Assembly (NCBI RefSeq): GCF_057098645.1
Contig: NZ_CM169472.1
Length of the DNA stretch: 64,000 nt
Strand: one strand, 5' to 3'
Shown: positions 1 through 64,000 of the stretch, piece by piece
Layout of the letters: each line of letters opens with the position of its first letter
Position numbering within the stretch: position 1 is the stretch's first letter
The notes under the pieces: model-generated
What the model was told of the DNA's origin: nothing
Databases searched by the model: none
What the model saw: only the letters and a program-made list of their open reading frames with translations
Program-made: the position numbers and the translations under genes

Positions 1-170
1 TAGTGCGCTGGGTTATCGCTCGCCACGGGAATATCTGCGGCAGCGGGCTTGTAATGGGTTAAGTGATAACAGATGTCTGGAAATATAGGGGCAAATCCAT
101 CTACAATTGCGACAAAAACAACGATATTAATCAGTTTATGACTGATTTGTTGTACTTTATTCTCTTTCAT
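1..170 (-). CDS. possible small hydrophobic protein, runs to window edge (start ATG at 170-168; MKENKVQQISHKLINIVVFVAIV...)
   Basis: Own translation of minus strand; GAGGAAG Shine-Dalgarno about 6 nt upstream of ATG; hydrophobic segment; not in supplied ORF track because it reaches the window boundary. Confidence 0.25.
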   Translation of the reverse strand, partial: MKENKVQQISHKLINIVVFVAIVDGFAPIFPDICYHLTHYKPAAADIPVASDNPAH

Positions 171-643
171 TGGTACTTCCTCGCTTTAAAAAAGAGCGCA
201 CTTCGTAAGTGCCCTTATATAAATAACGAGTTTGGTCAACCAATTTTTTGACATGTATCACAAATTTGAATAGATGTATTACATCGGCTATCTTTTATTG
301 CACCAACGTCATTGATATATGTCGCCTGAAGTCAGTTCCGGGAATGAGTCTGATCTCAAGACTGGCCCAGTCCTGGCGTTGATTGGCGCTGAGGAGCATA
401 TCGCATCTCATCATAATGTCGTATCTCCTGGGGTGTTATACAAGATATCGTTGTTGGTAACCTGGGCGAGGAATTGAGCTCTATTAAACCGTCAACTATG
501 CCGGATACATACTGGATTACACTGCAGGCACGCCTTATGAGAGAACGTGCCGCAGTGACGGGTTAATTATCTGAAAGAATTTGTGAGGCTGTATCGGTTA
601 CTCATTGATTTGATAGTTTTACTCTCGGGAGAGTAATAGATAT

Positions 644-1786
644 TTAATCCATTAACGGAAACCAGCCAGTTCCTTTCGATGCCTGAATTTGATCCCATAG
701 TTTATCCGGAATGGTTAATTCAGGAACAAGTTGTGGATTAAGGGTTGTTTGAATTTCATGGCCTCTACCTGATTCAGCTAAAGTCACCCATTCTGGATTT
801 ATCACCAGCCCTTTACCGATTGCAACAAGTGGCAGGCCAGTGGAAATTGCTTCTTGAGCCTGAGACGGTGTGCGTATTTTACCTGCAGCGATTACCGGCA
901 CTCTGCCTGCAATATGATTTAAAATCAATTCAATAGTTCGGGGGCCATTTGGCGACTCAACAGGGTAGCTATCGTTAATACTGACCAGCGAGGTATGTAT
1001 ATACGAAATACCGGATGAAATGAGCCGATCAAGGAGTTTATAAGTATCCTCTATCCGCAGCCCCCCTGTTGCAGATTCTTCAGGAGATATTCTGTAACCG
1101 ATGGCAAAGGGCTTTGTCGCATATTCATAGACTACATTTTTTACTTCCTGTAATACGGCCAGCGGGAAGCGCATACGTCCTTCGAGATCTCCTCCCCATC
1201 GGTCATTACGCTGGTTAAATAGAGGGGAGAAGAAATTCTGTAGAAGGAATCCGTGCGCACCATGAAGTTCAATGCCATCAAAACCTGCTTTAATCGCCCT
1301 TTTTGTGACATCTCCGAATGCTCTAATGGTTTCCTGAATTTCGTTTTCAGTCATTTCCCTGCTTTGTACCACTCTCTTCATAAAGTCACCAGATTTTACG
1401 CTTGATGCGCTGGCACTAATAACATCGTTATTTGGTACAAGCTCCGGGATGGCTTTATTACCGGCGTGGAAAACCTGCAAAATAGCCGGAGCACCCCCAC
1501 TTTTGGCTGCCGCTGCTAACTTTTCAAGGCTGTTAATGAAACGGTCGTCATACGCGGCAAATTCATGAGTAAACCCAATGCCGCTTGGCGTGACATAGGT
1601 ACATCCTGTTATTACTAAACCAACATTTTGTGAGCGACGTTTATAAAATTCGAGTTCTTGCTCAGAGATGGTTCCATCAGGATTCGCTGACCAGGTCGTC
1701 ATAGGAGCCATAACGATACGATTACGTAGCTTTATTTTTTCTGTCAGCATAAAAGGAGAAAACAATGATGGGTGTTTATTTGTCAT
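644..1786 (-). CDS. NADH:flavin oxidoreductase, Old Yellow Enzyme family (380 aa)
   Basis: TIM-barrel OYE hallmarks in translation (MAPMTTW N-terminus, HGAHGFLL motif); GAGG RBS upstream of ATG. Confidence 0.8.
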   Translation of the reverse strand: MTNKHPSLFSPFMLTEKIKLRNRIVMAPMTTWSANPDGTISEQELEFYKRRSQNVGLVITGCTYVTPSGIGFTHEFAAYDDRFINSLEKLAAAAKSGGAPAILQVFHAGNKAIPELVPNNDVISASASSVKSGDFMKRVVQSREMTENEIQETIRAFGDVTKRAIKAGFDGIELHGAHGFLLQNFFSPLFNQRNDRWGGDLEGRMRFPLAVLQEVKNVVYEYATKPFAIGYRISPEESATGGLRIEDTYKLLDRLISSGISYIHTSLVSINDSYPVESPNGPRTIELILNHIAGRVPVIAAGKIRTPSQAQEAISTGLPLVAIGKGLVINPEWVTLAESGRGHEIQTTLNPQLVPELTIPDKLWDQIQASKGTGWFPLMD

Positions 1787-2029
1787 AACAATACCTCAAA
1801 TGTTTATCTGATTTTGATGCGTATGTTTTAACTGGTTAGTTGTTGCCAGCTTTGGAACCAAGAGTTCTGGCTTTATTTATAATCCCTTTAAAGGGTTTCT
1901 AATAATCTTAATAATTGAGTTGCTGCTTTTTTGTTTTTTAATGAAATTTCTTTTTGAGTAATTTTATTATTGTTGTGTAGTCAATAAAGGATAAATGTCA
2001 GGGAGATAAGGGATCTCCCTGTAAAATTA

Positions 2030-2950
2030 TTACAAATGTGTTTTATAAAAAGGAATTAATTTATCGAGTGCCTGTTTCACAGGTTCTGGCTTATCATACA
2101 GGTCGTAATGTGAATAACCTTCAACCACGACCAGCTCTTTATGTTTTGAGGCAGCGCGGCCAATAATTTCGCAGCCGTCACGGTAGGCACCAAATGCGCC
2201 CACTCTATCGCCCACCACAACCATTATTGGTTGAGTTAACAGGACTTCTGCAAGATGAAATGCATCCCAACCCACGGCAACAGTCTGATGTGAGAATAGC
2301 GAACGATTTACCCCATTAGGTGCACAGCCTCGTGGCGAACGATAATATTCTGTGGCTTCAAAAAGGTCTATTTCTGTTAATCCCGCTTCAAGAGCTGCAT
2401 CCGGAGAAGAGGGGAGTAAATCATCTACGCGAAGTTTTGCGCCGTTAGCTTCGTCTGTTCTTTGTTGCGCCATTGCTTCGAGTGCTCCGATAGGATTAAA
2501 CGCTGTAAATCCCTCACGCATAAGACGCCCGTAGTTTGCACCCGTGACAGTACCAATAGCTTTAATTCGACGTTCTGTCATTGCGGCATTAATGGCATAT
2601 CCACCTCCACCACAAATACCCAGTACACCAATACGCCCGGCATCAACGTAAGGTAAGCTGGTAAGGTAATCAACGACAATGCTGAAGTCTTTTACTCGCA
2701 TTGTTGGATCTTCCAGATAACGCGGTTCCCCACCGCTGCTTCCCTGAAAACTGGCATCAAAAGCAATGACGATAAAGCCAGCTTTTGCCAGGGCGGCACC
2801 ATACACACTACCCGATGTCTGTTCTTTGCAGCTTCCAATTGGATGGGCGCTGATAATGGCAGGATACTTTTTTTCACTATTAAAATCGTCAGGGAAATAG
2901 ATATCAGCAGCTATATCCCAGTAAGTGTGTTTTATCGAAACAGTTTGCAT
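2030..2950 (-). CDS. alpha/beta hydrolase, dienelactone-hydrolase-like with Cys nucleophile (306 aa)
   Basis: GICGGGG nucleophile elbow (G-x-C-x-G) typical of Cys-type dienelactone hydrolases; GGAG RBS. Confidence 0.7.
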   Translation of the reverse strand: MQTVSIKHTYWDIAADIYFPDDFNSEKKYPAIISAHPIGSCKEQTSGSVYGAALAKAGFIVIAFDASFQGSSGGEPRYLEDPTMRVKDFSIVVDYLTSLPYVDAGRIGVLGICGGGGYAINAAMTERRIKAIGTVTGANYGRLMREGFTAFNPIGALEAMAQQRTDEANGAKLRVDDLLPSSPDAALEAGLTEIDLFEATEYYRSPRGCAPNGVNRSLFSHQTVAVGWDAFHLAEVLLTQPIMVVVGDRVGAFGAYRDGCEIIGRAASKHKELVVVEGYSHYDLYDKPEPVKQALDKLIPFYKTHL

Positions 2951-3106
2951 TTCAAGCTCCGGGGATTTGCCTAAACAGATTTAAATATCATTTCTATTAT
3001 CCGCAACTGGCATTCGTGTTCATATCGAGAACGGCGTAATAGTATGACTTGTATTGGTTATCATCAATGGTCTAATATCTATCACAGTGTTAAGTTAAGG
3101 TTTACA

Positions 3107-4033
3107 ATGATGAAAATAGAGCCTTCAATTTTGCCTTCTCTTGCCTGGTTTGCGCTGATTGTTCGTGCCGGCAGTTTTTCCAGAGCCGCTTCTGAAATGG
3201 GTATTACGCGGGCCGCATTGTCTCAGAATTTAAAATCTCTTGAGGAACGTCTTAACACCAAGCTGATATACCGTACGACCCGCAATATGTCGCTTACTGA
3301 GGAAGGACAGCGTCTGTATGAAGTGCTGGTGTCGGCTTTGGGGCAAATTGATGATGTTTTGAAAGATGTTGGTGATACCCAACTTGAACCTACAGGCCTG
3401 TTGAGAATAAATTCCTCCCGTGTTGCAGCACGGATGCTTGTTGAGCCTCATATTGGCGAGTTTCTTACTCGTTACCCCAAAACAAAGATAGAACTCATTA
3501 TGGATGACGGTTTATCTAACATTATTGCGGACGGCTGTGATGTGGGCATACGTCTTGAGCAAGGACTGGATGAGCATATGACTGCCGTTCCTGTTTCTCC
3601 GCTTATTAAACTGGTTACTGTGGCATCGCCAGATTATTTAAAAGAACACGGTATTCCTGAAACGCCTCAGGAACTGAGTAACCATAATTGCCTTCGGTTG
3701 CGGCATAAAAGTAGCGGTGCACTCTCTGCATGGGAGTTTTCTAATGTTGTGGGGGGTAATGAAGAGTTCGAAATAGAGGTTTCAGGTAAGTATATTTCTA
3801 ATGATGACGAAAGCATGATACGAATGGCGCTGAATGGAACGGGTATCATTCAACATCTGGATTTTGCAATCGCTGAACATATCAATGCGGGCAAGTTACA
3901 GCCGATTCTTGAGGATTGGGCTGTTTCATTTCCTGGATTTTATATTTATGTTTCATCACGGGTGAGAATGCCCTCTAAAGTTCGTGCTTTTATTGATTTT
4001 ATGGTGGAGAAAAGAGTAAAAATAGAAAGTTAA
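3107..4033 (+). CDS. LysR-family transcriptional regulator
   Basis: N-terminal HTH (FSRAASEMGITRAALSQNLKSLEERL) and LysR substrate-binding region; start moved to MMK (3107) from track start 3044 to fit LysR N-terminus and AAGG RBS. Confidence 0.8.
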   Translation: MMKIEPSILPSLAWFALIVRAGSFSRAASEMGITRAALSQNLKSLEERLNTKLIYRTTRNMSLTEEGQRLYEVLVSALGQIDDVLKDVGDTQLEPTGLLRINSSRVAARMLVEPHIGEFLTRYPKTKIELIMDDGLSNIIADGCDVGIRLEQGLDEHMTAVPVSPLIKLVTVASPDYLKEHGIPETPQELSNHNCLRLRHKSSGALSAWEFSNVVGGNEEFEIEVSGKYISNDDESMIRMALNGTGIIQHLDFAIAEHINAGKLQPILEDWAVSFPGFYIYVSSRVRMPSKVRAFIDFMVEKRVKIES

Positions 4034-4173
4034 TGTTGTGTGTCAGAATATCGGTAAGAAGAATGGCGCAATCGTGAGGATACGTTTATTCATAATAAAT
4101 CTCCTGAAAGTTTAGAATTATTTTCGATACAGCCAGATTATCATTGTTACTAATAATGTGGCTAAAATAATAG

Positions 4174-7041
<2,868 letters not shown>

Positions 7042-7500
7042 TTATCGTTCATGAGAAGCATAACGTAAAGAGAAGAGCTCGATTAGACGGCAGGATTTGT
7101 CAGGGGTTATGAACGAAATTCATAAATCTGTTTGAGTGTTGAGATGAGTAGTACAAGTTCGATATCCCCGCAATTTACAGTCCGATAAAGGAAAATGAAT
7201 ATTCATAAAAAATATATCGGTTTATCCTGGCGTATATACCTACTTCGACGTATTTCCAATAGTTGTTAATTAAAGGTAGGCCATTATTATTCACTCTGAA
7301 TAATGAATTATTCACTGTCCGCAGAGTAAAAAATATAACTTAGGTATCTATTTAATGACTTGCACAAAAAGCTAAATTTTCACCCATAAATAAAAATATA
7401 ATCCCGCGCCCAACCACCTGATGAGTGGCTACAGGCACTGGATATATTAGGTGGCGGTGTACTTTCTTACATAAAGGTATTTCCTTTTCTGCGGAAAAGG

Positions 7501-7525
7501 AAACCGGGAAATCCCCGGTTTTTCT
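7501..7525 (+). promoter_or_regulatory. stem-loop plus T-tract in fdeC 5' leader (aaaccggg-aaatc-cccggttt-tttc)
   Basis: Inverted repeat read directly; about 70 nt upstream of fdeC start; adjacent second small hairpin at 7483-7500. Confidence 0.35.
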
Positions 7526-7591
7526 GACAAGCAGACGCCATTATTTGTGTCTGCCTATGTTCGTTAATTCGTTCATCAGGAAATTATCTCA

Positions 7592-10500
7592 ATGTCACGT
7601 TATAAAACAGGTCATAAACAACCACGATTTCGTTATTCAGTTCTGGCCCGCTGCGTGGCGTGGGCAAATATCTCTGTTCAGGTTCTTTTTCCACTCGCAG
7701 TCACTTTTACCCCAGTAATGGCGGCACGTGCGCAGCATGCGGTTCAGCCACGGTTGAGCATGGGAAATACTACGGTAACTGCTGATAATAACGTGGAGAA
7801 AAATGTCGCGTCGTTTGCCGCAAATGCCGGGACATTTTTAAGCAGTCAGCCAGATAGCGATGCGACACGTAATTTTATTACCGGAATGGCCACCGCTAAA
7901 GCTAACCAGGAAATACAGGAGTGGCTCGGGAAATATGGTACAGCGCGCGTCAAACTGAATGTCGATAAAGATTTCTCGCTGAAGGATTCTTCGCTGGAAA
8001 TGCTTTATCCGATTTATGATACGCCGACAAATATGTTATTCACTCAGGGGGCAATACATCGTACAGACGATCGTACTCAGTCAAATATTGGTTTTGGCTG
8101 GCGTCATTTTTCAGGAAATGACTGGATGGCGGGGGTGAACACCTTTATCGACCATGATTTATCCCGTAGTCATACCCGCATTGGTGTTGGTGCGGAATAC
8201 TGGCGTGATTATTTGAAACTGAGCGCCAATGGTTATATCCGGGCTTCTGGCTGGAAAAAATCGCCGGATGTTGAGGATTATCAGGAACGCCCGGCGAATG
8301 GCTGGGATATTCGTGCTGAGGGCTATTTACCCGCCTGGCCGCAGCTTGGCGCAAGCCTGATGTATGAGCAGTATTATGGCGATGAAGTCGGGCTGTTTGG
8401 CAAAGATAAACGCCAGAAAGATCCACATGCGATTACCGCTGAAGTGAATTACACGCCAGTACCTCTTCTGACCCTGAGTGCCGGGCATAAGCAGGGCAAG
8501 AGTGGTGAGAATGACACTCGCTTTGGCCTGGAAGTTAATTATCGGATTGGCGAACCTCTGCAAAAACAACTCGATACAGACAGCATTCGCGAGCGTCGGG
8601 TACTGGCAGGCAGCCGCTATGACCTGGTTGAGCGTAATAACAACATCGTTCTTGAGTACCGCAAATCTGAAGTGATCCGTATTGCTCTGCCTGAGCGTAT
8701 TGAAGGTAAGGGCGGTCAGACACTTTCCCTGGGGCTTGTGGTCAGCAAAGCAACTCACGGACTGAAAAATGTGCAGTGGGAAGCGCCGTCATTACTGGCT
8801 GAAGGTGGCAAAATTACCGGTCAGGGTAGTCAGTGGCAAGTAACGCTCCCGGCTTATCGTCCAGGCAAAGACAATTATTATGCGATTTCTGCGGTTGCCT
8901 ACGATAACAAAGGCAATACCTCAAAACGCGTGCAGACAGAGGTGGTCATTACCGGAGCTGGTATGAGCGCCGATCGCACGGCGTTAACGCTTGACGGTCA
9001 GAGCCGTATTCAAATGCTTGCTAACGGTAATGAGCAAAAACCGCTGGTGCTGTCTCTGCGCGACGCCGAGGGCCAGCCAGTCACGGGCATGAAAGATCAG
9101 ATCAAGACTGAACTAGCCTTCAAACCGGCTGGAAATATTGTGACTCGTTCCCTGAAGGCCACTAAATCACAGGCAAAGCCAACACTGGGTGAGTTCACCG
9201 AAACTGAAGCAGGGGTGTATCAGTCTGTCTTTACTACCGGAACGCAGTCAGGTGAGGCAACGATTACTGTTAGCGTTGATGGCATGAGCAAAACCGTCAC
9301 TGCAGAACTGCGGGCCACGATGATGGATGTGGCAAATTCCACCCTGAGCGCTAACGAGCCGTCAGGTGACGTGGTTGCTGATGGTCAGCAAGCCTATACG
9401 TTGACGTTGATTGCGGTGGACTCCGAGGGTAATCCGGTGACGGGAGAAGCCAGCCGCTTGCGATTTGTTCCGCAAGACACTAATGGTGTAACCGTTGGTG
9501 CCATTTCGGAAATAAAACCAGGCGTTTACAGCGCCACGGTTTCTTCAACCCGTGCCGGAAACGTTGTTGTGCGTGCTTTCAGCGAGCAGTATCAGCTGGG
9601 CACATTACAACAAACGCTGAAGTTTGTTGCCGGGCCGCTTGATGCAGCACATTCGTCCATCACCCTGAATCCTGATAAACCGGTGGTTGGGGGTACAGTT
9701 ACGGCAATCTGGACGGTAAAAGATGCCTATGACAACCCTGTGACCAGCCTCACGCCGGAAGCGCCGTCATTAGCGGGTGCCGCTGCTGAAGGTTCTACGG
9801 CATCGGGCTGGACAAATAATGGTGATGGGACGTGGACTGCGCAGATTACTCTCGGCTCTACGGCGGGTGAATTAGAAGTTATGCCGAAGCTAAATGGACA
9901 GAATGCGGCAGCAAATGCGGCAAAAGTAACCGTGGTGGCTGATGCGTTATCTTCAAACCAGTCGAAAGTCTCTGTCGCAGAAGATCACGTAAAAGCCGGC
10001 GAAAGCACAACCGTGACGCTGGTGGCGAAAGATGCGCATGGCAACGCTATCAGTGGTCTTTCGTTGTCGGCAAGTTTGACGGGGACCGCCTCTGAAGGGG
10101 CGACCGTTTCCAGTTGGACCGAAAAAGGTGACGGTTCCTATGTTGCTACGTTGACTACAGGCGGAAAGACGGGCGAGCTTCGTGTCATGCCGCTCTTCAA
10201 CGGCCAGCCAGCCGCCACCGAAGCCGCGCAGTTGACGGTCATCGCCGGAGAGATGTCATCAGCGAACTCTACGCTTGTTGCGGACAATAAGGCTCCGACC
10301 GTCAAAACGACGACGGAACTCACCTTCACCGTGAAGGATGCGTACGGGAACCCGGTCACCGGGCTGAAGCCAGATGCACCAGTGTTTAGCGGTGCCGCCA
10401 GCACGGGGAGTGAGCGTCCTTCAGCAGGAAACTGGACAGAGAAAGGTAATGGGGTCTACGTGGCGACCTTAACGCTGGGATCTGCCGCGGGTCAGTTGTC

Positions 10501-11845
10501 TGTGATGCCGCGAGTGAACGGCCAAAATGCCGTTGCTCAGCCACTGGTGCTGAATGTTGCTGGTGACGCATCTAAGGCTGAGATTCGTGATATGACAGTG
10601 AAGGTTAATAACCAACTGGCTAATGGACAGTCTGCTAACCAGATAACCCTGACCGTCGTGGACAGCTATGGTAACCCGTTGCAGGGGCAAGAAGTTACGC
10701 TGACTTTACCGCAGGGTGTGACCAGCAAGACGGGGAATACAGTAACAACCAATGCGGCAGGGAAAGTGGACATTGAGCTTATGTCAACGGTTGCGGGAGA
10801 ACACAATATTTCCGCTTCGGTGAATGGTGCTCAGAAGACGGTCACGGTGAAATTCAACGCGGATGCCAGCACCGGTCAGGCAAACCTGCAGGTAGACACC
10901 GCCGTTCAAAAAGTGGCAAACGGCAAAGATGCCTTTACGCTGACGGCGACCGTTGAGGATAAAAATGGTAACCCTGTTCCAGGGAGCCTGGTGACCTTTA
11001 ATCTGCCCCGGGGTGTCAAGCCGCTTACAGGCGATAATGTCTGGGTGAAAGCCAACGATGAGGGGAAAGCAGAGTTGCAGGTGGTTTCAGTGACTGCCGG
11101 AACGTATGAGATCACGGCATCGGCAGGGAATAGCCAGCCTTCGAATACGCAGACTATAACGTTTGTAGCCGATAAGGCTACCGCAACCGTCTCCGGTATT
11201 GAGGTGATTGGCAACTATGCGCTGGCGGACGGCAAAGCCAAACAAACGTATAAAGTTACGGTGACTGATGCCAATAACAACCTGTTGAAAGATAGCGAAG
11301 TGACGCTGACTGCCAGCCCGGCTTCGTTAAACCTGGAACCGAATGGCACTGCGACAACGAATGAGCAAGGGCAGGCTATTTTCACCGCTACCACTACTGT
11401 TGCGGCGACATACACACTCAAGGCGCAAGTGAGTCAGAACAATGGTCAGGTATCAACGAAAACTGCCGAATCTAAATTCGTTGCGGATGATAAAAACGCG
11501 GTACTCACCGCATCATCTGATATGCAATCTCTGGTGGCGGATGGGAAATCGACTGCGAAGCTGGAGGTGACACTGATGTCGGCAAACAACCCCGTTGGGG
11601 GGAATATGTGGGTCGACATTCAGACGCCGGAAGGGGTGACGGAGAAGGATTATCAGTTCCTGCCGTCGAAAAATGACCATTTCGTGAGCGGAAAAATCAC
11701 GCGTAAATTTAGTACCAGCAAGCCTGGTGTCTATACGTTCACATTTAACGCCCTGACGTATGGCGGGTACGAAATGAAGCCAGTGACGGTGACCATTACC
11801 GCGGTGGATGCCGATACGGCAACGGGCGAGGAGACGATGAAATAA
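7592..11845 (+). CDS. fdeC: intimin/invasin-family adhesin FdeC (EaeH), full length 1417 aa
   Basis: Single uninterrupted ORF; N-terminal intimin-like beta-barrel region followed by long Thr/Val/Gly-rich repetitive Ig-like passenger; K-12 carries only a truncated eaeH at this locus (from memory). Confidence 0.9.
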   Translation: MSRYKTGHKQPRFRYSVLARCVAWANISVQVLFPLAVTFTPVMAARAQHAVQPRLSMGNTTVTADNNVEKNVASFAANAGTFLSSQPDSDATRNFITGMATAKANQEIQEWLGKYGTARVKLNVDKDFSLKDSSLEMLYPIYDTPTNMLFTQGAIHRTDDRTQSNIGFGWRHFSGNDWMAGVNTFIDHDLSRSHTRIGVGAEYWRDYLKLSANGYIRASGWKKSPDVEDYQERPANGWDIRAEGYLPAWPQLGASLMYEQYYGDEVGLFGKDKRQKDPHAITAEVNYTPVPLLTLSAGHKQGKSGENDTRFGLEVNYRIGEPLQKQLDTDSIRERRVLAGSRYDLVERNNNIVLEYRKSEVIRIALPERIEGKGGQTLSLGLVVSKATHGLKNVQWEAPSLLAEGGKITGQGSQWQVTLPAYRPGKDNYYAISAVAYDNKGNTSKRVQTEVVITGAGMSADRTALTLDGQSRIQMLANGNEQKPLVLSLRDAEGQPVTGMKDQIKTELAFKPAGNIVTRSLKATKSQAKPTLGEFTETEAGVYQSVFTTGTQSGEATITVSVDGMSKTVTAELRATMMDVANSTLSANEPSGDVVADGQQAYTLTLIAVDSEGNPVTGEASRLRFVPQDTNGVTVGAISEIKPGVYSATVSSTRAGNVVVRAFSEQYQLGTLQQTLKFVAGPLDAAHSSITLNPDKPVVGGTVTAIWTVKDAYDNPVTSLTPEAPSLAGAAAEGSTASGWTNNGDGTWTAQITLGSTAGELEVMPKLNGQNAAANAAKVTVVADALSSNQSKVSVAEDHVKAGESTTVTLVAKDAHGNAISGLSLSASLTGTASEGATVSSWTEKGDGSYVATLTTGGKTGELRVMPLFNGQPAATEAAQLTVIAGEMSSANSTLVADNKAPTVKTTTELTFTVKDAYGNPVTGLKPDAPVFSGAASTGSERPSAGNWTEKGNGVYVATLTLGSAAGQLSVMPRVNGQNAVAQPLVLNVAGDASKAEIRDMTVKVNNQLANGQSANQITLTVVDSYGNPLQGQEVTLTLPQGVTSKTGNTVTTNAAGKVDIELMSTVAGEHNISASVNGAQKTVTVKFNADASTGQANLQVDTAVQKVANGKDAFTLTATVEDKNGNPVPGSLVTFNLPRGVKPLTGDNVWVKANDEGKAELQVVSVTAGTYEITASAGNSQPSNTQTITFVADKATATVSGIEVIGNYALADGKAKQTYKVTVTDANNNLLKDSEVTLTASPASLNLEPNGTATTNEQGQAIFTATTTVAATYTLKAQVSQNNGQVSTKTAESKFVADDKNAVLTASSDMQSLVADGKSTAKLEVTLMSANNPVGGNMWVDIQTPEGVTEKDYQFLPSKNDHFVSGKITRKFSTSKPGVYTFTFNALTYGGYEMKPVTVTITAVDADTATGEETMK

Positions 11846-11880
11846 TATTAAGAATATGAAGTAACATTCTAATAAACAAT

Positions 11881-11914
11881 AATGGCGTTGACATCTTCAA
11901 CGCCATTATTTATT
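11881..11914. terminator. rho-independent terminator between convergent fdeC and ykgA-like gene
   Basis: aatggcgttg / caacgccatt 10-bp stem, 7-nt loop, followed by atttatt. Confidence 0.6.
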
Positions 11915-11964
11915 GAATTGCCTGACAGTAGTCTCGTTATAAGTTCATTTAGATATAGCGACAG

Positions 11965-12822
11965 CTAAACCGGACGAACGGGGATAAAAATTTCGCAAAC
12001 AATGTTATTGCTATCAATTTCGACGAAGTTTTCATTGTAATAAAACCGCTCAATATCACTGCCGTTCACTCTGGCTAACCCCCTGGCGGGTAATTCCATC
12101 AGATAGAGGTTTCGCGCCCATTCAGGGTAGTGCTCCCACTCACCTTCATAGCGGAAAGAGGCATACAGTCCTCGGTTAATTGTCCACTCTTTCGGCATCT
12201 CTGAATCGGTTTGTTTGCATACCGTACCGGCAAAAGTTTCAACCGTGAGCAAATCGACCGATTTTGTTGACGGTTCAAACGTGGAGACGAAATAGATATC
12301 CGTCTTAAAATTATTCATACATCTGGCTAAATGATGACGTCGCAGTTTTACTTCTTCATCCGGTGATTTATTCGACACTTCAATATCATATTTAAATGAA
12401 TTGCCAAAAATAGGTGTCTCAGGAAAGTTGACTAATCTACACTCCGTCTTTTGCTGTTGACGTATTAAAAAAGAAGGGTAGATATTTGCGAGATCCCAAT
12501 AATCACGGTGGCGGTATACACGGGGAGAGCAGCCGAATAACTTTTTAAATTCGCGGCTGAATGACTGCTGTGAATCAAAATGCAAAGAGAGTGCAATATC
12601 AAGCATAGATTTCGCGGTGAGCCGGACAAGAATGGCGGCACGACAAAGCCTTCGTTTGCGAATGTATTCTCCCAAAGGCACATGCATGAAATTTCGGAAC
12701 AGAAGCTGGATGTTGCGTCTGCTGTAGCCAGATTTCTGTGCGATATCTTCGATTGAAATAGGGTGCTCAAGATTGCACTCAATCCACTCCAGGAGCTGCT
12801 GTAGAATCTTCTGCCTGATCAT
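11965..12822 (-). CDS. ykgA: AraC/XylS-family regulator with C-terminal GyrI-like effector domain (Rob-like), ykgA-like
   Basis: N-terminal double HTH (IEDIAQKSGYSRRNIQLLFRNF...) aligns to Rob N-terminus; start placed at MIRQKILQQLLEWIE with GGAG RBS rather than track start 12855. Confidence 0.75.
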   Translation of the reverse strand: MIRQKILQQLLEWIECNLEHPISIEDIAQKSGYSRRNIQLLFRNFMHVPLGEYIRKRRLCRAAILVRLTAKSMLDIALSLHFDSQQSFSREFKKLFGCSPRVYRHRDYWDLANIYPSFLIRQQQKTECRLVNFPETPIFGNSFKYDIEVSNKSPDEEVKLRRHHLARCMNNFKTDIYFVSTFEPSTKSVDLLTVETFAGTVCKQTDSEMPKEWTINRGLYASFRYEGEWEHYPEWARNLYLMELPARGLARVNGSDIERFYYNENFVEIDSNNIVCEIFIPVRPV

Positions 12823-13079
12823 CACATTCTCCGTTAATTCTTTGTCATATCGCACATTTTCGTTATGCCCTGGGCCCTAAGTGTATCAAAAACAGCAAGG
12901 GCGAAGGCAAAAGCACTGGTAGCGTCTGCTTCGTTGTCCCCGAAAATAGAGAGGTTTCAGTCCTACATTATTAATGAATTTTTTGCATAAGTGATATCAA
13001 AATCCACATACTAATTTGAGGTTACGTTTTAACGTAGACTCATTGTTCATGCCTAATGTGCCTAATGGAGGGACTGACA

Positions 13080-13949
13080 GTGGAATTTTCCGTATTAAGT
13101 AACAATCTGAAAATGCCGATGATGGGATTTGGTGTTTTTCAGGTTACCGATAAAAACGTGTGTAAACAGTCAGTGTTGAACGCTATCCGCACGGGTTATC
13201 GACTCATCGACACTGCAGCGGTATACGGTAATGAAGATGCTGTCGGTGAAGCCGTTCGTGAAGCCATATCCGAAGGTTTATGTACCCGAGAAGAGTTATT
13301 TATAACGTCTAAATTGTGGGTGCAGGATATGTTGAATCAGGATACGGCAGCAGCAGGTATTGAAGCATCATTAAAAAAATCGGGACTAGAATATTTCGAC
13401 CTCTATTTATTGCATCAGGCTATGCGCGATTATTTCAGTGCGTGGCGTGCACTCGAAGATGCCTATGAAGAGGGCAAATTAAAAGCGATTGGGGTTTCCA
13501 ATTTCTATCCTCATGTTCTGGCGAACTTTTGTGAAACGGTAAGAGTTAAACCGATGGTCGACCAGGTCGAGTTGCATCCCTATTTTGCCCAACCAGAGGC
13601 GCTGGCAACCATGAAGTATTATAACGTGCAGCCTGAAGCATGGGCTCCGTTAGGTGGTGGACGACATAAACCCTTTGAAAATAATCTGCTTCAGAGTATT
13701 GCAGATGCCCATCAAAAATCGATTTCTCAAGTCATTCTGCGTTGGAATATTCAACGGGGAGTGGTCGTTATTCCGAAATCGACACATCAACAGCGTATCG
13801 AAGAAAATTTTGCTATCTGGGATTTCTCACTGACAGAGAAAGAAATGGCACAAATTAGTTCGCTTGATTTGGGTTATGTTGGGGAGTCGGTAAAACATTT
13901 TAATCCTGAATTTGTTCGTGGTTGTCTTGCTGTAAAAATACATGATTGA
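13080..13949 (+). CDS. aldo-keto reductase (intact counterpart of K-12 ykgQ region, tentative)
   Basis: MPMMGFGVFQ, LIDTAAVYGNE, SKLW motifs; in-frame GTG at 13080 preceded by GGAGGG RBS preferred over track ATG 13056. Confidence 0.8.
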   Translation: MEFSVLSNNLKMPMMGFGVFQVTDKNVCKQSVLNAIRTGYRLIDTAAVYGNEDAVGEAVREAISEGLCTREELFITSKLWVQDMLNQDTAAAGIEASLKKSGLEYFDLYLLHQAMRDYFSAWRALEDAYEEGKLKAIGVSNFYPHVLANFCETVRVKPMVDQVELHPYFAQPEALATMKYYNVQPEAWAPLGGGRHKPFENNLLQSIADAHQKSISQVILRWNIQRGVVVIPKSTHQQRIEENFAIWDFSLTEKEMAQISSLDLGYVGESVKHFNPEFVRGCLAVKIHD

Positions 13950-14037
13950 TATTAATCATGTATTTTACCTGAGACGACAAGAATCTTTTAACAGGGGAGT
14001 GATATTGATCTTCACTCTGTCATATCTCCGGTAATAT

Positions 14038-14079
14038 GGCGTCAGGCTTCATCATCAGAAAGGGGGCCTGACGCCTGAA
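14038..14079. terminator. stem-loop between convergent AKR and rclC (ggcgtcaggc ... gcctgacgcc)
   Basis: 10-bp inverted repeat read from sequence; no strong T-tract. Confidence 0.3.
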
Positions 14080-14108
14080 AAAGTGAACAACAGACAGTGT
14101 TCGGATTA

Positions 14109-14702
14109 TCAATATTCAGTTTTTAACGTTGAACTGGATTCATTACTGCGTTGTTTAAGAATTTCCCGCGCCGAATCTGCCATTATCATGACAGCACCTG
14201 CCAGCATCAGAGTATCTTTCAATACCAGGCGACCAGCACCGGATAAATAAGGGAAACCATGATGAGCGTCACCCAATGCGGGTACCCATGCCTCCGGGGT
14301 GGTGATTAAAAATGAGAGTGTTACCAACGGTGTGGTAAATGCCATCAGCCCTCCCAATAAACCTAACCAGCGATTGACAGGATTAGCCAAAACCAGCAGA
14401 GCAATAATCACCTCCACGACGCCAAGACCGTTGGAAAAACCATAGGTATTATTGGCCGATTGCCATGCCCTTGCTTCTGGTTTGTATTCGCCTTCGTGAG
14501 TCAGATACTGTTTATAGTCTTCCGGGTGTTCATAAAAGAACGACATTAGTGGACTGTTTGCGACGAATGGTGTAATGCTGTCTGCCTCGTAAGGGACAAA
14601 CTTTAATAACCCAATCCACATAAAAACAATCGCAATACTCAGACGAATCAATGTCAGGCCAATTTTATCTCCCCGACTTAACAGGTGCAGGTATTTTTCC
14701 AT
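14109..14702 (-). CDS. rclC: reactive chlorine resistance membrane protein RclC (DoxX-like)
   Basis: Multi-pass membrane protein; position and sequence match remembered K-12 RclC; start at MEKYL. Confidence 0.85.
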   Translation of the reverse strand: MEKYLHLLSRGDKIGLTLIRLSIAIVFMWIGLLKFVPYEADSITPFVANSPLMSFFYEHPEDYKQYLTHEGEYKPEARAWQSANNTYGFSNGLGVVEVIIALLVLANPVNRWLGLLGGLMAFTTPLVTLSFLITTPEAWVPALGDAHHGFPYLSGAGRLVLKDTLMLAGAVMIMADSAREILKQRSNESSSTLKTEY

Positions 14703-14713
14703 TGTGAACATCC

Positions 14714-14950
14714 TTATTTATACAATACTGCTGTTGCGGTTGAATTATTATCAATTCGCATCGATGTGACTTTCCAAGATGAAGCATTATATTTTCTGGC
14801 TATATCAGCAATGGCATCCTCCAGAACTGTCGGTGATGCTGATACTGACGAGACGCTGATATGTTTCAGAATTATTTTATCATCTGCATTGGTGGAAAAT
14901 GCTATAACGCCAGATAATAGTGTTGCAAATAAAACGGATTTTTTAAACAT
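14714..14950 (-). CDS. rclB: small periplasmic protein RclB (DUF1471)
   Basis: 78-aa product with signal peptide MFKKSVLFATLLSGVIAFS; rclCBA operon order. Confidence 0.75.
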   Translation of the reverse strand: MFKKSVLFATLLSGVIAFSTNADDKIILKHISVSSVSASPTVLEDAIADIARKYNASSWKVTSMRIDNNSTATAVLYK

Positions 14951-15058
14951 ATAAAATACCATCAATGAAGTGATTAAGAAGTTATAGAGTAACAGGGAAT
15001 TAATAAGATTCTTTTCTCTGAGACGCCAGAATATTTGTTCTGGCGTCTGATTTTGAGT

Positions 15059-16384
15059 TTATTTGACTAATGAAAATAGATCATTGAGTGATTCGCTCAT
15101 CGACGGATGAGTAAATATCTGATCGCGTAATATGCTATAAGGCAGCCCGGCATCCATCACCATTTTCACTATATTAATCATCTCGTGGGAGTCAACACAC
15201 AGCAGTGATGTCCCTAATATACGTTGGGTTTTATTATCAACAATCGCTTTTAATACCCCACGGGTATCGTTCATCACTCTGGCGCGCGGAATTGCAGCTA
15301 CAGGCAATGTCACCACCTGAATATCAGCACCACTCTCTCTGGCTTGTTCTTCTGTCATACCAACCCTGGACAGGGGCGGTGTCATAAATACGGAATAAGG
15401 CACATTTTTCCGATCATCAGTACTACGTTTGCCTTCACCCAGTAACTCATCACGTACAATGCGGTAATCATCCAGTGATATGTAAGTAAATTGCAGCCCG
15501 CCGGTAACATCTCCCATCGCCCAAATATTGTCTGTGGTGGTATGTAATCGCTTGTCAACGACAATTGCCCCGCGCTCGTTTACTGCGATACCGGCATTTT
15601 CTGGATGTAACGAAGCGGTAGCCGGTTGACGACCGGAAGCTATTAACAGTGCATCCACCGCCAGTTGGGCGTGCTCGCTATGCACTTGCACTTGATTTTC
15701 ATGGTGACTGATTCGCTCCACATGGGCATTGAGGATAATATCGACGCCCTGATCGCGTAAAATCGTCGCGATATTATCAGCAATATCCCGTTCTTCCCGA
15801 GGCAAAAACAGCGAAGCTGCTTCTAAAATGGTTACTTTGCTGCCAAAATTAGCGAACATAGAGGCGAACTCAACGCCAATATATCCGCCGCCCAAAATAC
15901 CTAAATGCCCAGGCAATTCTTTTAGATTAAGTAATCCGGTGCTGTCATATACTCCTGGCGTGGTGGTAATTCTAGGAATTGGCGGAACCACGGTTTGTGC
16001 ACCGGTATTAATAAAAATTTTCTCGCCATGAATTTCCAGATTTCCCTCAGGCCGATGAACACGCAGGCTATGATTATTGATAAACTCCGCCTGGCCGTCG
16101 ATCACGTCGATATTGGGCATATCCGCAAGATTATGAAAATTCTTATTACGTAAAAAATTAACCACTTCATTTTTACGCTGTATGGCACGGACAAAATCTG
16201 TGTGCTGCTGTGCGTCATGAATCAATGTTTTGGTTGGGATACAGCCGATATTAATACAGGTCCCGCCATACATTGCATTTGATTGTTCGATGAGAGCCAC
16301 TCGCCAACCTGCTTTTGCCAGCGTGACGGCTAATGTTTTTCCAGCCTTGCCAAAACCAATAATCACTGCCTGATATTTATTCAT
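15059..16384 (-). CDS. rclA: pyridine nucleotide-disulfide oxidoreductase RclA
   Basis: FAD-binding GFGKAGK, redox-active CxxxxC (GGTCINIGCIPTK); start at MNKYQAV giving 441 aa. Confidence 0.9.
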   Translation of the reverse strand: MNKYQAVIIGFGKAGKTLAVTLAKAGWRVALIEQSNAMYGGTCINIGCIPTKTLIHDAQQHTDFVRAIQRKNEVVNFLRNKNFHNLADMPNIDVIDGQAEFINNHSLRVHRPEGNLEIHGEKIFINTGAQTVVPPIPRITTTPGVYDSTGLLNLKELPGHLGILGGGYIGVEFASMFANFGSKVTILEAASLFLPREERDIADNIATILRDQGVDIILNAHVERISHHENQVQVHSEHAQLAVDALLIASGRQPATASLHPENAGIAVNERGAIVVDKRLHTTTDNIWAMGDVTGGLQFTYISLDDYRIVRDELLGEGKRSTDDRKNVPYSVFMTPPLSRVGMTEEQARESGADIQVVTLPVAAIPRARVMNDTRGVLKAIVDNKTQRILGTSLLCVDSHEMINIVKMVMDAGLPYSILRDQIFTHPSMSESLNDLFSLVK

Positions 16385-16609
16385 GATGATTTCCTGTCGA
16401 AACGCGTTCATTTGACATCATGACTATAGACGCAAAAGAGCAAATAACATTTCTTCACAACGCTTGATATTTTGTCTTATCGTCTGGTATTTTCTTTTTC
16501 TTAATCAGAATCACAAAACAAAAATCATGATTAACTATTTGATGGTATTAGATTAGTTATTGACTAAGATTGTTGGTGTTTGTAATCAAAAACCACTCAG
16601 GAGTCTGAT

Positions 16610-17464
16610 ATGGATGCCCTTAGCCGTTTGTTGATGCTTAACGCTCCACAAGGAACGATCGATAAGAATTGCGTGTTAGGAAGTGACTGGCAGCTTCCAC
16701 ATGGTGCCGGGGAATTATCGGTTATTCGTTGGCATGCGTTAACGCAAGGAGCGGCGAAGCTGGAAATGCCGACGGGAGAGATTTTTACATTACGCCCGGG
16801 AAATGTGGCCCTGCTACCACAAAATTCAGCCCATCGCCTGAGTCATGTCGATAATGAATCAACCTGTATTGTCTGCGGCACTCTTCGGCTGCAACATTCG
16901 GCGCGTTATTTTTTAACGTCTTTGCCGGAAACGCTGTTTTTAGCACCGGTTAACCACAGCGTAGAATATAACTGGCTGAGGGAGGCGATCCCGTTTTTAC
17001 AACAGGAATCCAGATTGGCAATGCCGGGAGTGGATGCACTGTGTAGCCAGATCTGCGCTACATTCTTTACCCTCGCGGTGCGTGAGTGGATTGCACAGGT
17101 TAATACAGAGAAAAACATTCTCAGTTTGCTTCTGCATCCACGTCTTGGTGCGGTAATACAGCAAATGCTGGAAATGCCAGGACACGCCTGGACCGTCGAA
17201 TCGCTGGCCAGCATCGCCCACATGTCCCGGGCAAGTTTTGCCCAGCTTTTCCGTGATGTTTCCGGAACCACGCCGCTGGCTGTATTAACAAAGTTGCGTC
17301 TACAAATAGCGGCCCAGATGTTTTCCCGGGAAACGCTCCCTGTTGTGGTGATCGCTGAGTCAGTAGGCTATGCCAGTGAATCATCTTTTCACAAGGCGTT
17401 TGTTCGCGAGTTTGGTTGTACCCCGGGAGAATATCGGGAAAGGGTCAGACAGCTTGCACCCTGA
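16610..17464 (+). CDS. rclR: AraC-family redox-sensing activator RclR
   Basis: 284 aa, C-terminal AraC HTH; divergent from rclABC. Confidence 0.85.
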   Translation: MDALSRLLMLNAPQGTIDKNCVLGSDWQLPHGAGELSVIRWHALTQGAAKLEMPTGEIFTLRPGNVALLPQNSAHRLSHVDNESTCIVCGTLRLQHSARYFLTSLPETLFLAPVNHSVEYNWLREAIPFLQQESRLAMPGVDALCSQICATFFTLAVREWIAQVNTEKNILSLLLHPRLGAVIQQMLEMPGHAWTVESLASIAHMSRASFAQLFRDVSGTTPLAVLTKLRLQIAAQMFSRETLPVVVIAESVGYASESSFHKAFVREFGCTPGEYRERVRQLAP

Positions 17465-17990
17465 ATAAAACCGCCAGAAATCAGGGCAAAGATAATCCGC
17501 ATTCCGGGAGTTGTGAGCCTTTCAACTATTTCTATTTCCAACGGTGGTTTGGGCTTTATATATTTTTTCTGATGGACTCTAGCTAATTTTTTAAATAAAA
17601 ATGCAAACTAAATTGCTTCAATTAAATAAAATCCCGACTATTACTTGATACGTGATTATTGTCGGTGATTTTTTTGTACACCATCAGTGTATATCTCAAT
17701 AACCCCTGAATAAGTAGCTCTGAATAGGTATAAGGGATGTAGCCATTTTTAAATGGATTTCTTATGCCAAAAATGATCGTCGATTTCCCCATAAAATGTG
17801 AGCGATGCCGAAAGAAATAAAATTAGTTATTGCATTTGAAGTTTGGATGAAAGATTATCATTTGTCATACAAATGAGGGGTGGTATGTTGCTAGCCAATT
17901 AAAAAAGAACGCCATATTTATTGATGATTGCTCCCCCGGTGGGGGGGAAACATCGGGCATAAATGGGCATGAAGTAATGGAGTATTAGTT

Positions 17991-18710
17991 GTGAATGTCA
18001 ATTTCTTTGTCACCTGTATTGGTGACGCCCTGAAATCAAGAATGGCACGAGACTCCGTGCTGCTACTGGAAAAACTCGGCTGTCGCGTAAATTTCCCGGA
18101 GAAACAGGGATGCTGCGGTCAGCCTGCGATCAATAGTGGTTATATCAAAGAAGCGATTCCAGGGATGAAAAATCTGATCGCCGCACTGGAGGATAACGAC
18201 GATCCCATTATTTCACCAGCTGGCTCTTGCACCTATGCCGTAAAAAGTTACCCGACGTATCTGGCGGATGAACCTGAATGGGCATCACGTGCCGAAAAGG
18301 TTGCCGCGCGTATGCAGGATCTCACCTCTTTTATTGTTAATAAATTAGGGGTAGTCGATGTAGGTGCCAGTTTGCAAGGGAGAGCGGTGTATCACCCATC
18401 TTGTAGCCTGGCCCGTAAGCTGGGGGTGAAGGACGAGCCACTTACGCTGCTGAAAAATGTGCGTGGACTGGAGCTGTTGACCTTTGCTGAACAGGATACC
18501 TGCTGCGGATTTGGCGGCACGTTCTCGGTCAAAATGGCCGAAATATCCGGCGAGATGGTGAAAGAAAAGGTTGCGCACCTGATGGAAGTCCGCCCTGAGT
18601 ATTTAATTGGTGCTGACGTGAGTTGCCTGCTGAACATCAGTGGGCGATTACAACGGGAAGGGCAGAAAGTCAAAGTGATGCATATTGCTGAAGTGTTGAT
18701 GAGCCGCTGA
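17991..18710 (+). CDS. ykgE: LutA-like Fe-S oxidoreductase subunit (CCG domains)
   Basis: Cys-rich CCG motifs (GCCGQP, CCGFGG); first gene of ykgEFG. Confidence 0.9.
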   Translation: MNVNFFVTCIGDALKSRMARDSVLLLEKLGCRVNFPEKQGCCGQPAINSGYIKEAIPGMKNLIAALEDNDDPIISPAGSCTYAVKSYPTYLADEPEWASRAEKVAARMQDLTSFIVNKLGVVDVGASLQGRAVYHPSCSLARKLGVKDEPLTLLKNVRGLELLTFAEQDTCCGFGGTFSVKMAEISGEMVKEKVAHLMEVRPEYLIGADVSCLLNISGRLQREGQKVKVMHIAEVLMSR

Positions 18711-18720
18711 GGATATAAAG

Positions 18721-20148
18721 ATGTCGATCAAAACCAGTAATACAGATTTTAAGACACGCATCCGTCAGCAAATTGAAGATCCGATCATGCGCAAAGCGGT
18801 GGCAAACGCGCAGCAGCGTATTGGGGCTAATCGGCAAAAAATGGTCGATGAATTGGGGCACTGGGAGGAGTGGCGCGATCGGGCCGCCCAGATACGTGAT
18901 CATGTTCTGAGTAATCTCGACGCTTATCTGTACCAGCTCTCAGAAAAAGTGACGCAAAACGGCGGTCACGTCTATTTTGCAAAAACCAAAGAAGACGCTA
19001 CCCGCTACATTTTACAGGTTGCCCAACGCAAAAATGCCCGGAGGGTGGTGAAATCTAAATCGATGGTGACCGAAGAGATTGGTGTCAATCATGTGTTGCA
19101 GGATGCTGGCATTCAGGTGATTGAAACCGATCTGGGTGAATATATTCTCCAGCTGGATCAAGATCCGCCATCTCATGTTGTGGTCCCGGCAATTCATAAA
19201 GATCGCCATCAGATCTGTCGAGTGCTACACGAACGTCTGGGCTATGAGGGGCCGGAAACGCCTGAAGCGATGACCTTATTCATCCGGCAAAAAATCCGCG
19301 AAGATTTCCTCAGTGCTGAAATAGGTATTACCGGCTGTAATTTCGCGGTAGCAGAGACCGGTTCGGTATGCCTGGTGACCAATGAAGGTAATGCGCGAAT
19401 GTGTACCACGCTGCCTAAAACGCATATTGCAGTAATGGGAATGGAGCGTATTGCCCCCACGTTTGCCGAGGTAGATGTATTGATCACCATGCTGGCGCGC
19501 AGTGCCGTTGGTGCACGTTTGACGGGATACAACACCTGGCTGACAGGACCGCGCGAAGCGGGGCACGTTGATGGTCCTGAAGAGTTTCATCTGGTTATTG
19601 TCGATAACGGGCGTTCTGAGGTGCTGGCCTCTGAATTTCGGGATGTGCTGCGCTGTATTCGCTGCGGGGCTTGTATGAATACTTGTCCGGCATATCGCCA
19701 TATTGGCGGTCATGGATATGGCTCTATTTATCCAGGGCCAATTGGTGCGGTGATTTCTCCGCTACTTGGCGGCTATAAAGATTTTAAAGATTTACCCTAC
19801 GCCTGCTCTTTATGCACAGCTTGTGACAACGTGTGTCCAGTGCGTATTCCGCTGTCAAAACTGATTTTGCGTCATCGTCGGGTGATGGCTGAAAAAGGGA
19901 TCACCGCAAAAGCAGAGCAACGGGCGATAAAAATGTTCGCTTATGCCAATAGTCATCCAGGATTGTGGAAAGTCGGGATGATGGCCGGCGCTCATGCGGC
20001 AAGCTGGTTTATCAATGGCGGCAAAACACCACTCAAATTTGGCGCGATTAGCGACTGGATGGAAGCACGCGATCTTCCTGAAGCTGACGGAGAGAGTTTC
20101 CGTAGTTGGTTTAAGAAACATCAGGCGCAGGAGAAAAAGAATGGATAA
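18721..20148 (+). CDS. ykgF: LutB-like iron-sulfur protein
   Basis: 4Fe-4S ferredoxin motifs CIRCGACMNTCP and CSLCTACDNVCP. Confidence 0.9.
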   Translation: MSIKTSNTDFKTRIRQQIEDPIMRKAVANAQQRIGANRQKMVDELGHWEEWRDRAAQIRDHVLSNLDAYLYQLSEKVTQNGGHVYFAKTKEDATRYILQVAQRKNARRVVKSKSMVTEEIGVNHVLQDAGIQVIETDLGEYILQLDQDPPSHVVVPAIHKDRHQICRVLHERLGYEGPETPEAMTLFIRQKIREDFLSAEIGITGCNFAVAETGSVCLVTNEGNARMCTTLPKTHIAVMGMERIAPTFAEVDVLITMLARSAVGARLTGYNTWLTGPREAGHVDGPEEFHLVIVDNGRSEVLASEFRDVLRCIRCGACMNTCPAYRHIGGHGYGSIYPGPIGAVISPLLGGYKDFKDLPYACSLCTACDNVCPVRIPLSKLILRHRRVMAEKGITAKAEQRAIKMFAYANSHPGLWKVGMMAGAHAASWFINGGKTPLKFGAISDWMEARDLPEADGESFRSWFKKHQAQEKKNG

Positions 20149-20836
20149 TCGAGGCGAATTTTTGAATAACGTTGCTCAGGCACTGGGTCGCCCGCTGCGA
20201 CTTGAACCGCAAGCAGAAGATGCGCCGCTTAATAACTATGCTAACGAGTGGCTTACCGAACTTAACCAACAGCAGCGCTGTGACGCGTTTATCCAGTTTG
20301 CCAGCGATGTTATGTTGACGCGCTGTGAGCTGACCAGCGAGGCGAAGGCGGCAGAAGCTGCAATACGTCTGTGTAAAGAGCTGGGAGATCAGTCGGTCGT
20401 GATTAGCGGTGACACGAGGCTGGAGGAATTGGGGATTAGCGAACGTTTGCAGCAGGAATGCAATGCCGTTGTTTGGGATCCGGCGAAAGGTGCCGAGAAT
20501 ATCTCGCAGGCAGAGCAGGCTAAAGTGGGTGTCGTGTATGCTGAATATGGTTTAACCGAATCGGGAGGCGTGGTTCTTTTTTCCGCCGCCGAGCGCGGGC
20601 GTTCATTGAGCCTGCTCCCGGAATCTTCTCTTTTTATCCTGCGTAAAAGCACAATCCTGCCGCGTGTAGCGCAACTCGCAGAAAAATTGCATCAGAAAGC
20701 GCAGGCCGGTGAACGCATGCCGTCCTGCATTAACATCATTAGCGGCCCTAGTTCAACGGCGGATATTGAGCTTATCAAAGTCGTCGGGGTTCATGGCCCG
20801 GTGAAAGCGGTGTATCTGATTATTGAGGATTGCTGA
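20141..20836 (+). CDS. ykgG: LutC-like protein
   Basis: Start placed at MDNRGEF (ATG 20141) overlapping ykgF stop by 8 nt; track ORF begins further upstream in-frame inside ykgF. Confidence 0.85.
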   Translation: MDNRGEFLNNVAQALGRPLRLEPQAEDAPLNNYANEWLTELNQQQRCDAFIQFASDVMLTRCELTSEAKAAEAAIRLCKELGDQSVVISGDTRLEELGISERLQQECNAVVWDPAKGAENISQAEQAKVGVVYAEYGLTESGGVVLFSAAERGRSLSLLPESSLFILRKSTILPRVAQLAEKLHQKAQAGERMPSCINIISGPSSTADIELIKVVGVHGPVKAVYLIIEDC

Positions 20837-20940
20837 GAGAGATATGAAGTCTGGACATAAACCTGAAGGCGGCACGAGGTTGCGAATAGCGCTAAGGACA
20901 ACCTGACTTAACCCCGTTCTGTCATGGTTATGCTCCTCTT

Positions 20941-20981
20941 CTGTAAATATCCTGGCATTAGTAATGCCAGGATATTTACAG
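20941..20981. repeat. 41-bp perfect palindrome (20-bp arms around a single G)
   Basis: ctgtaaatatcctggcatta g taatgccaggatatttacag; read directly; about 100 nt downstream of ykgG stop. Confidence 0.9.
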
Positions 20982-21076
20982 TGAAAAAGACAGGCATCCA
21001 TTCCTGAAAACGGGTTCCCTTCCCGGTCATTGTCACTTCAGCTTTATACAGGCACTCTCTATCAGAATGCTGTTTA

Positions 21077-21745
21077 TTACTGCCCAGAGTTTTGTTGGTA
21101 TTCATCTACCATTTTTTTGACAAGGCAAAACATTACAGAAATTACAATGCTTATAAAAAATCCCAGAGCCAGGTAAATGGCAGCAGGGTATTTATTTTTT
21201 ATTTCTGGTGAGCTTATAGTTACACAGCCATCACCGTTCGGATACAATGACCAGTTCCTGGTCAGGTATATCATTTTTGTATAAAGCTCACTGTTAATTG
21301 CTGAAGGCGTTTGTATCTCATCGAGAACTTGCCTGCCATTATGGTATTCTGACGCATACCATTTGATAATAGACGCCTGCACGTGAGATATTTCCGCTTC
21401 AGCAGTTGGTAAATCTCTCTTATCTCCTGACCATTCCAGCTTTATTTCTCTGTTCTTGACATCTGGGCTGGTGTGAAAAAATGTAGTAATTCGCTGAATA
21501 ACATCTTCAGTCATTGTGGTCTGACAGGCAAAGTTATTATTGCTATCACAGTTAACAAGTATACCTGGCGTTGTCTGGTTTATTTTTAGGCTGTAAATCA
21601 CTTTTATATTGTCTTTATTGATATACAGAAACAACAGCACCATAGCCATACATATAGCCATAATAAAAAGGATAACACGAATCTTTTTCTTCAGATAAAA
21701 TAAAATCTCAATCAGATCGATATCCTGTTTGATTTGTTCACTCAT
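21077..21745 (-). CDS. ykgH: inner membrane protein YkgH
   Basis: 222 aa with N- and C-terminal TM segments; conserved position after ykgEFG. Confidence 0.8.
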   Translation of the reverse strand: MSEQIKQDIDLIEILFYLKKKIRVILFIMAICMAMVLLFLYINKDNIKVIYSLKINQTTPGILVNCDSNNNFACQTTMTEDVIQRITTFFHTSPDVKNREIKLEWSGDKRDLPTAEAEISHVQASIIKWYASEYHNGRQVLDEIQTPSAINSELYTKMIYLTRNWSLYPNGDGCVTISSPEIKNKYPAAIYLALGFFISIVISVMFCLVKKMVDEYQQNSGQ

Positions 21746-21859
21746 AATATATCCAGAAAATAAAATCTGCCGCAGATAAATGAATTAATAGTCTGTATCA
21801 GGAATGTTCGGGTTAAATATCAGCAAAAAGCCAGCATCATGAATACTGGATATTTATAG

Positions 21860-21888
21860 CCTGCAGGCAGCATACTGCTGCCTGCAGG
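21860..21888. terminator. stem-loop downstream of autotransporter remnant (cctgcaggcagc-atact-gctgcctgcagg)
   Basis: 12-bp perfect inverted repeat read from sequence. Confidence 0.4.
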
Positions 21889-21926
21889 GGGTATAACAGT
21901 CGACAGGGGAACCGACTGCTTTATTC

Positions 21927-23159
21927 TTACCAGGTCACATTGATACCAACTACACCCTGTAGCGGATTCTCAATGTCGTCACCTTTGGTGTAGTCAAGGC
22001 TTGCATATGCTCCCATGTTTTTGGTGATATCAGCCTGTACACCTGCACCCACGCGGAATGCTGCACCGTCAATGCTGGCATTGACAGACTCATCACCCAG
22101 ACGGACTTTGTTGCCATCAGAGAATTCGTTCAGTGCGGCCAGATTCAGATAAGGTTTAACGCTCGCGTTGCCCACAGCGAAGTCATAACCCACGCGCGTA
22201 CCGGCCTCACCCAGCACAGAATTATAGCTGTCAGAATGAACGTTCACGCCGTTGAGTTGATAATCCACACCTTCCAGCGTCAGCGCAGACAGTTTGGCAT
22301 ATGGCTGAATAAACAGGCCATTACCGTCTTTCCATGTGTAACCGCCTTTAACCATCGCACCGAAACCATTGGTGTTAAAGTCAGCTTTGATGGTACCGCC
22401 ACCATTCATCAGGCGAACATCTGCCGTGTTGCTGTAGTGACCAAACTGTGCAGCAGTATCAATGAAGATACCGTTGTTATACTGGCGGCTCAGGTAAGCG
22501 TGGAAGCTGTAACCTTCAGTGTCGCCTTTGCTCTGCATGGTGGTCATGTCACCTTTCGCAGAAGACATCGCCACACCGGCCAGCCAGCTACCATCTTCAG
22601 TCATGAAGCGGGTATCACCACCCAGCATTACACCGTTTACATCCAGGTCATAGGATGCATTTCCCGCGGTGGTATGTTTCTGTTTACCGCCAAAGTACTG
22701 AATCCATACGCCGCCCTTGTCATTTTCGCTCAGACGGACAGCATCCTGACGGGCTGAGAGCGTGTCAGCCTGCAGATTAGCGACGTTAGCCGGAGCAGCT
22801 GCCATTGCCTGAATCACGGAGCTGGCGTTGGATGCTTTATGCGTGTTTTTTACGAAATAAAAGTTACCATCAGCTCCCTGTGTCAGGTCATATTGATACA
22901 GACCACCTTCCGTTGTGCCTGTGGCTTTTAGAGTGCTGTCTTTGCCGGTAGAAATAAATGCCGTTTGTTCATTGATAAGATCCAATGAACCCGCACTGTA
23001 AACACGCAAGTCACCGCTCGCTTTACCGCTGATATCCAGAGTGTTTTCAGAAGAGGCATCAACAATCAGAGTGCCGTTTTGAGAAGCAAACGTGCCAGTA
23101 TTGACTGTAGCCTTCGTGATATTAACCGTACTGTCTTTTACTGCCAGAGCATCAACTGA
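21927..23159 (-). pseudogene. autotransporter remnant: C-terminal beta-barrel translocator plus partial passenger, 5' part replaced by IS
   Basis: ORF 21927..23009 ends ...YTKGDDIENPLQGVVGINVTW (aromatic C-terminus, alternating beta-strand pattern); passenger-like sequence continues in other frames up to the IS end at 23160; no N-terminal signal peptide present. Confidence 0.7.
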
Positions 23160-23198
23160 ACCGCCCCGGGTTTCCTGGAGAGTGTTTTATCTGTGAAC

Positions 23199-24089
23199 TC
23201 AGGCTGCCAGATCATCGTTTCCGATGGAAGTATAATAAGCTTTTTCTGCTTCTGCCGGAGGAGTATGGCCCAGCCTTTCCAGCAATCGTCGATTGTTATA
23301 CCAGTCCACCCACGTGAGTGTGGCCAGTTCCACTTCTGCACGGTTTTTCCAGCTCTTACGGTGTATTACCTCCGCTTTGTAAAGACCATTGATGCTCTCC
23401 GCCATCGCGTTGTCATACGAGTCGCCTGTACTTCCTGTTGATGCCAGTAATCCGGCTTCCTTAAGCCGCTGTGTGTAGGCCAGCGATACATACTGAGAAC
23501 CTTTATCACTGTGATGGACCGTGCCGGACGGTCGACGGGCCCATAACGCCTGCTCCAGTGCATCCAGCACGAATGTCGTCTCCATGGACGATGAGACCCG
23601 CCACCCCACAATGTATCCGGCAAACACATCAATGATGAACGCCACATAGACGAAGCCCTGCCATGTGCTGACGTAAGTAAAATCAGCCACCCACAGCTGG
23701 TCAGGTCGTTCTGCCACGAACTGACGGTTTACGCGGTCGCCTGCGGCAACGGCTTTCCGGCTGATGGTCGTACGGACCTTTTTACCCCGGAGAACACCGG
23801 CAAGTCCCATAACCGCCATGAGACGTGCCACAGTGCATCTGGCCACTCTGATACCTTCCCGTAACAACTGACGCCAGACTTTACGCACACCGTATACCTT
23901 GTGATTTTCATCGTATACGCGCTGTATCTCTTTCTTCAGCCAGTCATCGCGCTGCGCACGGGCACTGCGTTTATCCGGATGATGTCGCTGTTGCTGACAG
24001 TGGTAATACGTTGACGGGGCAATATGCAGTTCGCTGCATAGCGGTCCGACCCCGTACTGCTCACGCAGCTTATCCAGCAGTGGCATCAT
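23199..24089 (-). CDS. IS3-family transposase OrfB (DDE integrase domain)
   Basis: 296 aa with integrase-core; overlaps orfA by ATGA as in frameshift-fusion transposases. Confidence 0.85.
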
Positions 24090-24412
24090 TTTTTCCAGAG
24101 GCGGTCGAACTCCGCCTTCGCAAAATAAGCGGAAGCCTGGCGAAGGATATCGTTACTGCGGCGCAGTTCACGATTTTCACGCTCCAGCTCTTTCAGACGC
24201 TGACGTTCAGCGGTGGTGAGCCCTCCATCACCGCCCCCGGTATCCCGCTCATGCTGGCGAACCCAGACACGCAGAGTCTCCGGCGTACAGCCAATCTTTG
24301 GAGCAATGGAACAAATTGTCGCCCATTGTGAGTCATATTCGCCCTGACTTTCCAGAACCATACGGACTGCCCGTTGACGGACTTCAGGGGAAAAACGAGT
24401 ATTTTTAGTCAT
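24086..24412 (-). CDS. IS3-family transposase OrfA (HTH plus leucine zipper)
   Basis: 108 aa [19 protein letters not shown]...; matches remembered IS629 OrfA. Confidence 0.85.
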
Positions 24413-24624
24413 CCTGTTTACCTCTTTCTCAGGAAGTTTAGTCTCCAGGATTCCCGGGGCGGTTCACGCATCCTTCCCTCACAGATGTCAGTACGCCAGC
24501 ACGCTGTACAGGCTGTACAGCGTGCCTCCCAATCCTGCAGCCCAGAGCAGTAGAAATATTTTGGCTCCTACACTGTAGCGAGTCCGTATGCGCCGCAGTG
24601 GGGGGGAGTAACAACGCTGCTGTG

Positions 24625-33867: not shown

Positions 33868-36800
33868 ATGAATAAAATATATCGGCTAAAGTGGAACAGG
33901 TCCCGTAACTGTTGGAGCGTCTGCTCGGAGCTGGGGAGCAGAGTAAAAGGAAAAAAGTCCCGGGCTGTTTTAATTAGCGCGATAAGTTTATATTCATCTC
34001 TGGTATTCGCCGATGATGTCATCGTAAACCAGGATAAAACTATTGATTTTGGCAAAGAGAACCAGAGCATCGATTACCGTATTACGGTGACAGACAATGC
34101 CAATCTGGTAATCAATGCGACAGATACTTCCCGTCCGCGTCTGACTCTCGCTTCTGGTGGTGGGTTGGATATTACCGGAGGAAAGGTAACAATCAATGGC
34201 CCACTTAACTTTTTGCTGAAAGGTACGGGGTTCCTGAATGTCTCCAATGCTGGCAGCGAGTTATATGCTGATGATTTGTATGAATCAAACTCAGGCATGA
34301 GACACGATCGCGGCTATTTTAATGTTTCCAACGGCGGCAAAATCCATGTTAAGGGCACCAGCCGTCTGACCTATTTGCAGGGAAATGTCAGCGGTGAAGG
34401 CAGCCAGGTAAATTCTAAAACCTTCTTTATGGGCGTTTACGGCAGTTACGGTGGCAATCAGTACCTGTCAGTTAATAACGGCGGTGAAGTTAATGCCAGT
34501 GAGAAAATTAGCCTGGGTTATTATGATCAAAACTCCGATACAACACTTGCTGTTTCGGAAGGTGGTAAAATCTCTGCGCCGACTATTAGTTTAAGCACCA
34601 ACTCTGAGTTAGCGTTAGGTGCACAGGAAGGAAGCGCAGCGAAGGCTGCAGGGATTATTGATGCCGAAAAAATTGAGTTTGTGTGGGCAAAGACATCCGA
34701 GAAGAAAATCACCTTAAACCACACGGATAAAAACGCGACTATTTCCGCGGATATTGTCAGTGGCAGCGAGGGCCTGGGCTATATCAATGCGCTCAATGGC
34801 ACGACTTACTTAACCGGGGATAACTCCGCCTTTAGCGGTAAAGTCAAAATTGAGCAAAATGGCGCTTTAGGGATCACCCAAAATATAGGTACAGCAGAAA
34901 TCAACAACCGCGGGAAATTACACCTGAAGGCTGACGATAGCATGACCTTTGCCAATAAGATTTCCGGCAATGGTACAATAAGTATCGACAGTGGGACAGT
35001 GGCACTGACCGGCAATAACTATGCATTCAGCGGATATATTGATGTCGCTTCTGGTGCTGTCGCGGTTATTTCTGAAGACAAGAACATCGGACGTGCGGAC
35101 CTGGATGTTGATGGCAAATTGCAAATTAATGCCAACAAAGATTGGGTATTTGATAACGATCTTGAAGGTAGAGGCATTGTTGAAATAAACATGGGGAATC
35201 ACGAATTCTCCTTCGATGAGTTTGCTTATACAGACTGGTTCCAGGGTTCACTGGCGTTCCAGAACACGACATTTAACCTGGAAAAGAATGCTGAGTTTCT
35301 GCAGAGAGGCGGGATCACTGCGGGTCAGGGAAGTCAGGTAACAGTAGGTAAGGGCGTTCATTCTATTAGCACTCTGGGATTCTCCGGCGGAACGGTTGAT
35401 TTTGGTGCCCTGGCAGCTGGTGCACAGATGACAGAAGGGACCGTCAACGTTAGTAAAAAGCTGGATTTGCGCGGCGAGGGTGTGATTCAGGTTTCTGACA
35501 GTGACGTTGTAAGCTCAGTATCTCGTGATATTGACTCTGCGTTATCGCTCACTGAAGTCGATGATGGTAACAGCACCATTAAGTTGGTTGATGCGCAAGG
35601 TGCGGAAGTTCTGGGCGATGCGGGCAATCTGCAATTGCAGGATAAAAATGGGCAAATCCTCTCCAGCAGCGCCCAACGTGATATTCAGCAGAATGGGCAA
35701 AAAGCGGCCGTCGGCACTTACGACTATCGTCTGACGAGTGGGGTAAACAATGACGGTCTGTATATCGGTTACGGCCTGACCCAGCTTGATTTACACGCTA
35801 CCGACAGCGATGCTCTGGTGCTGAGCTCTAACGGTAAAAGCGAGAATGCCGCCGATCTCAGCGCAAAGATTACCGGCAGTGGTGACCTGGCATTCAGCAG
35901 CCAGAAGGGTCAGACCGTATCGCTTTCTAACAAAGACAACGACTATACCGGTGTTACCGATCTGCGCAGTGGAACGCTTTTGTTGAATAACGATAACGTG
36001 TTGGGTAATACCCATGAACTGCGTCTGGCGGCAGAGACTGAACTGGATATGAATGGTCACAGCCAGACCGTGGGCACGCTCAATGGCAGCGCCGATTCAC
36101 TGCTGAGCTTAAATGGCGGCAGTCTGACGGTTACCAACGGGGGCACTTCAACCGGTTCGTTAACGGGGAGCGGAGAGCTGAATATTCAGGGCGGCACGCT
36201 GGACATCGCGGGCGATAACAGCAACCTGACGGCGAATGTGAACATTGCTAATTCGGCTAATGTCCTGGTAAGTCATGCGCAGGGATTGGGTAGCGCAAAC
36301 GTTGAGAACAACGGTACCCTGGCGTTGAATAATAGCGCTGAAAAAAGAGCGGCTGCGTCTGTGAATTACACCCTGGGCGGCAATCTGACCAACAACGGTA
36401 CGCTGATGACCGGAATGTCAGGTCAGCAAGCTGGCAATGTGTTAGTGGTGAAGGGGAACTACCACGGTAATAACGGTCAACTAGTAATGAATACGGTACT
36501 GAATGGCGATGACTCAGTAACCGATAAATTGGTTGTCGAGGGCGATACTAGCGGCACGACTGCCGTTACGGTGAATAACGCTGGCGGTACAGGTGCGAAA
36601 ACCCTTAACGGTATCGAACTTATCCATGTAGACGGTAAGTCTGAGGGCGAATTTGTTCAGGCTGGGCGTATCGTTGCGGGGGCGTATGACTACACTCTCG
36701 CGCGTGGACAAGGGGCAAATAGTGGTAACTGGTATCTGACCAGCGGCAGTGATTCTCCTGAACTGCAGCCGGAGCCAGACCCGATGCCGAATCCGGAGCC

Positions 36801-37851
36801 AAACCCGAATCCAGAGCCGAACCCTAACCCGACACCTACGCCGGGTCCGGATCTGAATGTGGATAATGACCTGCGACCGGAGGCGGGTAGCTACATTGCG
36901 AACCTTGCAGCAGCGAATACCATGTTCACCACGCGTCTGCATGAGCGTCTGGGTAATACGTACTATACCGACATGGTGATGGGTGAGCAGAAACAAACCA
37001 CTATGTGGATGCGCCATGAAGGTGGTCATAATAAATGGCGTGATGGCAGCGGCCAGCTGAAAACCCAAAGCAATCGCTATGTTCTGCAACTGGGAGGTGA
37101 TGTCGCGCAGTGGAGCCAAAACGGCAGCGACAGCTGGCATGTTGGGGTCATGGCGGGATATGGCAACAGCGACAGCAAAACCATTTCCTCGCGAACCGGT
37201 TATCGTGCAAAAGCGAGTGTGAACGGATATAGCACAGGCCTCTATGCCACCTGGTATGCCGATGACGAGTCGCGTAATGGCGCGTATCTCGACAGTTGGG
37301 CGCAGTACAGCTGGTTTGATAACACAGTGAAAGGGGATGACTTACAAAGTGAATCCTATAAATCAAAAGGACTTACCGCTTCACTGGAAGCTGGATACAA
37401 ACACAAATTAGCTGAATTTAATGGCAGCCAGGGAACGCGTAATGAATGGTATGTTCAGCCGCAAGCACAGGTTACCTGGATGGGAGTCAAAGCCGATAAG
37501 CACCGCGAAAGCAACGGAACCCTCGTTCATAGCAACGGTGATGGCAATGTTCAAACCCGACTTGACGTAAAAACCTGGCTGAAGAGCCACCATCAAATGG
37601 ATGACGGTAAATCCCGCGAGTTCCAGCCGTTTGTAGAAGTGAACTGGCTGCATAACAGTAAGGATTTCAGCACCAGTATGGATGGCGTGTCCGTCACTCA
37701 GGATGGAGCCCGAAATATTGCTGAGATAAAAACCGGGGTGGAAGGACAGCTAAATGCCAACCTGAATGTCTGGGGGAATGTGGGCGTTCAGGTTGCCGAT
37801 AGGGGATATAATGACACCTCTGCAATGGTTGGCATTAAGTGGCAATTCTGA
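33868..37851 (+). CDS. ehaA: AIDA-I-type autotransporter adhesin, EhaA-like (~1327 aa)
   Basis: Extended signal peptide MNKIYRLKWNRSRNCWSVCSELGSR; repetitive Gly/Asn/Thr-rich passenger; Pro-rich linker PEPDPMPNPEPNPNPEPNPNPTPTP; C-terminal beta-barrel ending ...MVGIKWQF; start moved from track 33802 to the signal-peptide Met. Confidence 0.85.
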   Translation: MNKIYRLKWNRSRNCWSVCSELGSRVKGKKSRAVLISAISLYSSLVFADDVIVNQDKTIDFGKENQSIDYRITVTDNANLVINATDTSRPRLTLASGGGLDITGGKVTINGPLNFLLKGTGFLNVSNAGSELYADDLYESNSGMRHDRGYFNVSNGGKIHVKGTSRLTYLQGNVSGEGSQVNSKTFFMGVYGSYGGNQYLSVNNGGEVNASEKISLGYYDQNSDTTLAVSEGGKISAPTISLSTNSELALGAQEGSAAKAAGIIDAEKIEFVWAKTSEKKITLNHTDKNATISADIVSGSEGLGYINALNGTTYLTGDNSAFSGKVKIEQNGALGITQNIGTAEINNRGKLHLKADDSMTFANKISGNGTISIDSGTVALTGNNYAFSGYIDVASGAVAVISEDKNIGRADLDVDGKLQINANKDWVFDNDLEGRGIVEINMGNHEFSFDEFAYTDWFQGSLAFQNTTFNLEKNAEFLQRGGITAGQGSQVTVGKGVHSISTLGFSGGTVDFGALAAGAQMTEGTVNVSKKLDLRGEGVIQVSDSDVVSSVSRDIDSALSLTEVDDGNSTIKLVDAQGAEVLGDAGNLQLQDKNGQILSSSAQRDIQQNGQKAAVGTYDYRLTSGVNNDGLYIGYGLTQLDLHATDSDALVLSSNGKSENAADLSAKITGSGDLAFSSQKGQTVSLSNKDNDYTGVTDLRSGTLLLNNDNVLGNTHELRLAAETELDMNGHSQTVGTLNGSADSLLSLNGGSLTVTNGGTSTGSLTGSGELNIQGGTLDIAGDNSNLTANVNIANSANVLVSHAQGLGSANVENNGTLALNNSAEKRAAASVNYTLGGNLTNNGTLMTGMSGQQAGNVLVVKGNYHGNNGQLVMNTVLNGDDSVTDKLVVEGDTSGTTAVTVNNAGGTGAKTLNGIELIHVDGKSEGEFVQAGRIVAGAYDYTLARGQGANSGNWYLTSGSDSPELQPEPDPMPNPEPNPNPEPNPNPTPTPGPDLNVDNDLRPEAGSYIANLAAANTMFTTRLHERLGNTYYTDMVMGEQKQTTMWMRHEGGHNKWRDGSGQLKTQSNRYVLQLGGDVAQWSQNGSDSWHVGVMAGYGNSDSKTISSRTGYRAKASVNGYSTGLYATWYADDESRNGAYLDSWAQYSWFDNTVKGDDLQSESYKSKGLTASLEAGYKHKLAEFNGSQGTRNEWYVQPQAQVTWMGVKADKHRESNGTLVHSNGDGNVQTRLDVKTWLKSHHQMDDGKSREFQPFVEVNWLHNSKDFSTSMDGVSVTQDGARNIAEIKTGVEGQLNANLNVWGNVGVQVADRGYNDTSAMVGIKWQF

Positions 37852-37873
37852 TCTGAATAATGAGTAAAAGGAG

Positions 37874-37915
37874 AGAGAGCCGAATGGGAGATAATTCGGC
37901 TCTCTGTGTCATTTT
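37874..37915 (+). terminator. rho-independent terminator after the autotransporter gene
   Basis: agagagccgaat / attcggctctct 12-bp stem, 8-nt loop, followed by T-rich gtgtcattttctt. Confidence 0.65.
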
Positions 37916-37992
37916 CTTGCAGCCAGCTTTATCCGTCAGAGTGAAGACTCGCAGATTTAGCTGGCGCACAAGATTTAATCAAGGTGTGTTCA

Positions 37993-39081
37993 ATGGCTTC
38001 GCATGATTTGAGTGTTTTTTTGGAAGAGTTCGGGGCAACGGTGAATTTGACGTTGCCTGGTATCGTGTCCGAAAAAGAACGGCTTTTACTCAAGCTGCTA
38101 ATGGAGGGAATGTCGGTTACAGAAATCTCACAGTACAGAAATCGCAGTGCAAAGACAATTTCACATCAAAAGAAGCAGCTGTATGAAAAACTAGGCATCC
38201 AGAGTGATATTACCTTCTGGCGGGATATCTTTTTTCAATATCATCCGCAAGTCATCAGTGGCACGGGAAATAAAAATAATTTTTATATCCCTGATAACCG
38301 TTGTCACCATATCGTCACGCCTGAAGCCATCAGTCTGGCGTTGGAAAACCACGAATTCAAACCGTGGATCCAACCGGTTTTCTGCGCGCAGACTGGGGTA
38401 CTGACGGGCTGTGAGGTGCTTGTCCGCTGGGAACATCCACAAACGGGAATCATCCCGCCGGATCAGTTTATTCCTCTGGCGGAGTCATCCGGTCTTATTG
38501 TCATAATGACCCGCCAACTGATGAAACAGACTGCGGATATTCTGATGCCGGTAAAACATTTGCTGCCGGATAATTTCCATATTGGTATCAACGTCTCGGC
38601 GGGTTGTTTTTTGGCCGCGGGATTTGAAAAAGAATGCCTGAACCTGGTCAAGAAATTAGGAAACGATAAAATCAAACTGGTTCTCGAGCTAACGGAACGT
38701 AACCCTATTCCGGTAACGCCAGAAGCCAGAGCGATATTTGACAGCCTTCATCAGCACAACATTACCTTTGCGCTGGATGACTTTGGTACGGGTTATGCGA
38801 CCTATCGTTATCTGCAGGCGTTTCCGGTCGATTTTATTAAGATCGATAAGTCATTTGTGCAAATGGCGAGTGTCGACGAAATCTCCGGTCATATTGTGGA
38901 CAATATTGTCGAACTGGCGCGTAAGCCTGGTCTGAGTATCGTAGCGGAAGGGGTAGAGACCCAGGAGCAGGCGGATTTAATGATCGGTAAAGGCGTTCAC
39001 TTTTTGCAGGGCTATTTGTACTCCCCGCCAGTTCCGGGTAATAAATTTATCTCTGAATGGGTAATGAAAGCAGGTGGTTGA
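37993..39081 (+). CDS. pdeL: c-di-GMP phosphodiesterase PdeL (YahA), LuxR HTH plus EAL domain
   Basis: N-terminal LuxR HTH, C-terminal EAL (ELTER, DDFGTGYA); 362 aa from ATG 37993. Confidence 0.9.
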   Translation: MASHDLSVFLEEFGATVNLTLPGIVSEKERLLLKLLMEGMSVTEISQYRNRSAKTISHQKKQLYEKLGIQSDITFWRDIFFQYHPQVISGTGNKNNFYIPDNRCHHIVTPEAISLALENHEFKPWIQPVFCAQTGVLTGCEVLVRWEHPQTGIIPPDQFIPLAESSGLIVIMTRQLMKQTADILMPVKHLLPDNFHIGINVSAGCFLAAGFEKECLNLVKKLGNDKIKLVLELTERNPIPVTPEARAIFDSLHQHNITFALDDFGTGYATYRYLQAFPVDFIKIDKSFVQMASVDEISGHIVDNIVELARKPGLSIVAEGVETQEQADLMIGKGVHFLQGYLYSPPVPGNKFISEWVMKAGG

Positions 39082-39122
39082 TGTAAACCGCTATTCACAG
39101 CGCATCGGGAGGTTGGCAGCGA

Positions 39123-40055
39123 TTAATTCTCCCGATGCAGTAAATCCTGATAGATCCCCGTTAATATGCCATTTGGCGCAAATTGTTTTTTAATCCACTG
39201 CGTCACCTGACCCGTAGCAGAATGCTGAGTCGCCAGCAACATGCGCGAATCCTGGCGCGGATTATGGATTTGTCGGGTAACCAGCAGGGATTGCGTCATC
39301 GCCTCACGGACCATGTAATCCGGCAAAAAACCAATCCCTTCACCTAAAATCTGGCACTGACATTTGGTGTTGAAATCTGGCACCAGAATTGACTCCTGCC
39401 CATGCAGCAACCAGCCCACTTTTTTATTAATCGTATGCGCGGTGTCCTCCACCATGATATTAGGGTAGAGACGCAGCTGGCTTTCGGCGATGGGTTCCGG
39501 CACATAGGCTAATGGGTGATCCGGGGCAATGGCAAAAGCCCAGCGAATCGCGCCAATCTCCGTGTAATCAATGCCGCCACCGTCCAGCAGCGTGTCGGGT
39601 GCGCCGATAGCGATATTGGCCTGATTATTAATAATCGCATCCCAGACGCCGTTATACACTTCGGTCGTCACGGTAATCTGGCAGGTAGGAAACTGCTTTT
39701 TCAGCACCTGTAATAAGCGCGCGGTGTGTTTGGGCGTATAAAGCAGCTGATTAATACAAATGCGCACCCGTGCTTCTATGCCCTGCGAAATAGTATCGAG
39801 ACTGCGTTTGATGGCGTGAAAATCATTCAGCAAGTCGGTAGCTTTGCGGAAAAAATAACGCCCGGACTCCGTTAACTCAATGCTGCGGGTACTGCGAGTG
39901 AACAACACCACATCCAGCCCCGTTTCCATACGCTTAATGGTGTAGCTAATGGCGGAAGTGGTTAAACCCAACTCGTCTGCGGCTTTACTGAAGCTGCCAA
40001 ATCGCGCAGCGGTAGTAAATGCCAATAGATTCTCTTCGGTAAAAACTGAGTTCAT
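39123..40055 (-). CDS. yahB: LysR-family regulator YahB
   Basis: 310 aa LysR HTH (FSKAADELGLTTSAISYTIKRME). Confidence 0.85.
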   Translation of the reverse strand: MNSVFTEENLLAFTTAARFGSFSKAADELGLTTSAISYTIKRMETGLDVVLFTRSTRSIELTESGRYFFRKATDLLNDFHAIKRSLDTISQGIEARVRICINQLLYTPKHTARLLQVLKKQFPTCQITVTTEVYNGVWDAIINNQANIAIGAPDTLLDGGGIDYTEIGAIRWAFAIAPDHPLAYVPEPIAESQLRLYPNIMVEDTAHTINKKVGWLLHGQESILVPDFNTKCQCQILGEGIGFLPDYMVREAMTQSLLVTRQIHNPRQDSRMLLATQHSATGQVTQWIKKQFAPNGILTGIYQDLLHREN

Positions 40056-40146
40056 TAAACCATTCCCGCCATTATCTAATATGAATTTCTCCAGCCATGA
40101 CTGTAGAGGTATCGATTAAAGATAGATAATCATTTTTGAATAACTT

Positions 40147-40644
40147 TTAATACCCGTCGCGTTTAGTCGTCGCTTCGCTTAATTTTTGTCCGCCATATTC
40201 TGAAATTATCCCCACGCAGTTACCCGCCAGAAAACCCAGTAACGTCACCGTCCAGTTCATCCCGCAGGCAAAAAACAGCGTCATGCCGAGAAAGCCACCG
40301 GGAATAAATGACAGTAACCAGAAACGCCCTTGCCAGACCACCACCGCCGAGAAGGGTACGGTAGTAATTACGCTCGCCCAGAACGCGGACAGTCCACTTA
40401 CAGTGGCCAGCCAACCGGCAGTCAGCGCGGCGAAAAACGCCCACACCATCCCGGAATAATTAACCGCCAGACTTCTGATAAACCCCGATTTACCGCCGCC
40501 TGCGGCATAAAAACTGCAAAAGGCGACGAAGCCTGTCGTTCCTAATAATTCCCATCCCTGAGAGAGCCCGACATGTGAAGACACTAACTGCCAAAGCCCT
40601 GCACAAATACCGACGGTGACACCCGTTGCCGTGAGTCCGTTCAT
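40147..40644 (-). CDS. yahC: inner membrane protein YahC
   Basis: 165 aa, multiple TM segments. Confidence 0.8.
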   Translation of the reverse strand: MNGLTATGVTVGICAGLWQLVSSHVGLSQGWELLGTTGFVAFCSFYAAGGGKSGFIRSLAVNYSGMVWAFFAALTAGWLATVSGLSAFWASVITTVPFSAVVVWQGRFWLLSFIPGGFLGMTLFFACGMNWTVTLLGFLAGNCVGIISEYGGQKLSEATTKRDGY

Positions 40645-40901
40645 CTTGTTCCCCTCTGGTTAGACATGGACGAAAGCTACTCTTACATGTGCAGACTATA
40701 GAGAAATAAAACCTGATTGAGTGAAAGGGTATCGGGTCAAAGAAACAAATATTGCACTACCGCACACTGCGAAAAGATTGTTGAACATCATTCAACAAAA
40801 AGGCGAAATACGGCGAATTAAATTTAAGCGGGTTCTTTTATCAGATTATCGTTGCTATTCTCAATTCATCGAAAACAGCCACAAAAACCAGGGGAATGTG
40901 A

Positions 40902-41507
40902 ATGAGTATAAAAAATCTACCTGCCGACTATTTATTGGCTGCACAACAGGGTGATATCGATAAAGTAAAAAACTGCCTTGCGCTGGGTGTCGATATTAAT
41001 ACCTGCGACCGTCAGGGGAAAACGGCAATTACGCTGGCAAGTTTATATCAGCAATATGCTTGCGTTCAGGCATTAATTGACGCCGGAGCGGATATTAATA
41101 AACAAGATCATACCTGTTTAAATCCTTTTTTAATTAGCTGTCTGAACGATGATTTAACGCTACTACGAATTATTTTACCGGCTAAACCCGATCTTAATTG
41201 CGTAACCCGTTTTGGCGGTGTCGGCCTGACGCCTGCCTGTGAAAAAGGCCATTTAAGTATTGTAAAAGAGCTTTTGGCGCATACGGAGATTAACGTTAAC
41301 CAGACCAACCATGTAGGCTGGACGCCGCTACTGGAAGCGATTGTGCTTAATGATGGTGGTATTAAACAGCAGGCGATTGTGCAGTTATTGCTGGAACACA
41401 GTGCCAGCCCGCATCTGACCGATAAATATGGCAAAACGCCACTGGAACTGGCGCGAGAACGGGGCTTTGAAGAGATTGCGCAGTTACTGATTGCCGCAGG
41501 TGCATAA
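40902..41507 (+). CDS. yahD: ankyrin-repeat protein YahD
   Basis: Repeated ankyrin motifs (GKTAITLAS, GWTPLLEA, GKTPLELA). Confidence 0.85.
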   Translation: MSIKNLPADYLLAAQQGDIDKVKNCLALGVDINTCDRQGKTAITLASLYQQYACVQALIDAGADINKQDHTCLNPFLISCLNDDLTLLRIILPAKPDLNCVTRFGGVGLTPACEKGHLSIVKELLAHTEINVNQTNHVGWTPLLEAIVLNDGGIKQQAIVQLLLEHSASPHLTDKYGKTPLELARERGFEEIAQLLIAAGA

Positions 41508-41546
41508 ACCGGGAGGCTTGCTATCAACACACCAGAAAAACGGTGT

Positions 41547-42410
41547 GTGTGGGCGCTAACTGCGGATGCGGATTTTCTGGCGCGGCGGGGGCAAGGACAG
41601 GTTGAACAGGTTTTTGCCAGAGCGGTAAATATCGCACTCCCGGCTCGCCAGCAGTTGCTGACGCTGCTTTGTGAAGAGTACGACAATGCGCCAAACAGTT
41701 GTCGGTTGGCACTCACTCACTTTGATGATCTGTTCCGGCATGGTGATAAGGTTCAGTTTGACGATCAAGGTATTACGGTTGGTCAACATCTTCATATAGA
41801 GATGAGTCGTTGTCGGCGTTGGCTGTCCCCAACCTTGCAAATGACCGCTGTGAATTTTCACCTTATCGCCTGGCAACAGTGGCACGACATTATTCATCAG
41901 CACCTGGGGGAAAATGAAACCCTGTTTAATTATCGCGGCGATAATCCGTTTTATCAGGCGTTAAATAAAGAATTACATATTAAACGACGGGCAGTTATTC
42001 AGACAGTAAACGATAAACAAAATATCGCCTCAGCGGTCGCCAGTATGATGGGCTTAGGGATTGGCCTTACGCCATCAGCCGATGATTATTTAACAGGTCT
42101 GGCACTTATTTTATTTATTTCCGGGCATCCGGCGGGAAAATACAAAGAGGAATTTTATCTCGGCTTGCAACGCGGCAGAAATAATACCACGTTATTAAGT
42201 GCCATAACGCTGGAAGCCGCATTACAACAACGCTGCCGGGAAAATATTCATCGTTTTATTCACAACATTATTTATGACATCCCTGGGAACGCAACTCAGG
42301 CAATAGAAAAAATTAAACATATTGGCTCCAGTTCCGGCTGCGACATGCTGTATGGCATGGCCGATGGTTGTGCGCTGAGCCAAACCTACGGAGGGAATTA
42401 TGTCAGTTAA
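41547..42410 (+). CDS. yahE: uncharacterized protein YahE
   Basis: 287 aa; overlaps yahF start; conserved order yahEFG. Confidence 0.8.
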   Translation: MWALTADADFLARRGQGQVEQVFARAVNIALPARQQLLTLLCEEYDNAPNSCRLALTHFDDLFRHGDKVQFDDQGITVGQHLHIEMSRCRRWLSPTLQMTAVNFHLIAWQQWHDIIHQHLGENETLFNYRGDNPFYQALNKELHIKRRAVIQTVNDKQNIASAVASMMGLGIGLTPSADDYLTGLALILFISGHPAGKYKEEFYLGLQRGRNNTTLLSAITLEAALQQRCRENIHRFIHNIIYDIPGNATQAIEKIKHIGSSSGCDMLYGMADGCALSQTYGGNYVS

Positions 42411-43947
42411 AATAGTCATTAAACCGAATACCTATTTTGATTCTGTCTCGCTGATGTCTATCTCCACGCGTGCAAATAAACTCGACGGCGTCGAGCAGGC
42501 ATTTGTGGCGATGGCGACCGAAATGAACAAAGGTGTGCTGAAAAATTTAGGACTGCTGACGCCGGAGCTGGAACAGGCGAAAAACGGCGACCTGATGATT
42601 GTCATCAATGGTAAATCGGGGGCGGACAACGAGCAGTTGCTGGTGGAGATTGAAGAACTGTTCAACAGCAAAGCGCAAAGCGGCTCGCACGAGGCGCGTT
42701 ACGCCACTATTGCCAGCGCCAAAAAGCATATCCCGGAAAGTAACCTGGCGGTGATTTCGGTCAACGGTCTGTTTGCCGCTCGCGAAGCGCGTCAGGCGCT
42801 GCAAAACGATCTCAACGTGATGCTGTTTTCCGATAACGTCTCGGTTGAAGATGAACTGGCGCTCAAGCAACTGGCCCACGAAAAAGGGCTGCTGATGATG
42901 GGGCCAGACTGTGGCACGGCGATTATCAACGGCGCGGCGCTCTGTTTTGGTAACGCCGTGCGTCGCGGCAACATCGGTATTGTTGGCGCATCCGGCACCG
43001 GCAGCCAGGAGCTGAGCGTCCGCATTCATGAATTTGGTGGCGGCGTTTCACAACTGATTGGCACCGGCGGGCGCGACCTGAGCGAGAAAATCGGCGGCCT
43101 GATGATGCTCGACGCCATCGGGATGCTGGAAAACGATCCGCAAACTGAAATTATCGCGCTGATTTCAAAACCTCCCGCGCCTGCGGTGGCCCGTAAAGTG
43201 CTGGAACGCGCCCGCGCCTGCCGCAAGCCGGTGGTGGTCTGCTTCCTCGGTCGTGGCGAAACGCCGGTTGACGAGCAGGGGCTACAGTTTGCTCGCGGCA
43301 GCAAAGAAGCGGCGCTAAAAGCGGTGATGCTCTCCGGCGTGAAACAGGAAAATCTCGACCTGCATACCCTGAACCAGCCGTTGATTGCGGATGTGCGTGC
43401 GCGTCTGCAACCCCAGCAGAAATACATTCGTGGCCTGTTCTGCGGCGGCACGTTGTGCGACGAAACCATGTTCGCGGTGATGGAAAAACATGGCGATGTC
43501 TACAGCAACATTCAGCCCGATCCGGAATTCCGCCTGAAAGATATCAACCGCAGCATCAAACACACCTTCCTCGACTTTGGCGATGACGACTTCACCAACG
43601 GCAAGCCGCATCCAATGATTGACCCCACCAACCGCATCAGTCGCTTGCTCGAAGAGGCGCGCGATCCAGAAGTGGCGGTGATCGTGATGGATTTTGTGCT
43701 CGGATTTGGATCGCATGAAGATCCGGTAGGCTCCACCATCGAGGCGATCAAAGAAGCGAAAGCGATCGCCGCTGCCGAAGGACGCGAGTTGATCATTCTC
43801 GCCTATGTGCTGGGTACCGATCTTGATACGCCATCGTTAGAACAACAAAGCCAGATGCTGCTTGATGCCGGAGTGATTCTGGCGAGCAGCAGCACCAATA
43901 CCGGATTGCTGGCGCGTGAATTTATCTGCAAAGGGGAGGAAGCCTGA
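42400..43947 (+). CDS. yahF: FdrA-like CoA-binding protein YahF
   Basis: 515 aa with succinyl-CoA-synthetase-alpha-like CoA-binding fold. Confidence 0.85.
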   Translation: MSVKIVIKPNTYFDSVSLMSISTRANKLDGVEQAFVAMATEMNKGVLKNLGLLTPELEQAKNGDLMIVINGKSGADNEQLLVEIEELFNSKAQSGSHEARYATIASAKKHIPESNLAVISVNGLFAAREARQALQNDLNVMLFSDNVSVEDELALKQLAHEKGLLMMGPDCGTAIINGAALCFGNAVRRGNIGIVGASGTGSQELSVRIHEFGGGVSQLIGTGGRDLSEKIGGLMMLDAIGMLENDPQTEIIALISKPPAPAVARKVLERARACRKPVVVCFLGRGETPVDEQGLQFARGSKEAALKAVMLSGVKQENLDLHTLNQPLIADVRARLQPQQKYIRGLFCGGTLCDETMFAVMEKHGDVYSNIQPDPEFRLKDINRSIKHTFLDFGDDDFTNGKPHPMIDPTNRISRLLEEARDPEVAVIVMDFVLGFGSHEDPVGSTIEAIKEAKAIAAAEGRELIILAYVLGTDLDTPSLEQQSQMLLDAGVILASSSTNTGLLAREFICKGEEA

Positions 43948-45365
43948 TGAGCCAGTCACTGTTTAGCCAACCATTGAACGTTATTAACGTCGGCATCGCC
44001 ATGTTTAGCGATGACCTGAAAAAGCAGCATGTAGAAGTGACTCAACTCGACTGGACGCCGCCGGGGCAGGGCAATATGCAGGTGGTGCAGGCGCTGGATA
44101 ACATTGCCGATTCGCCGCTGGCAGACAAAATCGCCGCCGCTAACCAGCAGGCGCTGGAGCGCATTATCCAGTCGCATCCGGTGCTGATTGGTTTTGAGCA
44201 GGCGATTAACGTGGTGCCGGGCATGACGGCGAAAACCATTCTTCACGCCGGGCCGCCGATCACCTGGGAAAAAATGTGCGGCGCGATGAAAGGCGCGGTC
44301 ACCGGAGCGCTGGTGTTCGAAGGACTGGCGAAAGATCTCGACGAGGCGGCTGAACTGGCGGCTTCCGGGGAGATCACCTTCTCGCCGTGCCACGAACACG
44401 ACTGTGTGGGATCGATGGCGGGTGTTACCTCGGCCTCGATGTTTATGCACATCGTAAAAAACAAAACCTACGGCAACATCGCTTATACCAACATGAGCGA
44501 GCAGATGGCGAAGATTTTGCGTATGGGCGCTAACGACCAGAGCGTGATTGACCGCCTGAACTGGATGCGTGATGTGCAGGGACCAATACTGCGCGACGCG
44601 ATGAAAATTATCGGCGAAATCGATCTGCGCTTAATGCTGGCGCAGGCGCTGCATATGGGCGATGAGTGCCATAACCGCAATAACGCCGGGACGACGCTGC
44701 TGATTCAGGCGCTGACGCCGGGGATTATTCAGGCGGGCTACTCCGTCGAGCAACAGCGCGAAGTGTTTGAGTTTGTCGCCAGCAGCGACTACTTCTCCGG
44801 CCCGACGTGGATGGCGATGTGTAAAGCGGCGATGGATGCGGCGCACGGCATCGAATACAGCACCGTGGTCACCACCATGGCGCGTAACGGCGTCGAGTTC
44901 GGCCTGCGGGTCAGCGGCCTGCCGGGGCAATGGTTTACCGGTCCGGCGCAGCAGGTGATCGGCCCGATGTTTGCCGGTTATAAGCCGGAAGATTCGGGGC
45001 TGGATATCGGCGACAGTGCCATCACCGAAACCTACGGTATTGGCGGATTTGCCATGGCGACCGCGCCCGCTATCGTCGCGCTGGTGGGCGGCACGGTGGA
45101 AGAAGCTATTGATTTCTCCCGTCAGATGCGCGAAATCACCCTCGGTGAAAACCCCAACGTCACCATTCCACTGCTCGGTTTTATGGGCGTACCGTCGGCA
45201 ATCGACATCACCCGCGTGGGCAGCAGCGGCATTTTGCCGGTGATCAACACCGCCATCGCCCATAAAGATGCGGGCGTCGGCATGATTGGCGCGGGCATTG
45301 TGCATCCACCTTTCGCCTGCTTCGAGAAAGCCATTCTTGGCTGGTGCGAACGTTACGGCGTCTGA
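43947..45365 (+). CDS. yahG: DUF1116-family protein YahG
   Basis: 472 aa; start overlaps yahF stop. Confidence 0.85.
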   Translation: MSQSLFSQPLNVINVGIAMFSDDLKKQHVEVTQLDWTPPGQGNMQVVQALDNIADSPLADKIAAANQQALERIIQSHPVLIGFEQAINVVPGMTAKTILHAGPPITWEKMCGAMKGAVTGALVFEGLAKDLDEAAELAASGEITFSPCHEHDCVGSMAGVTSASMFMHIVKNKTYGNIAYTNMSEQMAKILRMGANDQSVIDRLNWMRDVQGPILRDAMKIIGEIDLRLMLAQALHMGDECHNRNNAGTTLLIQALTPGIIQAGYSVEQQREVFEFVASSDYFSGPTWMAMCKAAMDAAHGIEYSTVVTTMARNGVEFGLRVSGLPGQWFTGPAQQVIGPMFAGYKPEDSGLDIGDSAITETYGIGGFAMATAPAIVALVGGTVEEAIDFSRQMREITLGENPNVTIPLLGFMGVPSAIDITRVGSSGILPVINTAIAHKDAGVGMIGAGIVHPPFACFEKAILGWCERYGV

Positions 45366-45378
45366 CCTGCATGTTCAT

Positions 45379-45655
45379 GCCGGATGCGGCGTGAACGCCT
45401 TATCCGGCCTACGAATGGCGCAAGAATCTGTAGGCCTGATAAGCGTAGCGCATCAGGCATTTGTCACCATTGCCGGATGCGGCGTGAACGCCTTATCCGG
45501 CCTACAAGTGGCGCAAGAATTTGTAGGCCTGATAAGCGTAGCGCATCAGGCATTTGTCACCATTGCCGGATGCGGCGTGAACGCCTTATCCGGCCTACGA
45601 GTGGCACGAGAATTTGTAGGCCTGATAAGCGTAGCGCATCAGGCAATTTGGCGTT
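45379..45655. repeat. REP/BIME cluster, three tandem ~60-bp units
   Basis: gccggatgcggcgtgaacgccttatccggcctac ... ctgataagcgtagcgcatcaggca repeated three times; track ORFs here are artefacts of the repeat. Confidence 0.9.
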
Positions 45656-45694
45656 GGTCATAACCCCATCACCCTCTGTAGCGGACATAACAAC

Positions 45695-46645
45695 ATGAAA
45701 GAGCTTGTGGTCGTTGCCATTGGTGGCAACAGCATTATCAAAGATAACGCCAGCCAGTCGATTGAGCATCAGGCGGAGGCGGTGAAAGCCGTCGCCGATA
45801 CGGTGCTGGAAATGCTGGCTTCCGATTACGACATTGTGCTGACCCACGGTAACGGGCCGCAGGTCGGGCTGGATTTACGCCGTGCGGAGATTGCCCACGA
45901 GCGCGAAGGGCTCCCCTTAACGCCGCTGGCGAACTGTGTGGCGGATACGCAAGGTGGCATTGGCTATCTGATCCAGCAGGCGCTGAACAATCGACTGGCG
46001 CGCCACGGCGAGAAAAAAGCCGTCACCGTGGTGACTCAGGTGGAAGTGGATAAAAACGATCCGGGATTTGCCCATCCCACCAAGCCCATCGGCGCATTCT
46101 TCAGTGAAATCCAGCGTGACGAATTACAAAAGGCAAACCCTGACTGGCGTTTTGTTGAAGATGCCGGACGAGGCTATCGCCGCGTGGTCGCCTCGCCGGA
46201 ACCGAAACGTATTGTCGAAGCACCGGCCATTAAGGCGCTGATCCAGCAAGGCTTTGTGGTGATTGGCGCGGGCGGTGGCGGAATTCCTGTGGTGCGTACT
46301 GACGCGGGAGATTACCAAAGCGTGGACGCGGTTATCGACAAAGATCTCTCTACCGCGCTACTGGCCCGTGAAATTCACGCCGACATTCTTGTGATCACCA
46401 CTGGCGTGGAAAAAGTGTGTATTCACTTTGGCAAACCCGAGCAGCAGGCGCTGGATCGCGTAGATATTGCCACTATGACCCGCTATATGCAGGAAGGGCA
46501 TTTCCCGCCCGGCAGCATGTTGCCAAAAATCATCGCCAGCCTGACGTTCCTGGAACAGGGCGGTAAAGAAGTGATTATCACCACGCCGGAATGCCTGCCA
46601 GCGGCGCTGCGCGGTGAAACGGGCACCCACATTATTAAAACGTAA
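45695..46645 (+). CDS. yahI: carbamate kinase-like protein YahI
   Basis: 316 aa amino-acid-kinase fold (VVAIGGNS, THGNGPQVG). Confidence 0.9.
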   Translation: MKELVVVAIGGNSIIKDNASQSIEHQAEAVKAVADTVLEMLASDYDIVLTHGNGPQVGLDLRRAEIAHEREGLPLTPLANCVADTQGGIGYLIQQALNNRLARHGEKKAVTVVTQVEVDKNDPGFAHPTKPIGAFFSEIQRDELQKANPDWRFVEDAGRGYRRVVASPEPKRIVEAPAIKALIQQGFVVIGAGGGGIPVVRTDAGDYQSVDAVIDKDLSTALLAREIHADILVITTGVEKVCIHFGKPEQQALDRVDIATMTRYMQEGHFPPGSMLPKIIASLTFLEQGGKEVIITTPECLPAALRGETGTHIIKT

Positions 46646-46654
46646 GGACGTAAG

Positions 46655-48037
46655 ATGAAAGAAAACAATAGCCGCCGTGAATTTCTGAGCCAGAGCGGTA
46701 AGATGGTCACCGCCGCCGCGCTGTTTGGTACCTCTGTGCCGTTCGCCCATGCGGCGGTCTCTGGCACCACAAACTGCGAAGCGAACAACACCATGAAAAT
46801 CACTGACCCGCATTACTATCTCGACAACGTGCTGCTGGAAACTGGATTTGACTACGAAAATGGCGTGGCGGTTCAGACCCGCACGGCGCGCCAGACCGTG
46901 GAGATTCAGAACGGCAAAATTGTCGCGCTGCGCGAGAATAAGCAGCACCCGGATGCCACGCTGCCGCACTATGACGCTGGCGATAAGCTGATGCTGCCCA
47001 CCACCCGCGACATGCATATTCATCTCGACAAAACCTTCTACGGCGGGCCGTGGCGCTCGCTCAATCGTTCGGCAGGCACCACTATCCAGGACATGATCAA
47101 ACTCGAGCAGAAAATGCTGCCGGAGTTACAACCGTATACGCAGGAGCGGGCGGAAAAACTGATCGATCTATTGCAGTCGAAAGGCACCACCATTGCCCGC
47201 AGCCACTGCAATATCGAACCGGTTTCCGGCCTGAAAAATCTGCAAAATTTGCAGGCGGTGCTGGCGCGGCGTCAGGCGGGCTTCGAGTGTGAAATCGTCG
47301 CCTTCCCGCAGCACGGTTTGCTGCTGTCGAAATCGGAACCCTTAATGCGCGAAGCGATGCAGGCGGGGGCGCATTACGTCGGCGGGCTGGACCCGACCAG
47401 TGTCGATGGCGCGATGGAAAAATCCCTCGACACCATGTTCCAGATTGCGCTGGACTACGACAAAGGCGTCGATATTCACCTGCACGAAACCACTCCGTCG
47501 GGCGTGGCAGCCATCAATTATATGGTTGAAACGGTAGAGAAAACGCCGCAACTGAAAGGTAAGCTGACCATCAGCCACGCCTTTGCGCTGGCTACGCTCA
47601 ACGAACAACAGGTCGATGCGCTGGCGAATCGGATGGCGGCGCAGCAAATTTCTATCGCCTCGACGGTGCCGATTGGCACGCTGCATATGCCGCTCAAACA
47701 GTTGCACGACAAAGGCGTAAAAGTGATGACTGGCACTGACAGCGTTATCGACCACTGGTCGCCTTATGGTCTGGGCGACATGCTGGAAAAAGCCAATCTC
47801 TACGCGCAGCTCTATATTCGTCCTAACGAACAGAACCTCTCCCGTTCGCTGTTTTTAGCCACTGGCGATGTATTGCCGCTGAATGAAAAAGGCGAGCGTG
47901 TATGGCCAAAAGCGCAGGATGACGCCAGCTTTGTGCTGGTGGACGCCTCCTGTTCCGCCGAGGCGGTGGCGCGTATCTCGCCGAGAACCGCAACGTTCCA
48001 TAAAGGGCAACTGGTGTGGGGGAGTGTGGCAGGTTGA
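46655..48037 (+). CDS. yahJ: amidohydrolase-family protein YahJ with Tat-type signal peptide
   Basis: SRREFLS twin-arginine motif then hydrophobic region; metal-dependent hydrolase His motifs (HIHLD). Confidence 0.85.
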   Translation: MKENNSRREFLSQSGKMVTAAALFGTSVPFAHAAVSGTTNCEANNTMKITDPHYYLDNVLLETGFDYENGVAVQTRTARQTVEIQNGKIVALRENKQHPDATLPHYDAGDKLMLPTTRDMHIHLDKTFYGGPWRSLNRSAGTTIQDMIKLEQKMLPELQPYTQERAEKLIDLLQSKGTTIARSHCNIEPVSGLKNLQNLQAVLARRQAGFECEIVAFPQHGLLLSKSEPLMREAMQAGAHYVGGLDPTSVDGAMEKSLDTMFQIALDYDKGVDIHLHETTPSGVAAINYMVETVEKTPQLKGKLTISHAFALATLNEQQVDALANRMAAQQISIASTVPIGTLHMPLKQLHDKGVKVMTGTDSVIDHWSPYGLGDMLEKANLYAQLYIRPNEQNLSRSLFLATGDVLPLNEKGERVWPKAQDDASFVLVDASCSAEAVARISPRTATFHKGQLVWGSVAG

Positions 48038-48413
48038 TGCGCATTTGAAACGCCTGCAACGGTGAATAGTAAGAGATTTAAGCCCCAGGGAGTGGGGCAA
48101 TCTGAATATGAGTGTGTCGGCAGAAATGGACATTATCTTTGAGGAATATGCCCTTATTGACGTTGTGTAGATAACTATTTGTCTACGTGAAAAGATCATC
48201 AGTTTTGCCGATTTTAGTCTTTTACGGATAGCAAATATCACACTTATAGGCGCTCGCCTTATGGGGAACGTTGCTGCTCTGTTTCATTCAGGCTCGTGGC
48301 ATGTTGGGGCTGGATCGGGTGGTTTAAATATTGGCTATATTCAATGGACGCGTTTTGCCGCGATGACATATCAGGCATCGCCAAATACACATAGCTAATC
48401 AGGAGTAAACACA

Positions 48414-49463
48414 ATGAAGATCAAAGCTGTTGGTGCATATTCCGCTAAACAACCACTTGAACCGATGGATATCACCCGGCGTGAACCGGGACCGAATGAT
48501 GTCAAAATCGAAATCGCTTACTGTGGCGTCTGCCATTCCGATCTCCACCAGGTCCGTTCCGAGTGGGCGGGGACGGTTTACCCCTGCGTGCCGGGTCATG
48601 AAATTGTGGGGCGTGTGGTAGCCGTTGGTGATCAGGTAGAAAAACATGCGCTGGGCGATCTGGTCGGTGTCGGCTGCATTGTCGACAGTTGTAAACATTG
48701 CGAAGAGTGTGAAGACGGGCTGGAAAACTACTGTGATCACATGACCGGCACCTATAACTCGCCGACGCCGGACGAACCGGGCCATACTCTGGGCGGCTAC
48801 TCACAACAGATCGTCGTTCATGAGCGATATGTTCTGCGTATTCGTCACCCGCAAGAGCAGCTGGCGGCGGTGGCTCCTTTGTTGTGTGCAGGGATCACCA
48901 CGTATTCGCCGCTACGTCACTGGCAGGCCGGGCCGGGTAAAAAAGTGGGCGTGGTCGGCATCGGCGGTCTGGGACATATGGGGATTAAGCTGGCCCACGC
49001 GATGGGGGCACATGTGGTGGCATTTACCACTTCTGAGGCAAAACGCGAAGCGGCAAAAGCCCTGGGGGCCGATGAAGTTGTTAACTCACGCAATGCCGAT
49101 GAGATGGCGGCTCATCTGAAGAGTTTCGATTTCATTTTGAATACAGTAGCTGCGCCACATAATCTCGACGATTTTACCACCTTGCTGAAGCGTGATGGCA
49201 CCATGACGCTGGTTGGTGCGCCTGCGACACCGCATAAATCGCCGGAAGTTTTCAACCTGATCATGAAACGCCGTGCGATAGCCGGTTCTATGATTGGCGG
49301 CATTCCAGAAACTCAGGAGATGCTCGATTTTTGCGCCGAACATGGCATCGTGGCTGATATAGAGATGATTCGGGCCGATCAAATTAATGAAGCCTATGAG
49401 CGAATGCTGCGCGGTGATGTGAAATATCGTTTTGTTATCGATAATCGCACACTAACAGACTGA
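48414..49463 (+). CDS. yahK: zinc-dependent NADPH aldehyde reductase YahK
   Basis: GHEIVGRV zinc-ADH signature, GIGGLGHMG Rossmann motif. Confidence 0.9.
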   Translation: MKIKAVGAYSAKQPLEPMDITRREPGPNDVKIEIAYCGVCHSDLHQVRSEWAGTVYPCVPGHEIVGRVVAVGDQVEKHALGDLVGVGCIVDSCKHCEECEDGLENYCDHMTGTYNSPTPDEPGHTLGGYSQQIVVHERYVLRIRHPQEQLAAVAPLLCAGITTYSPLRHWQAGPGKKVGVVGIGGLGHMGIKLAHAMGAHVVAFTTSEAKREAAKALGADEVVNSRNADEMAAHLKSFDFILNTVAAPHNLDDFTTLLKRDGTMTLVGAPATPHKSPEVFNLIMKRRAIAGSMIGGIPETQEMLDFCAEHGIVADIEMIRADQINEAYERMLRGDVKYRFVIDNRTLTD

Positions 49464-49705
49464 AAAAATTAATAAATACCCTGTGGTTTAACATATTAAC
49501 TTCGCTCTCCACTTAACTTTTTAGTTAAGGAGAGCGAAATAATATCAAAGTAGCAGTAAAACCTATAACGTAAATTCAAATTGTTAAATTAACTCCCTCC
49601 AGTACACAATACTTCTCACGTTAGTTATGAGCGATTTCTGATAGTGCCTGGTTTAATTAGAGCTTTATTATCTGCGACGTTTATTTTTATTTAAGAGAGA
49701 TCGCG

Positions 49706-50521
49706 ATGATATCATTAAAAGCTCCGCGCAATAATTTGATGCCATATACGCAACAAAGCATACTTAATACGGTTAAAAACAATCAGTTACCAGAGGATAT
49801 CAAAAGCCCCCTGGTTTCCTGTGTCGATATATTCAAGGTTTTGATTAAACAATATTATGATTATCCTTATGATTGTCGTGATGATTTAGTCGATGACGAC
49901 AAACTCATTCATCTCATGGCTGCCGTACGAGACTGTGAGTGGTCAGACGATAACGCACTCACCATAAATGTGCAGTTTAATGATTTCCCTGGATTTTATG
50001 ACTGGATGGATTACCCTGATCACCCGGTTAAGTTTGTTTTTCGCATACTTGAAAATCAAAAAGGGACAGTTTGGGTATATGACCAGGATGATGCGTTTCT
50101 TGATATTAAAGCAAATGTGCAGGCTGGACGCTTTACCGGGCTTAAGAAATTAGTGCAGTTTATCGATTCAGTGCGAACAGATTGCAAATGTATTCTTCTT
50201 GAACACCATATGCCTTTGCTGAGAATTTTCCCTAAAGGGAAAGAGTGTATGCATGTGGAAAAATGGCTTCGCGAAATGTCGTCTATTCCGGAGACAGACG
50301 CGCCCATTAAGCAGGCGCTTGCGCATGGATTATTATTACACTTAAAAAATATCTACCCTGTTTTTCCTGAATCACTGGTGATGTTATTGCTCTCTGTTCT
50401 GGACGTAAAAACATACAGAGATGATGCGCGATTAAATCAATGGATATCTAATAGAGTCCAGGAATTAGGTGACAGATATTATCCTGTAAATAAGCACGTT
50501 AAAATCCGCTACACTCTTTAG
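49706..50521 (+). CDS. yahL: uncharacterized protein YahL
   Basis: 271 aa ORF preceded by AT-rich promoter region. Confidence 0.7.
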   Translation: MISLKAPRNNLMPYTQQSILNTVKNNQLPEDIKSPLVSCVDIFKVLIKQYYDYPYDCRDDLVDDDKLIHLMAAVRDCEWSDDNALTINVQFNDFPGFYDWMDYPDHPVKFVFRILENQKGTVWVYDQDDAFLDIKANVQAGRFTGLKKLVQFIDSVRTDCKCILLEHHMPLLRIFPKGKECMHVEKWLREMSSIPETDAPIKQALAHGLLLHLKNIYPVFPESLVMLLLSVLDVKTYRDDARLNQWISNRVQELGDRYYPVNKHVKIRYTL

Positions 50522-50933
50522 GTCAGAAAGGGTTCCACCTGCAAGTTGTTATTCCACCAGAGAGTGAATCGCAATGCAGGTAATCATTTCATCTGTATAT
50601 CCGTATGCCAAATGGCATTCCACCGCCTTTTTCGCCGATATTTTGTTGTGATCGGCGACGCTTCGCTTAAAAAAGCACCAGCTGTGGTTTTGCAGCTATG
50701 CGGTGTATAAAAAATGATCTCATGCAGATGTTTTGTGAATGTGTGGGTTGACATTCATATGAAAAAAATCATAATTCCATCATGTTTGTGTGGGGTCTTT
50801 TCTGTACCTTACGCATCGCACTCAAGCCTGACAGAAAATATGCTGTAAGGCTCATATCAAAAACCGCCATTAGCTCATCAGGAAGAGCAGACGACAACCA
50901 GGATTGTTGTATGGTACGGGGTTCGAGGCCTCG

Positions 50934-51179
50934 ATGGCGGTCCAACTTTTCAAAACTCTTCTGAATCAGATCCCCTTATTATCATCCCTGCAAAGTGGAA
51001 CATTGCCATTGTTTGGCTATTCAGGACGGGTCAGACCAATGAAAAAAGCCCACACAGGGGAGAGTGGGCTGAAATGGGAAGCTAAAGACTCAAGTAAACT
51101 TATCGGAAATAAGGACCACGCATTACGGGGGCTATCATCGCCGATGGTCGGGATTCGGCAAATCAGGTTGATTACGTAG
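50934..51179 (+). CDS. yahM: small uncharacterized protein YahM (81 aa)
   Basis: In-frame Met within track ORF 50904..51179 gives the 81-aa length I recall; weak. Confidence 0.4.
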   Translation: MAVQLFKTLLNQIPLLSSLQSGTLPLFGYSGRVRPMKKAHTGESGLKWEAKDSSKLIGNKDHALRGLSSPMVGIRQIRLIT

Positions 51180-51195
51180 AGAGTAAATTATCTGC

Positions 51196-51867
51196 TCACC
51201 GCTGCGTCACCCCTTCGTAAATCAGGCGTAGCGCGAATACACCAATAATTGCACCAATAACCCGACTGGCAACGCGTTGCATACGCCCATAAGCACGACG
51301 CACAGCGGGCAAAGAAAACGCCTGACTAAGAAAGACTCGCCAGATAACTGATGCGAGTACAATCCCCGCCCAGGCCATTAAACGTGCCCATGTTGGTGTT
51401 TCGGCATTTAATGTTACTGAGAAAATACTAATAAAAAATAAAACGGTTTGCGGGTTAGAGAGATCGGTAATTAATCCACGGCGAAAAAAGACATACCAGG
51501 GGGCGTTAATCGGTTGTTGTAGTGTGCTCATTTGCGGTGTTGACTGGCGGCGCATGCTGCACCACGCAAACCATAAGAGATAAGCGCCGCCGACGATTCT
51601 GATAAGCGAAAAAATCTCCTCACACTGCGTAATTAGCGTTGCAAGACCAAACAAACCCAACCCGGAATAAAATGCATCGCCCAGCGCCACGCCCAGCCCG
51701 GTCAGCACCCCTGCGCGTCGACCGGAAGCCAGGCTGGTTTGTACTACCACAAAGAGATTGGCTCCCGGATTAAAAAAAGTAATCACGAACAGTCCCACGG
51801 TCAGGTAAACGGCGTGCAAAGGCTCCATAGTGATTTCATCCATAAATAAGTGAAGTAACTTCATCAT
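51196..51867 (-). CDS. yahN: LysE/RhtB-family amino-acid exporter YahN
   Basis: 223 aa, multiple TM helices. Confidence 0.85.
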   Translation of the reverse strand: MMKLLHLFMDEITMEPLHAVYLTVGLFVITFFNPGANLFVVVQTSLASGRRAGVLTGLGVALGDAFYSGLGLFGLATLITQCEEIFSLIRIVGGAYLLWFAWCSMRRQSTPQMSTLQQPINAPWYVFFRRGLITDLSNPQTVLFFISIFSVTLNAETPTWARLMAWAGIVLASVIWRVFLSQAFSLPAVRRAYGRMQRVASRVIGAIIGVFALRLIYEGVTQR

Positions 51868-52013
51868 ATTTCTACCAAAAATAATCGGGTGCGAGAGAGA
51901 TCACAAAGTGTCTTATTTCCGGTTACTGGCGTTTATGCCCTGACTGAACTAATTATTAATCAACCCAATAATGTCGGTGGGTGATAGTGTGATAACAACT
52001 CTGGAGCCGTAAT

Positions 52014-52289
52014 ATGAAAATAATCTCTAAAATGTTAGTCGGTGCGTTAGCGTTTGCCGTTACCAATGTCTATGCCGCTGAATTGATGACTAAAGCGGAA
52101 TTTGAAAAAGTCGAATCGCAATATGAAAAAATAGGTGATATTTCAACCAGCAATGAAATGTCGACCGCAGACGCGAAAGAAGATTTGATCAAAAAAGCGG
52201 ATGAAAAAGGGGCTGATGTGTTGGTACTGACCTCCGGTCAAACTGACAATAAGATCCACGGCACGGCAAATATTTATAAGAAGAAGTAA
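52014..52289 (+). CDS. yahO: periplasmic DUF1471 protein YahO
   Basis: 91 aa with signal peptide [21 protein letters not shown]. Confidence 0.85.
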
Positions 52290-52386
52290 TTCTGAATCCT
52301 ATGTAAACATCCCCGATGCGTAAGTTTATCGGTGATCATCTATTGAAATTTATGCCGGATAAAGCGTTCGCGCTGCATTCGGCAGT

Positions 52387-53973
52387 TCAGTTTTTCAGCC
52401 GCCGCCAGAACGTCGTCCGGCTGATGCCTAAATAATTCGCCGCTGCTGTTTTATCGCCTTTAAATTTCTCCAGTGCCTGTTGTGGTGTCAGCAAGCGTGG
52501 AGCGGGAATTTTCGCCGACTCGCGCGCCAGTTCCGGCAGTAGCAGCTGCAAAAACTGCGGCGTTAAATCCGGCGTCGGTTCCACACTTAAAAACAGCGCC
52601 AGTCGCTCCATCATATTGCGCAGTTCTCGAATATTGCCCGGCCAGTCGTAGCGCAGCAGCACAGTTTCACTTGCCTGTAACCCCTGGCGTAATGCAGCAG
52701 AAAATGGGGCGGAGAGCGCCGCCAGAGACACTTTCAAAAAACTTTCCGCCAGTGGCAGAATATCTGCCACCCGCTCGCGCAGTGGTGGCAATTGCAGACG
52801 CAAAATACTCAGCCGATAAAACAGATCACGGCGAAACTGCCCTTGCCGCATATCTTCTTCCAGATTGCAGTGAGTGGCGCTAATGACCCGCACATCCACC
52901 GGAACAGGCTGATGCCCGCCGACGCGGGTGACCTCTTTTTCTTCCAGCACCCGTAACAGGCGAGTCTGCAAAGGTAGCGGCATTTCGCCAATCTCATCCA
53001 GAAACAGCGTACCGCCGTGGGCAATTTCAAACAGCCCGGCACGACCTCCGCGTCGCGAGCCGGTAAACGCCCCTTCCTCATAGCCAAACAGCTCCGCTTC
53101 CAGCAGCGATTCGGCAATCGCCCCGCAGTTGACGGCAACAAACGGATGCGACTTTTTGCCCTGTCGCGCATCGTGGCGGGCAAAATATTCCCGATGAATT
53201 GCCTGGGCCGCCAGCTCTTTGCCCGTCCCCGTTTCCCCCTCAATCAACACCGCTGCACTGGAGCGGGCATACAGCAAAATAGTCTGCCGTACTTGTTCCA
53301 TCTGTGGTGATTGACCGAGCATATCGCCCAGCACGTAACGAGTTCTCAGGGCGTTGCGGGTGGCATCGTGAGTGTTATGGCGTAACGACATGCGCGTCAT
53401 ATCCAGCGCATCGCTGAACGCCTGGCGCACGGTGGCGGCGGAATAGATAAAAATTCCGGTCATTCCGGCTTCTTCTGCCAGATCGGTAATCAGCCCCGCG
53501 CCGACCACCGCTTCGGTGCCGTTAGCTTTTAGCTCGTTAATCTGCCCGCGTGCGTCTTCTTCGGTAATGTAGCTACGTTGATCGAGGCGCAAATTAAAGG
53601 TTTTTTGAAACGCCACCAGTGCCGGAATAGTTTCCTGATAAGTGACAACGCCGATAGAAGAGGTGAGCTTTCCGGCTTTTGCCAGTGCCTGTAACACATC
53701 GTAGCCGCTCGGTTTAATCAAAATAACTGGCACTGACAGGCGGCTTTTCAGGTACGCGCCGTTAGAGCCAGCGGCGATGATGGCGTCGCAGCGTTCGTTT
53801 GCCAGTTTCTTGCGGATATAGGTCACTGCTTTTTCAAAGCCAAGCTGGATAGGGGTAATGTTCGCCAGGTGATCAAACTCGAGGCTGATATCGCGAAACA
53901 GCTCGAACAGGCGCGTTACAGATACCGTCCAGATAACCGGTTTGTCGTCATTAAGCCGTGGTGGATGTGCCAT
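52387..53973 (-). CDS. prpR: sigma-54-dependent propionate regulon activator PrpR
   Basis: AAA+ sigma-54 activator motifs GETGTGKE and GAFTG, C-terminal HTH; start at MAHPPRL (528 aa). Confidence 0.95.
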
Positions 53974-54149
53974 AGCGCACCGCAAAGTTAAGAAACCGAA
54001 TATTGGGTTTAGTCTTGTTTCATAATTGTTGCAATGAAACGCGGTGAAACATTGCCTGAAACGTTAACTGAAACGCATATTTGCGGATTAGTTCATGACT
54101 TTATCTCTAACAAATTGAAATTAAAGATTTAATTTTATTAAGGCAATTG

Positions 54150-54166
54150 TGGCACACCCCTTGCTA
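54150..54166 (+). promoter_or_regulatory. sigma-54 (-24/-12) promoter of prpBCDE
   Basis: TGGCAC-N5-TTGCT at 54150-54165, about 50 nt upstream of prpB start. Confidence 0.75.
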
Positions 54167-54211
54167 TGTGTTTATCAACGCAAATAACAAGTTGATAACA
54201 AAGGATGGGCT

Positions 54212-55102
54212 ATGTCTCTACACTCTCCAGGTAAAGCGTTTCGCGCTGCACTGTCTAAAGAAAATCCATTGCAGATTGTTGGCACCATTAACGCCAACCA
54301 TGCGCTGTTGGCGCAGCGTGCCGGATATCAGGCAATTTATCTCTCCGGCGGTGGCGTGGCGGCAGGTTCGCTGGGGCTGCCCGATCTCGGTATTTCTACT
54401 CTTGATGACGTGTTGACCGATATTCGCCGTATCACCGACGTTTGTTCGCTGCCGCTGCTGGTGGATGCGGATATCGGTTTTGGTTCTTCTGCTTTTAACG
54501 TGGCGCGCACCGTGAAATCGATGATTAAAGCCGGTGCGGCAGGATTGCATATTGAAGATCAGGTTGGTGCGAAACGCTGCGGTCATCGTCCGAATAAAGC
54601 GATCGTCTCGAAAGAGGAGATGGTGGATCGGATCCGTGCGGCGGTGGATGCGAAAACCGATCCTGATTTTGTGATCATGGCGCGCACCGATGCGCTGGCG
54701 GTAGAGGGGCTGGATGCGGCGATCGAGCGTGCGCAGGCCTATGTTGAAGCGGGTGCCGAGATGTTGTTCCCGGAGGCGATTACCGAACTCGCCATGTACC
54801 GCCAGTTTGCCGATGCGGTGCAGGTGCCAATCCTCGCCAATATTACCGAATTTGGTGCCACGCCGCTGTTTACCACCGACGAATTACGCAGCGCCCATGT
54901 CGCAATGGCGCTGTACCCGCTTTCAGCGTTCCGCGCCATGAACCGCGCCGCTGAACATGTCTACAACGTCCTGCGCCAGGAAGGCACGCAGAAAAGCGTC
55001 ATCGACACCATGCAGACCCGCAACGAGCTGTACGAAAGCATCAACTACTACCAGTACGAAGAGAAGCTCGACGACCTGTTTGCCCGTAGCCAGGTGAAAT
55101 AA
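54212..55102 (+). CDS. prpB: 2-methylisocitrate lyase
   Basis: 296 aa, isocitrate-lyase/PEP-mutase fold (KRCGH motif). Confidence 0.95.
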
Positions 55103-55146
55103 AACACAACGAAAAATATCTCGACCCTACAAATGACGAGGACAAT

Positions 55147-56316
55147 ATGAGAGACACAACGATCCTGCAAAACAGTACCCATGTCATTAAACCGAAAAAA
55201 TCGGTAGCACTTTCTGGCGTTCCGGCGGGCAATACGGCGCTCTGCACCGTGGGTAAAAGTGGCAATGACCTGCATTACCGCGGCTACGATATTCTTGATC
55301 TGGCGGAACATTGCGAATTTGAAGAAGTGGCGCATCTGTTGATCCACGGCAAACTGCCGACCCGTGACGAACTCGCCGCTTACAAAACAAAACTGAAAGC
55401 CCTGCGCGGTTTACCGGCTAATGTGCGTACTGTGCTGGAAGCCTTACCGGCGGCGTCGCACCCGATGGATGTTATGCGCACCGGCGTTTCCGCGCTCGGC
55501 TGCACGCTGCCAGAAAAAGAGGGGCATACCGTCTCTGGCGCGCGGGATATTGCCGACAAACTGCTGGCGTCACTTAGCTCGATTCTTCTCTACTGGTATC
55601 ACTACAGCCACAACGGCGAACGCATCCAGCCGGAAACCGATGACGACTCCATCGGTGGTCACTTCCTGCATCTGCTGCACGGCGAAAAGCCGTCGCAAAG
55701 CTGGGAAAAGGCGATGCATATTTCGCTGGTGCTGTACGCCGAACACGAGTTTAACGCCTCCACCTTTACCAGCCGGGTGATTGCGGGCACCGGCTCTGAT
55801 ATGTATTCCGCGATTATTGGCGCGATTGGTGCACTGCGCGGGCCGAAGCACGGCGGGGCGAATGAAGTGTCGCTGGAGATCCAGCAACGCTACGAAACGC
55901 CGGACGAAGCCGAAGCCGATATCCGCAAGCGGGTGGAAAACAAAGAAGTGGTCATTGGTTTTGGTCATCCGGTTTATACCATCGCCGACCCGCGCCACCA
56001 GGTGATTAAACGTGTGGCGAAGCAGCTCTCGCAGGAAGGCGGCTCGCTGAAGATGTACAACATCGCCGATCGCCTGGAAACGGTGATGTGGGAAACGAAA
56101 AAGATGTTCCCCAATCTCGACTGGTTCTCCGCTGTTTCCTACAACATGATGGGCGTTCCCACCGAGATGTTCACACCACTGTTTGTTATCGCCCGCGTCA
56201 CCGGCTGGGCGGCGCACATTATCGAACAACGTCAGGACAACAAAATTATCCGTCCTTCCGCCAATTATGTTGGACCGGAAGACCGCCAGTTTGTCGCGCT
56301 GGATAAGCGCCAGTAA
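55147..56316 (+). CDS. prpC: 2-methylcitrate synthase
   Basis: 389 aa citrate-synthase family. Confidence 0.95.
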
Positions 56317-56349
56317 ACCTCTACGAATAACAATAAGGAAACGTACCCA

Positions 56350-57801
56350 ATGTCAGCTCAAATCAACAACATCCGCCCGGAATTTGATCGTGAAATCGTT
56401 GATATCGTCGATTACGTCATGAACTACGAAATCAGTTCCAGAGTGGCCTACGACACCGCCCATTACTGCCTGCTCGACACGCTCGGCTGCGGTCTGGAAG
56501 CTCTCGAATACCCGGCCTGTAAAAAACTGCTGGGGCCAATTGTTCCGGGCACCGTCGTACCTAACGGCGTGCGCGTCCCCGGAACTCAGTTCCAGCTCGA
56601 CCCCGTCCAGGCGGCATTTAACATCGGCGCGATGATCCGTTGGCTCGATTTCAACGATACCTGGCTGGCGGCGGAGTGGGGGCATCCTTCCGACAACCTC
56701 GGCGGCATTCTGGCAACGGCGGACTGGCTTTCACGCAACGCGGTCGCCAGCGGCAAAGCGCCGTTGACCATGAAACAAGTGCTGACCGGAATGATTAAAG
56801 CTCATGAAATTCAGGGCTGCATCGCGCTGGAAAACTCCTTTAACCGCGTTGGCCTCGACCACGTTCTGTTAGTGAAAGTGGCTTCCACCGCCGTGGTCGC
56901 CGAAATGCTTGGCCTGACCCGCGAGGAAATTCTCAACGCCGTTTCGCTGGCGTGGGTGGACGGTCAGTCGCTGCGCACCTATCGCCATGCGCCGAACACC
57001 GGCACGCGTAAATCCTGGGCGGCGGGCGATGCCACTTCCCGCGCGGTACGTCTGGCACTGATGGCGAAAACGGGCGAAATGGGTTACCCGTCAGCCCTGA
57101 CTGCGCCGGTGTGGGGCTTCTACGACGTCTCCTTTAAAGGTGAGTCGTTCCGCTTCCAGCGTCCGTACGGTTCTTACGTGATGGAAAATGTGCTGTTCAA
57201 AATCTCCTTCCCGGCGGAGTTCCACTCCCAGACGGCAGTTGAAGCGGCGATGACGCTCTATGAACAGATGCAAGCAGCAGGCAAAACGGCGGCGGATATC
57301 GAAAAAGTGACCATTCGCACCCACGAAGCCTGTATTCGCATCATCGACAAAAAAGGGCCGCTCAATAACCCGGCTGACCGCGACCACTGCATTCAATACA
57401 TGGTGGCGATCCCGCTGTTGTTCGGGCGCTTAACGGCGGCAGATTACGAGGACAACGTTGCGCAAGATAAACGCATCGACGCCCTGCGCGAGAAGATCAA
57501 TTGCTTTGAAGATCCGACGTTTACCGCTGACTACCACGACCCGGAAAAACGCGCCATCGCCAATGCCATTACTCTTGAGTTCACCGACGGCACGCGCTTT
57601 GAAGAAGTTGTGGTGGAGTACCCCATTGGTCATGCTCGCCGCCGTCAGGATGGCATTCCGAAGCTGGTGGATAAATTCAAAATCAATCTCGCGCGCCAGT
57701 TCCCGACTCGCCAGCAGCAGCGCATTCTGGAGGTTTCTCTCGACAGAGCTCGCCTGGAACAGATGCCGGTCAATGAGTATCTCGACCTGTACGTCATTTA
57801 A
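56350..57801 (+). CDS. prpD: 2-methylcitrate dehydratase
   Basis: 483 aa MmgE/PrpD family. Confidence 0.95.
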
Positions 57802-57840
57802 GTAAACGGCGGTAAGGCGTAAGTTCAACAGGAGAGCATT

Positions 57841-59727
57841 ATGTCTTTTAGCGAATTTTATCAGCGTTCGATTAACGAACCGGAGCAGTTCTGGGCCGAG
57901 CAGGCCCGGCGTATTGACTGGCAGACGCCCTTTACGCAAACGCTCGATCACAGCAATCCGCCGTTTGCCCGTTGGTTTTGTGAAGGCCGAACCAACTTGT
58001 GTCACAACGCTATCGATCGCTGGCTGGAGAAACAGCCAGAGGCGCTGGCGCTGATTGCCGTCTCTTCGGAAACAGAAGAAGAGCGCACCTTTACCTTTCG
58101 CCAGCTTCATGACGAAGTAAACGCGGTGGCGTCAATGCTGCGCTCGCTGGGCGTGCAGCGTGGCGATCGGGTGCTGGTGTATATGCCGATGATTGCCGAA
58201 GCGCATATTACCCTGCTGGCCTGCGCGCGCATTGGCGCTATTCACTCGGTGGTGTTTGGTGGATTTGCCTCGCACAGCGTGGCGGCGCGAATTGATGATG
58301 CTAAACCGGTGCTGATTGTCTCGGCTGATGCCGGAGCGCGCGGTGGCAAAATCATTCCCTATAAAAAATTGCTCGACGATGCGATAAGTCAGGCGCAGCA
58401 CCAGCCGCGCCATGTTTTGCTGGTGGATCGCGGGCTGGCGAAAATGGCGCGCGTCAGCGGGCGGGATGTCGATTTCGCGTCGTTGCGCCATCAACACATC
58501 GGCGCGCGGGTACCGGTGGCGTGGCGGGAATCCAACGAAACCTCCTGCATTCTCTACACCTCCGGCACGACCGGCAAACCTAAAGGCGTGCAGCGTGACG
58601 TCGGCGGATATGCGGTGGCGCTGGCGACCTCGATGGACACCATTTTTGGCGGCAAAGCGGGCGGTGTGTTCTTTTGTGCTTCGGATATCGGCTGGGTGGT
58701 GGGGCATTCGTATATCGTCTACGCGCCGCTGCTGGCGGGGATGGCGACTATCGTTTACGAAGGATTACCGACCTGGCCGGACTGCGGCGTGTGGTGGAAA
58801 ATCGTCGAGAAATATCAGGTTAGCCGGATGTTTTCAGCGCCGACCGCCATTCGCGTGCTGAAAAAATTCCCTACCGCTGAAATTCGTAAACACGATCTCT
58901 CGTCGCTGGAAGTGCTCTATCTGGCTGGAGAACCGCTGGACGAGCCGACCGCCAGTTGGGTGAGCAATACGCTGGATGTGCCGGTCATCGACAACTACTG
59001 GCAGACCGAATCCGGCTGGCCGATTATGGCGATTGCTCGCGGTCTGGACGACAGGCCGACGCGTCTGGGAAGCCCCGGCGTGCCGATGTATGGCTATAAC
59101 GTGCAGTTGCTTAATGAAGTCACCGGCGAACCGTGTGGCGTCAACGAGAAAGGGATGCTGGTGGTGGAAGGGCCGCTGCCGCCGGGGTGTATTCAGACCC
59201 TCTGGGGCGACGACGACCGCTTTGTGAAGACGTACTGGTCGCTGTTTTCCCGCCCGGTGTACGCCACCTTTGACTGGGGCATCCGTGACGCTGACGGTTA
59301 TCACTTTATTCTCGGGCGCACTGACGATGTGATTAACGTTGCCGGGCATCGGCTGGGGACGCGCGAGATTGAAGAGAGTATCTCCAGTCATCCGGGCGTT
59401 GCCGAAGTGGCGGTGGTTGGGGTGAAAGATGCGCTGAAAGGGCAGGTGGCGGTAGCGTTTGTCATTCCGAAAGAGAGCGACAGTCTGGAAGATCGTGATG
59501 TGGCGCATTCGCAAGAGAAGGCGATTATGGCGCTGGTGGACAGCCAGATTGGCAACTTTGGCCGCCCGGCGCACGTCTGGTTTGTCTCGCAATTGCCGAA
59601 AACGCGATCCGGAAAAATGCTGCGCCGCACGATCCAGGCGATTTGCGAAGGACGCGATCCTGGGGATCTGACGACCATTGATGATCCTGCGTCGTTGGAT
59701 CAGATCCGCCAGGCGATGGAAGAGTAA
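57841..59727 (+). CDS. prpE: propionyl-CoA synthetase
   Basis: 628 aa, AMP-binding motif YTSGTTGKPKG. Confidence 0.95.
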   Translation: MSFSEFYQRSINEPEQFWAEQARRIDWQTPFTQTLDHSNPPFARWFCEGRTNLCHNAIDRWLEKQPEALALIAVSSETEEERTFTFRQLHDEVNAVASMLRSLGVQRGDRVLVYMPMIAEAHITLLACARIGAIHSVVFGGFASHSVAARIDDAKPVLIVSADAGARGGKIIPYKKLLDDAISQAQHQPRHVLLVDRGLAKMARVSGRDVDFASLRHQHIGARVPVAWRESNETSCILYTSGTTGKPKGVQRDVGGYAVALATSMDTIFGGKAGGVFFCASDIGWVVGHSYIVYAPLLAGMATIVYEGLPTWPDCGVWWKIVEKYQVSRMFSAPTAIRVLKKFPTAEIRKHDLSSLEVLYLAGEPLDEPTASWVSNTLDVPVIDNYWQTESGWPIMAIARGLDDRPTRLGSPGVPMYGYNVQLLNEVTGEPCGVNEKGMLVVEGPLPPGCIQTLWGDDDRFVKTYWSLFSRPVYATFDWGIRDADGYHFILGRTDDVINVAGHRLGTREIEESISSHPGVAEVAVVGVKDALKGQVAVAFVIPKESDSLEDRDVAHSQEKAIMALVDSQIGNFGRPAHVWFVSQLPKTRSGKMLRRTIQAICEGRDPGDLTTIDDPASLDQIRQAMEE

Positions 59728-59733
59728 GGTATT

Positions 59734-59810
59734 GTCGGATGCGTCGCGTGGCGCATCCGACAGTTGTGCGCAGATGCCTGATGCGACGCTGGCGCGTCTT
59801 ATCATGCCTG
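59734..59810. repeat. REP elements downstream of prpE
   Basis: gtcggatgcg...cgcatccgac and gcctgatgcgacgctggcgcgtcttatca REP-type palindromes. Confidence 0.8.
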
Positions 59811-59962
59811 CCCACTGTTTTTACACCGATAATTTTCCCCCACCTTTTTGCACTCATTCATATAAAAAATATATTTCCCCACGAAAACGATTGCTTTTTA
59901 TCTTCAGATGAATAGAATACGGCGGATTTTTTGGGTTTCAAACAGCAAAAAGGGGGAATTTC

Positions 59963-61222
59963 GTGTCGCAAGATAACAACTTTAGCCAGGGGCCAGTCCC
60001 GCAGTCGGCGCGGAAAGGGGTATTGGCATTGATGTTCGTCATGCTGGGATTAACCTTCTTTTCCGCCAGTATGTGGACCGGCGGCACTCTCGGAACCGGT
60101 CTTAGCTATCATGATTTCTTCCTCGCAGTTCTCATCGGCAACCTTCTCCTCGGTATTTACACTTCATTTCTTGGTTACATTGGCGCAAAAACCGGCCTGA
60201 CCACCCATCTTCTTGCTCGCTTTTCGTTTGGTGTTAAAGGCTCATGGCTGCCTTCACTGCTGCTGGGCGGCACCCAGGTTGGCTGGTTTGGCGTCGGTGT
60301 GGCGATGTTTGCTATTCCGGTGGGCAAGGCAACCGGGCTGGATATTAATTTGCTGATTGCCGTTTCCGGTTTACTGATGACCGTCACCGTCTTCTTTGGC
60401 ATTTCGGCGCTGACAGTTCTTTCGGTGATTGCGGTTCCGGCGATCGCCTGTCTTGGCGGTTATTCCGTGTGGCTGGCCGTTAACGGCATGGGCGGCCTGG
60501 ACGCCTTAAAAGCGGTCGTTCCCGCACAACCATTAGATTTCAATGTCGCGCTGGCGCTGGTTGTGGGGTCATTTATCAGTGCGGGTACGCTCACCGCCGA
60601 CTTTGTCCGCTTTGGTCGCAATGCCAAACTGGCGGTGCTGGTGGCGATGGTGGCCTTTTTCCTCGGCAACTCGTTGATGTTTATTTTCGGTGCAGCGGGC
60701 GCTGCGGCACTGGGGATGGCGGATATTTCTGATGTGATGATTGCTCAGGGCCTGCTGTTGCCTGCGATTGTGGTGCTGGGGCTAAATATCTGGACCACCA
60801 ACGATAACGCGCTCTATGCGTCGGGTTTAGGTTTCGCCAACATTACCGGTATGTCGAGCAAAACCCTTTCGGTAATCAACGGTATTATCGGTACGGTCTG
60901 CGCATTATGGCTGTATAACAATTTTGTCGGCTGGTTGACCTTCCTTTCGGCAGCTATTCCTCCGGTAGGTGGCGTGATCATTGCCGACTATCTGATGAAC
61001 CGTCGCCGCTATGAGCACTTTGCGACCACGCGTATGATGAGTGTCAATTGGGTGGCGATTCTGGCGGTCGCCTTGGGGATTGCCGCAGGCCACTGGTTAC
61101 CGGGAATTGTTCCGGTCAACGCGGTATTAGGTGGCGCGCTGAGCTATCTGATCCTTAACCCGATTTTGAATCGTAAAACGACAGCAGCAATGACGCATGT
61201 GGAGGCTAACAGTGTCGAATAA
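59963..61222 (+). CDS. codB: cytosine permease CodB
   Basis: 419 aa, about 12 TM helices; GTG start. Confidence 0.95.
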
Positions 61223-62495
61223 CGCTTTACAAACAATTATTAACGCCCGGTTACCAGGCAAAGAGGGGCTGTGGCAGATTCATCTGCAGGACGGAAAAAT
61301 CAGCGCCATTGATGCGCAATCCGGCGTGATGCCCATAACTGAAAACAGCCTGGATGCCGAACAAGGTTTAGTTATACCGCCGTTTGTGGAGCCACATATT
61401 CACCTGGACACCACGCAAACCGCCGGACAACCGAACTGGAATCAGTCCGGCACGCTGTTTGAAGGCATTGAACGCTGGGCCGAGCGCAAAGCGTTATTAA
61501 CCCATGACGACGTGAAACAACGCGCATGGCAAACGCTGAAATGGCAGATTGCCAACGGCATTCAGCATGTGCGTACCCATGTCGATGTCTCCGACGCAAC
61601 GCTGACTGCGTTGAAAGCGATGCTGGAAGTGAAACAGGAAGTTGCGCCGTGGATTGATCTGCAAATCGTCGCCTTCCCGCAGGAAGGGATTTTGTCGTAT
61701 CCCAACGGTGAAGCGTTGCTGGAAGAGGCGTTACGCTTAGGGGCAGATGTAGTGGGGGCGATTCCGCATTTTGAATTTACCCGTGAATACGGCGTGGAGT
61801 CGCTGCATAAAACCTTCGCCCTGGCGCAAAAATACGACCGTCTCATCGACGTTCACTGTGATGAGATCGATGACGAGCAGTCGCGCTTTGTCGAAACCGT
61901 TGCTGCCCTGGCGCACCGTGAAGGCATGGGCGCGCGAGTCACCGCCAGCCACACCACGGCAATGCACTCCTATAACGGGGCGTATACCTCACGCCTGTTC
62001 CGCTTGCTGAAAATGTCCGGTATTAACTTTGTCGCCAACCCGCTGGTCAATATTCATCTGCAAGGACGTTTCGATACGTATCCAAAACGTCGCGGCATCA
62101 CGCGCGTTAAAGAGATGCTGGAGTCCGGCATTAACGTCTGCTTTGGTCACGATGATGTCTTCGATCCGTGGTATCCGCTGGGAACGGCGAATATGCTGCA
62201 AGTGCTGCATATGGGGCTGCATGTTTGCCAGTTGATGGGCTACGGGCAGATTAACGATGGCCTGAATTTAATCACCCACCACAGCGCAAGGACGTTGAAT
62301 TTGCAGGATTACGGCATTGCCGCCGGAAACAGCGCCAACCTGATTATCCTGCCGGCTGAAAATGGATTTGATGCGCTGCGCCGTCAGGTTCCGGTACGTT
62401 ATTCGGTACGTGGCGGCAAGGTGATTGCCAGCACACAACCGGCACAAACCACCGTATATCTGGAGCAGCCGGAAGCCATCGATTACAAACGGTGA
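61212..62495 (+). CDS. codA: cytosine deaminase CodA
   Basis: GTG start ([14 protein letters not shown]) overlapping codB end; amidohydrolase HxH motif (PHIHLD); 427 aa. Confidence 0.95.
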
Positions 62496-62523
62496 TCGGC
62501 TGGGCTGTGTGTTGACAAAGCGA

Positions 62524-62612
62524 GCGTAGTTTATGCCGGATGCGGCGTGAACGCCTTATCCGGCCTACGTAGAGCACCGAACTCGTAGGCCTGATAAGCG
62601 TAGCGCATCAGG
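62524..62612. repeat. REP element pair downstream of codA
   Basis: Same gccggatgcggcgtgaacgccttatccggcctac / ctgataagcgtagcgcatcaggca unit as at 45379. Confidence 0.85.
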
Positions 62613-62627
62613 CAATTGTGTCAGTGG

Positions 62628-63527
62628 CTACCGTGATTCATTCTCGCCAACATCCGCACATTCCTCCAACGCCATGTGCAAAAATGCCTTCGCGGCGGCT
62701 GTCTGCCAGCTATTTTTCCGCCGCAACAAAACCGCCGTTCTCTCCAGTAGTGGCGGGGCAAGAGAAATAGCTTTAAGCCCGTCATGTTGTGTGGCAATCG
62801 CTGCTGGTAACAATGTGGAAAGGGAAGTGCGGCGAATCAGCTCCAGAACCGCGCTAATTGAGTTCGCCTCAATGACCACCTGTGGATGCAGCCCCGCTTT
62901 CTCGCAGTAGTGGTCAATTTGCTCTCTGGTGGCAAATTCCGCGCTGAGCAGGACCAGTTTTTCATCATGCAAGCGACTCAACGCCACCTGTTCACAGGCA
63001 GCCAGCGGATGATGTTGCGCCACGACTAACGCTAAACTTTCTGTCAGTAAAGGAATTGCCTCCAGCTCCGGCGAATGCACAGGCGCGAAGGCAATCCCAA
63101 CGTCCAACTCGTCGCGGCAAAGCATATCCTCGATTTTCTCCTGCGACATTTCCTGTAGCTGGAGCGTGATGCCGGGATAGCGCGCATAGAAATCCGCCAT
63201 TAAGGGGCCGATAAAGTAGCTCGTAAAGGTGGGGGTGACGGCGATACGCAGCGATCCTCGCGTCAGATCGGCAACATCATGAATCGCCCGTTTACCCGCC
63301 CCCAGTTCCTGTAACGCCCGGCTGGCGTACTGTCGCCAGACTTCTCCTGCATCAGTGAGATGAATCGTTCGCCCGCTACGGTCAAACAGCGGCACGCCTA
63401 AACTCTCCTCTAACTGGCGAATCTGCTGGGAAAGCGCAGGCTGAGAGACGTGCAACGCACTGGCGGCACGGGTGAAGCTGCCATGTTCAGCCACGGCAAG
63501 AAAATAATTGATATGTCGAGAGAGCAT
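62628..63527 (-). CDS. cynR: LysR-family regulator CynR
   Basis: Start at [40 protein letters not shown] (299 aa). Confidence 0.9.
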
Positions 63528-63636
63528 TCGCCAACCTATAAGTAAATCCAATAGAACTCATCATAAATGAGACTTTTACCTTATGACAATCGGCGAGTAG
63601 TCTGCCTCTCATTCCAGAGACAGACAGAGGTTAACG

Positions 63637-64000
63637 GTGAAAGAGATTATTGATGGATTCCTTAAATTCCAGCGCGAGGCATTTCCGAAGCGGGAAGCCT
63701 TATTTAAACAGCTGGCGACACAGCAAAGCCCTCGCACCCTTTTTATCTCCTGCTCCGACAGCCGTCTGGTCCCTGAGCTGGTGACGCAACGTGAGCCTGG
63801 CGATCTGTTCGTTATTCGCAACGCAGGTAATATTGTCCCTTCCTACGGGCCGGAACCCGGTGGCGTTTCTGCTTCGGTGGAGTATGCCGTCGCTGCGCTT
63901 CGGGTATCTGACATTGTGATTTGCGGTCATTCCAACTGTGGCGCGATGACCGCCATTGCCAGCTGTCAGTGCATGGACCATATGCCTGCCGTCTCCCACT
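63637..64000 (+). CDS. cynT: cyanate-inducible carbonic anhydrase CynT, 3' end beyond window
   Basis: GTG start; own translation [44 protein letters not shown]... matches beta-carbonic anhydrase (CSDSR, HSNCG). Confidence 0.85.

Follow-up and report, generated by a model that had tools for sequence, protein, structure and literature searches.

The window analysed here is a stretch of 64,000 nucleotides from contig NZ_CM169472.1 (assembly GCF_057098645.1), read on one strand. At its very start, the right end of an IS2 element adjoins the 5' part of the small-membrane-protein gene ykgR (Table 1). On the minus strand, the ATG at 170-168 opens a frame of 56 codons that stays free of stops down to base 3 and translates as MKENKVQQISHKLINIVVFVAIVDGFAPIFPDICYHLTHYKPAAADIPVASDNPAH. 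The hydrophobic run LINIVVFVAIV corresponds to codons 13-23 of this frame (window 134-102), and a GAGGAAG motif precedes the ATG by 5 nt, its AGGA core by 7 nt. The initial annotation had built on the open frame, this Shine-Dalgarno (SD) motif and the hydrophobic stretch to propose a small, unannotated membrane protein gene running to the window start, and all three elements are present as it stated. A 56-codon open frame is unremarkable by itself, because the first 4 kb of the window holds 35 ORFs of at least 30 amino acids. The length of the frame would be within chance, and the reality of the gene rests on its homology to YkgR.

Table 1 Features at the left edge of the window
Feature	Position	Strand	Basis or remark
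IS2 (IS3 family), right (IRR) terminal 99 bp	1..99	+	outermost IS2 base = 99
IS2 transposase (OrfB/TnpB) CDS, 3' end, ...SALGYRSPREYLRQRACNGLSDNRCLEI*	2..88	+	translation, PRK09409
ykgR'-IS2(antisense) chimeric open frame	1..170	-	open to window edge
ykgR 5' fragment, codons 1-23 (MKENKVQQISHKLINIVVFVAIV) plus 2 bases of codon 24	100..170	-	identity to intact loci, NF041474
ykgR Shine-Dalgarno, GAGGAAG	176..182	-	read from sequence
ORF of 62 aa, GTG start, antisense to ykgR, spanning the IS2/chromosome junction	63..251	+	spurious
Promoter-like pair TGGAAA-18-TACAAT	78..107	+	consensus match only, 9/12
Terminator-like 6-bp hairpin GCACTT-ACG-AAGTGC plus T-run	188..212	-	consensus scan

The right-hand part of the frame was identified by megablast, with window 1-640 as the query and 5,426 complete E. 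coli genomes as the database. The matches of full identity all start at window base 100 and overlie a coding sequence annotated as 'ykgR: small membrane protein YkgR'; bases 100-170 match the ykgR loci of both O145:H28 and O157:H7 genomes (CDS WP_000662258.1) at 100% identity. The intact gene of O157:H7 TR01 and O145 RM9872 starts at the equivalent of window 170 and has 33 codons, encoding MKENKVQQISHKLINIVVFVAIVEYAYLFLHFY; its native end would fall at the equivalent of window 69. The NCBIfam equivalog for YkgR, NF041474 (curated cut-off 40 bits), matches the window ORF with 44.3 bits (E = 9e-12) over profile positions 1-23 of 33 only, compared with 78.1 bits over positions 1-33 for intact YkgR. 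This match bears out the proposal that a gene for a small hydrophobic membrane protein with a real SD begins at 170. The gene is, however, far from unannotated: more than 5,000 E. coli genomes in RefSeq carry an annotation for ykgR, which has an NCBIfam equivalog of its own and is the subject of published biochemistry. A Pfam search with YkgR returned no match; precomputed annotations do name PF28062:YkgR.

The window shares with the 33-residue E. coli gene the upstream region, the SD, the start codon and codons 1-23, and likewise places the gene downstream of that for an NADH-dependent flavin oxidoreductase, its upstream neighbour, here at 644-1786 on the minus strand. Where E. coli ykgR has its last 10 codons and stop, the window allele instead has IS2-derived sequence from codon 24 onward; EYAYLFLHFY is absent and there is no full-length product. 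The window thus holds a disrupted ykgR allele, not an intact member of the YkgR family, and the downstream side of the gene is placed beyond IS2, outside the window.

The first 99 bases recur 18,589 times across 4,293 E. coli genomes, where they are annotated as 'IS3-like element IS2 family transposase'. Their identity to the final 99 bp of one IS2 copy of 1,331 bp (L002 769-2099) is 100%, and the flanks diverge beyond this point. The terminal inverted-repeat sequence ...GGGGCAAATCCA is matched exactly at 74-99, at the element boundary, and on the minus strand the IS2 terminus motif TGGATTTGCCCC... occurs once in the window, at 99-74. The plus-strand reading frame at 2-88 matches positions 274-301 of 301 of NCBIfam PRK09409, 'IS2 transposase TnpB' (E = 5.5e-14), and the annotated transposase CDS of the 1,331-bp copy ends at the equivalent of window 88. 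These 99 bp take in the right inverted repeat as well as the final 28 transposase codons and do not differ from other copies of the 1,331-bp element, of which the window includes only this right end. The window therefore begins inside IS2, with the right end of the element abutting ykgR and the 3' end of the transposase gene facing the ykgR start, so that the two genes are convergent.

Aligned to the intact locus, the window departs from it between bases 99 and 100, within ykgR codon 24 and exactly at the outermost base of IS2. Codon 24 is turned from GAA (E) into GAT (D), after which the frame crosses the antisense strand of the element. We are highly confident that ykgR is present here as an IS2 insertion allele, with the element located inside codon 24 of the 33-codon gene. 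The idea that the gene continues to the window start has to be given up, as everything from base 99 downwards is antisense IS2 read-through; when the frame is followed through related genomes, codons 1-23 are conserved but codons 24-56 are not. A single intact, unannotated gene for a small hydrophobic protein, of at least 56 codons and running from 170 past the window start, would be in keeping with the open frame, the good SD and the hydrophobic stretch. It has virtually no likelihood, given that codons 24-56 come from the antisense strand of IS2, a sequence that E. coli genomes carry at about 18,600 places, that ykgR, a gene already annotated and studied, stops after 33 codons in more than 5,000 genomes, and that the same frame of 56 or more codons is found in none of the 5,426 complete genomes. 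The minus-strand frame instead reads as a known gene fused to mobile-element read-through, neither new nor a single gene.

Copies of IS elements often break or mis-join short-read assemblies, and a comparable allele in another assembly (GCA_003298015.1, described below) is located at a contig end, so the IS2/ykgR junction could in principle be an assembly mis-join at a repeat. We consider this exceedingly unlikely: unique chromosomal sequence meets the exact terminal base of IS2, which is the signature of transposition, and a mis-join could swap the attached IS2 copy but would not make an IS2 terminus inside ykgR.

In intact genomes, the flavin oxidoreductase gene, ykgR and ykgM-ykgO all lie on the same strand. 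Of the 5,071 complete E. coli genomes that carry ykgR, 5,059 have the gene and its two 60-bp flanks as one contiguous stretch, and a query spanning the IS2/ykgR junction found no place with at least 80% coverage in the 5,426 complete genomes. Over window 100-24,000 (23.9 kb), the sequence is 100% identical to several O145:H28 chromosomes, which carry the flavin oxidoreductase gene, ykgR, ykgM and ykgO in this order and without an IS. Because the junction is absent from the complete genomes and the closest relatives are intact, the IS2 insertion is taken as recent and strain-specific, in an O145:H28-like background. Other elements have entered the ykgR-ykgM-ecpR interval (L001 420-2732 in O157:H7 TR01), which is IS-prone: in TR01 an ISEc8 is located 238 bp past ykgR, and ISKpn26 or IS1 is found in the ykgR-ecpR stretch of other strains. 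In one genome, H60, a breakpoint lies just upstream of the gene.

The 3' end of ykgR, which in the intact gene continues for 31 bases from the junction, is found nowhere in the 64-kb window, nor are ykgM, ykgO or ecpR. If the event was a simple insertion, the left end of IS2, the duplicated 5-bp target and the displaced 3' part of ykgR all lie to the left of window base 1. The left flank would then read ...GGCGTATTCTAC|TAGACTGGCCCCC..., that is, the ykgR 3' end followed by the IS2 left end, with TCTAC duplicated; on the plus strand the left junction would be 5'-...AATAGGCGTATTCTAC|TAGACTGGCCCCCTGAATC...-3', with ykgM-ykgO further left. Alternatively, an IS2-mediated rearrangement (an adjacent deletion, an inversion or recombination between IS2 copies) may have led to the loss or relocation of the ykgR 3' end and possibly of ykgM-ykgO or ecp. 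The IS-prone character of the region, with ISEc8 in TR01 and ISKpn26 or IS1 elsewhere, the breakpoint in H60 and the absence from the window of the DNA normally beyond the junction are all compatible with such a history, which we nevertheless judge rather unlikely: the same absence is predicted by a simple insertion, since this DNA would be situated left of base 1, and there is no positive sign of a deletion. A rearrangement would alter the history of bases 1-170 but not their identity.

A second IS2-type insertion in ykgR is present in assembly GCA_003298015.1, at the end of contig BGQM01000022.1 (L004 4001-4223). It involves the same gene, the same IS family and the same orientation, and there too a read-through chimera results, of 60 aa (P0001). 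The insertion site is 26 bp further 3', after codon 32, and nearly the whole of YkgR is left; the element is an IS2 variant that differs at several bases, and the ykgR of this assembly has the substitution E3K. The different site, the IS2 variant and E3K mark this insertion as an independent event. Two independent IS2-type insertions in the same orientation, 26 bp apart, are the basis for a reading in which IS2 preferentially targets the 3' third of ykgR, or in which the loss of YkgR is repeatedly selected; the insertion could in addition alter the expression of the adjacent Zur-regulated ribosomal-protein paralogs ykgM-ykgO. We consider this improbable, and down-weighted an IS2 hot-spot at ykgR because, among the 5,071 complete genomes with the gene, just 12 have no contiguous copy of it.

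The gene was reportedly first described by Hemm et al. in 2008 from ribosome-binding-site models and conservation, and its tagged chromosomal product is said to have been detected. The family is very small: clustering at 50% leaves 9 representatives, several of which are truncated or chimeric contig-end artefacts. Three database 'YkgR' variants (P0002, P0006 and P0007) end in CLLYTSDAADDAPRV, LSLIHI and SVSYTHLTLPTNSRV, respectively, which we take to be translated Nextera adapter at contig ends; on account of this resemblance they are presumably artefactual proteins. The only truly diverged homolog is P0009, of 34 aa and 66% identity (GCA_900603405.1, contig UWKN01000001.1, L005 4001-4105), from a genome that is about 89% identical at the ykgR locus. 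Its gene has four small indels that form two compensating pairs, leaving the N-terminal and mid segments locally frame-shifted, and its ORF retains the start, the hydrophobic core and the YLFLHFY* end. Conservation of the reading frame among related genomes had been put forward initially as a check on the gene, and the ykgR frame does stay open in P0009, with the caveat that the flanking non-coding DNA is about equally conserved.

The 33-residue YkgR protein has been detected after expression from a plasmid; it cross-links post-translationally to the signal recognition particle (SRP) and does not insert spontaneously into liposomes (PMC7549839, PMC12648545). The residue cross-linked to SRP is V6 (PMC7549839). 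YkgR is also a class I substrate of RseP, an intramembrane protease, in vitro and in vivo, including with chromosomally encoded RseP (PMC10470546). Both translation and membrane insertion, as seen from SRP contact and RseP cleavage, are thus published for the K-12 protein (PMC7549839, PMC10470546).

In the window allele, transcription and translation initiation of ykgR would be expected to proceed, because the upstream region, the SD, the start codon and codons 1-23 are untouched. The ribosome would then read on into antisense IS2, and EYAYLFLHFY would be swapped for DGFAPIFPDICYHL.... When extended through a full IS2 copy, the frame closes 58 codons past D24 to give a chimera of 82 aa, a length that assumes a canonical IS2 interior; an exact look-up of this predicted chimera in public assemblies returned nothing on record. 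Native YkgR is essentially one predicted transmembrane helix (about residues 13-33). The allele would lose the C-terminal half of this helix, including YLFLHFY, and gain a tail with Asp and Pro residues (D24, P28, P31 and D32). With the conserved C-terminus missing and an antisense tail that has been under no selection in its place, the chimeric product is most likely non-functional or unstable, as judged from its predicted sequence. The best 19-residue window on the simple Kyte-Doolittle scale shows no drop, at 2.11 in the chimera compared with 2.01, and so does not itself point to a loss of membrane insertion.

This undiminished hydrophobicity, the intact upstream region, SD and start codon, and the preserved N-terminal part with its SRP-cross-linked V6 would also be expected if the fusion of ykgR' to IS2 gave an 82-aa protein that is stable, anchored in the membrane and functional, whether in the old role or a new one. 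Such an outcome strikes us as very improbable: the new tail is antisense transposase sequence that has been under no coding selection, the Asp and Pro residues fall within and just beyond the native helix span, the conserved YLFLHFY end is lost and the allele was seen in no other genome. We therefore favour loss of function or instability of the product.

The ykgR SD is unchanged both in intact relatives and at the diverged homolog locus of GCA_900603405.1. About 5 nt upstream of it, the terminator-like hairpin is part of the minimum-free-energy fold, with a z-score of only -1.5 that makes it thermodynamically unremarkable; its stem is kept in the loci of both GCA_003298015.1 and GCA_900603405.1. 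The consensus scan gave no convincing minus-strand promoter near ykgR, and two regulatory papers list ykgR in tables only. A search of window 1-700 against Rfam returned nothing. The promoter-like pair across the junction has its -35 element inside the IS2 end and its -10 element in ykgR DNA, and points antisense into ykgR. We rejected it as a hybrid promoter: two such sites occur in the region against 1.9 expected in shuffled sequences, which is not significant. The plus-strand ORF that spans the junction had been dismissed as spurious from the outset, and comparison with the intact closest relative agrees: there, the plus frame is a 37-aa remnant that starts at an internal ATG, and it reaches 62 aa in the window through the IS2 end, which supplies the GTG and the first 25 codons. 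This gene-finder ORF, called across an IS junction, is an artefact.

At this locus a known insertion sequence has inactivated or altered a known small-protein gene, and nothing here is new in kind. Biologically it carries little weight, as one more accessory gene disrupted by an IS in a pathogenic E. coli background rich in such elements. In the annotation of the source genome, ykgR should be given as a pseudogene interrupted by IS2 and not as a hypothetical protein of 56 or more amino acids. More generally, the case illustrates that an open frame leaving the edge of a window can be a known gene fused to mobile-element read-through.

Elsewhere in the window, an IS3-family transposase ORF at 23199-24089 on the minus strand (NF033516, 316 bits) overlaps an ALIL frameshift pseudoknot at 24015-24131 (120 bits). 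The adjoining ORF at 21927-23009, also on the minus strand, matches only the C-terminal beta-barrel of autotransporters, and the region 21927-24131 may hold another IS-interrupted gene. Further along, two tandem matches to the Rfam family naRNA4 (CssrE, a nucleoid-associated ncRNA) are located on the minus strand at 45433-45502 and 45526-45595, with 78 bits each.

Follow-up and report, generated by a model that had tools for sequence, protein, structure and literature searches.

What might a long, perfect palindrome be doing between the converging ends of two Escherichia coli genes? In the window, by which we mean the whole 64-kb stretch of DNA analyzed here, positions 20941-20981 form a perfect 41-bp palindrome whose left arm CTGTAAATATCCTGGCATTA (20941-20960) and right arm TAATGCCAGGATATTTACAG (20962-20981) are each 20 nt long, 100% complementary, and separated by 1 central base (g, 20961); none of the three parts is assigned a strand. 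A preliminary description of this DNA had reported exactly this structure (41 bp, 20-bp arms, one central base) and had placed it about 100 bp after ykgEFG and about 95 bp after the convergent ykgH, in good agreement with the 104 nt that we find between the ykgG stop and the palindrome and the 95 nt between the ykgH stop and the palindrome. On one side ykgG (lutC; CDS 20141..20836, plus strand), the last gene of ykgEFG, heads toward the palindrome and encodes a protein in which a protein search identifies a LUD domain; on the other side ykgH (CDS 21077..21745, minus strand), an AT-rich orphan gene whose product contains no recognizable Pfam domain, heads toward it from the opposite direction. 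This gene context is based on open reading frames and on the RefSeq annotation of the record for O145 strain RM9872, which is 100% identical over 640 bp and annotates no feature between ykgG and ykgH, palindrome included. We found no paper or annotation that describes the palindrome, and the only co-mentions of ykgG and ykgH that we found were in a genome announcement and a SELEX table. Our answer to the question is a tentative one: we propose that the palindrome encodes a U-less, very stable RNA stem-loop that serves as a 3′-end barrier and insulator for Rho-terminated read-through, mainly that of ykgEFG, and that it is most likely an unusually long and perfect example of an ordinary kind of element.

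A single-copy palindrome and its predicted folds

The palindrome is the longest among the short-spacer inverted repeats of the 64-kb window, and its arm matches itself alone in the window when up to 3 mismatches are allowed (0.01 matches expected from shuffled sequence). Simple arithmetic gives a random-sequence expectation of ~6e-8 for a perfect 20+1+20 palindrome in 64 kb; at a chance of ~1e-12 per site, such an arm pair must have arisen through some process. Its overall G+C content is 34%. The inner stem CCTGGCATTAgTAATGCCAGG (20951..20971, no strand), delimited from alignments, is more G+C-rich and contains all four of the polymorphic sites that separate the three major haplotypes discussed below, and the outer 10 nt on either side, TGTAAATAT and ATATTTACA, are A/T-rich. 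RNA transcribed from either strand is predicted to form a stem of 19 bp closed by a loop of 3 nt. The predicted RNA energy is −27.8 kcal/mol for the 41 nt of the palindrome by themselves, −12.4 kcal/mol for the inner hairpin by itself, and −37.8/−39.0 kcal/mol for the palindrome in an 81-nt context (z −7.2/−8.3 versus shuffles); as single-stranded DNA the palindrome is predicted to fold with −19.1 kcal/mol (z −11.9). Between haplotypes the predicted stem energy ranges from about −28 kcal/mol in this one to −20 to −26 kcal/mol in the others.

Of 5426 complete E. coli genomes searched with a 61-bp query, 5141 have the site, at one locus per genome (the query gives 2 places per genome, which are the two strands of one palindromic site), and 41-mer searches with three centre variants give a median of 1 place per genome. 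At least 80% of the 61-bp query is present in 5139 genomes and at least 80% of a 640-bp locus in 5011, so that the conservation which the preliminary description had proposed to check can be stated broadly: genomes with the ykgG-ykgH junction have the palindrome almost without exception. The same counts dispose of the repeat family which that description had considered. With one locus per genome and no second copy in the window a repeat family is ruled out, the palindrome is neither REP-like nor MITE-like, and the remark that it is unlike REP sequences was correct.

Like REP/BIME units, which are able to act as mRNA 3′ stabilizers, the palindrome is extragenic, of about the same size (~35-40 bp for the units), and located in a 3′ region; but REP/BIME units number in the hundreds and are G+C-rich and imperfect, whereas this palindrome is single copy, 34% G+C, and perfect, and it appears unlike the REP consensus. 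A MITE or IS remnant was also rejected, as the flanks CTCTT and TGAAAAAG are not duplicated and the palindrome is single copy. A search of viral contigs gave no match. Comparison with Rfam gave no family above the gathering threshold, the only matches being eukaryotic miRNA-hairpin models (22-27 bits versus 87-100). Spacing appears incompatible with the TyrR box (TGTAAA-N6-TTTACA, here N27) and the HipB operator (TATCC-N8-GGATA, here N17), and none of the LexA box, the Pho box, and the sigma-E promoter appears to fit the palindrome.

Haplotypes and origin of the spacer

Word searches assign 5133 of the 5141 genomes to three haplotypes, in numbers that mirror the biased sampling of sequenced genomes: the perfect haplotype carried by this window (centre GGCATTAgTAATGCC; 2082 genomes, 2009 of them exact), a K-12 type (centre GGTATTAcCAATGCC; 1876 genomes), and a B2 type (centre GACATTAaTAATGCC; 1175 genomes). 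The three major types differ only at palindrome positions 15, 16, 21, and 22, corresponding to 20955 (G/A), 20956 (C/T), 20961 (G/C/A), and 20962 (T/C) in the window. Positions 21 and 22 fall within the 3-nt loop; the changes at positions 15 and 16 are stem transitions which leave a G-U pair in one transcript and an A-C mismatch in the other, the pair being retained on the plus strand in K-12 and on the minus strand in B2. In two of the fetched genomes (L040 and L046) the last base of the palindrome is A instead of G, which breaks the terminal pair; this minor variant presumably accounts for some of the 73 genomes whose match to the perfect 41-mer is inexact. A metagenomic E. coli contig (L020) combines K-12 flanks with the perfect centre, indicating that the three K-12 changes act as one block. 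In addition, IS1 insertions into the right arm occur in natural isolates, and in strain RM9088 the IS1 in the palindrome is accompanied by the target-site duplication CCAGGATAT.

Is the pairing under selection? Among 14 good, distinct spacer haplotypes, the variable columns are 2 of 38 in the stem, 2 of 3 in the loop, and 34 of 200 in the spacer outside the palindrome (stem versus spacer, Fisher p 0.08), and the outer 28 nt of the palindrome are invariant (P ~0.005, for a partition made post hoc); given the p value and the post hoc partition, the signal of constraint is suggestive only. Each of the two stem changes in this set is a transition, and each leaves one transcript with a G-U pair at the altered position. 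A search for compensatory substitutions among the palindrome haplotypes found none, so that support from covariation is nil, and with no outgroup either, selection on pairing is unproven. Mutation offers another perspective, since quasi-palindromes are hot spots of template-switch mutation and long palindromes are substrates for SbcCD. The polymorphisms of this palindrome do cluster at its centre, and the three K-12-type changes co-occur on nearly identical flanks (L020 versus K-12), as might be expected of template switching, but the observed changes are unlike the product of a single arm-to-arm switch; and 41 bp is far below the length at which palindromes are unstable in E. coli.

The spacer and ykgH were found solely in sequences that are labelled E. 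coli or are E. coli-like, and all YkgH homologs with a source name are labelled Escherichia. The G+C content of ykgH and the spacer is 32-40%, that of ykgEFG (lutABC) 50-53%. In the closest non-identical lutABC loci that we fetched (two metagenome types and one plasmid-borne copy, with YkgG identities of 84-87%), similarity to E. coli ends at the base after the lutC stop. Two of these three types (L049 and L052/L053) have a G+C-rich, U-less hairpin, CCGCTCTGG...CCAGAGCGG, ~12-15 nt past the lutC stop, which suggests that the lutABC operon generally ends in a U-less hairpin structure; beyond this hairpin the two types continue into unrelated genes (GntP permease or IS1), and the third type continues into T6SS Hcp. 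The AT-rich, Escherichia-only character of the segment, together with the divergence at the lutC stop, implies that the palindrome is part of an E. coli-lineage-specific insert which includes ykgH.

A single scan of genome contigs with YkgH for copies outside E. coli picked up nothing but two short contigs of contaminating E. coli DNA within actinomycete assemblies. Apparent 75-78% relatives proved to be artefacts, which stem from G-to-A converted reads (L009/L010), from an assembly rich in errors (L011), and from a gene disrupted by an IS (L012); and another junction 12 nt to the right of the palindrome (L017, L031) derives from library chimeras that begin with the Illumina P7 primer, and is absent from complete genomes.

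Transcript ends near the palindrome

The preliminary description had offered a bidirectional terminator as one possible identity. The palindrome does have the stable, G+C-containing stem-loop of an intrinsic terminator on both strands (19 bp, −27.8 kcal/mol), but the full stem is followed by a U-tract on neither strand (UGAAAAAG on the plus strand, AAGAGGAG on the minus strand), and a terminator consensus scan of 20500-21400 gave 0 terminator-like sites. In the canonical sense, therefore, a bidirectional intrinsic terminator is not supported. Were the inner stem alone to form, it would be followed by the tail AUAUUUAC, which contains 4 U in 8 nt and begins AUA.

All of the transcript evidence comes from K-12, where the hairpin is imperfect; the window carries the perfect haplotype. 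The K-12 Term-seq data of Adams et al. 2021 (PMC7815308) place a strong minus-strand 3′ end at MG1655 324603 under each of the three growth conditions (with read scores of 43,492 and 126,276 in the two entries shown), flanked by ...GGAUGCCUGUCUUUUU|CACUGUAAAU in a table that gives the 50 nt upstream and the 10 nt downstream of each 3′ end. When coordinates are mapped via the MG1655 record (L006), the palindrome occupies MG1655 324560-324600, and this end is thus the last U of a minus-strand UCUUUUU tract (20984..20990), 3 nt before the palindrome, at window position 20984. The tract is identical in the window and K-12, and is separated from the palindrome by 2 unpaired nt (CA). Adjacent to it, alignment of the sequences reveals a small terminator hairpin of ykgH and its 3′UTR RNA, CAGGAAUGGAUGCCUG (20991..21006, minus strand), with a 4-bp stem in both the window and K-12 and a 6-bp stem in B2 (CAGGAAUGGAUUCCUG); the K-12 ykgH 3′UTR up to the U-tract has a predicted energy of −10.3 kcal/mol, which is ordinary versus shuffles. 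From a 3′ end at its own hairpin and U-tract we conclude that ykgH has a modest intrinsic terminator and that the palindrome lies outside that RNA; because this abundant minus-strand end is upstream of the palindrome, the large hairpin is not required to account for it. No other end is listed by Adams et al. 2021 (PMC7815308) in the interval 3245xx-3246xx, where there is neither a plus-strand end nor, on either strand, an RNA 3′ end directly past the hairpin. The mapping of 3′ ends on both strands that the preliminary description had called for is thus half answered by published data, with a minus-strand end 3 nt before the palindrome and none listed on the plus strand; the missing plus-strand end may reflect low expression of ykgEFG in LB or glucose, which is an assumption on our part. 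The supplements of TERMITe list neither ykgG nor ykgH.

The RNA that ends at 324603 is the "ykgH 3′UTR", which RIL-seq work by Melamed et al. 2016 (PMC5145812) and Bar et al. 2021 (PMC8175672) put forward as a putative Hfq-bound sRNA. Two northern probes, which map to ~20997-21034 directly upstream of the U-tract, detected no ykgH 3′UTR band, although RNA-seq reads do accumulate there (Bar et al. 2021, PMC8175672). This putative sRNA is the immediate neighbor of the palindrome on the same strand, with its 3′ end 3 nt away, but the palindrome lies beyond the mapped RNA and is not its terminator hairpin.

Bicyclomycin data from the Term-seq study (PMC7815308), in which only the best position per region is reported for 800-nt windows, place Rho regions on both strands. 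On the minus strand the position is MG1655 324578, inside the palindrome, where the downstream/upstream reads change from 16/160 to 199/572 with bicyclomycin (score 3.5, p 4e-7), corresponding in these K-12 data to ~10% read-through of the terminator region, and to as much as ~35% without Rho. On the plus strand the best position is MG1655 324913, antisense to ykgH and ~310 nt past the palindrome, with a change from 36/160 to 260/172 (score 6.7, p 2e-23), which implies that plus-strand transcription continues across the palindrome until Rho stops it downstream. Base composition suggests a candidate Rho-loading region in the 100 nt directly past the hairpin on the plus strand (20982..21081), which are C-rich and G-poor with a C:G ratio of 1.53, and past the hairpin on the minus strand the ratio is 1.04 in the first 100 nt and then 1.83 at 100-200 nt; C-richness is, to be sure, a weak criterion for a rut site.

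A proposed protective stem-loop and its alternatives

How might these observations fit together? We suggest that transcription from both sides would provide each RNA with a very stable 19-bp stem-loop without a U-tract, and that the palindrome would act at the RNA level as a common 3′-end barrier and insulator rather than as a classical intrinsic terminator. Plus-strand transcription of ykgEFG (lutABC), an operon that appears to lack an intrinsic terminator, would continue through the hairpin; Rho would load on the C-rich RNA just past it, with termination within antisense-ykgH; and 3′-to-5′ exonucleases would then trim the transcript back to the hairpin, so that the 3′ end of the operon would be both defined and stabilized. 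On the opposite strand, ykgH and its Hfq-bound 3′UTR RNA would end mainly at their own small hairpin and UCUUUUU, before the palindrome is reached; the 10-35% of minus-strand transcripts that read through would extend into the big hairpin, and would then be terminated by Rho. In such read-through RNAs, base pairing is predicted between the U-tract and AAGAG across the hairpin, and the hairpin would provide a back-stop for read-through of the weak ykgH terminator. By acting as 3′ barrier for ykgEFG and back-stop for ykgH, the hairpin would insulate two convergent units from each other. In this scheme we only infer that exonucleases are blocked, that the plus-strand 3′ end lies at the hairpin, and that mRNA stability or antisense interference is affected at all.

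There is precedent for such an element. Dar and Sorek 2018 (PMC6061677) describe Rho-dependent transcripts ending just past stable stem-loops that lack U-rich tails; the stem-loops shield the transcripts from PNPase and RNase II, and directly downstream of them are rut sites. The palindrome functions, we tentatively suggest, most like the protective stem-loop of a Rho-dependent transcript, though membership in the class as outlined there is incomplete. Specifically, i) the palindrome is stable, has no U-tail, lies past an operon without an intrinsic terminator, and is followed by a C-rich stretch; ii) termination in the palindrome region is bicyclomycin-sensitive on both strands in K-12; but iii) the steady-state 3′ end just after the stem which defines the class, again as outlined there, and which would disappear or move in exonuclease mutants, is not among the ends of Adams et al. 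2021; and iv) the stem is perfect, far longer than usual (19-20 bp), and common to two convergent units.

An unlikely alternative, but one that we take seriously, is that the palindrome has no selected function and is simply a passenger of the AT-rich segment that brought in ykgH, for example an old terminator of the donor. Its shortness would keep it stable, and quasi-palindromes tend to be held symmetric by template-switch repair; the spacer together with ykgH forms an AT-rich stretch specific to the E. coli lineage, with lutABC relatives diverging after the ykgG stop; the excess of conservation is non-significant (p 0.08), two of the three major haplotypes have a stem mismatch, and natural isolates tolerate IS1 in an arm; ykgH already has a terminator of its own; and the locus is reported to be transcriptionally silenced or H-NS-associated (PMC8497626; PMC3946193). 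A mere passenger is harder to reconcile with an arm pair of ~1e-12 probability per site, with a palindrome that has remained intact in every major phylogroup haplotype despite variation in 17% of the spacer columns around it, and with changes that are restricted to the loop and to two positions close to it, the pattern expected were stem pairing important. Nor do we think it likely that the palindrome is a weak bidirectional terminator, of the intrinsic or the collision type, a reading to which we give slightly less credence than to the passenger. Bidirectional intrinsic terminators between convergent genes were reportedly described by Ju et al. in 2019, together with a polymerase-collision model. 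Here the inner stem CCUGGCAUUA/UAAUGCCAGG would be the hairpin and the A/T-rich outer arms would supply an A-tract and a U-rich tract AUAUUUAC in both directions, producing the order A-rich, stem, loop, stem, U-rich exactly between convergent genes; one symmetric hairpin with mutually complementary A/T-rich flanks is indeed what the palindrome has in common with bidirectional terminators and with the collision model as presented by Wang et al. (2022, bioRxiv 10.1101/2022.10.23.513370). In that preprint a nascent-RNA stem-loop is reported to be required to position collisions of convergent polymerases, a finding which favors the terminator reading, and head-on collisions of RNA polymerases at the hairpin could add efficiency, as has been proposed for convergent pairs. 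On the minus strand the Rho score has its optimum within the palindrome, and even when bicyclomycin is present 65-90% of transcripts stop in the vicinity. Unrelated metagenome intergenic hairpins with the same 12-nt outer arms also resemble ordinary terminators: a metagenome scan with the outer arms gave 17 matches which are the E. coli locus, and 7 matches at six places in which the 12-nt arms surround different G+C-rich stems on unrelated contigs, L022/L026 lying between convergent ORFs and L034 directly after a tRNA gene, with a T-run. We judge these to be chance matches among terminator-type hairpins, as one fixed arm of a perfect hairpin fixes the other. Against a terminator, the palindrome has no real U-tract, the tail after the inner stem having only 4 U in 8 and starting AUA, and it does not pass the consensus scan; full pairing of the outer arms would sequester the U-rich tract; 3′ ends at the expected positions are unlisted on both strands (Adams et al. 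2021, PMC7815308); the strong end on the ykgH side precedes the palindrome and is accounted for by its own hairpin and U-tract; and plus-strand read-through into antisense-ykgH is evident, with Rho-dependent termination ~300 nt further on.

We consider it quite improbable that the palindrome is a DNA-level element, whether an operator bound by a protein dimer or tetramer or a site prone to cruciform formation that affects topology or acts as a roadblock. Perfect dyad symmetry over 41 bp and a predicted DNA hairpin of −19.1 kcal/mol per strand would suit such a role, but the centre of the palindrome is its most variable part, where dimer operators are usually most constrained. Convergent transcription generates positive supercoiling, which is unfavorable to cruciform extrusion. 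No binding site is annotated there. An RpoE holoenzyme peak from in vitro genomic SELEX (PMC5493296) lies at W3110 323832 in the spacer between the convergent ykgG and ykgH, at a distance of 8 bp from the palindrome (W3110 323784-323824), but its intensity is low (5.6) and the resolution ~100 bp. The three substitutions at the K-12 centre create TGGTATTACCA, which in our alignment matches the PdhR box AATTGGTnnnACCAATT (consensus from PMC7660256) at 10/14 positions; PdhR gSELEX, however, reports no type-C site, that is, none in any convergent spacer (PMC7660256), leaving a PdhR operator in K-12 unsupported. For the window haplotype, with 7/14 in that alignment, a PdhR/GntR operator is ruled out; and as the GntR-type motif is missing from both the window and the B2 haplotypes, it cannot account for the conserved palindrome. 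It is highly improbable, in our estimate, that the palindrome is an RNase III processing site in read-through transcripts. RNase III needs roughly two helical turns. Extended helices are predicted for both strands, and base pairs between the flanks (on the minus strand, UCUUUUU and AAGAG) would extend the stem to ~25-28 bp, close to the required length; cleavage would remove read-through or antisense RNA and might generate the 324603 end, which falls precisely where the lower helix gives way to the 2-nt bulge. But RNase III normally cuts inside the stem, and such 3′ ends are unlisted (Adams et al. 2021, PMC7815308); intrinsic termination ordinarily yields just this pattern, with a hairpin, a U-tract after it, and the 3′ end at the last U; and the B2 haplotype strengthens the small hairpin to 6 bp. 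Most speculative of all is a two-way switch between lactate metabolism and an Hfq-dependent RNA, or else an operator for an as yet unknown dimeric protein. In the former, induction of ykgEFG could send polymerases past the hairpin to make an RNA perfectly antisense to the ykgH 3′UTR RNA and its U-tract, and the hairpin could set the amount of antisense RNA through pausing, collision, or RNase III, and hence the level of the Hfq-bound RNA; in the latter, the K-12 lineage could have re-tuned the dyad to a FadR-type box through three clustered substitutions.

If, as we tentatively favor, the protective stem-loop defines the 3′ end of ykgEFG, the palindrome would be a clean case for the stem-loop model of Rho-dependent ends, with three natural haplotypes available for comparison (one perfect, one with a plus-strand wobble, and one with a minus-strand wobble); if not, the palindrome is an ordinary hairpin between genes. 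The ykgG-ykgH spacer also serves metabolic engineering as a chromosomal integration site, and adjoins a candidate Hfq-bound 3′UTR RNA. For the design of insertions and the anticipation of read-through there, it is useful that transcripts from the ykgH side end 3 nt before the palindrome, that the lactate operon appears to have no intrinsic terminator, and that a U-less hairpin of −28 kcal/mol lies between the two transcripts.

Natural disruption of the palindrome and the DNA beyond ykgH

The perfect palindrome between the convergent ykgG and ykgH genes (window 20941-20981) has been disrupted in nature. In strain RM9088 (L038 1540-2320) its right arm is interrupted by an IS1 element flanked by a 9 bp target duplication, CCAGGATAT, and ykgH is frameshifted; in ETEC1703, the match to the palindrome region is likewise in two pieces with an IS1 under it. 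RM9088 and, putatively, ETEC1703 are natural knock-outs of the palindrome.

The neighborhood to the right of ykgH differs between lineages. In K-12, betA directly follows ykgH; in the lineage of the window, the two are separated by PAI-X genes (hyxA, hyxR, and ipbA), IS3, and an autotransporter pseudogene. Moreover, i) the ORF layout of about window 21900-25400 is unlike that of RM9872 (NZ_CP028379.1) to the right of ykgH; ii) hyxR lies ~1.5 kb closer in the window than in NZ_CP028379.1; and iii) this region aligns in two pieces in BLAST comparisons with O145 genomes. We conclude that the source strain is structurally different to the right of ykgH, the difference from RM9872 probably reflecting IS3 content or a deletion.

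Other hairpins in the window and in metagenomes

Window 25443-25481 holds another long, nearly perfect palindrome, ACGAAACCTGACATTTTGA-t-TCAAAATGTCAGGTTTGGT, whose 19-nt arms are 95% complementary and flank a single central base. Sequence very rich in A+T follows this palindrome, which is located 24 bp upstream of a 264-aa ORF on the minus strand (24625-25419). Both length and BLAST annotation match this ORF to hyxR, thereby placing the palindrome in the hyxR-ipbA(fimX) spacer of PAI-X. Between these two palindromes, at window 21860-21888, is a perfect hairpin rich in G+C, CCTGCAGGCAGCA-gta-TGCTGCCTGCAGG. It directly follows the autotransporter pseudogene's 3′ end (minus strand), with ykgH further downstream; like the main palindrome it has no U-tract, and it is followed by CTATAAATATCC, which has the 9-mer TAAATATCC in common with the main palindrome, probably by chance.

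Hairpins with the 12-nt outer arms of the main palindrome, GTAAATATCCTG...CAGGATATTTAC, and differing G+C-rich inner stems also occur in unrelated metagenome contigs of 33-53% G+C (L019 1285-1319; L024 1222-1256; L027 464-498; L025 2652-2686; L022 509-545, with L026 the same place; and L034 921-953), three of them sharing GGCCC-nnn-GGGCC. Such matches could have arisen by chance among terminator hairpins; alternatively, some other organism may harbor a small family of them.

Possible regulator binding

Three K-12-specific substitutions at the center of the palindrome jointly create TGGTATTACCA within tcCTGGTattACCAATg (L006 4571-4587, equivalent to MG1655 324570-324586), matching the PdhR box AATTGGTnnnACCAATT at 10 of 14 positions and adjoining a lactate-utilization operon. 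Other FadR-type regulators include LldR, GlcC, and YieP, the last of which reportedly binds near ykgE. A PdhR genomic SELEX study reported no site in any convergent spacer (PMC7660256). Genomic SELEX of minor sigma factors placed a low-intensity RpoE-holoenzyme peak in the convergent ykgG/ykgH spacer at W3110 323832 (PMC5493296). This position corresponds to about window 20989, 8 bp from the palindrome, where by eye we found no convincing sigma-E promoter motif.

Public contigs that break or begin near the palindrome

Two Logan contigs spanning the ykgH region (L009 and L010, from SRR27475577 and SRR27475578) might be taken for a 78%-identical homolog, but we rejected them as converted-read artifacts because G is systematically converted to A, as in GGGAAGGGAA to AAAAAAAAAA. 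Both stop at the center of the palindrome, which suggests that the assembler breaks there.

The K-12 haplotype carries GAAGAAGGCATACGAGGT at the equivalent of window 20865-20880 (L006 4486-4503), some 70 nt to the left of the palindrome. This sequence is closely similar to CAAGCAGAAGACGGCATACGAGAT, the 3′ portion of the Illumina P7 primer; in the haplotype of the window itself, 2 nt are deleted at this site (GAAGGCGGC--ACGAGGT). Public contigs (L008, L017, and L031), one of them (L008) deposited as Amycolatopsis orientalis, start with the P7 primer joined exactly at this site and extend across the palindrome, some turning chimeric 12 nt past it. Together with a 256-bp Nocardioides malaquae contig carrying a separate ykgH fragment (L007), they look like primer-mispriming products from contaminating E. 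coli DNA.

What the first reader, a model, noticed from the sequence alone, without database searches (positions are those of the whole stretch)
41547..48037. yahEFG-yahIJ: tightly packed uncharacterized cluster with carbamate-kinase and Tat-exported amidohydrolase
yahE/yahF/yahG overlap start-to-stop, implying translational coupling. A three-unit REP array follows, then a carbamate kinase homologue (yahI) and an amidohydrolase with a twin-arginine signal (yahJ). The combination of FdrA-like CoA-binding protein, DUF1116, carbamate kinase and periplasmic amidohydrolase suggests an uncharacterised catabolic route for a carbamoyl or ureido compound. Function is, to my knowledge, not established.
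Basis: partly seen in the sequence, partly recalled or inferred. Interest (0 to 1): 0.4.

Follow-up and report, generated by a model that had tools for sequence, protein, structure and literature searches.

The report
Second carbamoyl-transfer, ATP-yielding gene cluster
The yah genes of E. coli are a second, uncharacterised copy of the newly described oxalurate-splitting enzyme plus carbamate kinase, joined to an exported deaminase-like enzyme; this predicts a testable pathway that takes nitrogen and ATP from an unknown ring compound.

Summary
yahE/yahF overlap by 11 nt and yahF/yahG by 1 nt. Three 93-nt REP/BIME units follow, then a carbamate kinase (yahI) and an amidohydrolase with an SRREFL twin-arginine signal (yahJ).

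The "ureido compound catabolism" reading is supported and can be sharpened. YahF, YahG, YahE, YahI and the regulator YahB are paralogues (38, 45, 25, 38 and 39% identity) of AllF, AllG, AllH, AllK and AllS. AllFGH is the three-subunit oxamic transcarbamylase shown biochemically in 2024; AllK is its carbamate kinase and AllS its activator.

The Yah set is a separate orthologous group. YahG is 75% identical to Bacillales proteins but only 45% to AllG. In both phyla it travels with an ankyrin protein (YahD) and AtzC/CodA-type amidohydrolases (YahJ).

Most Enterobacterales (55 of 66 loci) carry a 516-aa UraA-fold transporter between yahG and yahI. E. coli has the REP array at that position. A conserved dyad upstream of yahD suggests one YahB-controlled yahDEFG-IJ operon.

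Likely mechanism: YahJ makes a ureide, YahEFG phosphorolyses it to carbamoyl phosphate, and YahI makes ATP. The substrate is unknown. This is a new variant of a known kind, of moderate interest.

The parts
39123..40055 (-). yahB, LysR-type regulator; paralogue of AllS, the activator of allFGHK
   Evidence: Pfam HTH_1 + LysR_substrate. Best NCBIfam model is AllS (269 bits, below the 372 cut-off), then PunR. 39% identical to AllS of the same genome. Divergent from yahD in all surveyed loci. dN/dS about 0.02.
40147..40644 (-). yahC, DUF1097 membrane protein lying between yahB and yahD
   Evidence: Pfam DUF1097. Present in exactly the 11 species-level loci that lack the 516-aa transporter, and absent from the 55 that have it.
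40778..40798 (.). Dyad TTGTTGAA-N5-TTCAACAA (contains T-N11-A), 124 nt before the yahD ATG; candidate YahB operator
   Evidence: Found with at most 1 mismatch within 250 nt upstream of yahD in 65 of 83 loci, against 0.0001 per shuffled locus. The arms are conserved while the spacer varies. Also present in Erwinia and Pragia loci that hold only yahB-yahD-yahJ. Binding by YahB is inferred.
40902..41507 (+). yahD, 201-aa ankyrin-repeat protein without a signal peptide; likely first gene of the operon
   Evidence: Pfam Ank families. Precedes yahE/yahF in all surveyed enterobacterial loci and pairs with yahJ alone in Erwinia and Pragia. Ank+TPR homologues (34-36% identity) sit in the Firmicute clusters. 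dN/dS about 0.1.
41547..42410 (+). yahE, AllH-like (DUF2877) subunit
42400..43947 (+). yahF, AllF/FdrA-like subunit
   Evidence: NCBIfam FdrA subfamily 493 bits, cut-off 433. 38% identical to AllF. PDB 3DMY (FdrA) E = 4e-83. 64% identical to the Peribacillus orthologue.
43947..45365 (+). yahG, AllG-like (DUF1116) subunit, with an N-terminal ~55-aa segment that in AllF is C-terminal
   Evidence: Pfam AllG 298 bits. 45% identical to AllG. PDB 3CLQ E = 3e-195. 75% identical to the Peribacillus protein. Residues 12-53 align to AllF 513-554.
45378..45656 (.). REP/BIME array, three 93-nt units, filling the yahG-yahI spacer
   Evidence: Occupies the position where 55 of 66 related species-level loci carry a 516-aa transporter gene. 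The PGAP 'hypothetical protein' at 45337-45663 and the old 'yahH' are ORFs made of REP sequence.
45695..46645 (+). yahI, carbamate kinase family protein
   Evidence: NCBIfam PRK12352 648 bits, cut-off 266. The arcC equivalog scores 346, just under its 358 cut-off. 38% identical to AllK. 55-58% identical to Bacillales cluster kinases.
46655..48037 (+). yahJ, mononuclear metallo-amidohydrolase of the AtzC/CodA group; residues 1-33 (46655-46753) are a twin-arginine signal peptide
   Evidence: NCBIfam PRK06846 713 bits; cytosine deaminase models fall far below their cut-offs. Best PDB hits are 6NBO, AtzC 2QT3/4CQB, then CodA. H121, H123, H275, H308, D362, K126 and W368 are invariant in 100 homologues; RRxFL is in 92 of 93.

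Best explanation
yahD-yahE-yahF-yahG-(REP)-yahI-yahJ is most likely one operon controlled by YahB. It encodes a second, independent "ureide phosphorolysis" module built like AllFGH-AllK.

Proposed steps:
1. YahJ, a metal-dependent AtzC/CodA-type amidohydrolase exported folded by the Tat system, hydrolyses (most likely deaminates) a planar oxo-substituted N-heterocycle or amidine in the periplasm.
2. The product, or a derivative carrying an N-carbamoyl (N-acylurea) group, enters the cell. In most genera entry would be through a dedicated 516-aa UraA-fold permease that E. coli has lost.
3. YahE-YahF-YahG, a three-subunit carbamoyltransferase, transfers the carbamoyl group to phosphate, giving carbamoyl phosphate plus an amide or amine.
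4. YahI converts carbamoyl phosphate plus ADP to ATP, NH3 and CO2.

The logic matches the arginine/agmatine deiminase pathways (hydrolase, then catabolic transcarbamylase, then carbamate kinase) but uses unrelated folds.

Shown here: gene anatomy, family membership, paralogy, cross-phylum conservation of the gene set, purifying selection, and the conserved operator-like dyad.

Inferred: the reactions, the order of steps, co-transcription through the REP array, and YahB as the regulator.

Unknown: the substrate, and the role of the ankyrin protein YahD (possibly a partner of YahJ or of the transferase).
For: - Component-by-component paralogy with the characterised system: YahF/AllF 38%, YahG/AllG 45%, YahE/AllH 25%, YahI/AllK 38%, YahB/AllS 39%. 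Pfam AllG and AllH and NCBIfam FdrA are matched above their cut-offs.
- AllFGH activity, the need for all three genes, and the operon with allK are published (PMC11326118). AllS activates allF (PMC12535856).
- Subunit coupling: conserved start/stop overlaps; an AllF C-terminal segment relocated to the YahG N-terminus; a natural YahE-YahF fusion.
- The Yah set is its own orthologous group, conserved between Proteobacteria and Bacilli. Peribacillus proteins are 64/75/55% identical to YahF/G/I but 36/46/37% to AllF/G/K.
- In both phyla the set sits with ankyrin proteins and YahJ-like amidohydrolases (40-44% identity), despite different gene orders and regulators.
- In 65 of 66 enterobacterial species-level loci with enough flank, yahJ follows yahI.
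- YahJ keeps every metal ligand and the AtzC pocket residues Lys, Gln, His and Trp.
- Hints at a nucleobase-like substrate: the lost permease has the NAT/AzgA/SLC26 fold (AF2 pLDDT 93; Foldseek hits SVCT1, UraA, UapA, AZG). Paenibacillus replaces YahJ with a CDA-fold deaminase next to an AllW-like NCS1 permease and an AllC-like M20 amidase. Firmicute clusters carry PucR-family regulators.
- Sister subfamilies pair the same trio plus kinase with other ureide-producing hydrolases: cyanuric acid amidohydrolase on Klebsiella plasmids, an isochorismatase-family hydrolase in APEC O1, and biuH/trtA in nitrifiers (PMC12625717).
- The genes are maintained: dN/dS 0.02-0.09 for yahB, F, G, I and J, and yahFG is present in 5039 of 5426 complete E. 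coli genomes.
- A conserved dyad lies upstream of yahD. EHEC ribosome footprints cross the REP spacer.
Against: - No biochemical or genetic test of any Yah protein's activity was found.
- The cluster lacks an obvious ring-opening enzyme between an AtzC-type deamination and a linear ureide, so YahJ's product may not be YahEFG's substrate.
- YahJ is predicted to be periplasmic while YahEFG and YahI must be cytoplasmic, and E. coli lacks the dedicated permease.
- The modules are separable. yahD-yahJ occurs without EFG-I in Erwinia and Pragia, yahJ occurs alone in Shewanella, and Paenibacillus and Enterococcus have EFG without a YahJ homologue within 10 kb.
- yahE is missing from 15 of 66 loci, although AllH matters for AllFGH.
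- The succinyl-CoA synthetase phosphohistidine does not align to a His in YahF, so the catalytic chemistry is not understood.
- The promoter/terminator scan gave nothing above chance. Co-transcription of yahIJ with yahDEFG through a very stable REP structure is not demonstrated for this strain.
Confidence: 0.6

Rival explanations
1. YahEFG is simply a second oxamic transcarbamylase (an isozyme acting on oxalurate). It would be expressed under other conditions or fed from another source, for example exogenous oxalurate or parabanate-type urate oxidation products, with YahI as its kinase.
For: - Same three families and the same partner kinase, with 38-45% identity for the two large subunits.
- The regulator is an AllS paralogue.
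- The lost permease has a fold shared with anion and oxalate carriers.
- Partial restoration of oxamate by allFG or allGH plasmids in a triple mutant (7% and 16%) could reflect help from Yah subunits. This last point is speculation.
Against: - Delta-allF, delta-allG and delta-allFGH strains make no oxamate from allantoin although the strains carry yah. Lack of induction could explain this.
- The Yah proteins form an orthologous group that has stayed distinct from All across phyla: 75% versus 45% for YahG.
- They are never next to allD-type genes in the loci examined.
- They keep their own partners (YahJ, ankyrin, permease), which an oxalurate enzyme would not obviously need.
Confidence: 0.18
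2. Two unrelated units lie side by side. yahDEFG(+yahI) is one function and yahJ (with yahD) another, for example a periplasmic deaminase that only scavenges ammonia or detoxifies a base analogue. YahJ would then not feed the transferase.
For: - yahB-yahD-yahJ exists without EFG-I in Erwinia and Pragia, and yahJ exists alone in Shewanella.
- EFG clusters without a YahJ homologue within 10 kb exist in Paenibacillus and Enterococcus.
- The compartments differ (periplasm versus cytoplasm).
- A 329-nt structured REP spacer separates yahG from yahI in E. coli.
Against: - The same order D-E-F-G-(X)-I-J is kept in 65 of 66 loci across many genera.
- YahJ-like enzymes recur beside Yah-type EFG in Trichococcus, Oceanobacillus and Peribacillus with different gene orders. 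This is hard to explain without a functional link.
- Where YahJ is absent in Paenibacillus, another deaminase fold sits in the cluster.
- The operator-like dyad lies only upstream of yahD.
Confidence: 0.2
3. The cluster is a decaying remnant in E. coli. After loss of its permease (replaced by REP elements) it no longer performs its ancestral role.
For: - 55 of 66 related loci carry the 516-aa permease exactly where E. coli has only REP units.
- The genes are listed among uncharacterised y-genes.
- Only a weak mutant phenotype is reported: delta-yahJ competitive index 0.70 in ExPEC.
- Some E. coli carry a plasmid copy that does include the permease.
Against: - All ORFs are intact.
- dN/dS against E. 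albertii, C. amalonaticus and K. aerogenes is 0.02-0.09 for most genes.
- yahFG is present in 93% of complete genomes.
- The permease-less form, with yahC instead, is shared by Escherichia, Pseudocitrobacter, Kluyvera, C. amalonaticus, Klebsiella and Raoultella. It is therefore old and stable rather than a recent loss.
Confidence: 0.1
4. YahF acts as the database name says, as an acyl-CoA synthetase, and the cluster activates an organic acid with CoA rather than transferring carbamoyl groups.
For: Pfam CoA_binding and Ligase_CoA domains, and similarity to succinyl-CoA synthetase alpha.
Against: - The only characterised member of the family is a carbamoyltransferase that needs the G and H subunits.
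- The succinyl-CoA synthetase catalytic His region is not matched in YahF.
- A carbamate kinase gene is constantly linked to the trio.
Confidence: 0.04

Closest known systems
AllFGH oxamic transcarbamylase with AllK carbamate kinase and the AllS activator (E. coli allantoin regulon; Kim & Kim 2022, 2024, 2025)
   Same: - Three subunits of the same three families (FdrA, AllG/DUF1116, AllH/DUF2877).
- Tightly coupled genes with a carbamate kinase gene downstream.
- A LysR activator of the same subfamily.
- Presumed chemistry: ureide + Pi gives carbamoyl phosphate + amide, then ATP.
   Different: - Gene order is H-F-G rather than F-G-H.
- The boundary between the F and G subunits is shifted by about 50 residues.
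- Identity is only 25-45%.
- It forms a separate orthologous group conserved into Bacilli.
- It is not in the allantoin regulon and did not replace allFGH in vivo.
- It is accompanied by an ankyrin protein, a Tat-exported AtzC/CodA-type amidohydrolase and (outside the E. coli group) a UraA-fold permease.
- The substrate is unknown.
Arginine deiminase and agmatine deiminase pathways
   Same: The same three-step logic: a hydrolytic step creates a ureido compound, phosphorolysis by a catabolic transcarbamylase follows, and carbamate kinase makes ATP. A dedicated transporter is also part of the scheme.
   Different: - No shared folds. The transferase is not of the OTCase/ATCase family and the hydrolase is a TIM-barrel metalloenzyme.
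- The first enzyme is predicted to be periplasmic.
- This is a resemblance of design, not family membership.
AtzC (N-isopropylammelide isopropylaminohydrolase) and CodA (cytosine deaminase), subtype III amidohydrolases
   Same: - YahJ keeps the HxH, His, His and Asp metal and catalytic residues.
- It keeps the AtzC substrate-pocket residues Lys65, Gln160, His219 and Trp309.
- AtzC and CodA are its best solved relatives.
   Different: - E-values to AtzC are only about 1e-28, and cytosine deaminase NCBIfam models score far below their cut-offs.
- Asn304 of AtzC is Ser in YahJ.
- YahJ carries a Tat signal peptide, which its Firmicute relatives lack.
- No substrate is known.
Sister FdrA/DUF1116/DUF2877 + carbamate kinase clusters linked to cyanuric acid amidohydrolase (Klebsiella plasmids), an isochorismatase-family hydrolase (APEC O1 tkt1 island) or biuH/trtA (nitrifier genomes)
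   Same: The same trio plus kinase, placed next to a hydrolase expected to produce an N-acylurea, usually with a nucleobase-type permease.
   Different: These form a third sequence subfamily (about 48% identity to both YahG and AllG), with different upstream hydrolases. None has been characterised biochemically.

Membership tests
AllFGH-type three-subunit carbamoyltransferase | F subunit of the FdrA family (CoA_binding + Ligase_CoA) | tested here: met
   NCBIfam FdrA subfamily 492.7 bits, cut-off 433. 38% identical to AllF. PDB 3DMY E = 4e-83.
AllFGH-type three-subunit carbamoyltransferase | G subunit with the AllG (DUF1116) domain | tested here: met
   Pfam PF06545 297.9 bits, cut-off 27. 45% identical to AllG.
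AllFGH-type three-subunit carbamoyltransferase | H subunit with the AllH (DUF2877) domain | tested here: met
   Pfam PF11392 98.4 bits, cut-off 25. 25% identical to AllH, E = 2e-10.
AllFGH-type three-subunit carbamoyltransferase | Linked carbamate kinase gene | tested here: met
   yahI lies 329 nt downstream of yahG. The kinase is present in all 66 related loci that have enough flank.
Oxamic transcarbamylase proper (orthologue of AllFGH acting on oxalurate) | Orthology with AllFGH and placement with allD/allC/allE under AllS control | tested here: not met
   Different locus with its own regulator. YahG is 75% identical to Bacillales proteins but 45% to AllG. No allB, allD or allE homologues lie near the Yah-type clusters examined.
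Oxamic transcarbamylase proper (orthologue of AllFGH acting on oxalurate) | Oxalurate/oxamate carbamoyl transfer activity | not testable with these tools
   The only indirect evidence is that delta-allF, delta-allG and delta-allFGH strains make no oxamate.
Carbamate kinase | Score above the curated family cut-off | tested here: met
   PRK12352 subfamily 648.2 bits, cut-off 266. The arcC equivalog TIGR00746 scores 346.0, just under its 358.25 cut-off.
Tat (twin-arginine) exported protein | S/T-R-R-x-F-L motif, hydrophobic core and AxA cleavage site at the N-terminus | tested here: met
   SRREFLS at residues 6-12 and AHA at residues 31-33. RRxFL is conserved in 92 of 93 homologues. YahJ is listed as a predicted Tat substrate in PMC7549933.
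Tat (twin-arginine) exported protein | Tat-dependent export of the protein | not testable with these tools
   From memory, the YahJ signal peptide was scored Tat-specific in reporter fusions (Tullman-Ercek et al. 2007). This was not checked here.
Cytosine deaminase (CodA) equivalog | Score above the curated cut-off of the cytosine deaminase models | tested here: not met
   103.5 bits against a 438 cut-off, 82.8 against 483, and 69.2 against 403.
Subtype III mononuclear amidohydrolase (AtzC/CodA group) | HxH (strand 1), His (strand 5), His (strand 6) and Asp (strand 8) | tested here: met
   H121, H123, H275, H308 and D362 are invariant in 100 aligned homologues. Alignment to AtzC is; residue roles come from PMC4577212.
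REP/BIME array | Tandem units, each containing REP palindromes in opposite orientation, in an intergenic spacer | tested here: met
   Three 93-nt units with inverted 16-nt arms 13 nt apart. Published descriptions call it REP23/BIME.
LysR-controlled divergent operon | T-N11-A dyad upstream of the target promoter, conserved across species | tested here: met
   Present in 65 of 83 loci, against 0.0001 expected per shuffled locus. Binding by YahB was not tested.
Arginine/agmatine deiminase pathway | OTCase-fold catabolic transcarbamylase and a guanidino-group-modifying deiminase | tested here: not met
   No OTCase/ATCase domains and no deiminase fold in any Yah protein. The resemblance is functional only.

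The most novel reading that the evidence does not exclude
The Yah system is an ancient pathway shared by Proteobacteria and Bacilli. It ferments an amino-oxo N-heterocycle (for example an ammelide-, aminouracil- or oxidised-purine-type compound) to ATP, NH3 and CO2.

In this reading:
- The AllFGH-like enzyme is an N-acylurea phosphorylase with a substrate other than oxalurate.
- The first step has moved to the periplasm in Gram-negative bacteria.
- The conserved ankyrin protein is a dedicated partner (assembly, export or scaffold factor) of the enzymes, a role not described for bacterial metabolic operons.
Probability: 0.15. Interest if true: 0.7.

Novelty: new variant of a known kind. Interest (0 to 1): 0.45.

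Why it matters
Seven adjacent E. coli y-genes would receive a concrete, testable biochemical hypothesis.

It would also show that the three-subunit carbamoyltransferase described in 2024 is not a one-off of allantoin metabolism. It would be the founding member of a family of ATP-conserving ureide phosphorylases, each paired with a different upstream hydrolase.

The full cluster, with its permease, is common in gut and urinary Enterobacterales and sits on conjugative plasmids of ExPEC/APEC strains. The pathway may therefore bear on nitrogen scavenging and energy gain from host- or diet-derived N-heterocycles.

The comparative data say where to test it: in Citrobacter, Enterobacter or Serratia, which keep the permease, rather than in E. 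coli K-12.

Tried and rejected
- **Promoter/terminator scan of 40000-48500.** Counts were at or below the shuffle expectation and there was no plus-strand terminator, so it says nothing about operon structure.
- **Sequence searches for the 516-aa membrane protein** against Pfam, NCBIfam and PDB gave nothing. Only the exhaustive HMMER search plus AF2/Foldseek placed it in the UraA-fold superfamily.
- **Succinyl-CoA synthetase phosphohistidine in YahF.** The GHAGA region of the synthetase aligns to a gap or non-His stretch, so a synthetase-like phospho-His mechanism cannot be claimed.
- **Genome-contig scan.** The 80 loci returned were all Enterobacterales plus Aeromonas, so Firmicute contexts rest on only five contigs found another way.
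- **Two 2026 preprints on metallo bile-salt hydrolases** mention AtzC only as a landmark in a network of the Amidohydro_3 family. They are unrelated to YahJ.
- **UPEC transcriptome and mcr-1 plasmid papers** that mention DUF1116 refer to ylbE or to an unrelated SNP.
- **Papers that could not be read.** The Huynh & Stewart review of enterobacterial purine catabolism is not held. The paper cap stopped me reading two studies of uncharacterised LysR regulators that mention YahB.
- **Rejected:** the REP-encoded ORF ('yahH', the PGAP hypothetical protein) as a real gene of the pathway. It consists of REP units whose copy number varies between strains (three here, five in EDL933).

Full report
**What is in the sequence.** The window is E. 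coli. Positions 41547-48037 are 100% identical to O145 strain RM9872, where the genes are annotated yahE, fdrA (yahF), yahG, yahI and yahJ. yahE and yahF overlap by 11 nt, yahF and yahG share TGATG, and yahI and yahJ are 9 nt apart; each downstream start has a Shine-Dalgarno sequence. The yahF/yahG overlap is kept in 76 of 79 related loci. The 329-nt yahG-yahI spacer holds three 93-nt tandem units (45378-45656), each with two inverted REP palindromes. It folds far more stably than shuffled sequence. YahJ starts with SRREFLS, a hydrophobic core and AHA|A. The twin-arginine motif is present in 92 of 93 full-length homologues.

**Family assignments.** Pfam now names the former DUF1116 and DUF2877 "AllG" and "AllH". 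YahG and YahE match them well above threshold. YahF matches the NCBIfam FdrA subfamily, and YahI a carbamate kinase subfamily. In 2024 Kim and Kim showed that fdrA-ylbE-ylbF (allFGH) encode oxamic transcarbamylase. All three genes are needed in vivo, the purified complex has the activity, and the genes form an operon with the carbamate kinase gene allK (PMC11326118). AllS activates that operon (PMC12535856).

**Paralogy within the same genome.** I fetched the all cluster of the same genome and compared each pair. The identities are YahF/AllF 38%, YahG/AllG 45%, YahE/AllH 25%, YahI/AllK 38% and YahB/AllS 39%. The yah locus is therefore a full paralogue of the oxalurate module, regulator included. 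The papers on AllFGH that I read do not mention it.

**Evidence that E, F and G form one enzyme.**
- The starts and stops are coupled.
- About 45 residues that end AllF are found at the start of YahG (YahG 12-53 against AllF 513-554).
- In Zophobihabitans entericus, yahE and yahF form a single 817-codon ORF.

**A separate, old orthologous group.**
- YahG is about 72% identical to the uncharacterised PDB entry 3CLQ. Relatives of that protein are widespread in Bacilli.
- In Peribacillus the cluster proteins are 64%, 75% and 55% identical to YahF, YahG and YahI, but only 36%, 46% and 37% to AllF, AllG and AllK.
- The Firmicute clusters are headed by a PucR-family regulator. They contain an ankyrin+TPR protein (34-36% to YahD), one to three YahJ-like amidohydrolases without signal peptides (36-44%), and often an AllC-like M20 amidase.
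- Paenibacillus has no YahJ homologue. In its place it has a small CDA-fold deaminase and an AllW-like NCS1 permease.
- No allB, allD or allE homologues are nearby.

**Layout across Enterobacterales.** In 66 species-level loci with enough flank, the layouts are:

| Layout | Loci |
|---|---|
| yahB / yahD-E-F-G-X-I-J | 39 |
| the same without yahE | 15 |
| yahB-yahC / yahD-E-F-G-I-J, the E. coli type | 11 |
| yahB / yahD-E-F-G-X-I, without yahJ | 1 |

X is a 516-aa membrane protein with no Pfam, NCBIfam or PDB sequence match. An exhaustive search found about 2200 cluster representatives, a few of which weakly match Xan_ur_permease. A confident AF2 model (pLDDT 93) matches SVCT1, UraA, UapA, AZG and SLC26 carriers. 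E. coli has the REP array exactly where X lies elsewhere. yahC (DUF1097) is present only in the lineages that lack X. Erwinia and Pragia keep only yahB, yahD and yahJ, and Shewanella keeps yahJ alone.

**Operator.** A dyad, TTGTTGAA-N5-TTCAACAA at window 40778-40798, lies 124 nt before the yahD start in this window and about 118-135 nt before it in most other genera (further upstream, up to about 290 nt, in Providencia, Proteus and a few others). It is present in 65 of 83 loci, including the short Erwinia and Pragia form, against about 0.0001 expected per shuffled locus. Its arms are conserved while the spacer varies. It has the form of a LysR box and places the start of the operon at yahD.

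**Are the genes alive in E. coli?** All ORFs are intact. dN/dS against E. albertii, C. amalonaticus and K. aerogenes is 0.02-0.09 for yahB, F, G, I and J, about 0.1 for yahD and 0.2-0.3 for yahE. yahFG is present in 5039 of 5426 complete genomes. In EHEC, ribosome footprints cover the REP spacer, and the authors suggested a yahDEFGIJ operon (PMC4765031). A delta-yahJ ExPEC mutant was slightly outcompeted in mice (competitive index 0.70, p = 0.02; PMC7549933).

**YahJ.** Its best solved relatives are 6NBO, AtzC and CodA. The five metal and catalytic residues are invariant. The AtzC pocket residues Lys65, Gln160, His219 and Trp309 are kept, and Asn304 is Ser. Cytosine deaminase models are far below their cut-offs. 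This points to hydrolysis, most likely deamination, on a planar oxo-substituted heterocycle. It does not name the substrate.

**Sister clusters.** The same trio plus kinase occurs in a third subfamily (about 48% to both YahG and AllG).
- On Klebsiella, Enterobacter and Aeromonas plasmids it sits next to a cyanuric acid amidohydrolase (580 bits, cut-off 360) and an NCS2 permease.
- In APEC O1 it sits next to an isochorismatase-family hydrolase.
- In nitrifiers it sits next to biuH/trtA (PMC12625717).

This supports a general picture in which these enzymes phosphorolyse N-acylureas made by varying upstream hydrolases.

**Most likely mechanism (confidence about 0.6).** YahJ acts in the periplasm and its product is imported. 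YahEFG transfers a carbamoyl group to phosphate, and YahI makes ATP. The design matches the arginine and agmatine deiminase pathways, but the folds differ, so this is a functional resemblance and not family membership.

Weak points of this model:
- No ring-opening enzyme is in the cluster.
- The first enzyme and the later ones are in different compartments, and E. coli has no dedicated permease.
- The yahD-yahJ and EFG-I modules can occur separately.
- yahE is absent in some genera.
- The catalytic mechanism is unknown.

Rivals:

| Rival | Confidence |
|---|---|
| Second oxalurate isozyme | 0.18 |
| Two unrelated neighbouring units | 0.2 |
| Decaying remnant in E. coli | 0.1 |
| True acyl-CoA ligase | 0.04 |

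From memory, not checked here: E. coli has a third carbamate kinase cluster (ygeW-yqeA) tied to anaerobic urate breakdown. Klebsiella/Raoultella have been reported to convert melamine to cyanuric acid. That report makes ammelide-type compounds one candidate substrate among several.

**Verdict.** The cluster is a new variant of a known kind. The enzyme family has been characterised since 2024, but this orthologous group, its partners (a Tat-exported AtzC-like hydrolase, an ankyrin protein, a UraA-fold permease) and its substrate have not. Interest is moderate (0.45). A specialist would not be very surprised. Still, the analysis turns a block of y-genes into specific experiments and shows which species are the right ones to test.

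Noticed in passing
window 40778-41507 (yahD): In the 100%-identical RefSeq record, PGAP annotates yahD as two 'incomplete' ankyrin pseudogene pieces. The window has an intact 201-codon ORF (40902-41507) of the same length as its orthologues. This looks like an annotation artefact.
   Followed up: partly
window 45337-45663: An annotated 'hypothetical protein' (the old yahH) is an ORF made entirely of REP units. The array has three 93-nt units here, but five blocks are reported in EHEC EDL933, where ribosome footprints cover it.
   Followed up: partly
L064:7536-9989 (Zophobihabitans entericus): yahE and yahF are fused into one 817-codon ORF, a natural fusion of the H-like and F-like subunits.
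   Followed up: partly
L096 (E. coli plasmid pEC598, NZ_KP119165.1 97122-116531): About 64 plasmid records in the search, from a set dominated by E. coli and mostly conjugative, carry a Yah-type YahG at 90-95% identity. The one inspected, pEC598, holds the LysR gene, ankyrin, DUF2877, FdrA, YahG, the 516-aa permease and YahI. It has no yahJ, and an IS100 lies just beyond the cluster.
   Followed up: partly
L097 (K. pneumoniae plasmid p19-10_02, NZ_CP023489.1 86280-105674): A third subfamily of the trio plus carbamate kinase lies next to a cyanuric acid amidohydrolase, an NCS2 permease and atzF fragments, flanked by IS26.
   Followed up: partly
L016, L017 (Pseudocitrobacter) compared with window 40147-48037: YahF, G, I and J are 96-100% identical to the E. 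coli proteins, but YahC, D and E are only 55-75% identical. This suggests a recombination breakpoint inside the cluster and recent exchange between the genera.
   Followed up: no
L039-L063 (Enterobacter, Leclercia, Lelliottia, Silvania) and L005/L077 (Aeromonas cavernicola): These loci have no yahE: yahF follows yahD directly. The AllH-like subunit is therefore either dispensable there or supplied from elsewhere in the genome.
   Followed up: no
about 296-313 nt upstream of yahD in most loci without yahC (e.g. L029, L044, L061): A second conserved element (GTTTTGAAC-N4-5-TTTAACA) lies near the yahB side of the divergent region. It may be an autoregulatory site.
   Followed up: no
L010, L011, L094 (Enterococcus-like contig, Trichococcus, Oceanobacillus): A conserved membrane protein of about 390 aa with no Pfam match follows the AllG-type gene in these Lactobacillales and Bacillales clusters. 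It is unrelated in sequence to the enterobacterial 516-aa permease.
   Followed up: partly
window 48253-48327: A 75-nt fragment annotated as the remnant of a hypothetical protein lies between yahJ and yahK.
   Followed up: no

Follow-up and report, generated by a model that had tools for sequence, protein, structure and literature searches.

Class, natural variation and probable role of the three-unit REP23 array between yahG and yahI of Escherichia coli

The spacer between the yahG and yahI genes of Escherichia coli is mostly filled by tandem repeats, which raises the question of what kind of element these repeats constitute, how it varies among strains, and whether it acts on the genes at both sides or encodes something by itself. 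The copy described here is located in a stretch of 64,000 nucleotides of contig NZ_CM169472.1 (hereafter, the window), which matches E. coli O145 str. RM9872 with 100% identity. According to the list of open reading frames (ORFs) and the RefSeq annotation of the identical genome, yahG (DUF1116/YlbE family) occupies positions 43947-45365 of the plus strand, with its TGA stop codon at 45363-45365, and yahI (carbamate kinase family) occupies positions 45695-46645 of the same strand, leaving a gap of 329 nt. The upstream genes yahE, yahF (annotated as fdrA) and yahG abut or overlap, and yahJ starts 9 nt beyond yahI. The array divides two operon halves, as a preliminary description of this DNA had proposed: a packed yahE-yahF-yahG block and the yahI-yahJ pair. 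Within positions 45300-45700 no sigma-70-like promoter was found, nor was any intrinsic terminator (a GC-rich hairpin followed by a U tract) present on the plus strand. Since the spacer carries no promoter- or terminator-like site, yahIJ must be transcribed through the array. A literature search for the regulation of the yah operon found no paper on it. On the upstream side of these genes, yahD, which encodes an ankyrin repeat protein, appears in the annotation of this strain as two adjoining pseudogene fragments (40778-41140 and 41142-41507, plus strand).

The array is a head-to-tail repeat extending from 45378 to 45656, inside the yahG-yahI spacer. Tandem Repeats Finder delimits it at 45378-45650, with a period of 93, 2.9 copies, 96% of matches, no indels and a score of 502, and the repeat finder detects three in-register copies of 93 nt that start at 45378, 45471 and 45564 and show identities of 100, 97 and 86%, respectively, the divergence of the third copy being confined to the sequence past its second REP. 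This is a tandem repeat far above chance, and both programs bear out the three-unit REP/BIME array that had been placed in this gap at 45379-45655. However, the unit size of about 60 bp given with it was wrong, since the REP pair spans 81 bp and the period of the array is 93 bp.

Each unit begins with a Y-type REP, which a 17-nt linker joins to an inverted short REP of the Z type (Z1, 29 nt), and closes with a 13-nt linker; the third unit stops after its Z REP. On the plus strand, a left junction of 13 nt (CCTGCATGTTCAT; 45366-45378) leads from the yahG stop codon to the first REP stem. The Y-type REP of unit 1 (45379-45412) consists of GCCGGATGCGGCGTGAACGCCTTATCCGGC followed by CTAC and folds, as RNA, into a hairpin of -20.5 kcal/mol. 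It is followed by the 17-nt linker that runs from CTAC to GTAG (GAATGGCGCAAGAATCT; 45413-45429), which is the part of the unit with most polymorphism, by the inverted Z1 REP of 29 nt (GTAG plus GCCTGATAAGCGTAGCGCATCAGGC; 45430-45458), whose RNA hairpin has -11.5 kcal/mol, and by the 13-nt inter-unit linker (ATTTGTCACCATT; 45459-45471). Unit 2 contains a Y-type REP (45472-45505), a 17-nt linker (AAGTGGCGCAAGAATTT; 45506-45522), an inverted Z1-type REP (45523-45551) and the second copy of the 13-nt inter-unit linker (45552-45564). Unit 3 is constituted by a Y-type REP (45565-45598), a 17-nt linker (GAGTGGCACGAGAATTT; 45599-45615) and an inverted Z1-type REP (45616-45644) with which the array ends. 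The unique right flank (45645-45694) includes the translation start region of yahI and is mildly C-rich (C/G of about 1.3-1.4).

All six units of the array qualify as REPs or palindromic units, that is, imperfect palindromes of 30-40 nt with flanking GTAG/CTAC, a conserved internal mismatch and hundreds of copies per genome. Their stems and bulges align to the Rfam model of a REP pair, and a query containing the array has a median of 26 matching places per E. coli genome, counting shared words of at least 28 nt. RNA folding also predicts a competing long Y:Z hairpin of -37.7 kcal/mol, and the RNA of the whole yahG-yahI spacer has a minimum free energy of -156.8 kcal/mol (z = -6.8 with respect to shuffled sequences).

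The published lengths of the REPs of E. coli are 35 nt for y, 29 nt for z1 and 37 nt for z2 (Corneloup et al. 2021, PMC8266576). BIME-1 elements are y+z1 pairs present in single copy and have a long L linker (about 35 nt) that often carries an IHF site, BIME-2 elements are y+z2 pairs in tandem copies with short linkers, and atypical BIMEs are chimeras that mix parts of the two classes and are present in several copies (Ton-Hoang et al., PMC3333891). The element between sucB and sucC has been named a BIME-2 (Sutormin et al., PMC6379681). Its Z is long, and so is that of REP325 according to the Rfam model. What we take to be the BIME-1/RIP consensus (Y-CTAC, a 35-nt linker and GTAG followed by a short Z) is found over its entire length in 5,425 of the 5,426 E. 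coli genomes and has a linker with a one-mismatch IHF core. The 29-nt length of the Z REP in the array, the long Z of both sucB-sucC and REP325 and the short Z of the BIME-1 consensus together identify the array as Y+Z1. Taking the short Z as Z2, and hence the array as a BIME-2, was considered and rejected on the basis of the published lengths, the sucB-sucC long Z and the short Z of the BIME-1 consensus.

The array combines features of both classes. Its architecture is that of a BIME-2 such as sucB-sucC: tandem amplification (2.9 copies here, 1-5 elsewhere), short linkers (17 and 13 nt), no IHF site and a copy number that varies among strains. However, BIME-2 elements have by definition a Z2 of 37 nt while the Z of the array is a 29-nt Z1, and the sucB-sucC linkers measure 6 and 12 nt. 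With BIME-1 (RIP/RIB) the array shares the Y+Z1 composition in inverse orientation, with CTAC and GTAG at the inner ends, but BIME-1 is a single-copy element with a conserved L linker of about 35 nt and an IHF site, whereas the array is tandem, has 17 nt at that place and lacks an IHF core. The combination of Y+Z1, an "l"-like linker and tandem copies agrees with the description of atypical BIMEs. Under the published definitions, the array is neither a BIME-1 nor a strict BIME-2, and the atypical BIME class fits best.

The element had already been catalogued. In the enterohemorrhagic E. coli (EHEC) strain EDL933, locus X002 has been equated with yahH and REP23 and described as five repeat blocks with a 1-nt gap in the fourth (Neuhaus et al., PMC4765031), and a 2024 paper on the y-ome describes the yahH entry as full of REP23 sites (PMC11551758). 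The K-12 reference annotation retains yahH (b0322) as a putative uncharacterised protein, and no REP or RIP repeat features are annotated in that reference record. Both REP23/yahH of K-12 and X002 of EHEC have the location between yahG and yahI, the 93-bp Y+Z1 unit and the right junction found in the window, and K-12 also has the 13-nt left junction. The differences are those of alleles only: the window carries three units while K-12 has 3.9 and O157:H7 has five, and the last two strains carry a frame-breaking 1-nt linker deletion from which the window allele is free. The array is a three-unit allele of the REP23/yahH element.

Comparing copy number among strains at this site, as had been proposed earlier, revealed that the locus is polymorphic, with zero to five units. 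When the two flanks alone serve as the query, the locus is recovered from 5,048 of the 5,426 complete E. coli genomes. Allele classes were established in a sample of 60 rows spread down the ranking, in which the hit span was read as the spacer length; the classes were confirmed by reading one representative of each, and 11 alleles were dissected in sequence. Inserts of about 45 bp, devoid of any REP, were present in 8 rows, one-unit inserts of 92-103 bp in 25 rows, and a two-unit insert of 196 bp in a single row. The three-unit insert of 279 bp, as in the window, appeared in 3 rows, four units (371-375 bp; K-12 and CFT073) in 17, and five units (464 bp; O157:H7) in 3. An exact count of the REP-free allele gave 655 of the 5,426 genomes (12%). 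In the REP-free spacer of E. coli O166:H15 JNE21-009, which measures 94 nt, the array is replaced by a hairpin, CCCTTCTCCC-TTCT-GGGGAGAGGG. That this hairpin could be another dispersed repeat was rejected, since it is present in single copy. The left junctions, from the yahG stop codon to the first REP, are of two kinds, either 13 or 23 nt, and the right junction is constant.

The site is also occupied in other species. E. albertii has one unit and a duplication of 162 bp, E. whittamii has about 1.6 units and Escherichia sp. E1V33 at least 3.5. The presence of the element in these three organisms indicates that the insertion is older than E. coli and that only the copy number is in flux. In E. 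albertii NBRC 107761 (minus strand, around 3988-4176) the duplicated segment takes in, besides one BIME unit, the 23-nt junction and about 47 nt from the 3' end of yahG, so that the boundaries of this tandem duplication fall outside the REP unit. Beyond Escherichia, Pseudocitrobacter faecalis DSM 27453 (6646-6860) possesses a Y REP and a long-Z REP at the yahG-yahI site, with a nearly identical right flank; this junction suggests horizontal sharing of the yah cluster outside the genus. The number of tandem BIMEs is known to differ between strains, TnpA_REP recombines BIMEs in vitro and models of unit addition have been proposed (PMC3333891). Changes of copy number at this locus could thus take place by unit-unit recombination or by amplification mediated by TnpA_REP.

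Variation within the units was examined by stacking 25 units from 10 alleles, a small sample in which the units are not independent of each other. In this stack, 10 of 30 linker positions are variable versus 5 of 63 positions in the REP bodies (Fisher p = 0.005). The CFT073 allele (NC_004431.1, 569-991) has ambiguous N bases inside the array and a frameshifted yahG, and its first Y REP shows compensating changes in the inner stem, from GGCG/CGCC to GACA/TGTC.

What could such an array do in the yah operon? The reading that we favour, and that we regard as more probable than not, is that this three-unit REP23 atypical BIME would act through RNA hairpins that would stabilise the yahEFG mRNA and would partly attenuate read-through into yahIJ. 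The best experimental model of this combined role is REP325, which has been studied as the source of naRNA4 and is located between yjdM and yjdN. Similarly to the array, REP325 is formed by tandem paired REP hairpins between co-oriented genes of an operon. In REP325, the mRNA of the upstream yjdM is stabilised, the downstream yjdN is lowered 8-10 fold and a ladder of truncated transcripts appears; Rho dependence is partial and is found only with the full 12-hairpin array, not with 2-4 hairpins (bioRxiv 10.64898/2026.03.23.713779). The same preprint reports that, genome-wide, tandem gene pairs containing REPs have raised upstream/downstream expression ratios. In addition, stable hairpins, including REPs, shield transcripts terminated by Rho from exonucleases at their 3' ends (Dar and Sorek, PMC6061677). 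The array shares the context of REP325 and, with its six strong hairpins, an untranslated gap of 329 nt and neither internal promoter nor intrinsic terminator, would be an intercistronic stabiliser and partial attenuator.

According to this proposal, once the operon is transcribed the six REP hairpins would act at the RNA level. They would block 3'-to-5' exonucleases and in this way stabilise the upstream yahEFG message, while the hairpins together with the long untranslated stretch would cause a partial, and partly Rho-dependent, attenuation that reduces read-through into yahIJ. The effect would be expected to become stronger with unit number. REPs located less than 16 nt from a stop codon have been reported to stall terminating ribosomes and to lower the expression of the upstream gene (Liang, Rudd & Deutscher 2015, as cited in PMC12306157). 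The 13-nt junction of the window lies within this range, and the alleles with the 23-nt junction lie outside it. The position of the first REP, 13 nt past the yahG stop codon, could therefore also stall terminating ribosomes and lower the output of YahG. Binding of gyrase to the Y REPs at the DNA level might be an additional property of the array.

Several points count against the hairpin-barrier proposal. REPs do not lengthen half-lives uniformly and their effects depend on context (bioRxiv 10.64898/2026.03.23.713779), and no clear C-rich, G-poor rut region is found in the array or right after it. REP325 has 12 hairpins and is a BIME-2 of Y and long Z2, while the window array has six hairpins of Y and short Z1; its orientation with respect to the direction of transcription is opposite to that of REP325. 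Finally, every unit number from zero to five is maintained in nature, a pattern compatible with selection on the effect being weak or absent.

Long ORFs run through the repeats, and the array might thus be thought to encode a protein. The two ORFs listed in the preliminary description, 45286-45663 and 45384-45698, do exist in the ORF list, and regarding them as spurious products of the repeat is the better reading. The period of 93 nt equals 31 codons, so any frame without a stop codon in one unit stays open through the array, as two of the three plus-strand frames do. The ORF at 45384-45698 (plus strand) corresponds to the frame of K-12 yahH and would give 104 aa with Arg-rich repeats of 31 aa; it shares the frame of yahG and ends in an ATGA that overlaps the yahI start. 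A second repeat-generated ORF (45337-45663, plus strand) uses another frame and is called as a hypothetical protein by PGAP in RM9872. Both were judged to be non-coding. A read-through of the yahG stop codon would run exactly to the yahI start (45363-45698, plus strand), and the 1-nt linker deletion of K-12 and O157:H7 abolishes this open frame from yahG to yahI.

A rival reading is nevertheless that a genuine Arg-rich repeat peptide, YahH/X002, is translated from the ORF through the REPs. In EHEC EDL933, ribosome footprints cover a 465-nt ORF (RPKM 56, coverage 0.61), which was claimed to be translated (PMC4765031). Many RefSeq genomes carry yahH or a hypothetical protein at this place, and in the window allele the frame shared with yahG and the end over the yahI start also count in favour. 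However, the default settings of Bowtie were used to map those footprints, no peptide was reported from mass spectrometry (PMC4765031), and words of at least 28 nt from the array occur at a median of 26 places per genome, which makes multi-mapping a serious caveat. The annotated ORF varies in frame, start and end between strains, its frame is shifted by the 1-nt linker indel in K-12 and O157:H7, and annotation gives no ORF to alleles with one unit or without REPs, although these account for over half of the 60-row sample. Variable sites show no codon-position bias in any frame, third position included (chi-square p = 0.55; 25 units from 10 alleles), and Pfam and NCBIfam have no model that reaches its cut-off for the three array ORFs, with only sub-threshold noise. 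Moreover, the start codon is located within the -20.5 kcal/mol hairpin and, by eye, no purine-rich ribosome-binding site precedes it. The product would have a unique C-terminus, NLALVITPSPSVADITT. A protein-coding yahH thus fails for want of a conserved frame or extent, of codon bias and of homologues outside the repeat, and we consider it very unlikely; the array ORFs are better understood as something that the repeat produces incidentally. Even less credence is given to the conjecture that, in alleles such as that of the window, ribosomes leaving yahG by reinitiation or read-through would translate across the REPs, suppress Rho attenuation and couple yahI translation to that of yahG, so that the indel and the unit number would form a heritable, lineage-specific switch or rheostat of the YahEFG:YahIJ ratio.

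The matches to naRNA4 (RF02564) raise a different possibility, namely that units of the array give rise to HU-binding RNAs with two hairpins that bridge cruciforms and condense the chromosome, a nucleoid-condensing model that was originally proposed in PMC4550694. Two matches of 78 bits each, above the gathering score of 59.5 bits, are located on the minus strand at 45433-45502 and 45526-45595, and the 13-nt inter-unit linker of the array is identical in 9 of 13 positions to the REP325 "l" linker. However, this strand is antisense to the operon, and in the sense direction the score of 53.9 remains below the threshold. In the RF02564 model, a 13-nt linker connects the hairpins of Y and Z, and the Z hairpin of the array is 7 nt short of the model. 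Because the model is simply a Y REP, a linker and a Z REP, any REP pair with a related linker scores, and the match at the array is a generic REP-pair match. Besides, a 2026 preprint reports REP325/naRNA4 without nucleoid compaction, without a stable ternary complex and without HU-dependent REP-REP contacts (bioRxiv 10.64898/2026.03.23.713779). That preprint, which found no change in nucleoid volume, shares the author Sankar Adhya with the original study (PMC4550694). A naRNA4-like function of this array is, in our opinion, extremely improbable. Elsewhere in the window, a Y/Z1 REP pair in single copy whose 16-nt linker is unrelated (62534-62615) and a REP of the long-Z type that follows a Y-like hairpin (59737-59810) score below the naRNA4 gathering score. 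Another Rfam match, to the ALIL pseudoknot (RF01497; 120 bits, 24015-24131, minus strand), marks the frameshift element of an insertion sequence of the IS3 family.

The main rival to the hairpin barrier concerns selection rather than mechanism and overlaps with it: the array could be a neutral, selfish repeat, a by-product of REP/BIME proliferation by TnpA_REP, slippage or unequal recombination at an intergenic site that tolerates it, whose effects on the yah genes would be incidental and unselected. We hold this to be possible, though clearly less probable than the hairpin barrier. The range of zero to five units among E. coli strains, with all classes common, agrees with it, as do the two left junctions and the E. 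albertii duplication, which drags along the 3' end of yahG and looks like sloppy amplification. The yah genes are, in addition, uncharacterised members of the y-ome, and yahG is frameshifted in some strains. On the other hand, the site was occupied before E. coli split from E. albertii and E. whittamii, the comparable REP325 array has a measurable effect on its operon, and the REP bodies are near-invariant while the linkers drift, a pattern that gene conversion could also explain.

Functions exerted by the DNA itself seem less probable still. Cruciform extrusion, or binding of gyrase to the Y REPs, could make the array a topological buffer between the two gene blocks, which we rate as rather unlikely. 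The array has three canonical Y REPs, and gyrase cleavage sites are over-represented, independently of transcription, in a subset of BIME-2 elements, mainly at Y REPs (PMC6379681). However, this enrichment concerns Y+Z2 elements, of which only a subset is cleaved, while the array is Y+Z1, and the listed rows of the supplement contain no entry for yahG, yahH or yahI (PMC6379681); gyrase binding here is thus plausible but unproven. As for IHF, whose binding had been suggested earlier for this array, the Y+Z1 composition and the Y-CTAC ... GTAG-Z1 orientation are indeed those of a BIME-1/RIP element. The suggestion finds no support in the linkers, which measure 17 and 13 nt, the former against about 35 nt in BIME-1, and in which, as in the spacer as a whole, the IHF core (WATCAANNNNTTR) is absent from both strands even when one mismatch is allowed, while the L linker of genuine BIME-1 elements, used as a control, does score for this core at one mismatch. 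As the array is, moreover, tandem and BIME-1 single-copy, an IHF-binding element is the least probable of all these readings, to the point of being negligible.

Beyond annotation hygiene, the importance of this real but ordinary and already catalogued element is small. The preliminary description of it was right for the most part, its errors being the unit size and the IHF proposal, while the gyrase and regulatory roles that it named are drawn from the class of elements. Its practical value lies in the correction of its class to a tandem atypical BIME of Y+Z1 and in the recognition of the ORFs and of the naRNA4 match as generic consequences of REPs. A repeat period that is a multiple of three generates long ORFs that pipelines call repeatedly, each time in another frame, and the locus also illustrates that a score above an Rfam gathering threshold may reflect nothing more than a generic REP pair. 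With regard to function, the natural allelic series of 0-5 units, combined with stop-to-REP spacings of 13 and 23 nt, offers a ready test set for REP arrays as tunable regulators in 3'-UTR and intercistronic positions.

Apart from the chromosomal locus, the yahI part of the flank-only query matches, without the yahG part, 226 places in E. coli plasmids with about 95% identity, for instance in the 192-kb plasmid NZ_CP098193.1. These matches indicate that a closely related gene of the carbamate kinase family is plasmid-borne.

Follow-up and report, generated by a model that had tools for sequence, protein, structure and literature searches.

The element TGGCAC-ACCCC-TTGCT, located upstream of prpB in a 64,000-nucleotide stretch of DNA (the window) from an E. 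coli O145:H28-like chromosome, is almost certainly prpBp, the sigma-54 (RpoN) dependent promoter of the prpBCDE operon, a promoter that is already known, intact and ordinary. Observed directly here were the motif, which is unique in the window and conserved, the cluster of half-sites upstream of it and the intact prpR and prpBCDE genes; for sigma-54 occupancy, reported on the identical K-12 sequence, and for dependence on rpoN, prpR and ihf, reported in Salmonella, the assignment draws on the literature. The features of the locus, in coordinates of the window, are listed below.

52387-53973, - strand: prpR, sigma-54-dependent enhancer-binding activator, 528 aa (NF011953, 1009 bits against a cut-off of 703)
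53974-54211, no strand: prpR-prpB divergent intergenic control region, 238 bp (direct reading, gene coordinates)
54017-54040, no strand: upstream activator dyad GTTTCAT-N10-ATGAAAC, putative distal PrpR site, centre at about -147 (conservation, published half-site)
54045-54074, no strand: three TGAAAC half-sites (54045-54050, 54057-54062, 54069-54074), putative proximal PrpR site
54095-54145, no strand: AT-rich enhancer-promoter spacer, presumed DNA-bending region (poorly conserved)
54150-54165, + strand: sigma-54 promoter element TGGCAC-ACCCC-TTGCT (direct reading, pattern search, matrix, K-12 motif, conservation)
54172-54198, no strand: dyad TTATCAAC-N11-GTTGATAA across the predicted +1 and 5' UTR (repeat search, conservation)
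54176, + strand: predicted transcription start (+1), leaving a 36-nt 5' UTR (standard sigma-54 spacing)
54202-54205, + strand: Shine-Dalgarno AGGA, 6 nt ahead of the prpB ATG (direct reading)
54212-55102, + strand: prpB, methylisocitrate lyase, 296 aa (NCBIfam equivalog)
55147-56316, + strand: prpC, 2-methylcitrate synthase, 389 aa (NCBIfam equivalog)
56350-57801, + strand: prpD, 2-methylcitrate dehydratase, 483 aa (NCBIfam equivalog)
57841-59727, + strand: prpE, propionate-CoA ligase, 628 aa (NCBIfam equivalog)

By direct reading of the + strand, TGGCAC occupies 54150-54155, the spacer ACCCC 54156-54160 and TTGCT 54161-54165. The dinucleotides expected of a sigma-54 promoter, GG at 54151-54152 and GC at 54163-54164, lie exactly one helical turn apart, and the element stands 46 nt ahead of the prpB ATG on the same strand, in promoter orientation. 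The original prediction had placed TGGCAC-N5-TTGCT at 54150-54165 as a -24/-12 element; direct reading and pattern search found its coordinates, strand and consensus fit to be exact, and the span it assigned to the control region, 54000-54211, falls inside the real intergenic region. The exact pattern occurs once in the 64 kb, counting both strands, where 0.05 matches are expected from 100 dinucleotide shuffles, and permitting one mismatch added only two further matches in the window (12581 and 28121), both devoid of the essential GG. A log-odds matrix was derived from the sigma-54 ChIP-seq motifs of E. coli K-12 classed as "intergenic sense" in PMC4591121 (Table 1), with the prpB motif left out and 41 remaining. 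It ranked 54149-54165 first, at 15.3 bits, among approximately 128,000 window positions on both strands; for scale, the 41 source sites have a median score of 15.75, and the window a mean of -20.3 with a standard deviation of 8.0. The runner-up sigma-54-like motif, TTGGCGCGATTGGTGCA (14.8 bits; 55817-55833, + strand), lies in sense orientation within prpC. It was rejected as a sigma-54 site, being absent from the published K-12 ChIP-seq peaks at both high and low stringency.

The genetic context is that of a complete prp locus. The control region is bounded by the ATG of prpR (53973, - strand) and that of prpB (54212), and prpR is divergent from prpB-prpC-prpD-prpE, every gene being full length. 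All five Prp proteins exceed their NCBIfam equivalog cut-offs, with lengths that agree with the RefSeq annotation. The gene for the cognate enhancer-binding protein adjoins the element in divergent orientation. According to Pfam, PrpR comprises a PrpR_N sensor, a Sigma54_activat domain (PF00158, 1.5e-65), an AAA lid and a C-terminal HTH_8; its AAA+ sigma-54 interaction domain carries the Walker A sequence GETGTGKE, and the loop that contacts sigma-54 is of the GAFTGS version. The presence of Sigma54_activat and of this loop bears out the view that the element is in line with the sigma-54 activator domain of PrpR, and the five full-length genes and the known promoter bear out the further view that this is the expected biology of a 2-methylcitrate cycle operon at an intact locus. 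No terminator was detected in 53900-54300.

Direct evidence of sigma-54 binding comes from K-12, in which a ChIP-seq peak upstream of prpB (b0331), OS01, contains the motif GTGGCACACCCCTTGCT (Bonocora et al., PMC4591121). Its occupancy score was 17-fold above the peak-calling threshold, and the start predicted from it lies 36 nt before prpB. The comparison with the characterized prpBCDE promoter that had been proposed for the site is available at the level of sequence: this 17-mer is identical to 54149-54165, as are the enhancer repeats upstream, and K-12 likewise has a motif centre 55 nt ahead of the ATG and a predicted leader of 36 nt. Reconstituted RpoN holoenzyme also yields an in vitro genomic SELEX peak in the prpR/prpB spacer (Shimada et al., PMC8743547). 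In Salmonella, the ChIP-chip ratio at the orthologous site TGGCATAGCCTTTGCT was 11, and expression of prpBCDE was 45-fold higher in the wild type than in an rpoN deletion when a constitutive activator was supplied (PMC3844500). Reviews that cite Palacios and Escalante-Semerena (2000, 2004), among them PMC5566544, state that Salmonella prpBCDE requires prpR, rpoN (ntrA) and ihf, and that 2-methylcitrate is the co-activator of PrpR in that organism. For E. coli, the prpB promoter was tagged "predicted" rather than "confirmed" by EcoCyc in 2015 (PMC4591121), and the accessible literature yielded neither a mapped E. coli prpB start nor E. coli rpoN-mutant expression data.

Binding does not equal promoter activity (PMC4591121), and many E. 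coli sigma-54 sites are not productive promoters. The site might accordingly bind the holoenzyme and be inert, or serve mainly to occlude or modulate the divergent prpR promoter, a role in keeping with the description of the prpR and prpB promoters as overlapping and divergent (PMC9452892) and with a weak sigma-70-like pair, TAAACA-N17-CACAAT, which runs on the - strand from 54174 to 54146 and overlaps the sigma-54 site. We regard this as very improbable. The orientation of the element, the 36-nt leader, the adjacent gene for the cognate activator and the enhancer repeats all fit a productive promoter; the Salmonella operon is strongly rpoN-dependent; and E. coli prpR together with PprpB makes up a working propionate-inducible expression system, as described in PMC5566544 and PMC9452892. 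Moreover, the hexamers of the - strand pair match at only 8 of 12 positions, Citrobacter and Salmonella do not conserve them, and for lack of conservation the pair was rejected as a prpR promoter.

The assignment of 54150-54165 as prpBp is further supported by comparison across species. A PrpB scan with one genome per species provided 80 loci from other species, in 78 of which TGGYAY-N5-TTGCN, with at most two mismatches, was found upstream of prpB. These 78 loci span Enterobacteriaceae, Morganellaceae (Photorhabdus, Xenorhabdus, Providencia and Morganella) and the beta-proteobacterial Oxalobacteraceae, and the two loci without the element belong to one Pseudomonas and one Paraburkholderia. 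The distance from element to prpB is 38-88 nt in 76 of the 78, and approximately 188 nt in two Providencia loci. Alignment of 14 enterobacterial spacers gave a mean identity of only 64%, with four conserved islands: GTTTCAT-N10-ATGAAAC (54017-54040), CTGAAACGTTARCTGAMACGC (54056-54076), the -24/-12 element itself, and a leader element, TAACAAGTTGATAAC. The weakest alternative, that the motif is a chance match without promoter function and that prpBCDE is driven by a CRP-activated sigma-70 promoter, could appeal to the occurrence of such matches in 5 of the 100 window shuffles and to reports of CRP dependence of the prp promoters, but it is exceedingly improbable and, in view of the published occupancy and the conservation, as good as refuted, since the 0.05 matches expected over the 128 kb of both strands amount to roughly 1e-4 on the + strand of the spacer, the element is kept while flanking DNA diverges, the identical K-12 sequence is bound by sigma-54, and a sigma-70 scan of 53900-54300 found no sigma-70-like -35/-10 promoter.

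Upstream of prpBp, the hexamer GTTTCA/TGAAAC, which the published PrpR enhancer CGTTTCATGAAACG (PMC4987338, Table 1) has as its half-site, marks the probable sites of PrpR action. Across the window this hexamer is present at about the frequency expected by chance (43 copies against 39.6), and five copies are packed into the 58 bp from 54017 to 54074, at -156 to -104 relative to the predicted start and thus within the roughly 80-200 bp typical of upstream activator sites at sigma-54 promoters. Nearly all related prpB loci, across families, have similar clusters between -100 and -230. The dyad GTTTCAT-N10-ATGAAAC is kept in Escherichia, Citrobacter, Kluyvera, Pluralibacter and Salmonella, its left arm alone in Pseudocitrobacter and Shimwellia, and the core of the putative proximal site, CTGAAACGTTAACTGAAACGC (54056-54076), coincides with a conserved island. 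From half-site matches and conservation we infer which of these copies PrpR would occupy in E. coli. A single extra copy, GTTTCA in many Xenorhabdus and TGAAAC in Janthinobacterium, was noted past the predicted prpB start, approximately 16 nt downstream and at equal distance in two distant lineages (loci L027, L031, L040, L043, L046-L058 and others).

The Salmonella prpR-prpBCDE locus offers a close parallel, sharing the divergent prpR, a -24/-12 element 47 nt ahead of prpB, and GTTTCA/TGAAAC half-sites that include the dyad GTTTCAT-N10-ATGAAAC. Several differences are also apparent. Salmonella and Citrobacter have TGGCAT in place of the TGGCAC of the E. coli window, and most of the Citrobacter/Salmonella group (14 Citrobacter loci, Pluralibacter and S. 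arizonae) possess a contiguous palindrome, GTTTCATGAAAC, whose left half is degenerate in E. coli (ATTGCCTGAAAC), where additional direct TGAAAC copies are found at 54045 and 54069. The same arrangement, without the contiguous palindrome and with extra direct TGAAAC instead, is seen in both E. coli and E. albertii (54017-54074, compared with loci L008-L024). The Salmonella enhancer also lies 25-40 bp farther from its promoter than that of E. coli. PMC5566544 describes the output of the E. coli propionate system as three-fold weaker than that of the Salmonella system, and the layout of the E. coli enhancer may relate to this difference.

The AT-rich tract between enhancer and promoter is less informative. 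An IHF bending site in this position is common, though not universal, at sigma-54 promoters. A consensus scan of the interval revealed no convincing consensus IHF site; weak candidates at 54108-54120 (- strand) and 54119-54134, at -48 to -62, each depart by one mismatch from WATCAANNNNTTR and are poorly conserved. The requirement for IHF was established in Salmonella only, according to the literature cited in PMC5566544. Dependence of the prp promoters on CRP is attributed to Lee et al. (2005) in reviews (PMC5566544, PMC9452892); in a consensus scan the best CRP match reached 7 of 10 positions, at -1.5, and the remainder 6 of 10, and the published CRP site was not locatable by consensus. The positions of IHF and CRP binding considered here are thus putative. 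A CT-rich "insulator," an idea advanced for sigma-54 promoters, was also considered and set aside; the preprint concerned (10.1101/086108) does not mention prp.

Transcription is predicted to begin at 54176, 12 nt past the C of the GC dinucleotide and 19 nt past the motif centre. PMC4591121 places sigma-54 starts 19 nt beyond the centre of the motif, which gives this position; standard -12 spacing leads to the same nucleotide, and the "distance 36" listed for prpB in Table 1 of that study agrees with the 36-nt leader. The exact +1, derived in this way from spacing, should be read as a predicted coordinate. The dyad that spans it (54172-54198) has as its right arm an exact IHF consensus, TATCAACTTGTTA, on the - strand at 54185-54197, centred at about +15. 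This is the sole exact IHF consensus found in the control region, and it is kept in 17 species representatives of Escherichia, Citrobacter and Kluyvera; Salmonella, unlike E. coli, has no exact consensus at +15. As RNA, the prpB leader folds no better than its shuffled counterparts (z=+0.73), and it has no Rfam match at E<=1. It is conceivable, but we think unlikely, that the dyad acts downstream of the sigma-54 start as a regulatory site not described before. Such a site, bound by IHF or another protein, could tune open-complex formation or promoter escape, and the leader dyad and the rearranged PrpR half-sites together might be a reason for the weaker performance of the E. coli system relative to that of Salmonella.

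A more general likeness exists to other sigma-54 catabolic promoters under ligand-sensing enhancer-binding proteins, such as atoC-atoDAEB (CTGGCACTCCCCTTGCT, OS21), which has the same class of promoter, a nearly identical -24/-12 element and an activator of the NtrC/AAA+ family. The two systems differ in activator, enhancer and signal: PrpR has the PrpR_N domain and no receiver domain, and senses 2-methylcitrate. By the mechanism we propose for prpBp, sigma-54 RNA polymerase would bind the -24 GG and -12 GC and be held as a closed complex, while PrpR, divergently encoded, would bind the GTTTCA/TGAAAC repeats 104-156 bp upstream. Propionate would be turned by PrpE and PrpC into 2-methylcitrate, which would bind the N-terminal domain of PrpR; the AAA+ domain of PrpR would then reach sigma-54 via the GAFTGS loop, with DNA looping over the AT-rich spacer (assisted by IHF in Salmonella), and ATP hydrolysis would open the promoter. 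Transcription would proceed from near 54176, producing the 36-nt leader before prpB, with catabolite control presumably added by cAMP-CRP.

At the level of strains, a 401-bp query taken around the site matches RM9872 and related strains at 100% identity, and across the 16,401 positions of 45900-62300 the window and RM9872 differ at 6. Of 5426 complete E. coli genomes, 5218 have the prpR-prpB spacer and the other 208 (about 4%) show no match to it; the spacer is at least 99% identical to that of the window in only 74 of 5220 E. coli records. The K-12 spacer is 98.7% identical over 238 bp, the window differing by three substitutions: G for C at 54132, A for T at 54166 (-10) and G for C at 54170 (-6). 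The last two are the sole differences from K-12 close to the promoter. All three positions vary among aligned strains and species, and since this includes -10 and -6 there are no grounds for expecting a functional effect, though the substitutions of the O145 lineage at those two positions could alter promoter strength slightly. The core bases of the -24/-12 element are invariant in five aligned E. coli strains, with UPEC 536 altered in the N5 spacer. In one further E. coli genome (SCPM-O-B-9504; locus L006, 1903-3951), two copies of IS1A truncate prpR and cut the prpR-prpB spacer, and the locus is rearranged beside yahB and pdeL.

Upstream of the prp locus the window is not collinear with RM9872, the closest record found, with a 1637-bp offset at its start (1-1637); the breakpoints, located around an IS3-family element and an autotransporter pseudogene, are at about 23157 and about 24466. 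An imperfect repeat of approximately 90 bp (88-96% identity) occurs in tandem near yahG-yahI (45378-45650) and again downstream of codA (62529-62623), and is probably a REP/BIME-type element.

The significance of these results hardly extends past quality control: this O145:H28-like E. coli carries an intact propionate (2-methylcitrate cycle) locus with an intact control region, and its sigma-54 promoter was correctly recognizable from raw sequence alone. The promoter is already in use, in the propionate-inducible pPro expression and biosensor system. While it adds no new biology, the comparative map assembled here, of half-site layout, distances and the conserved leader element, could aid those who engineer pPro.
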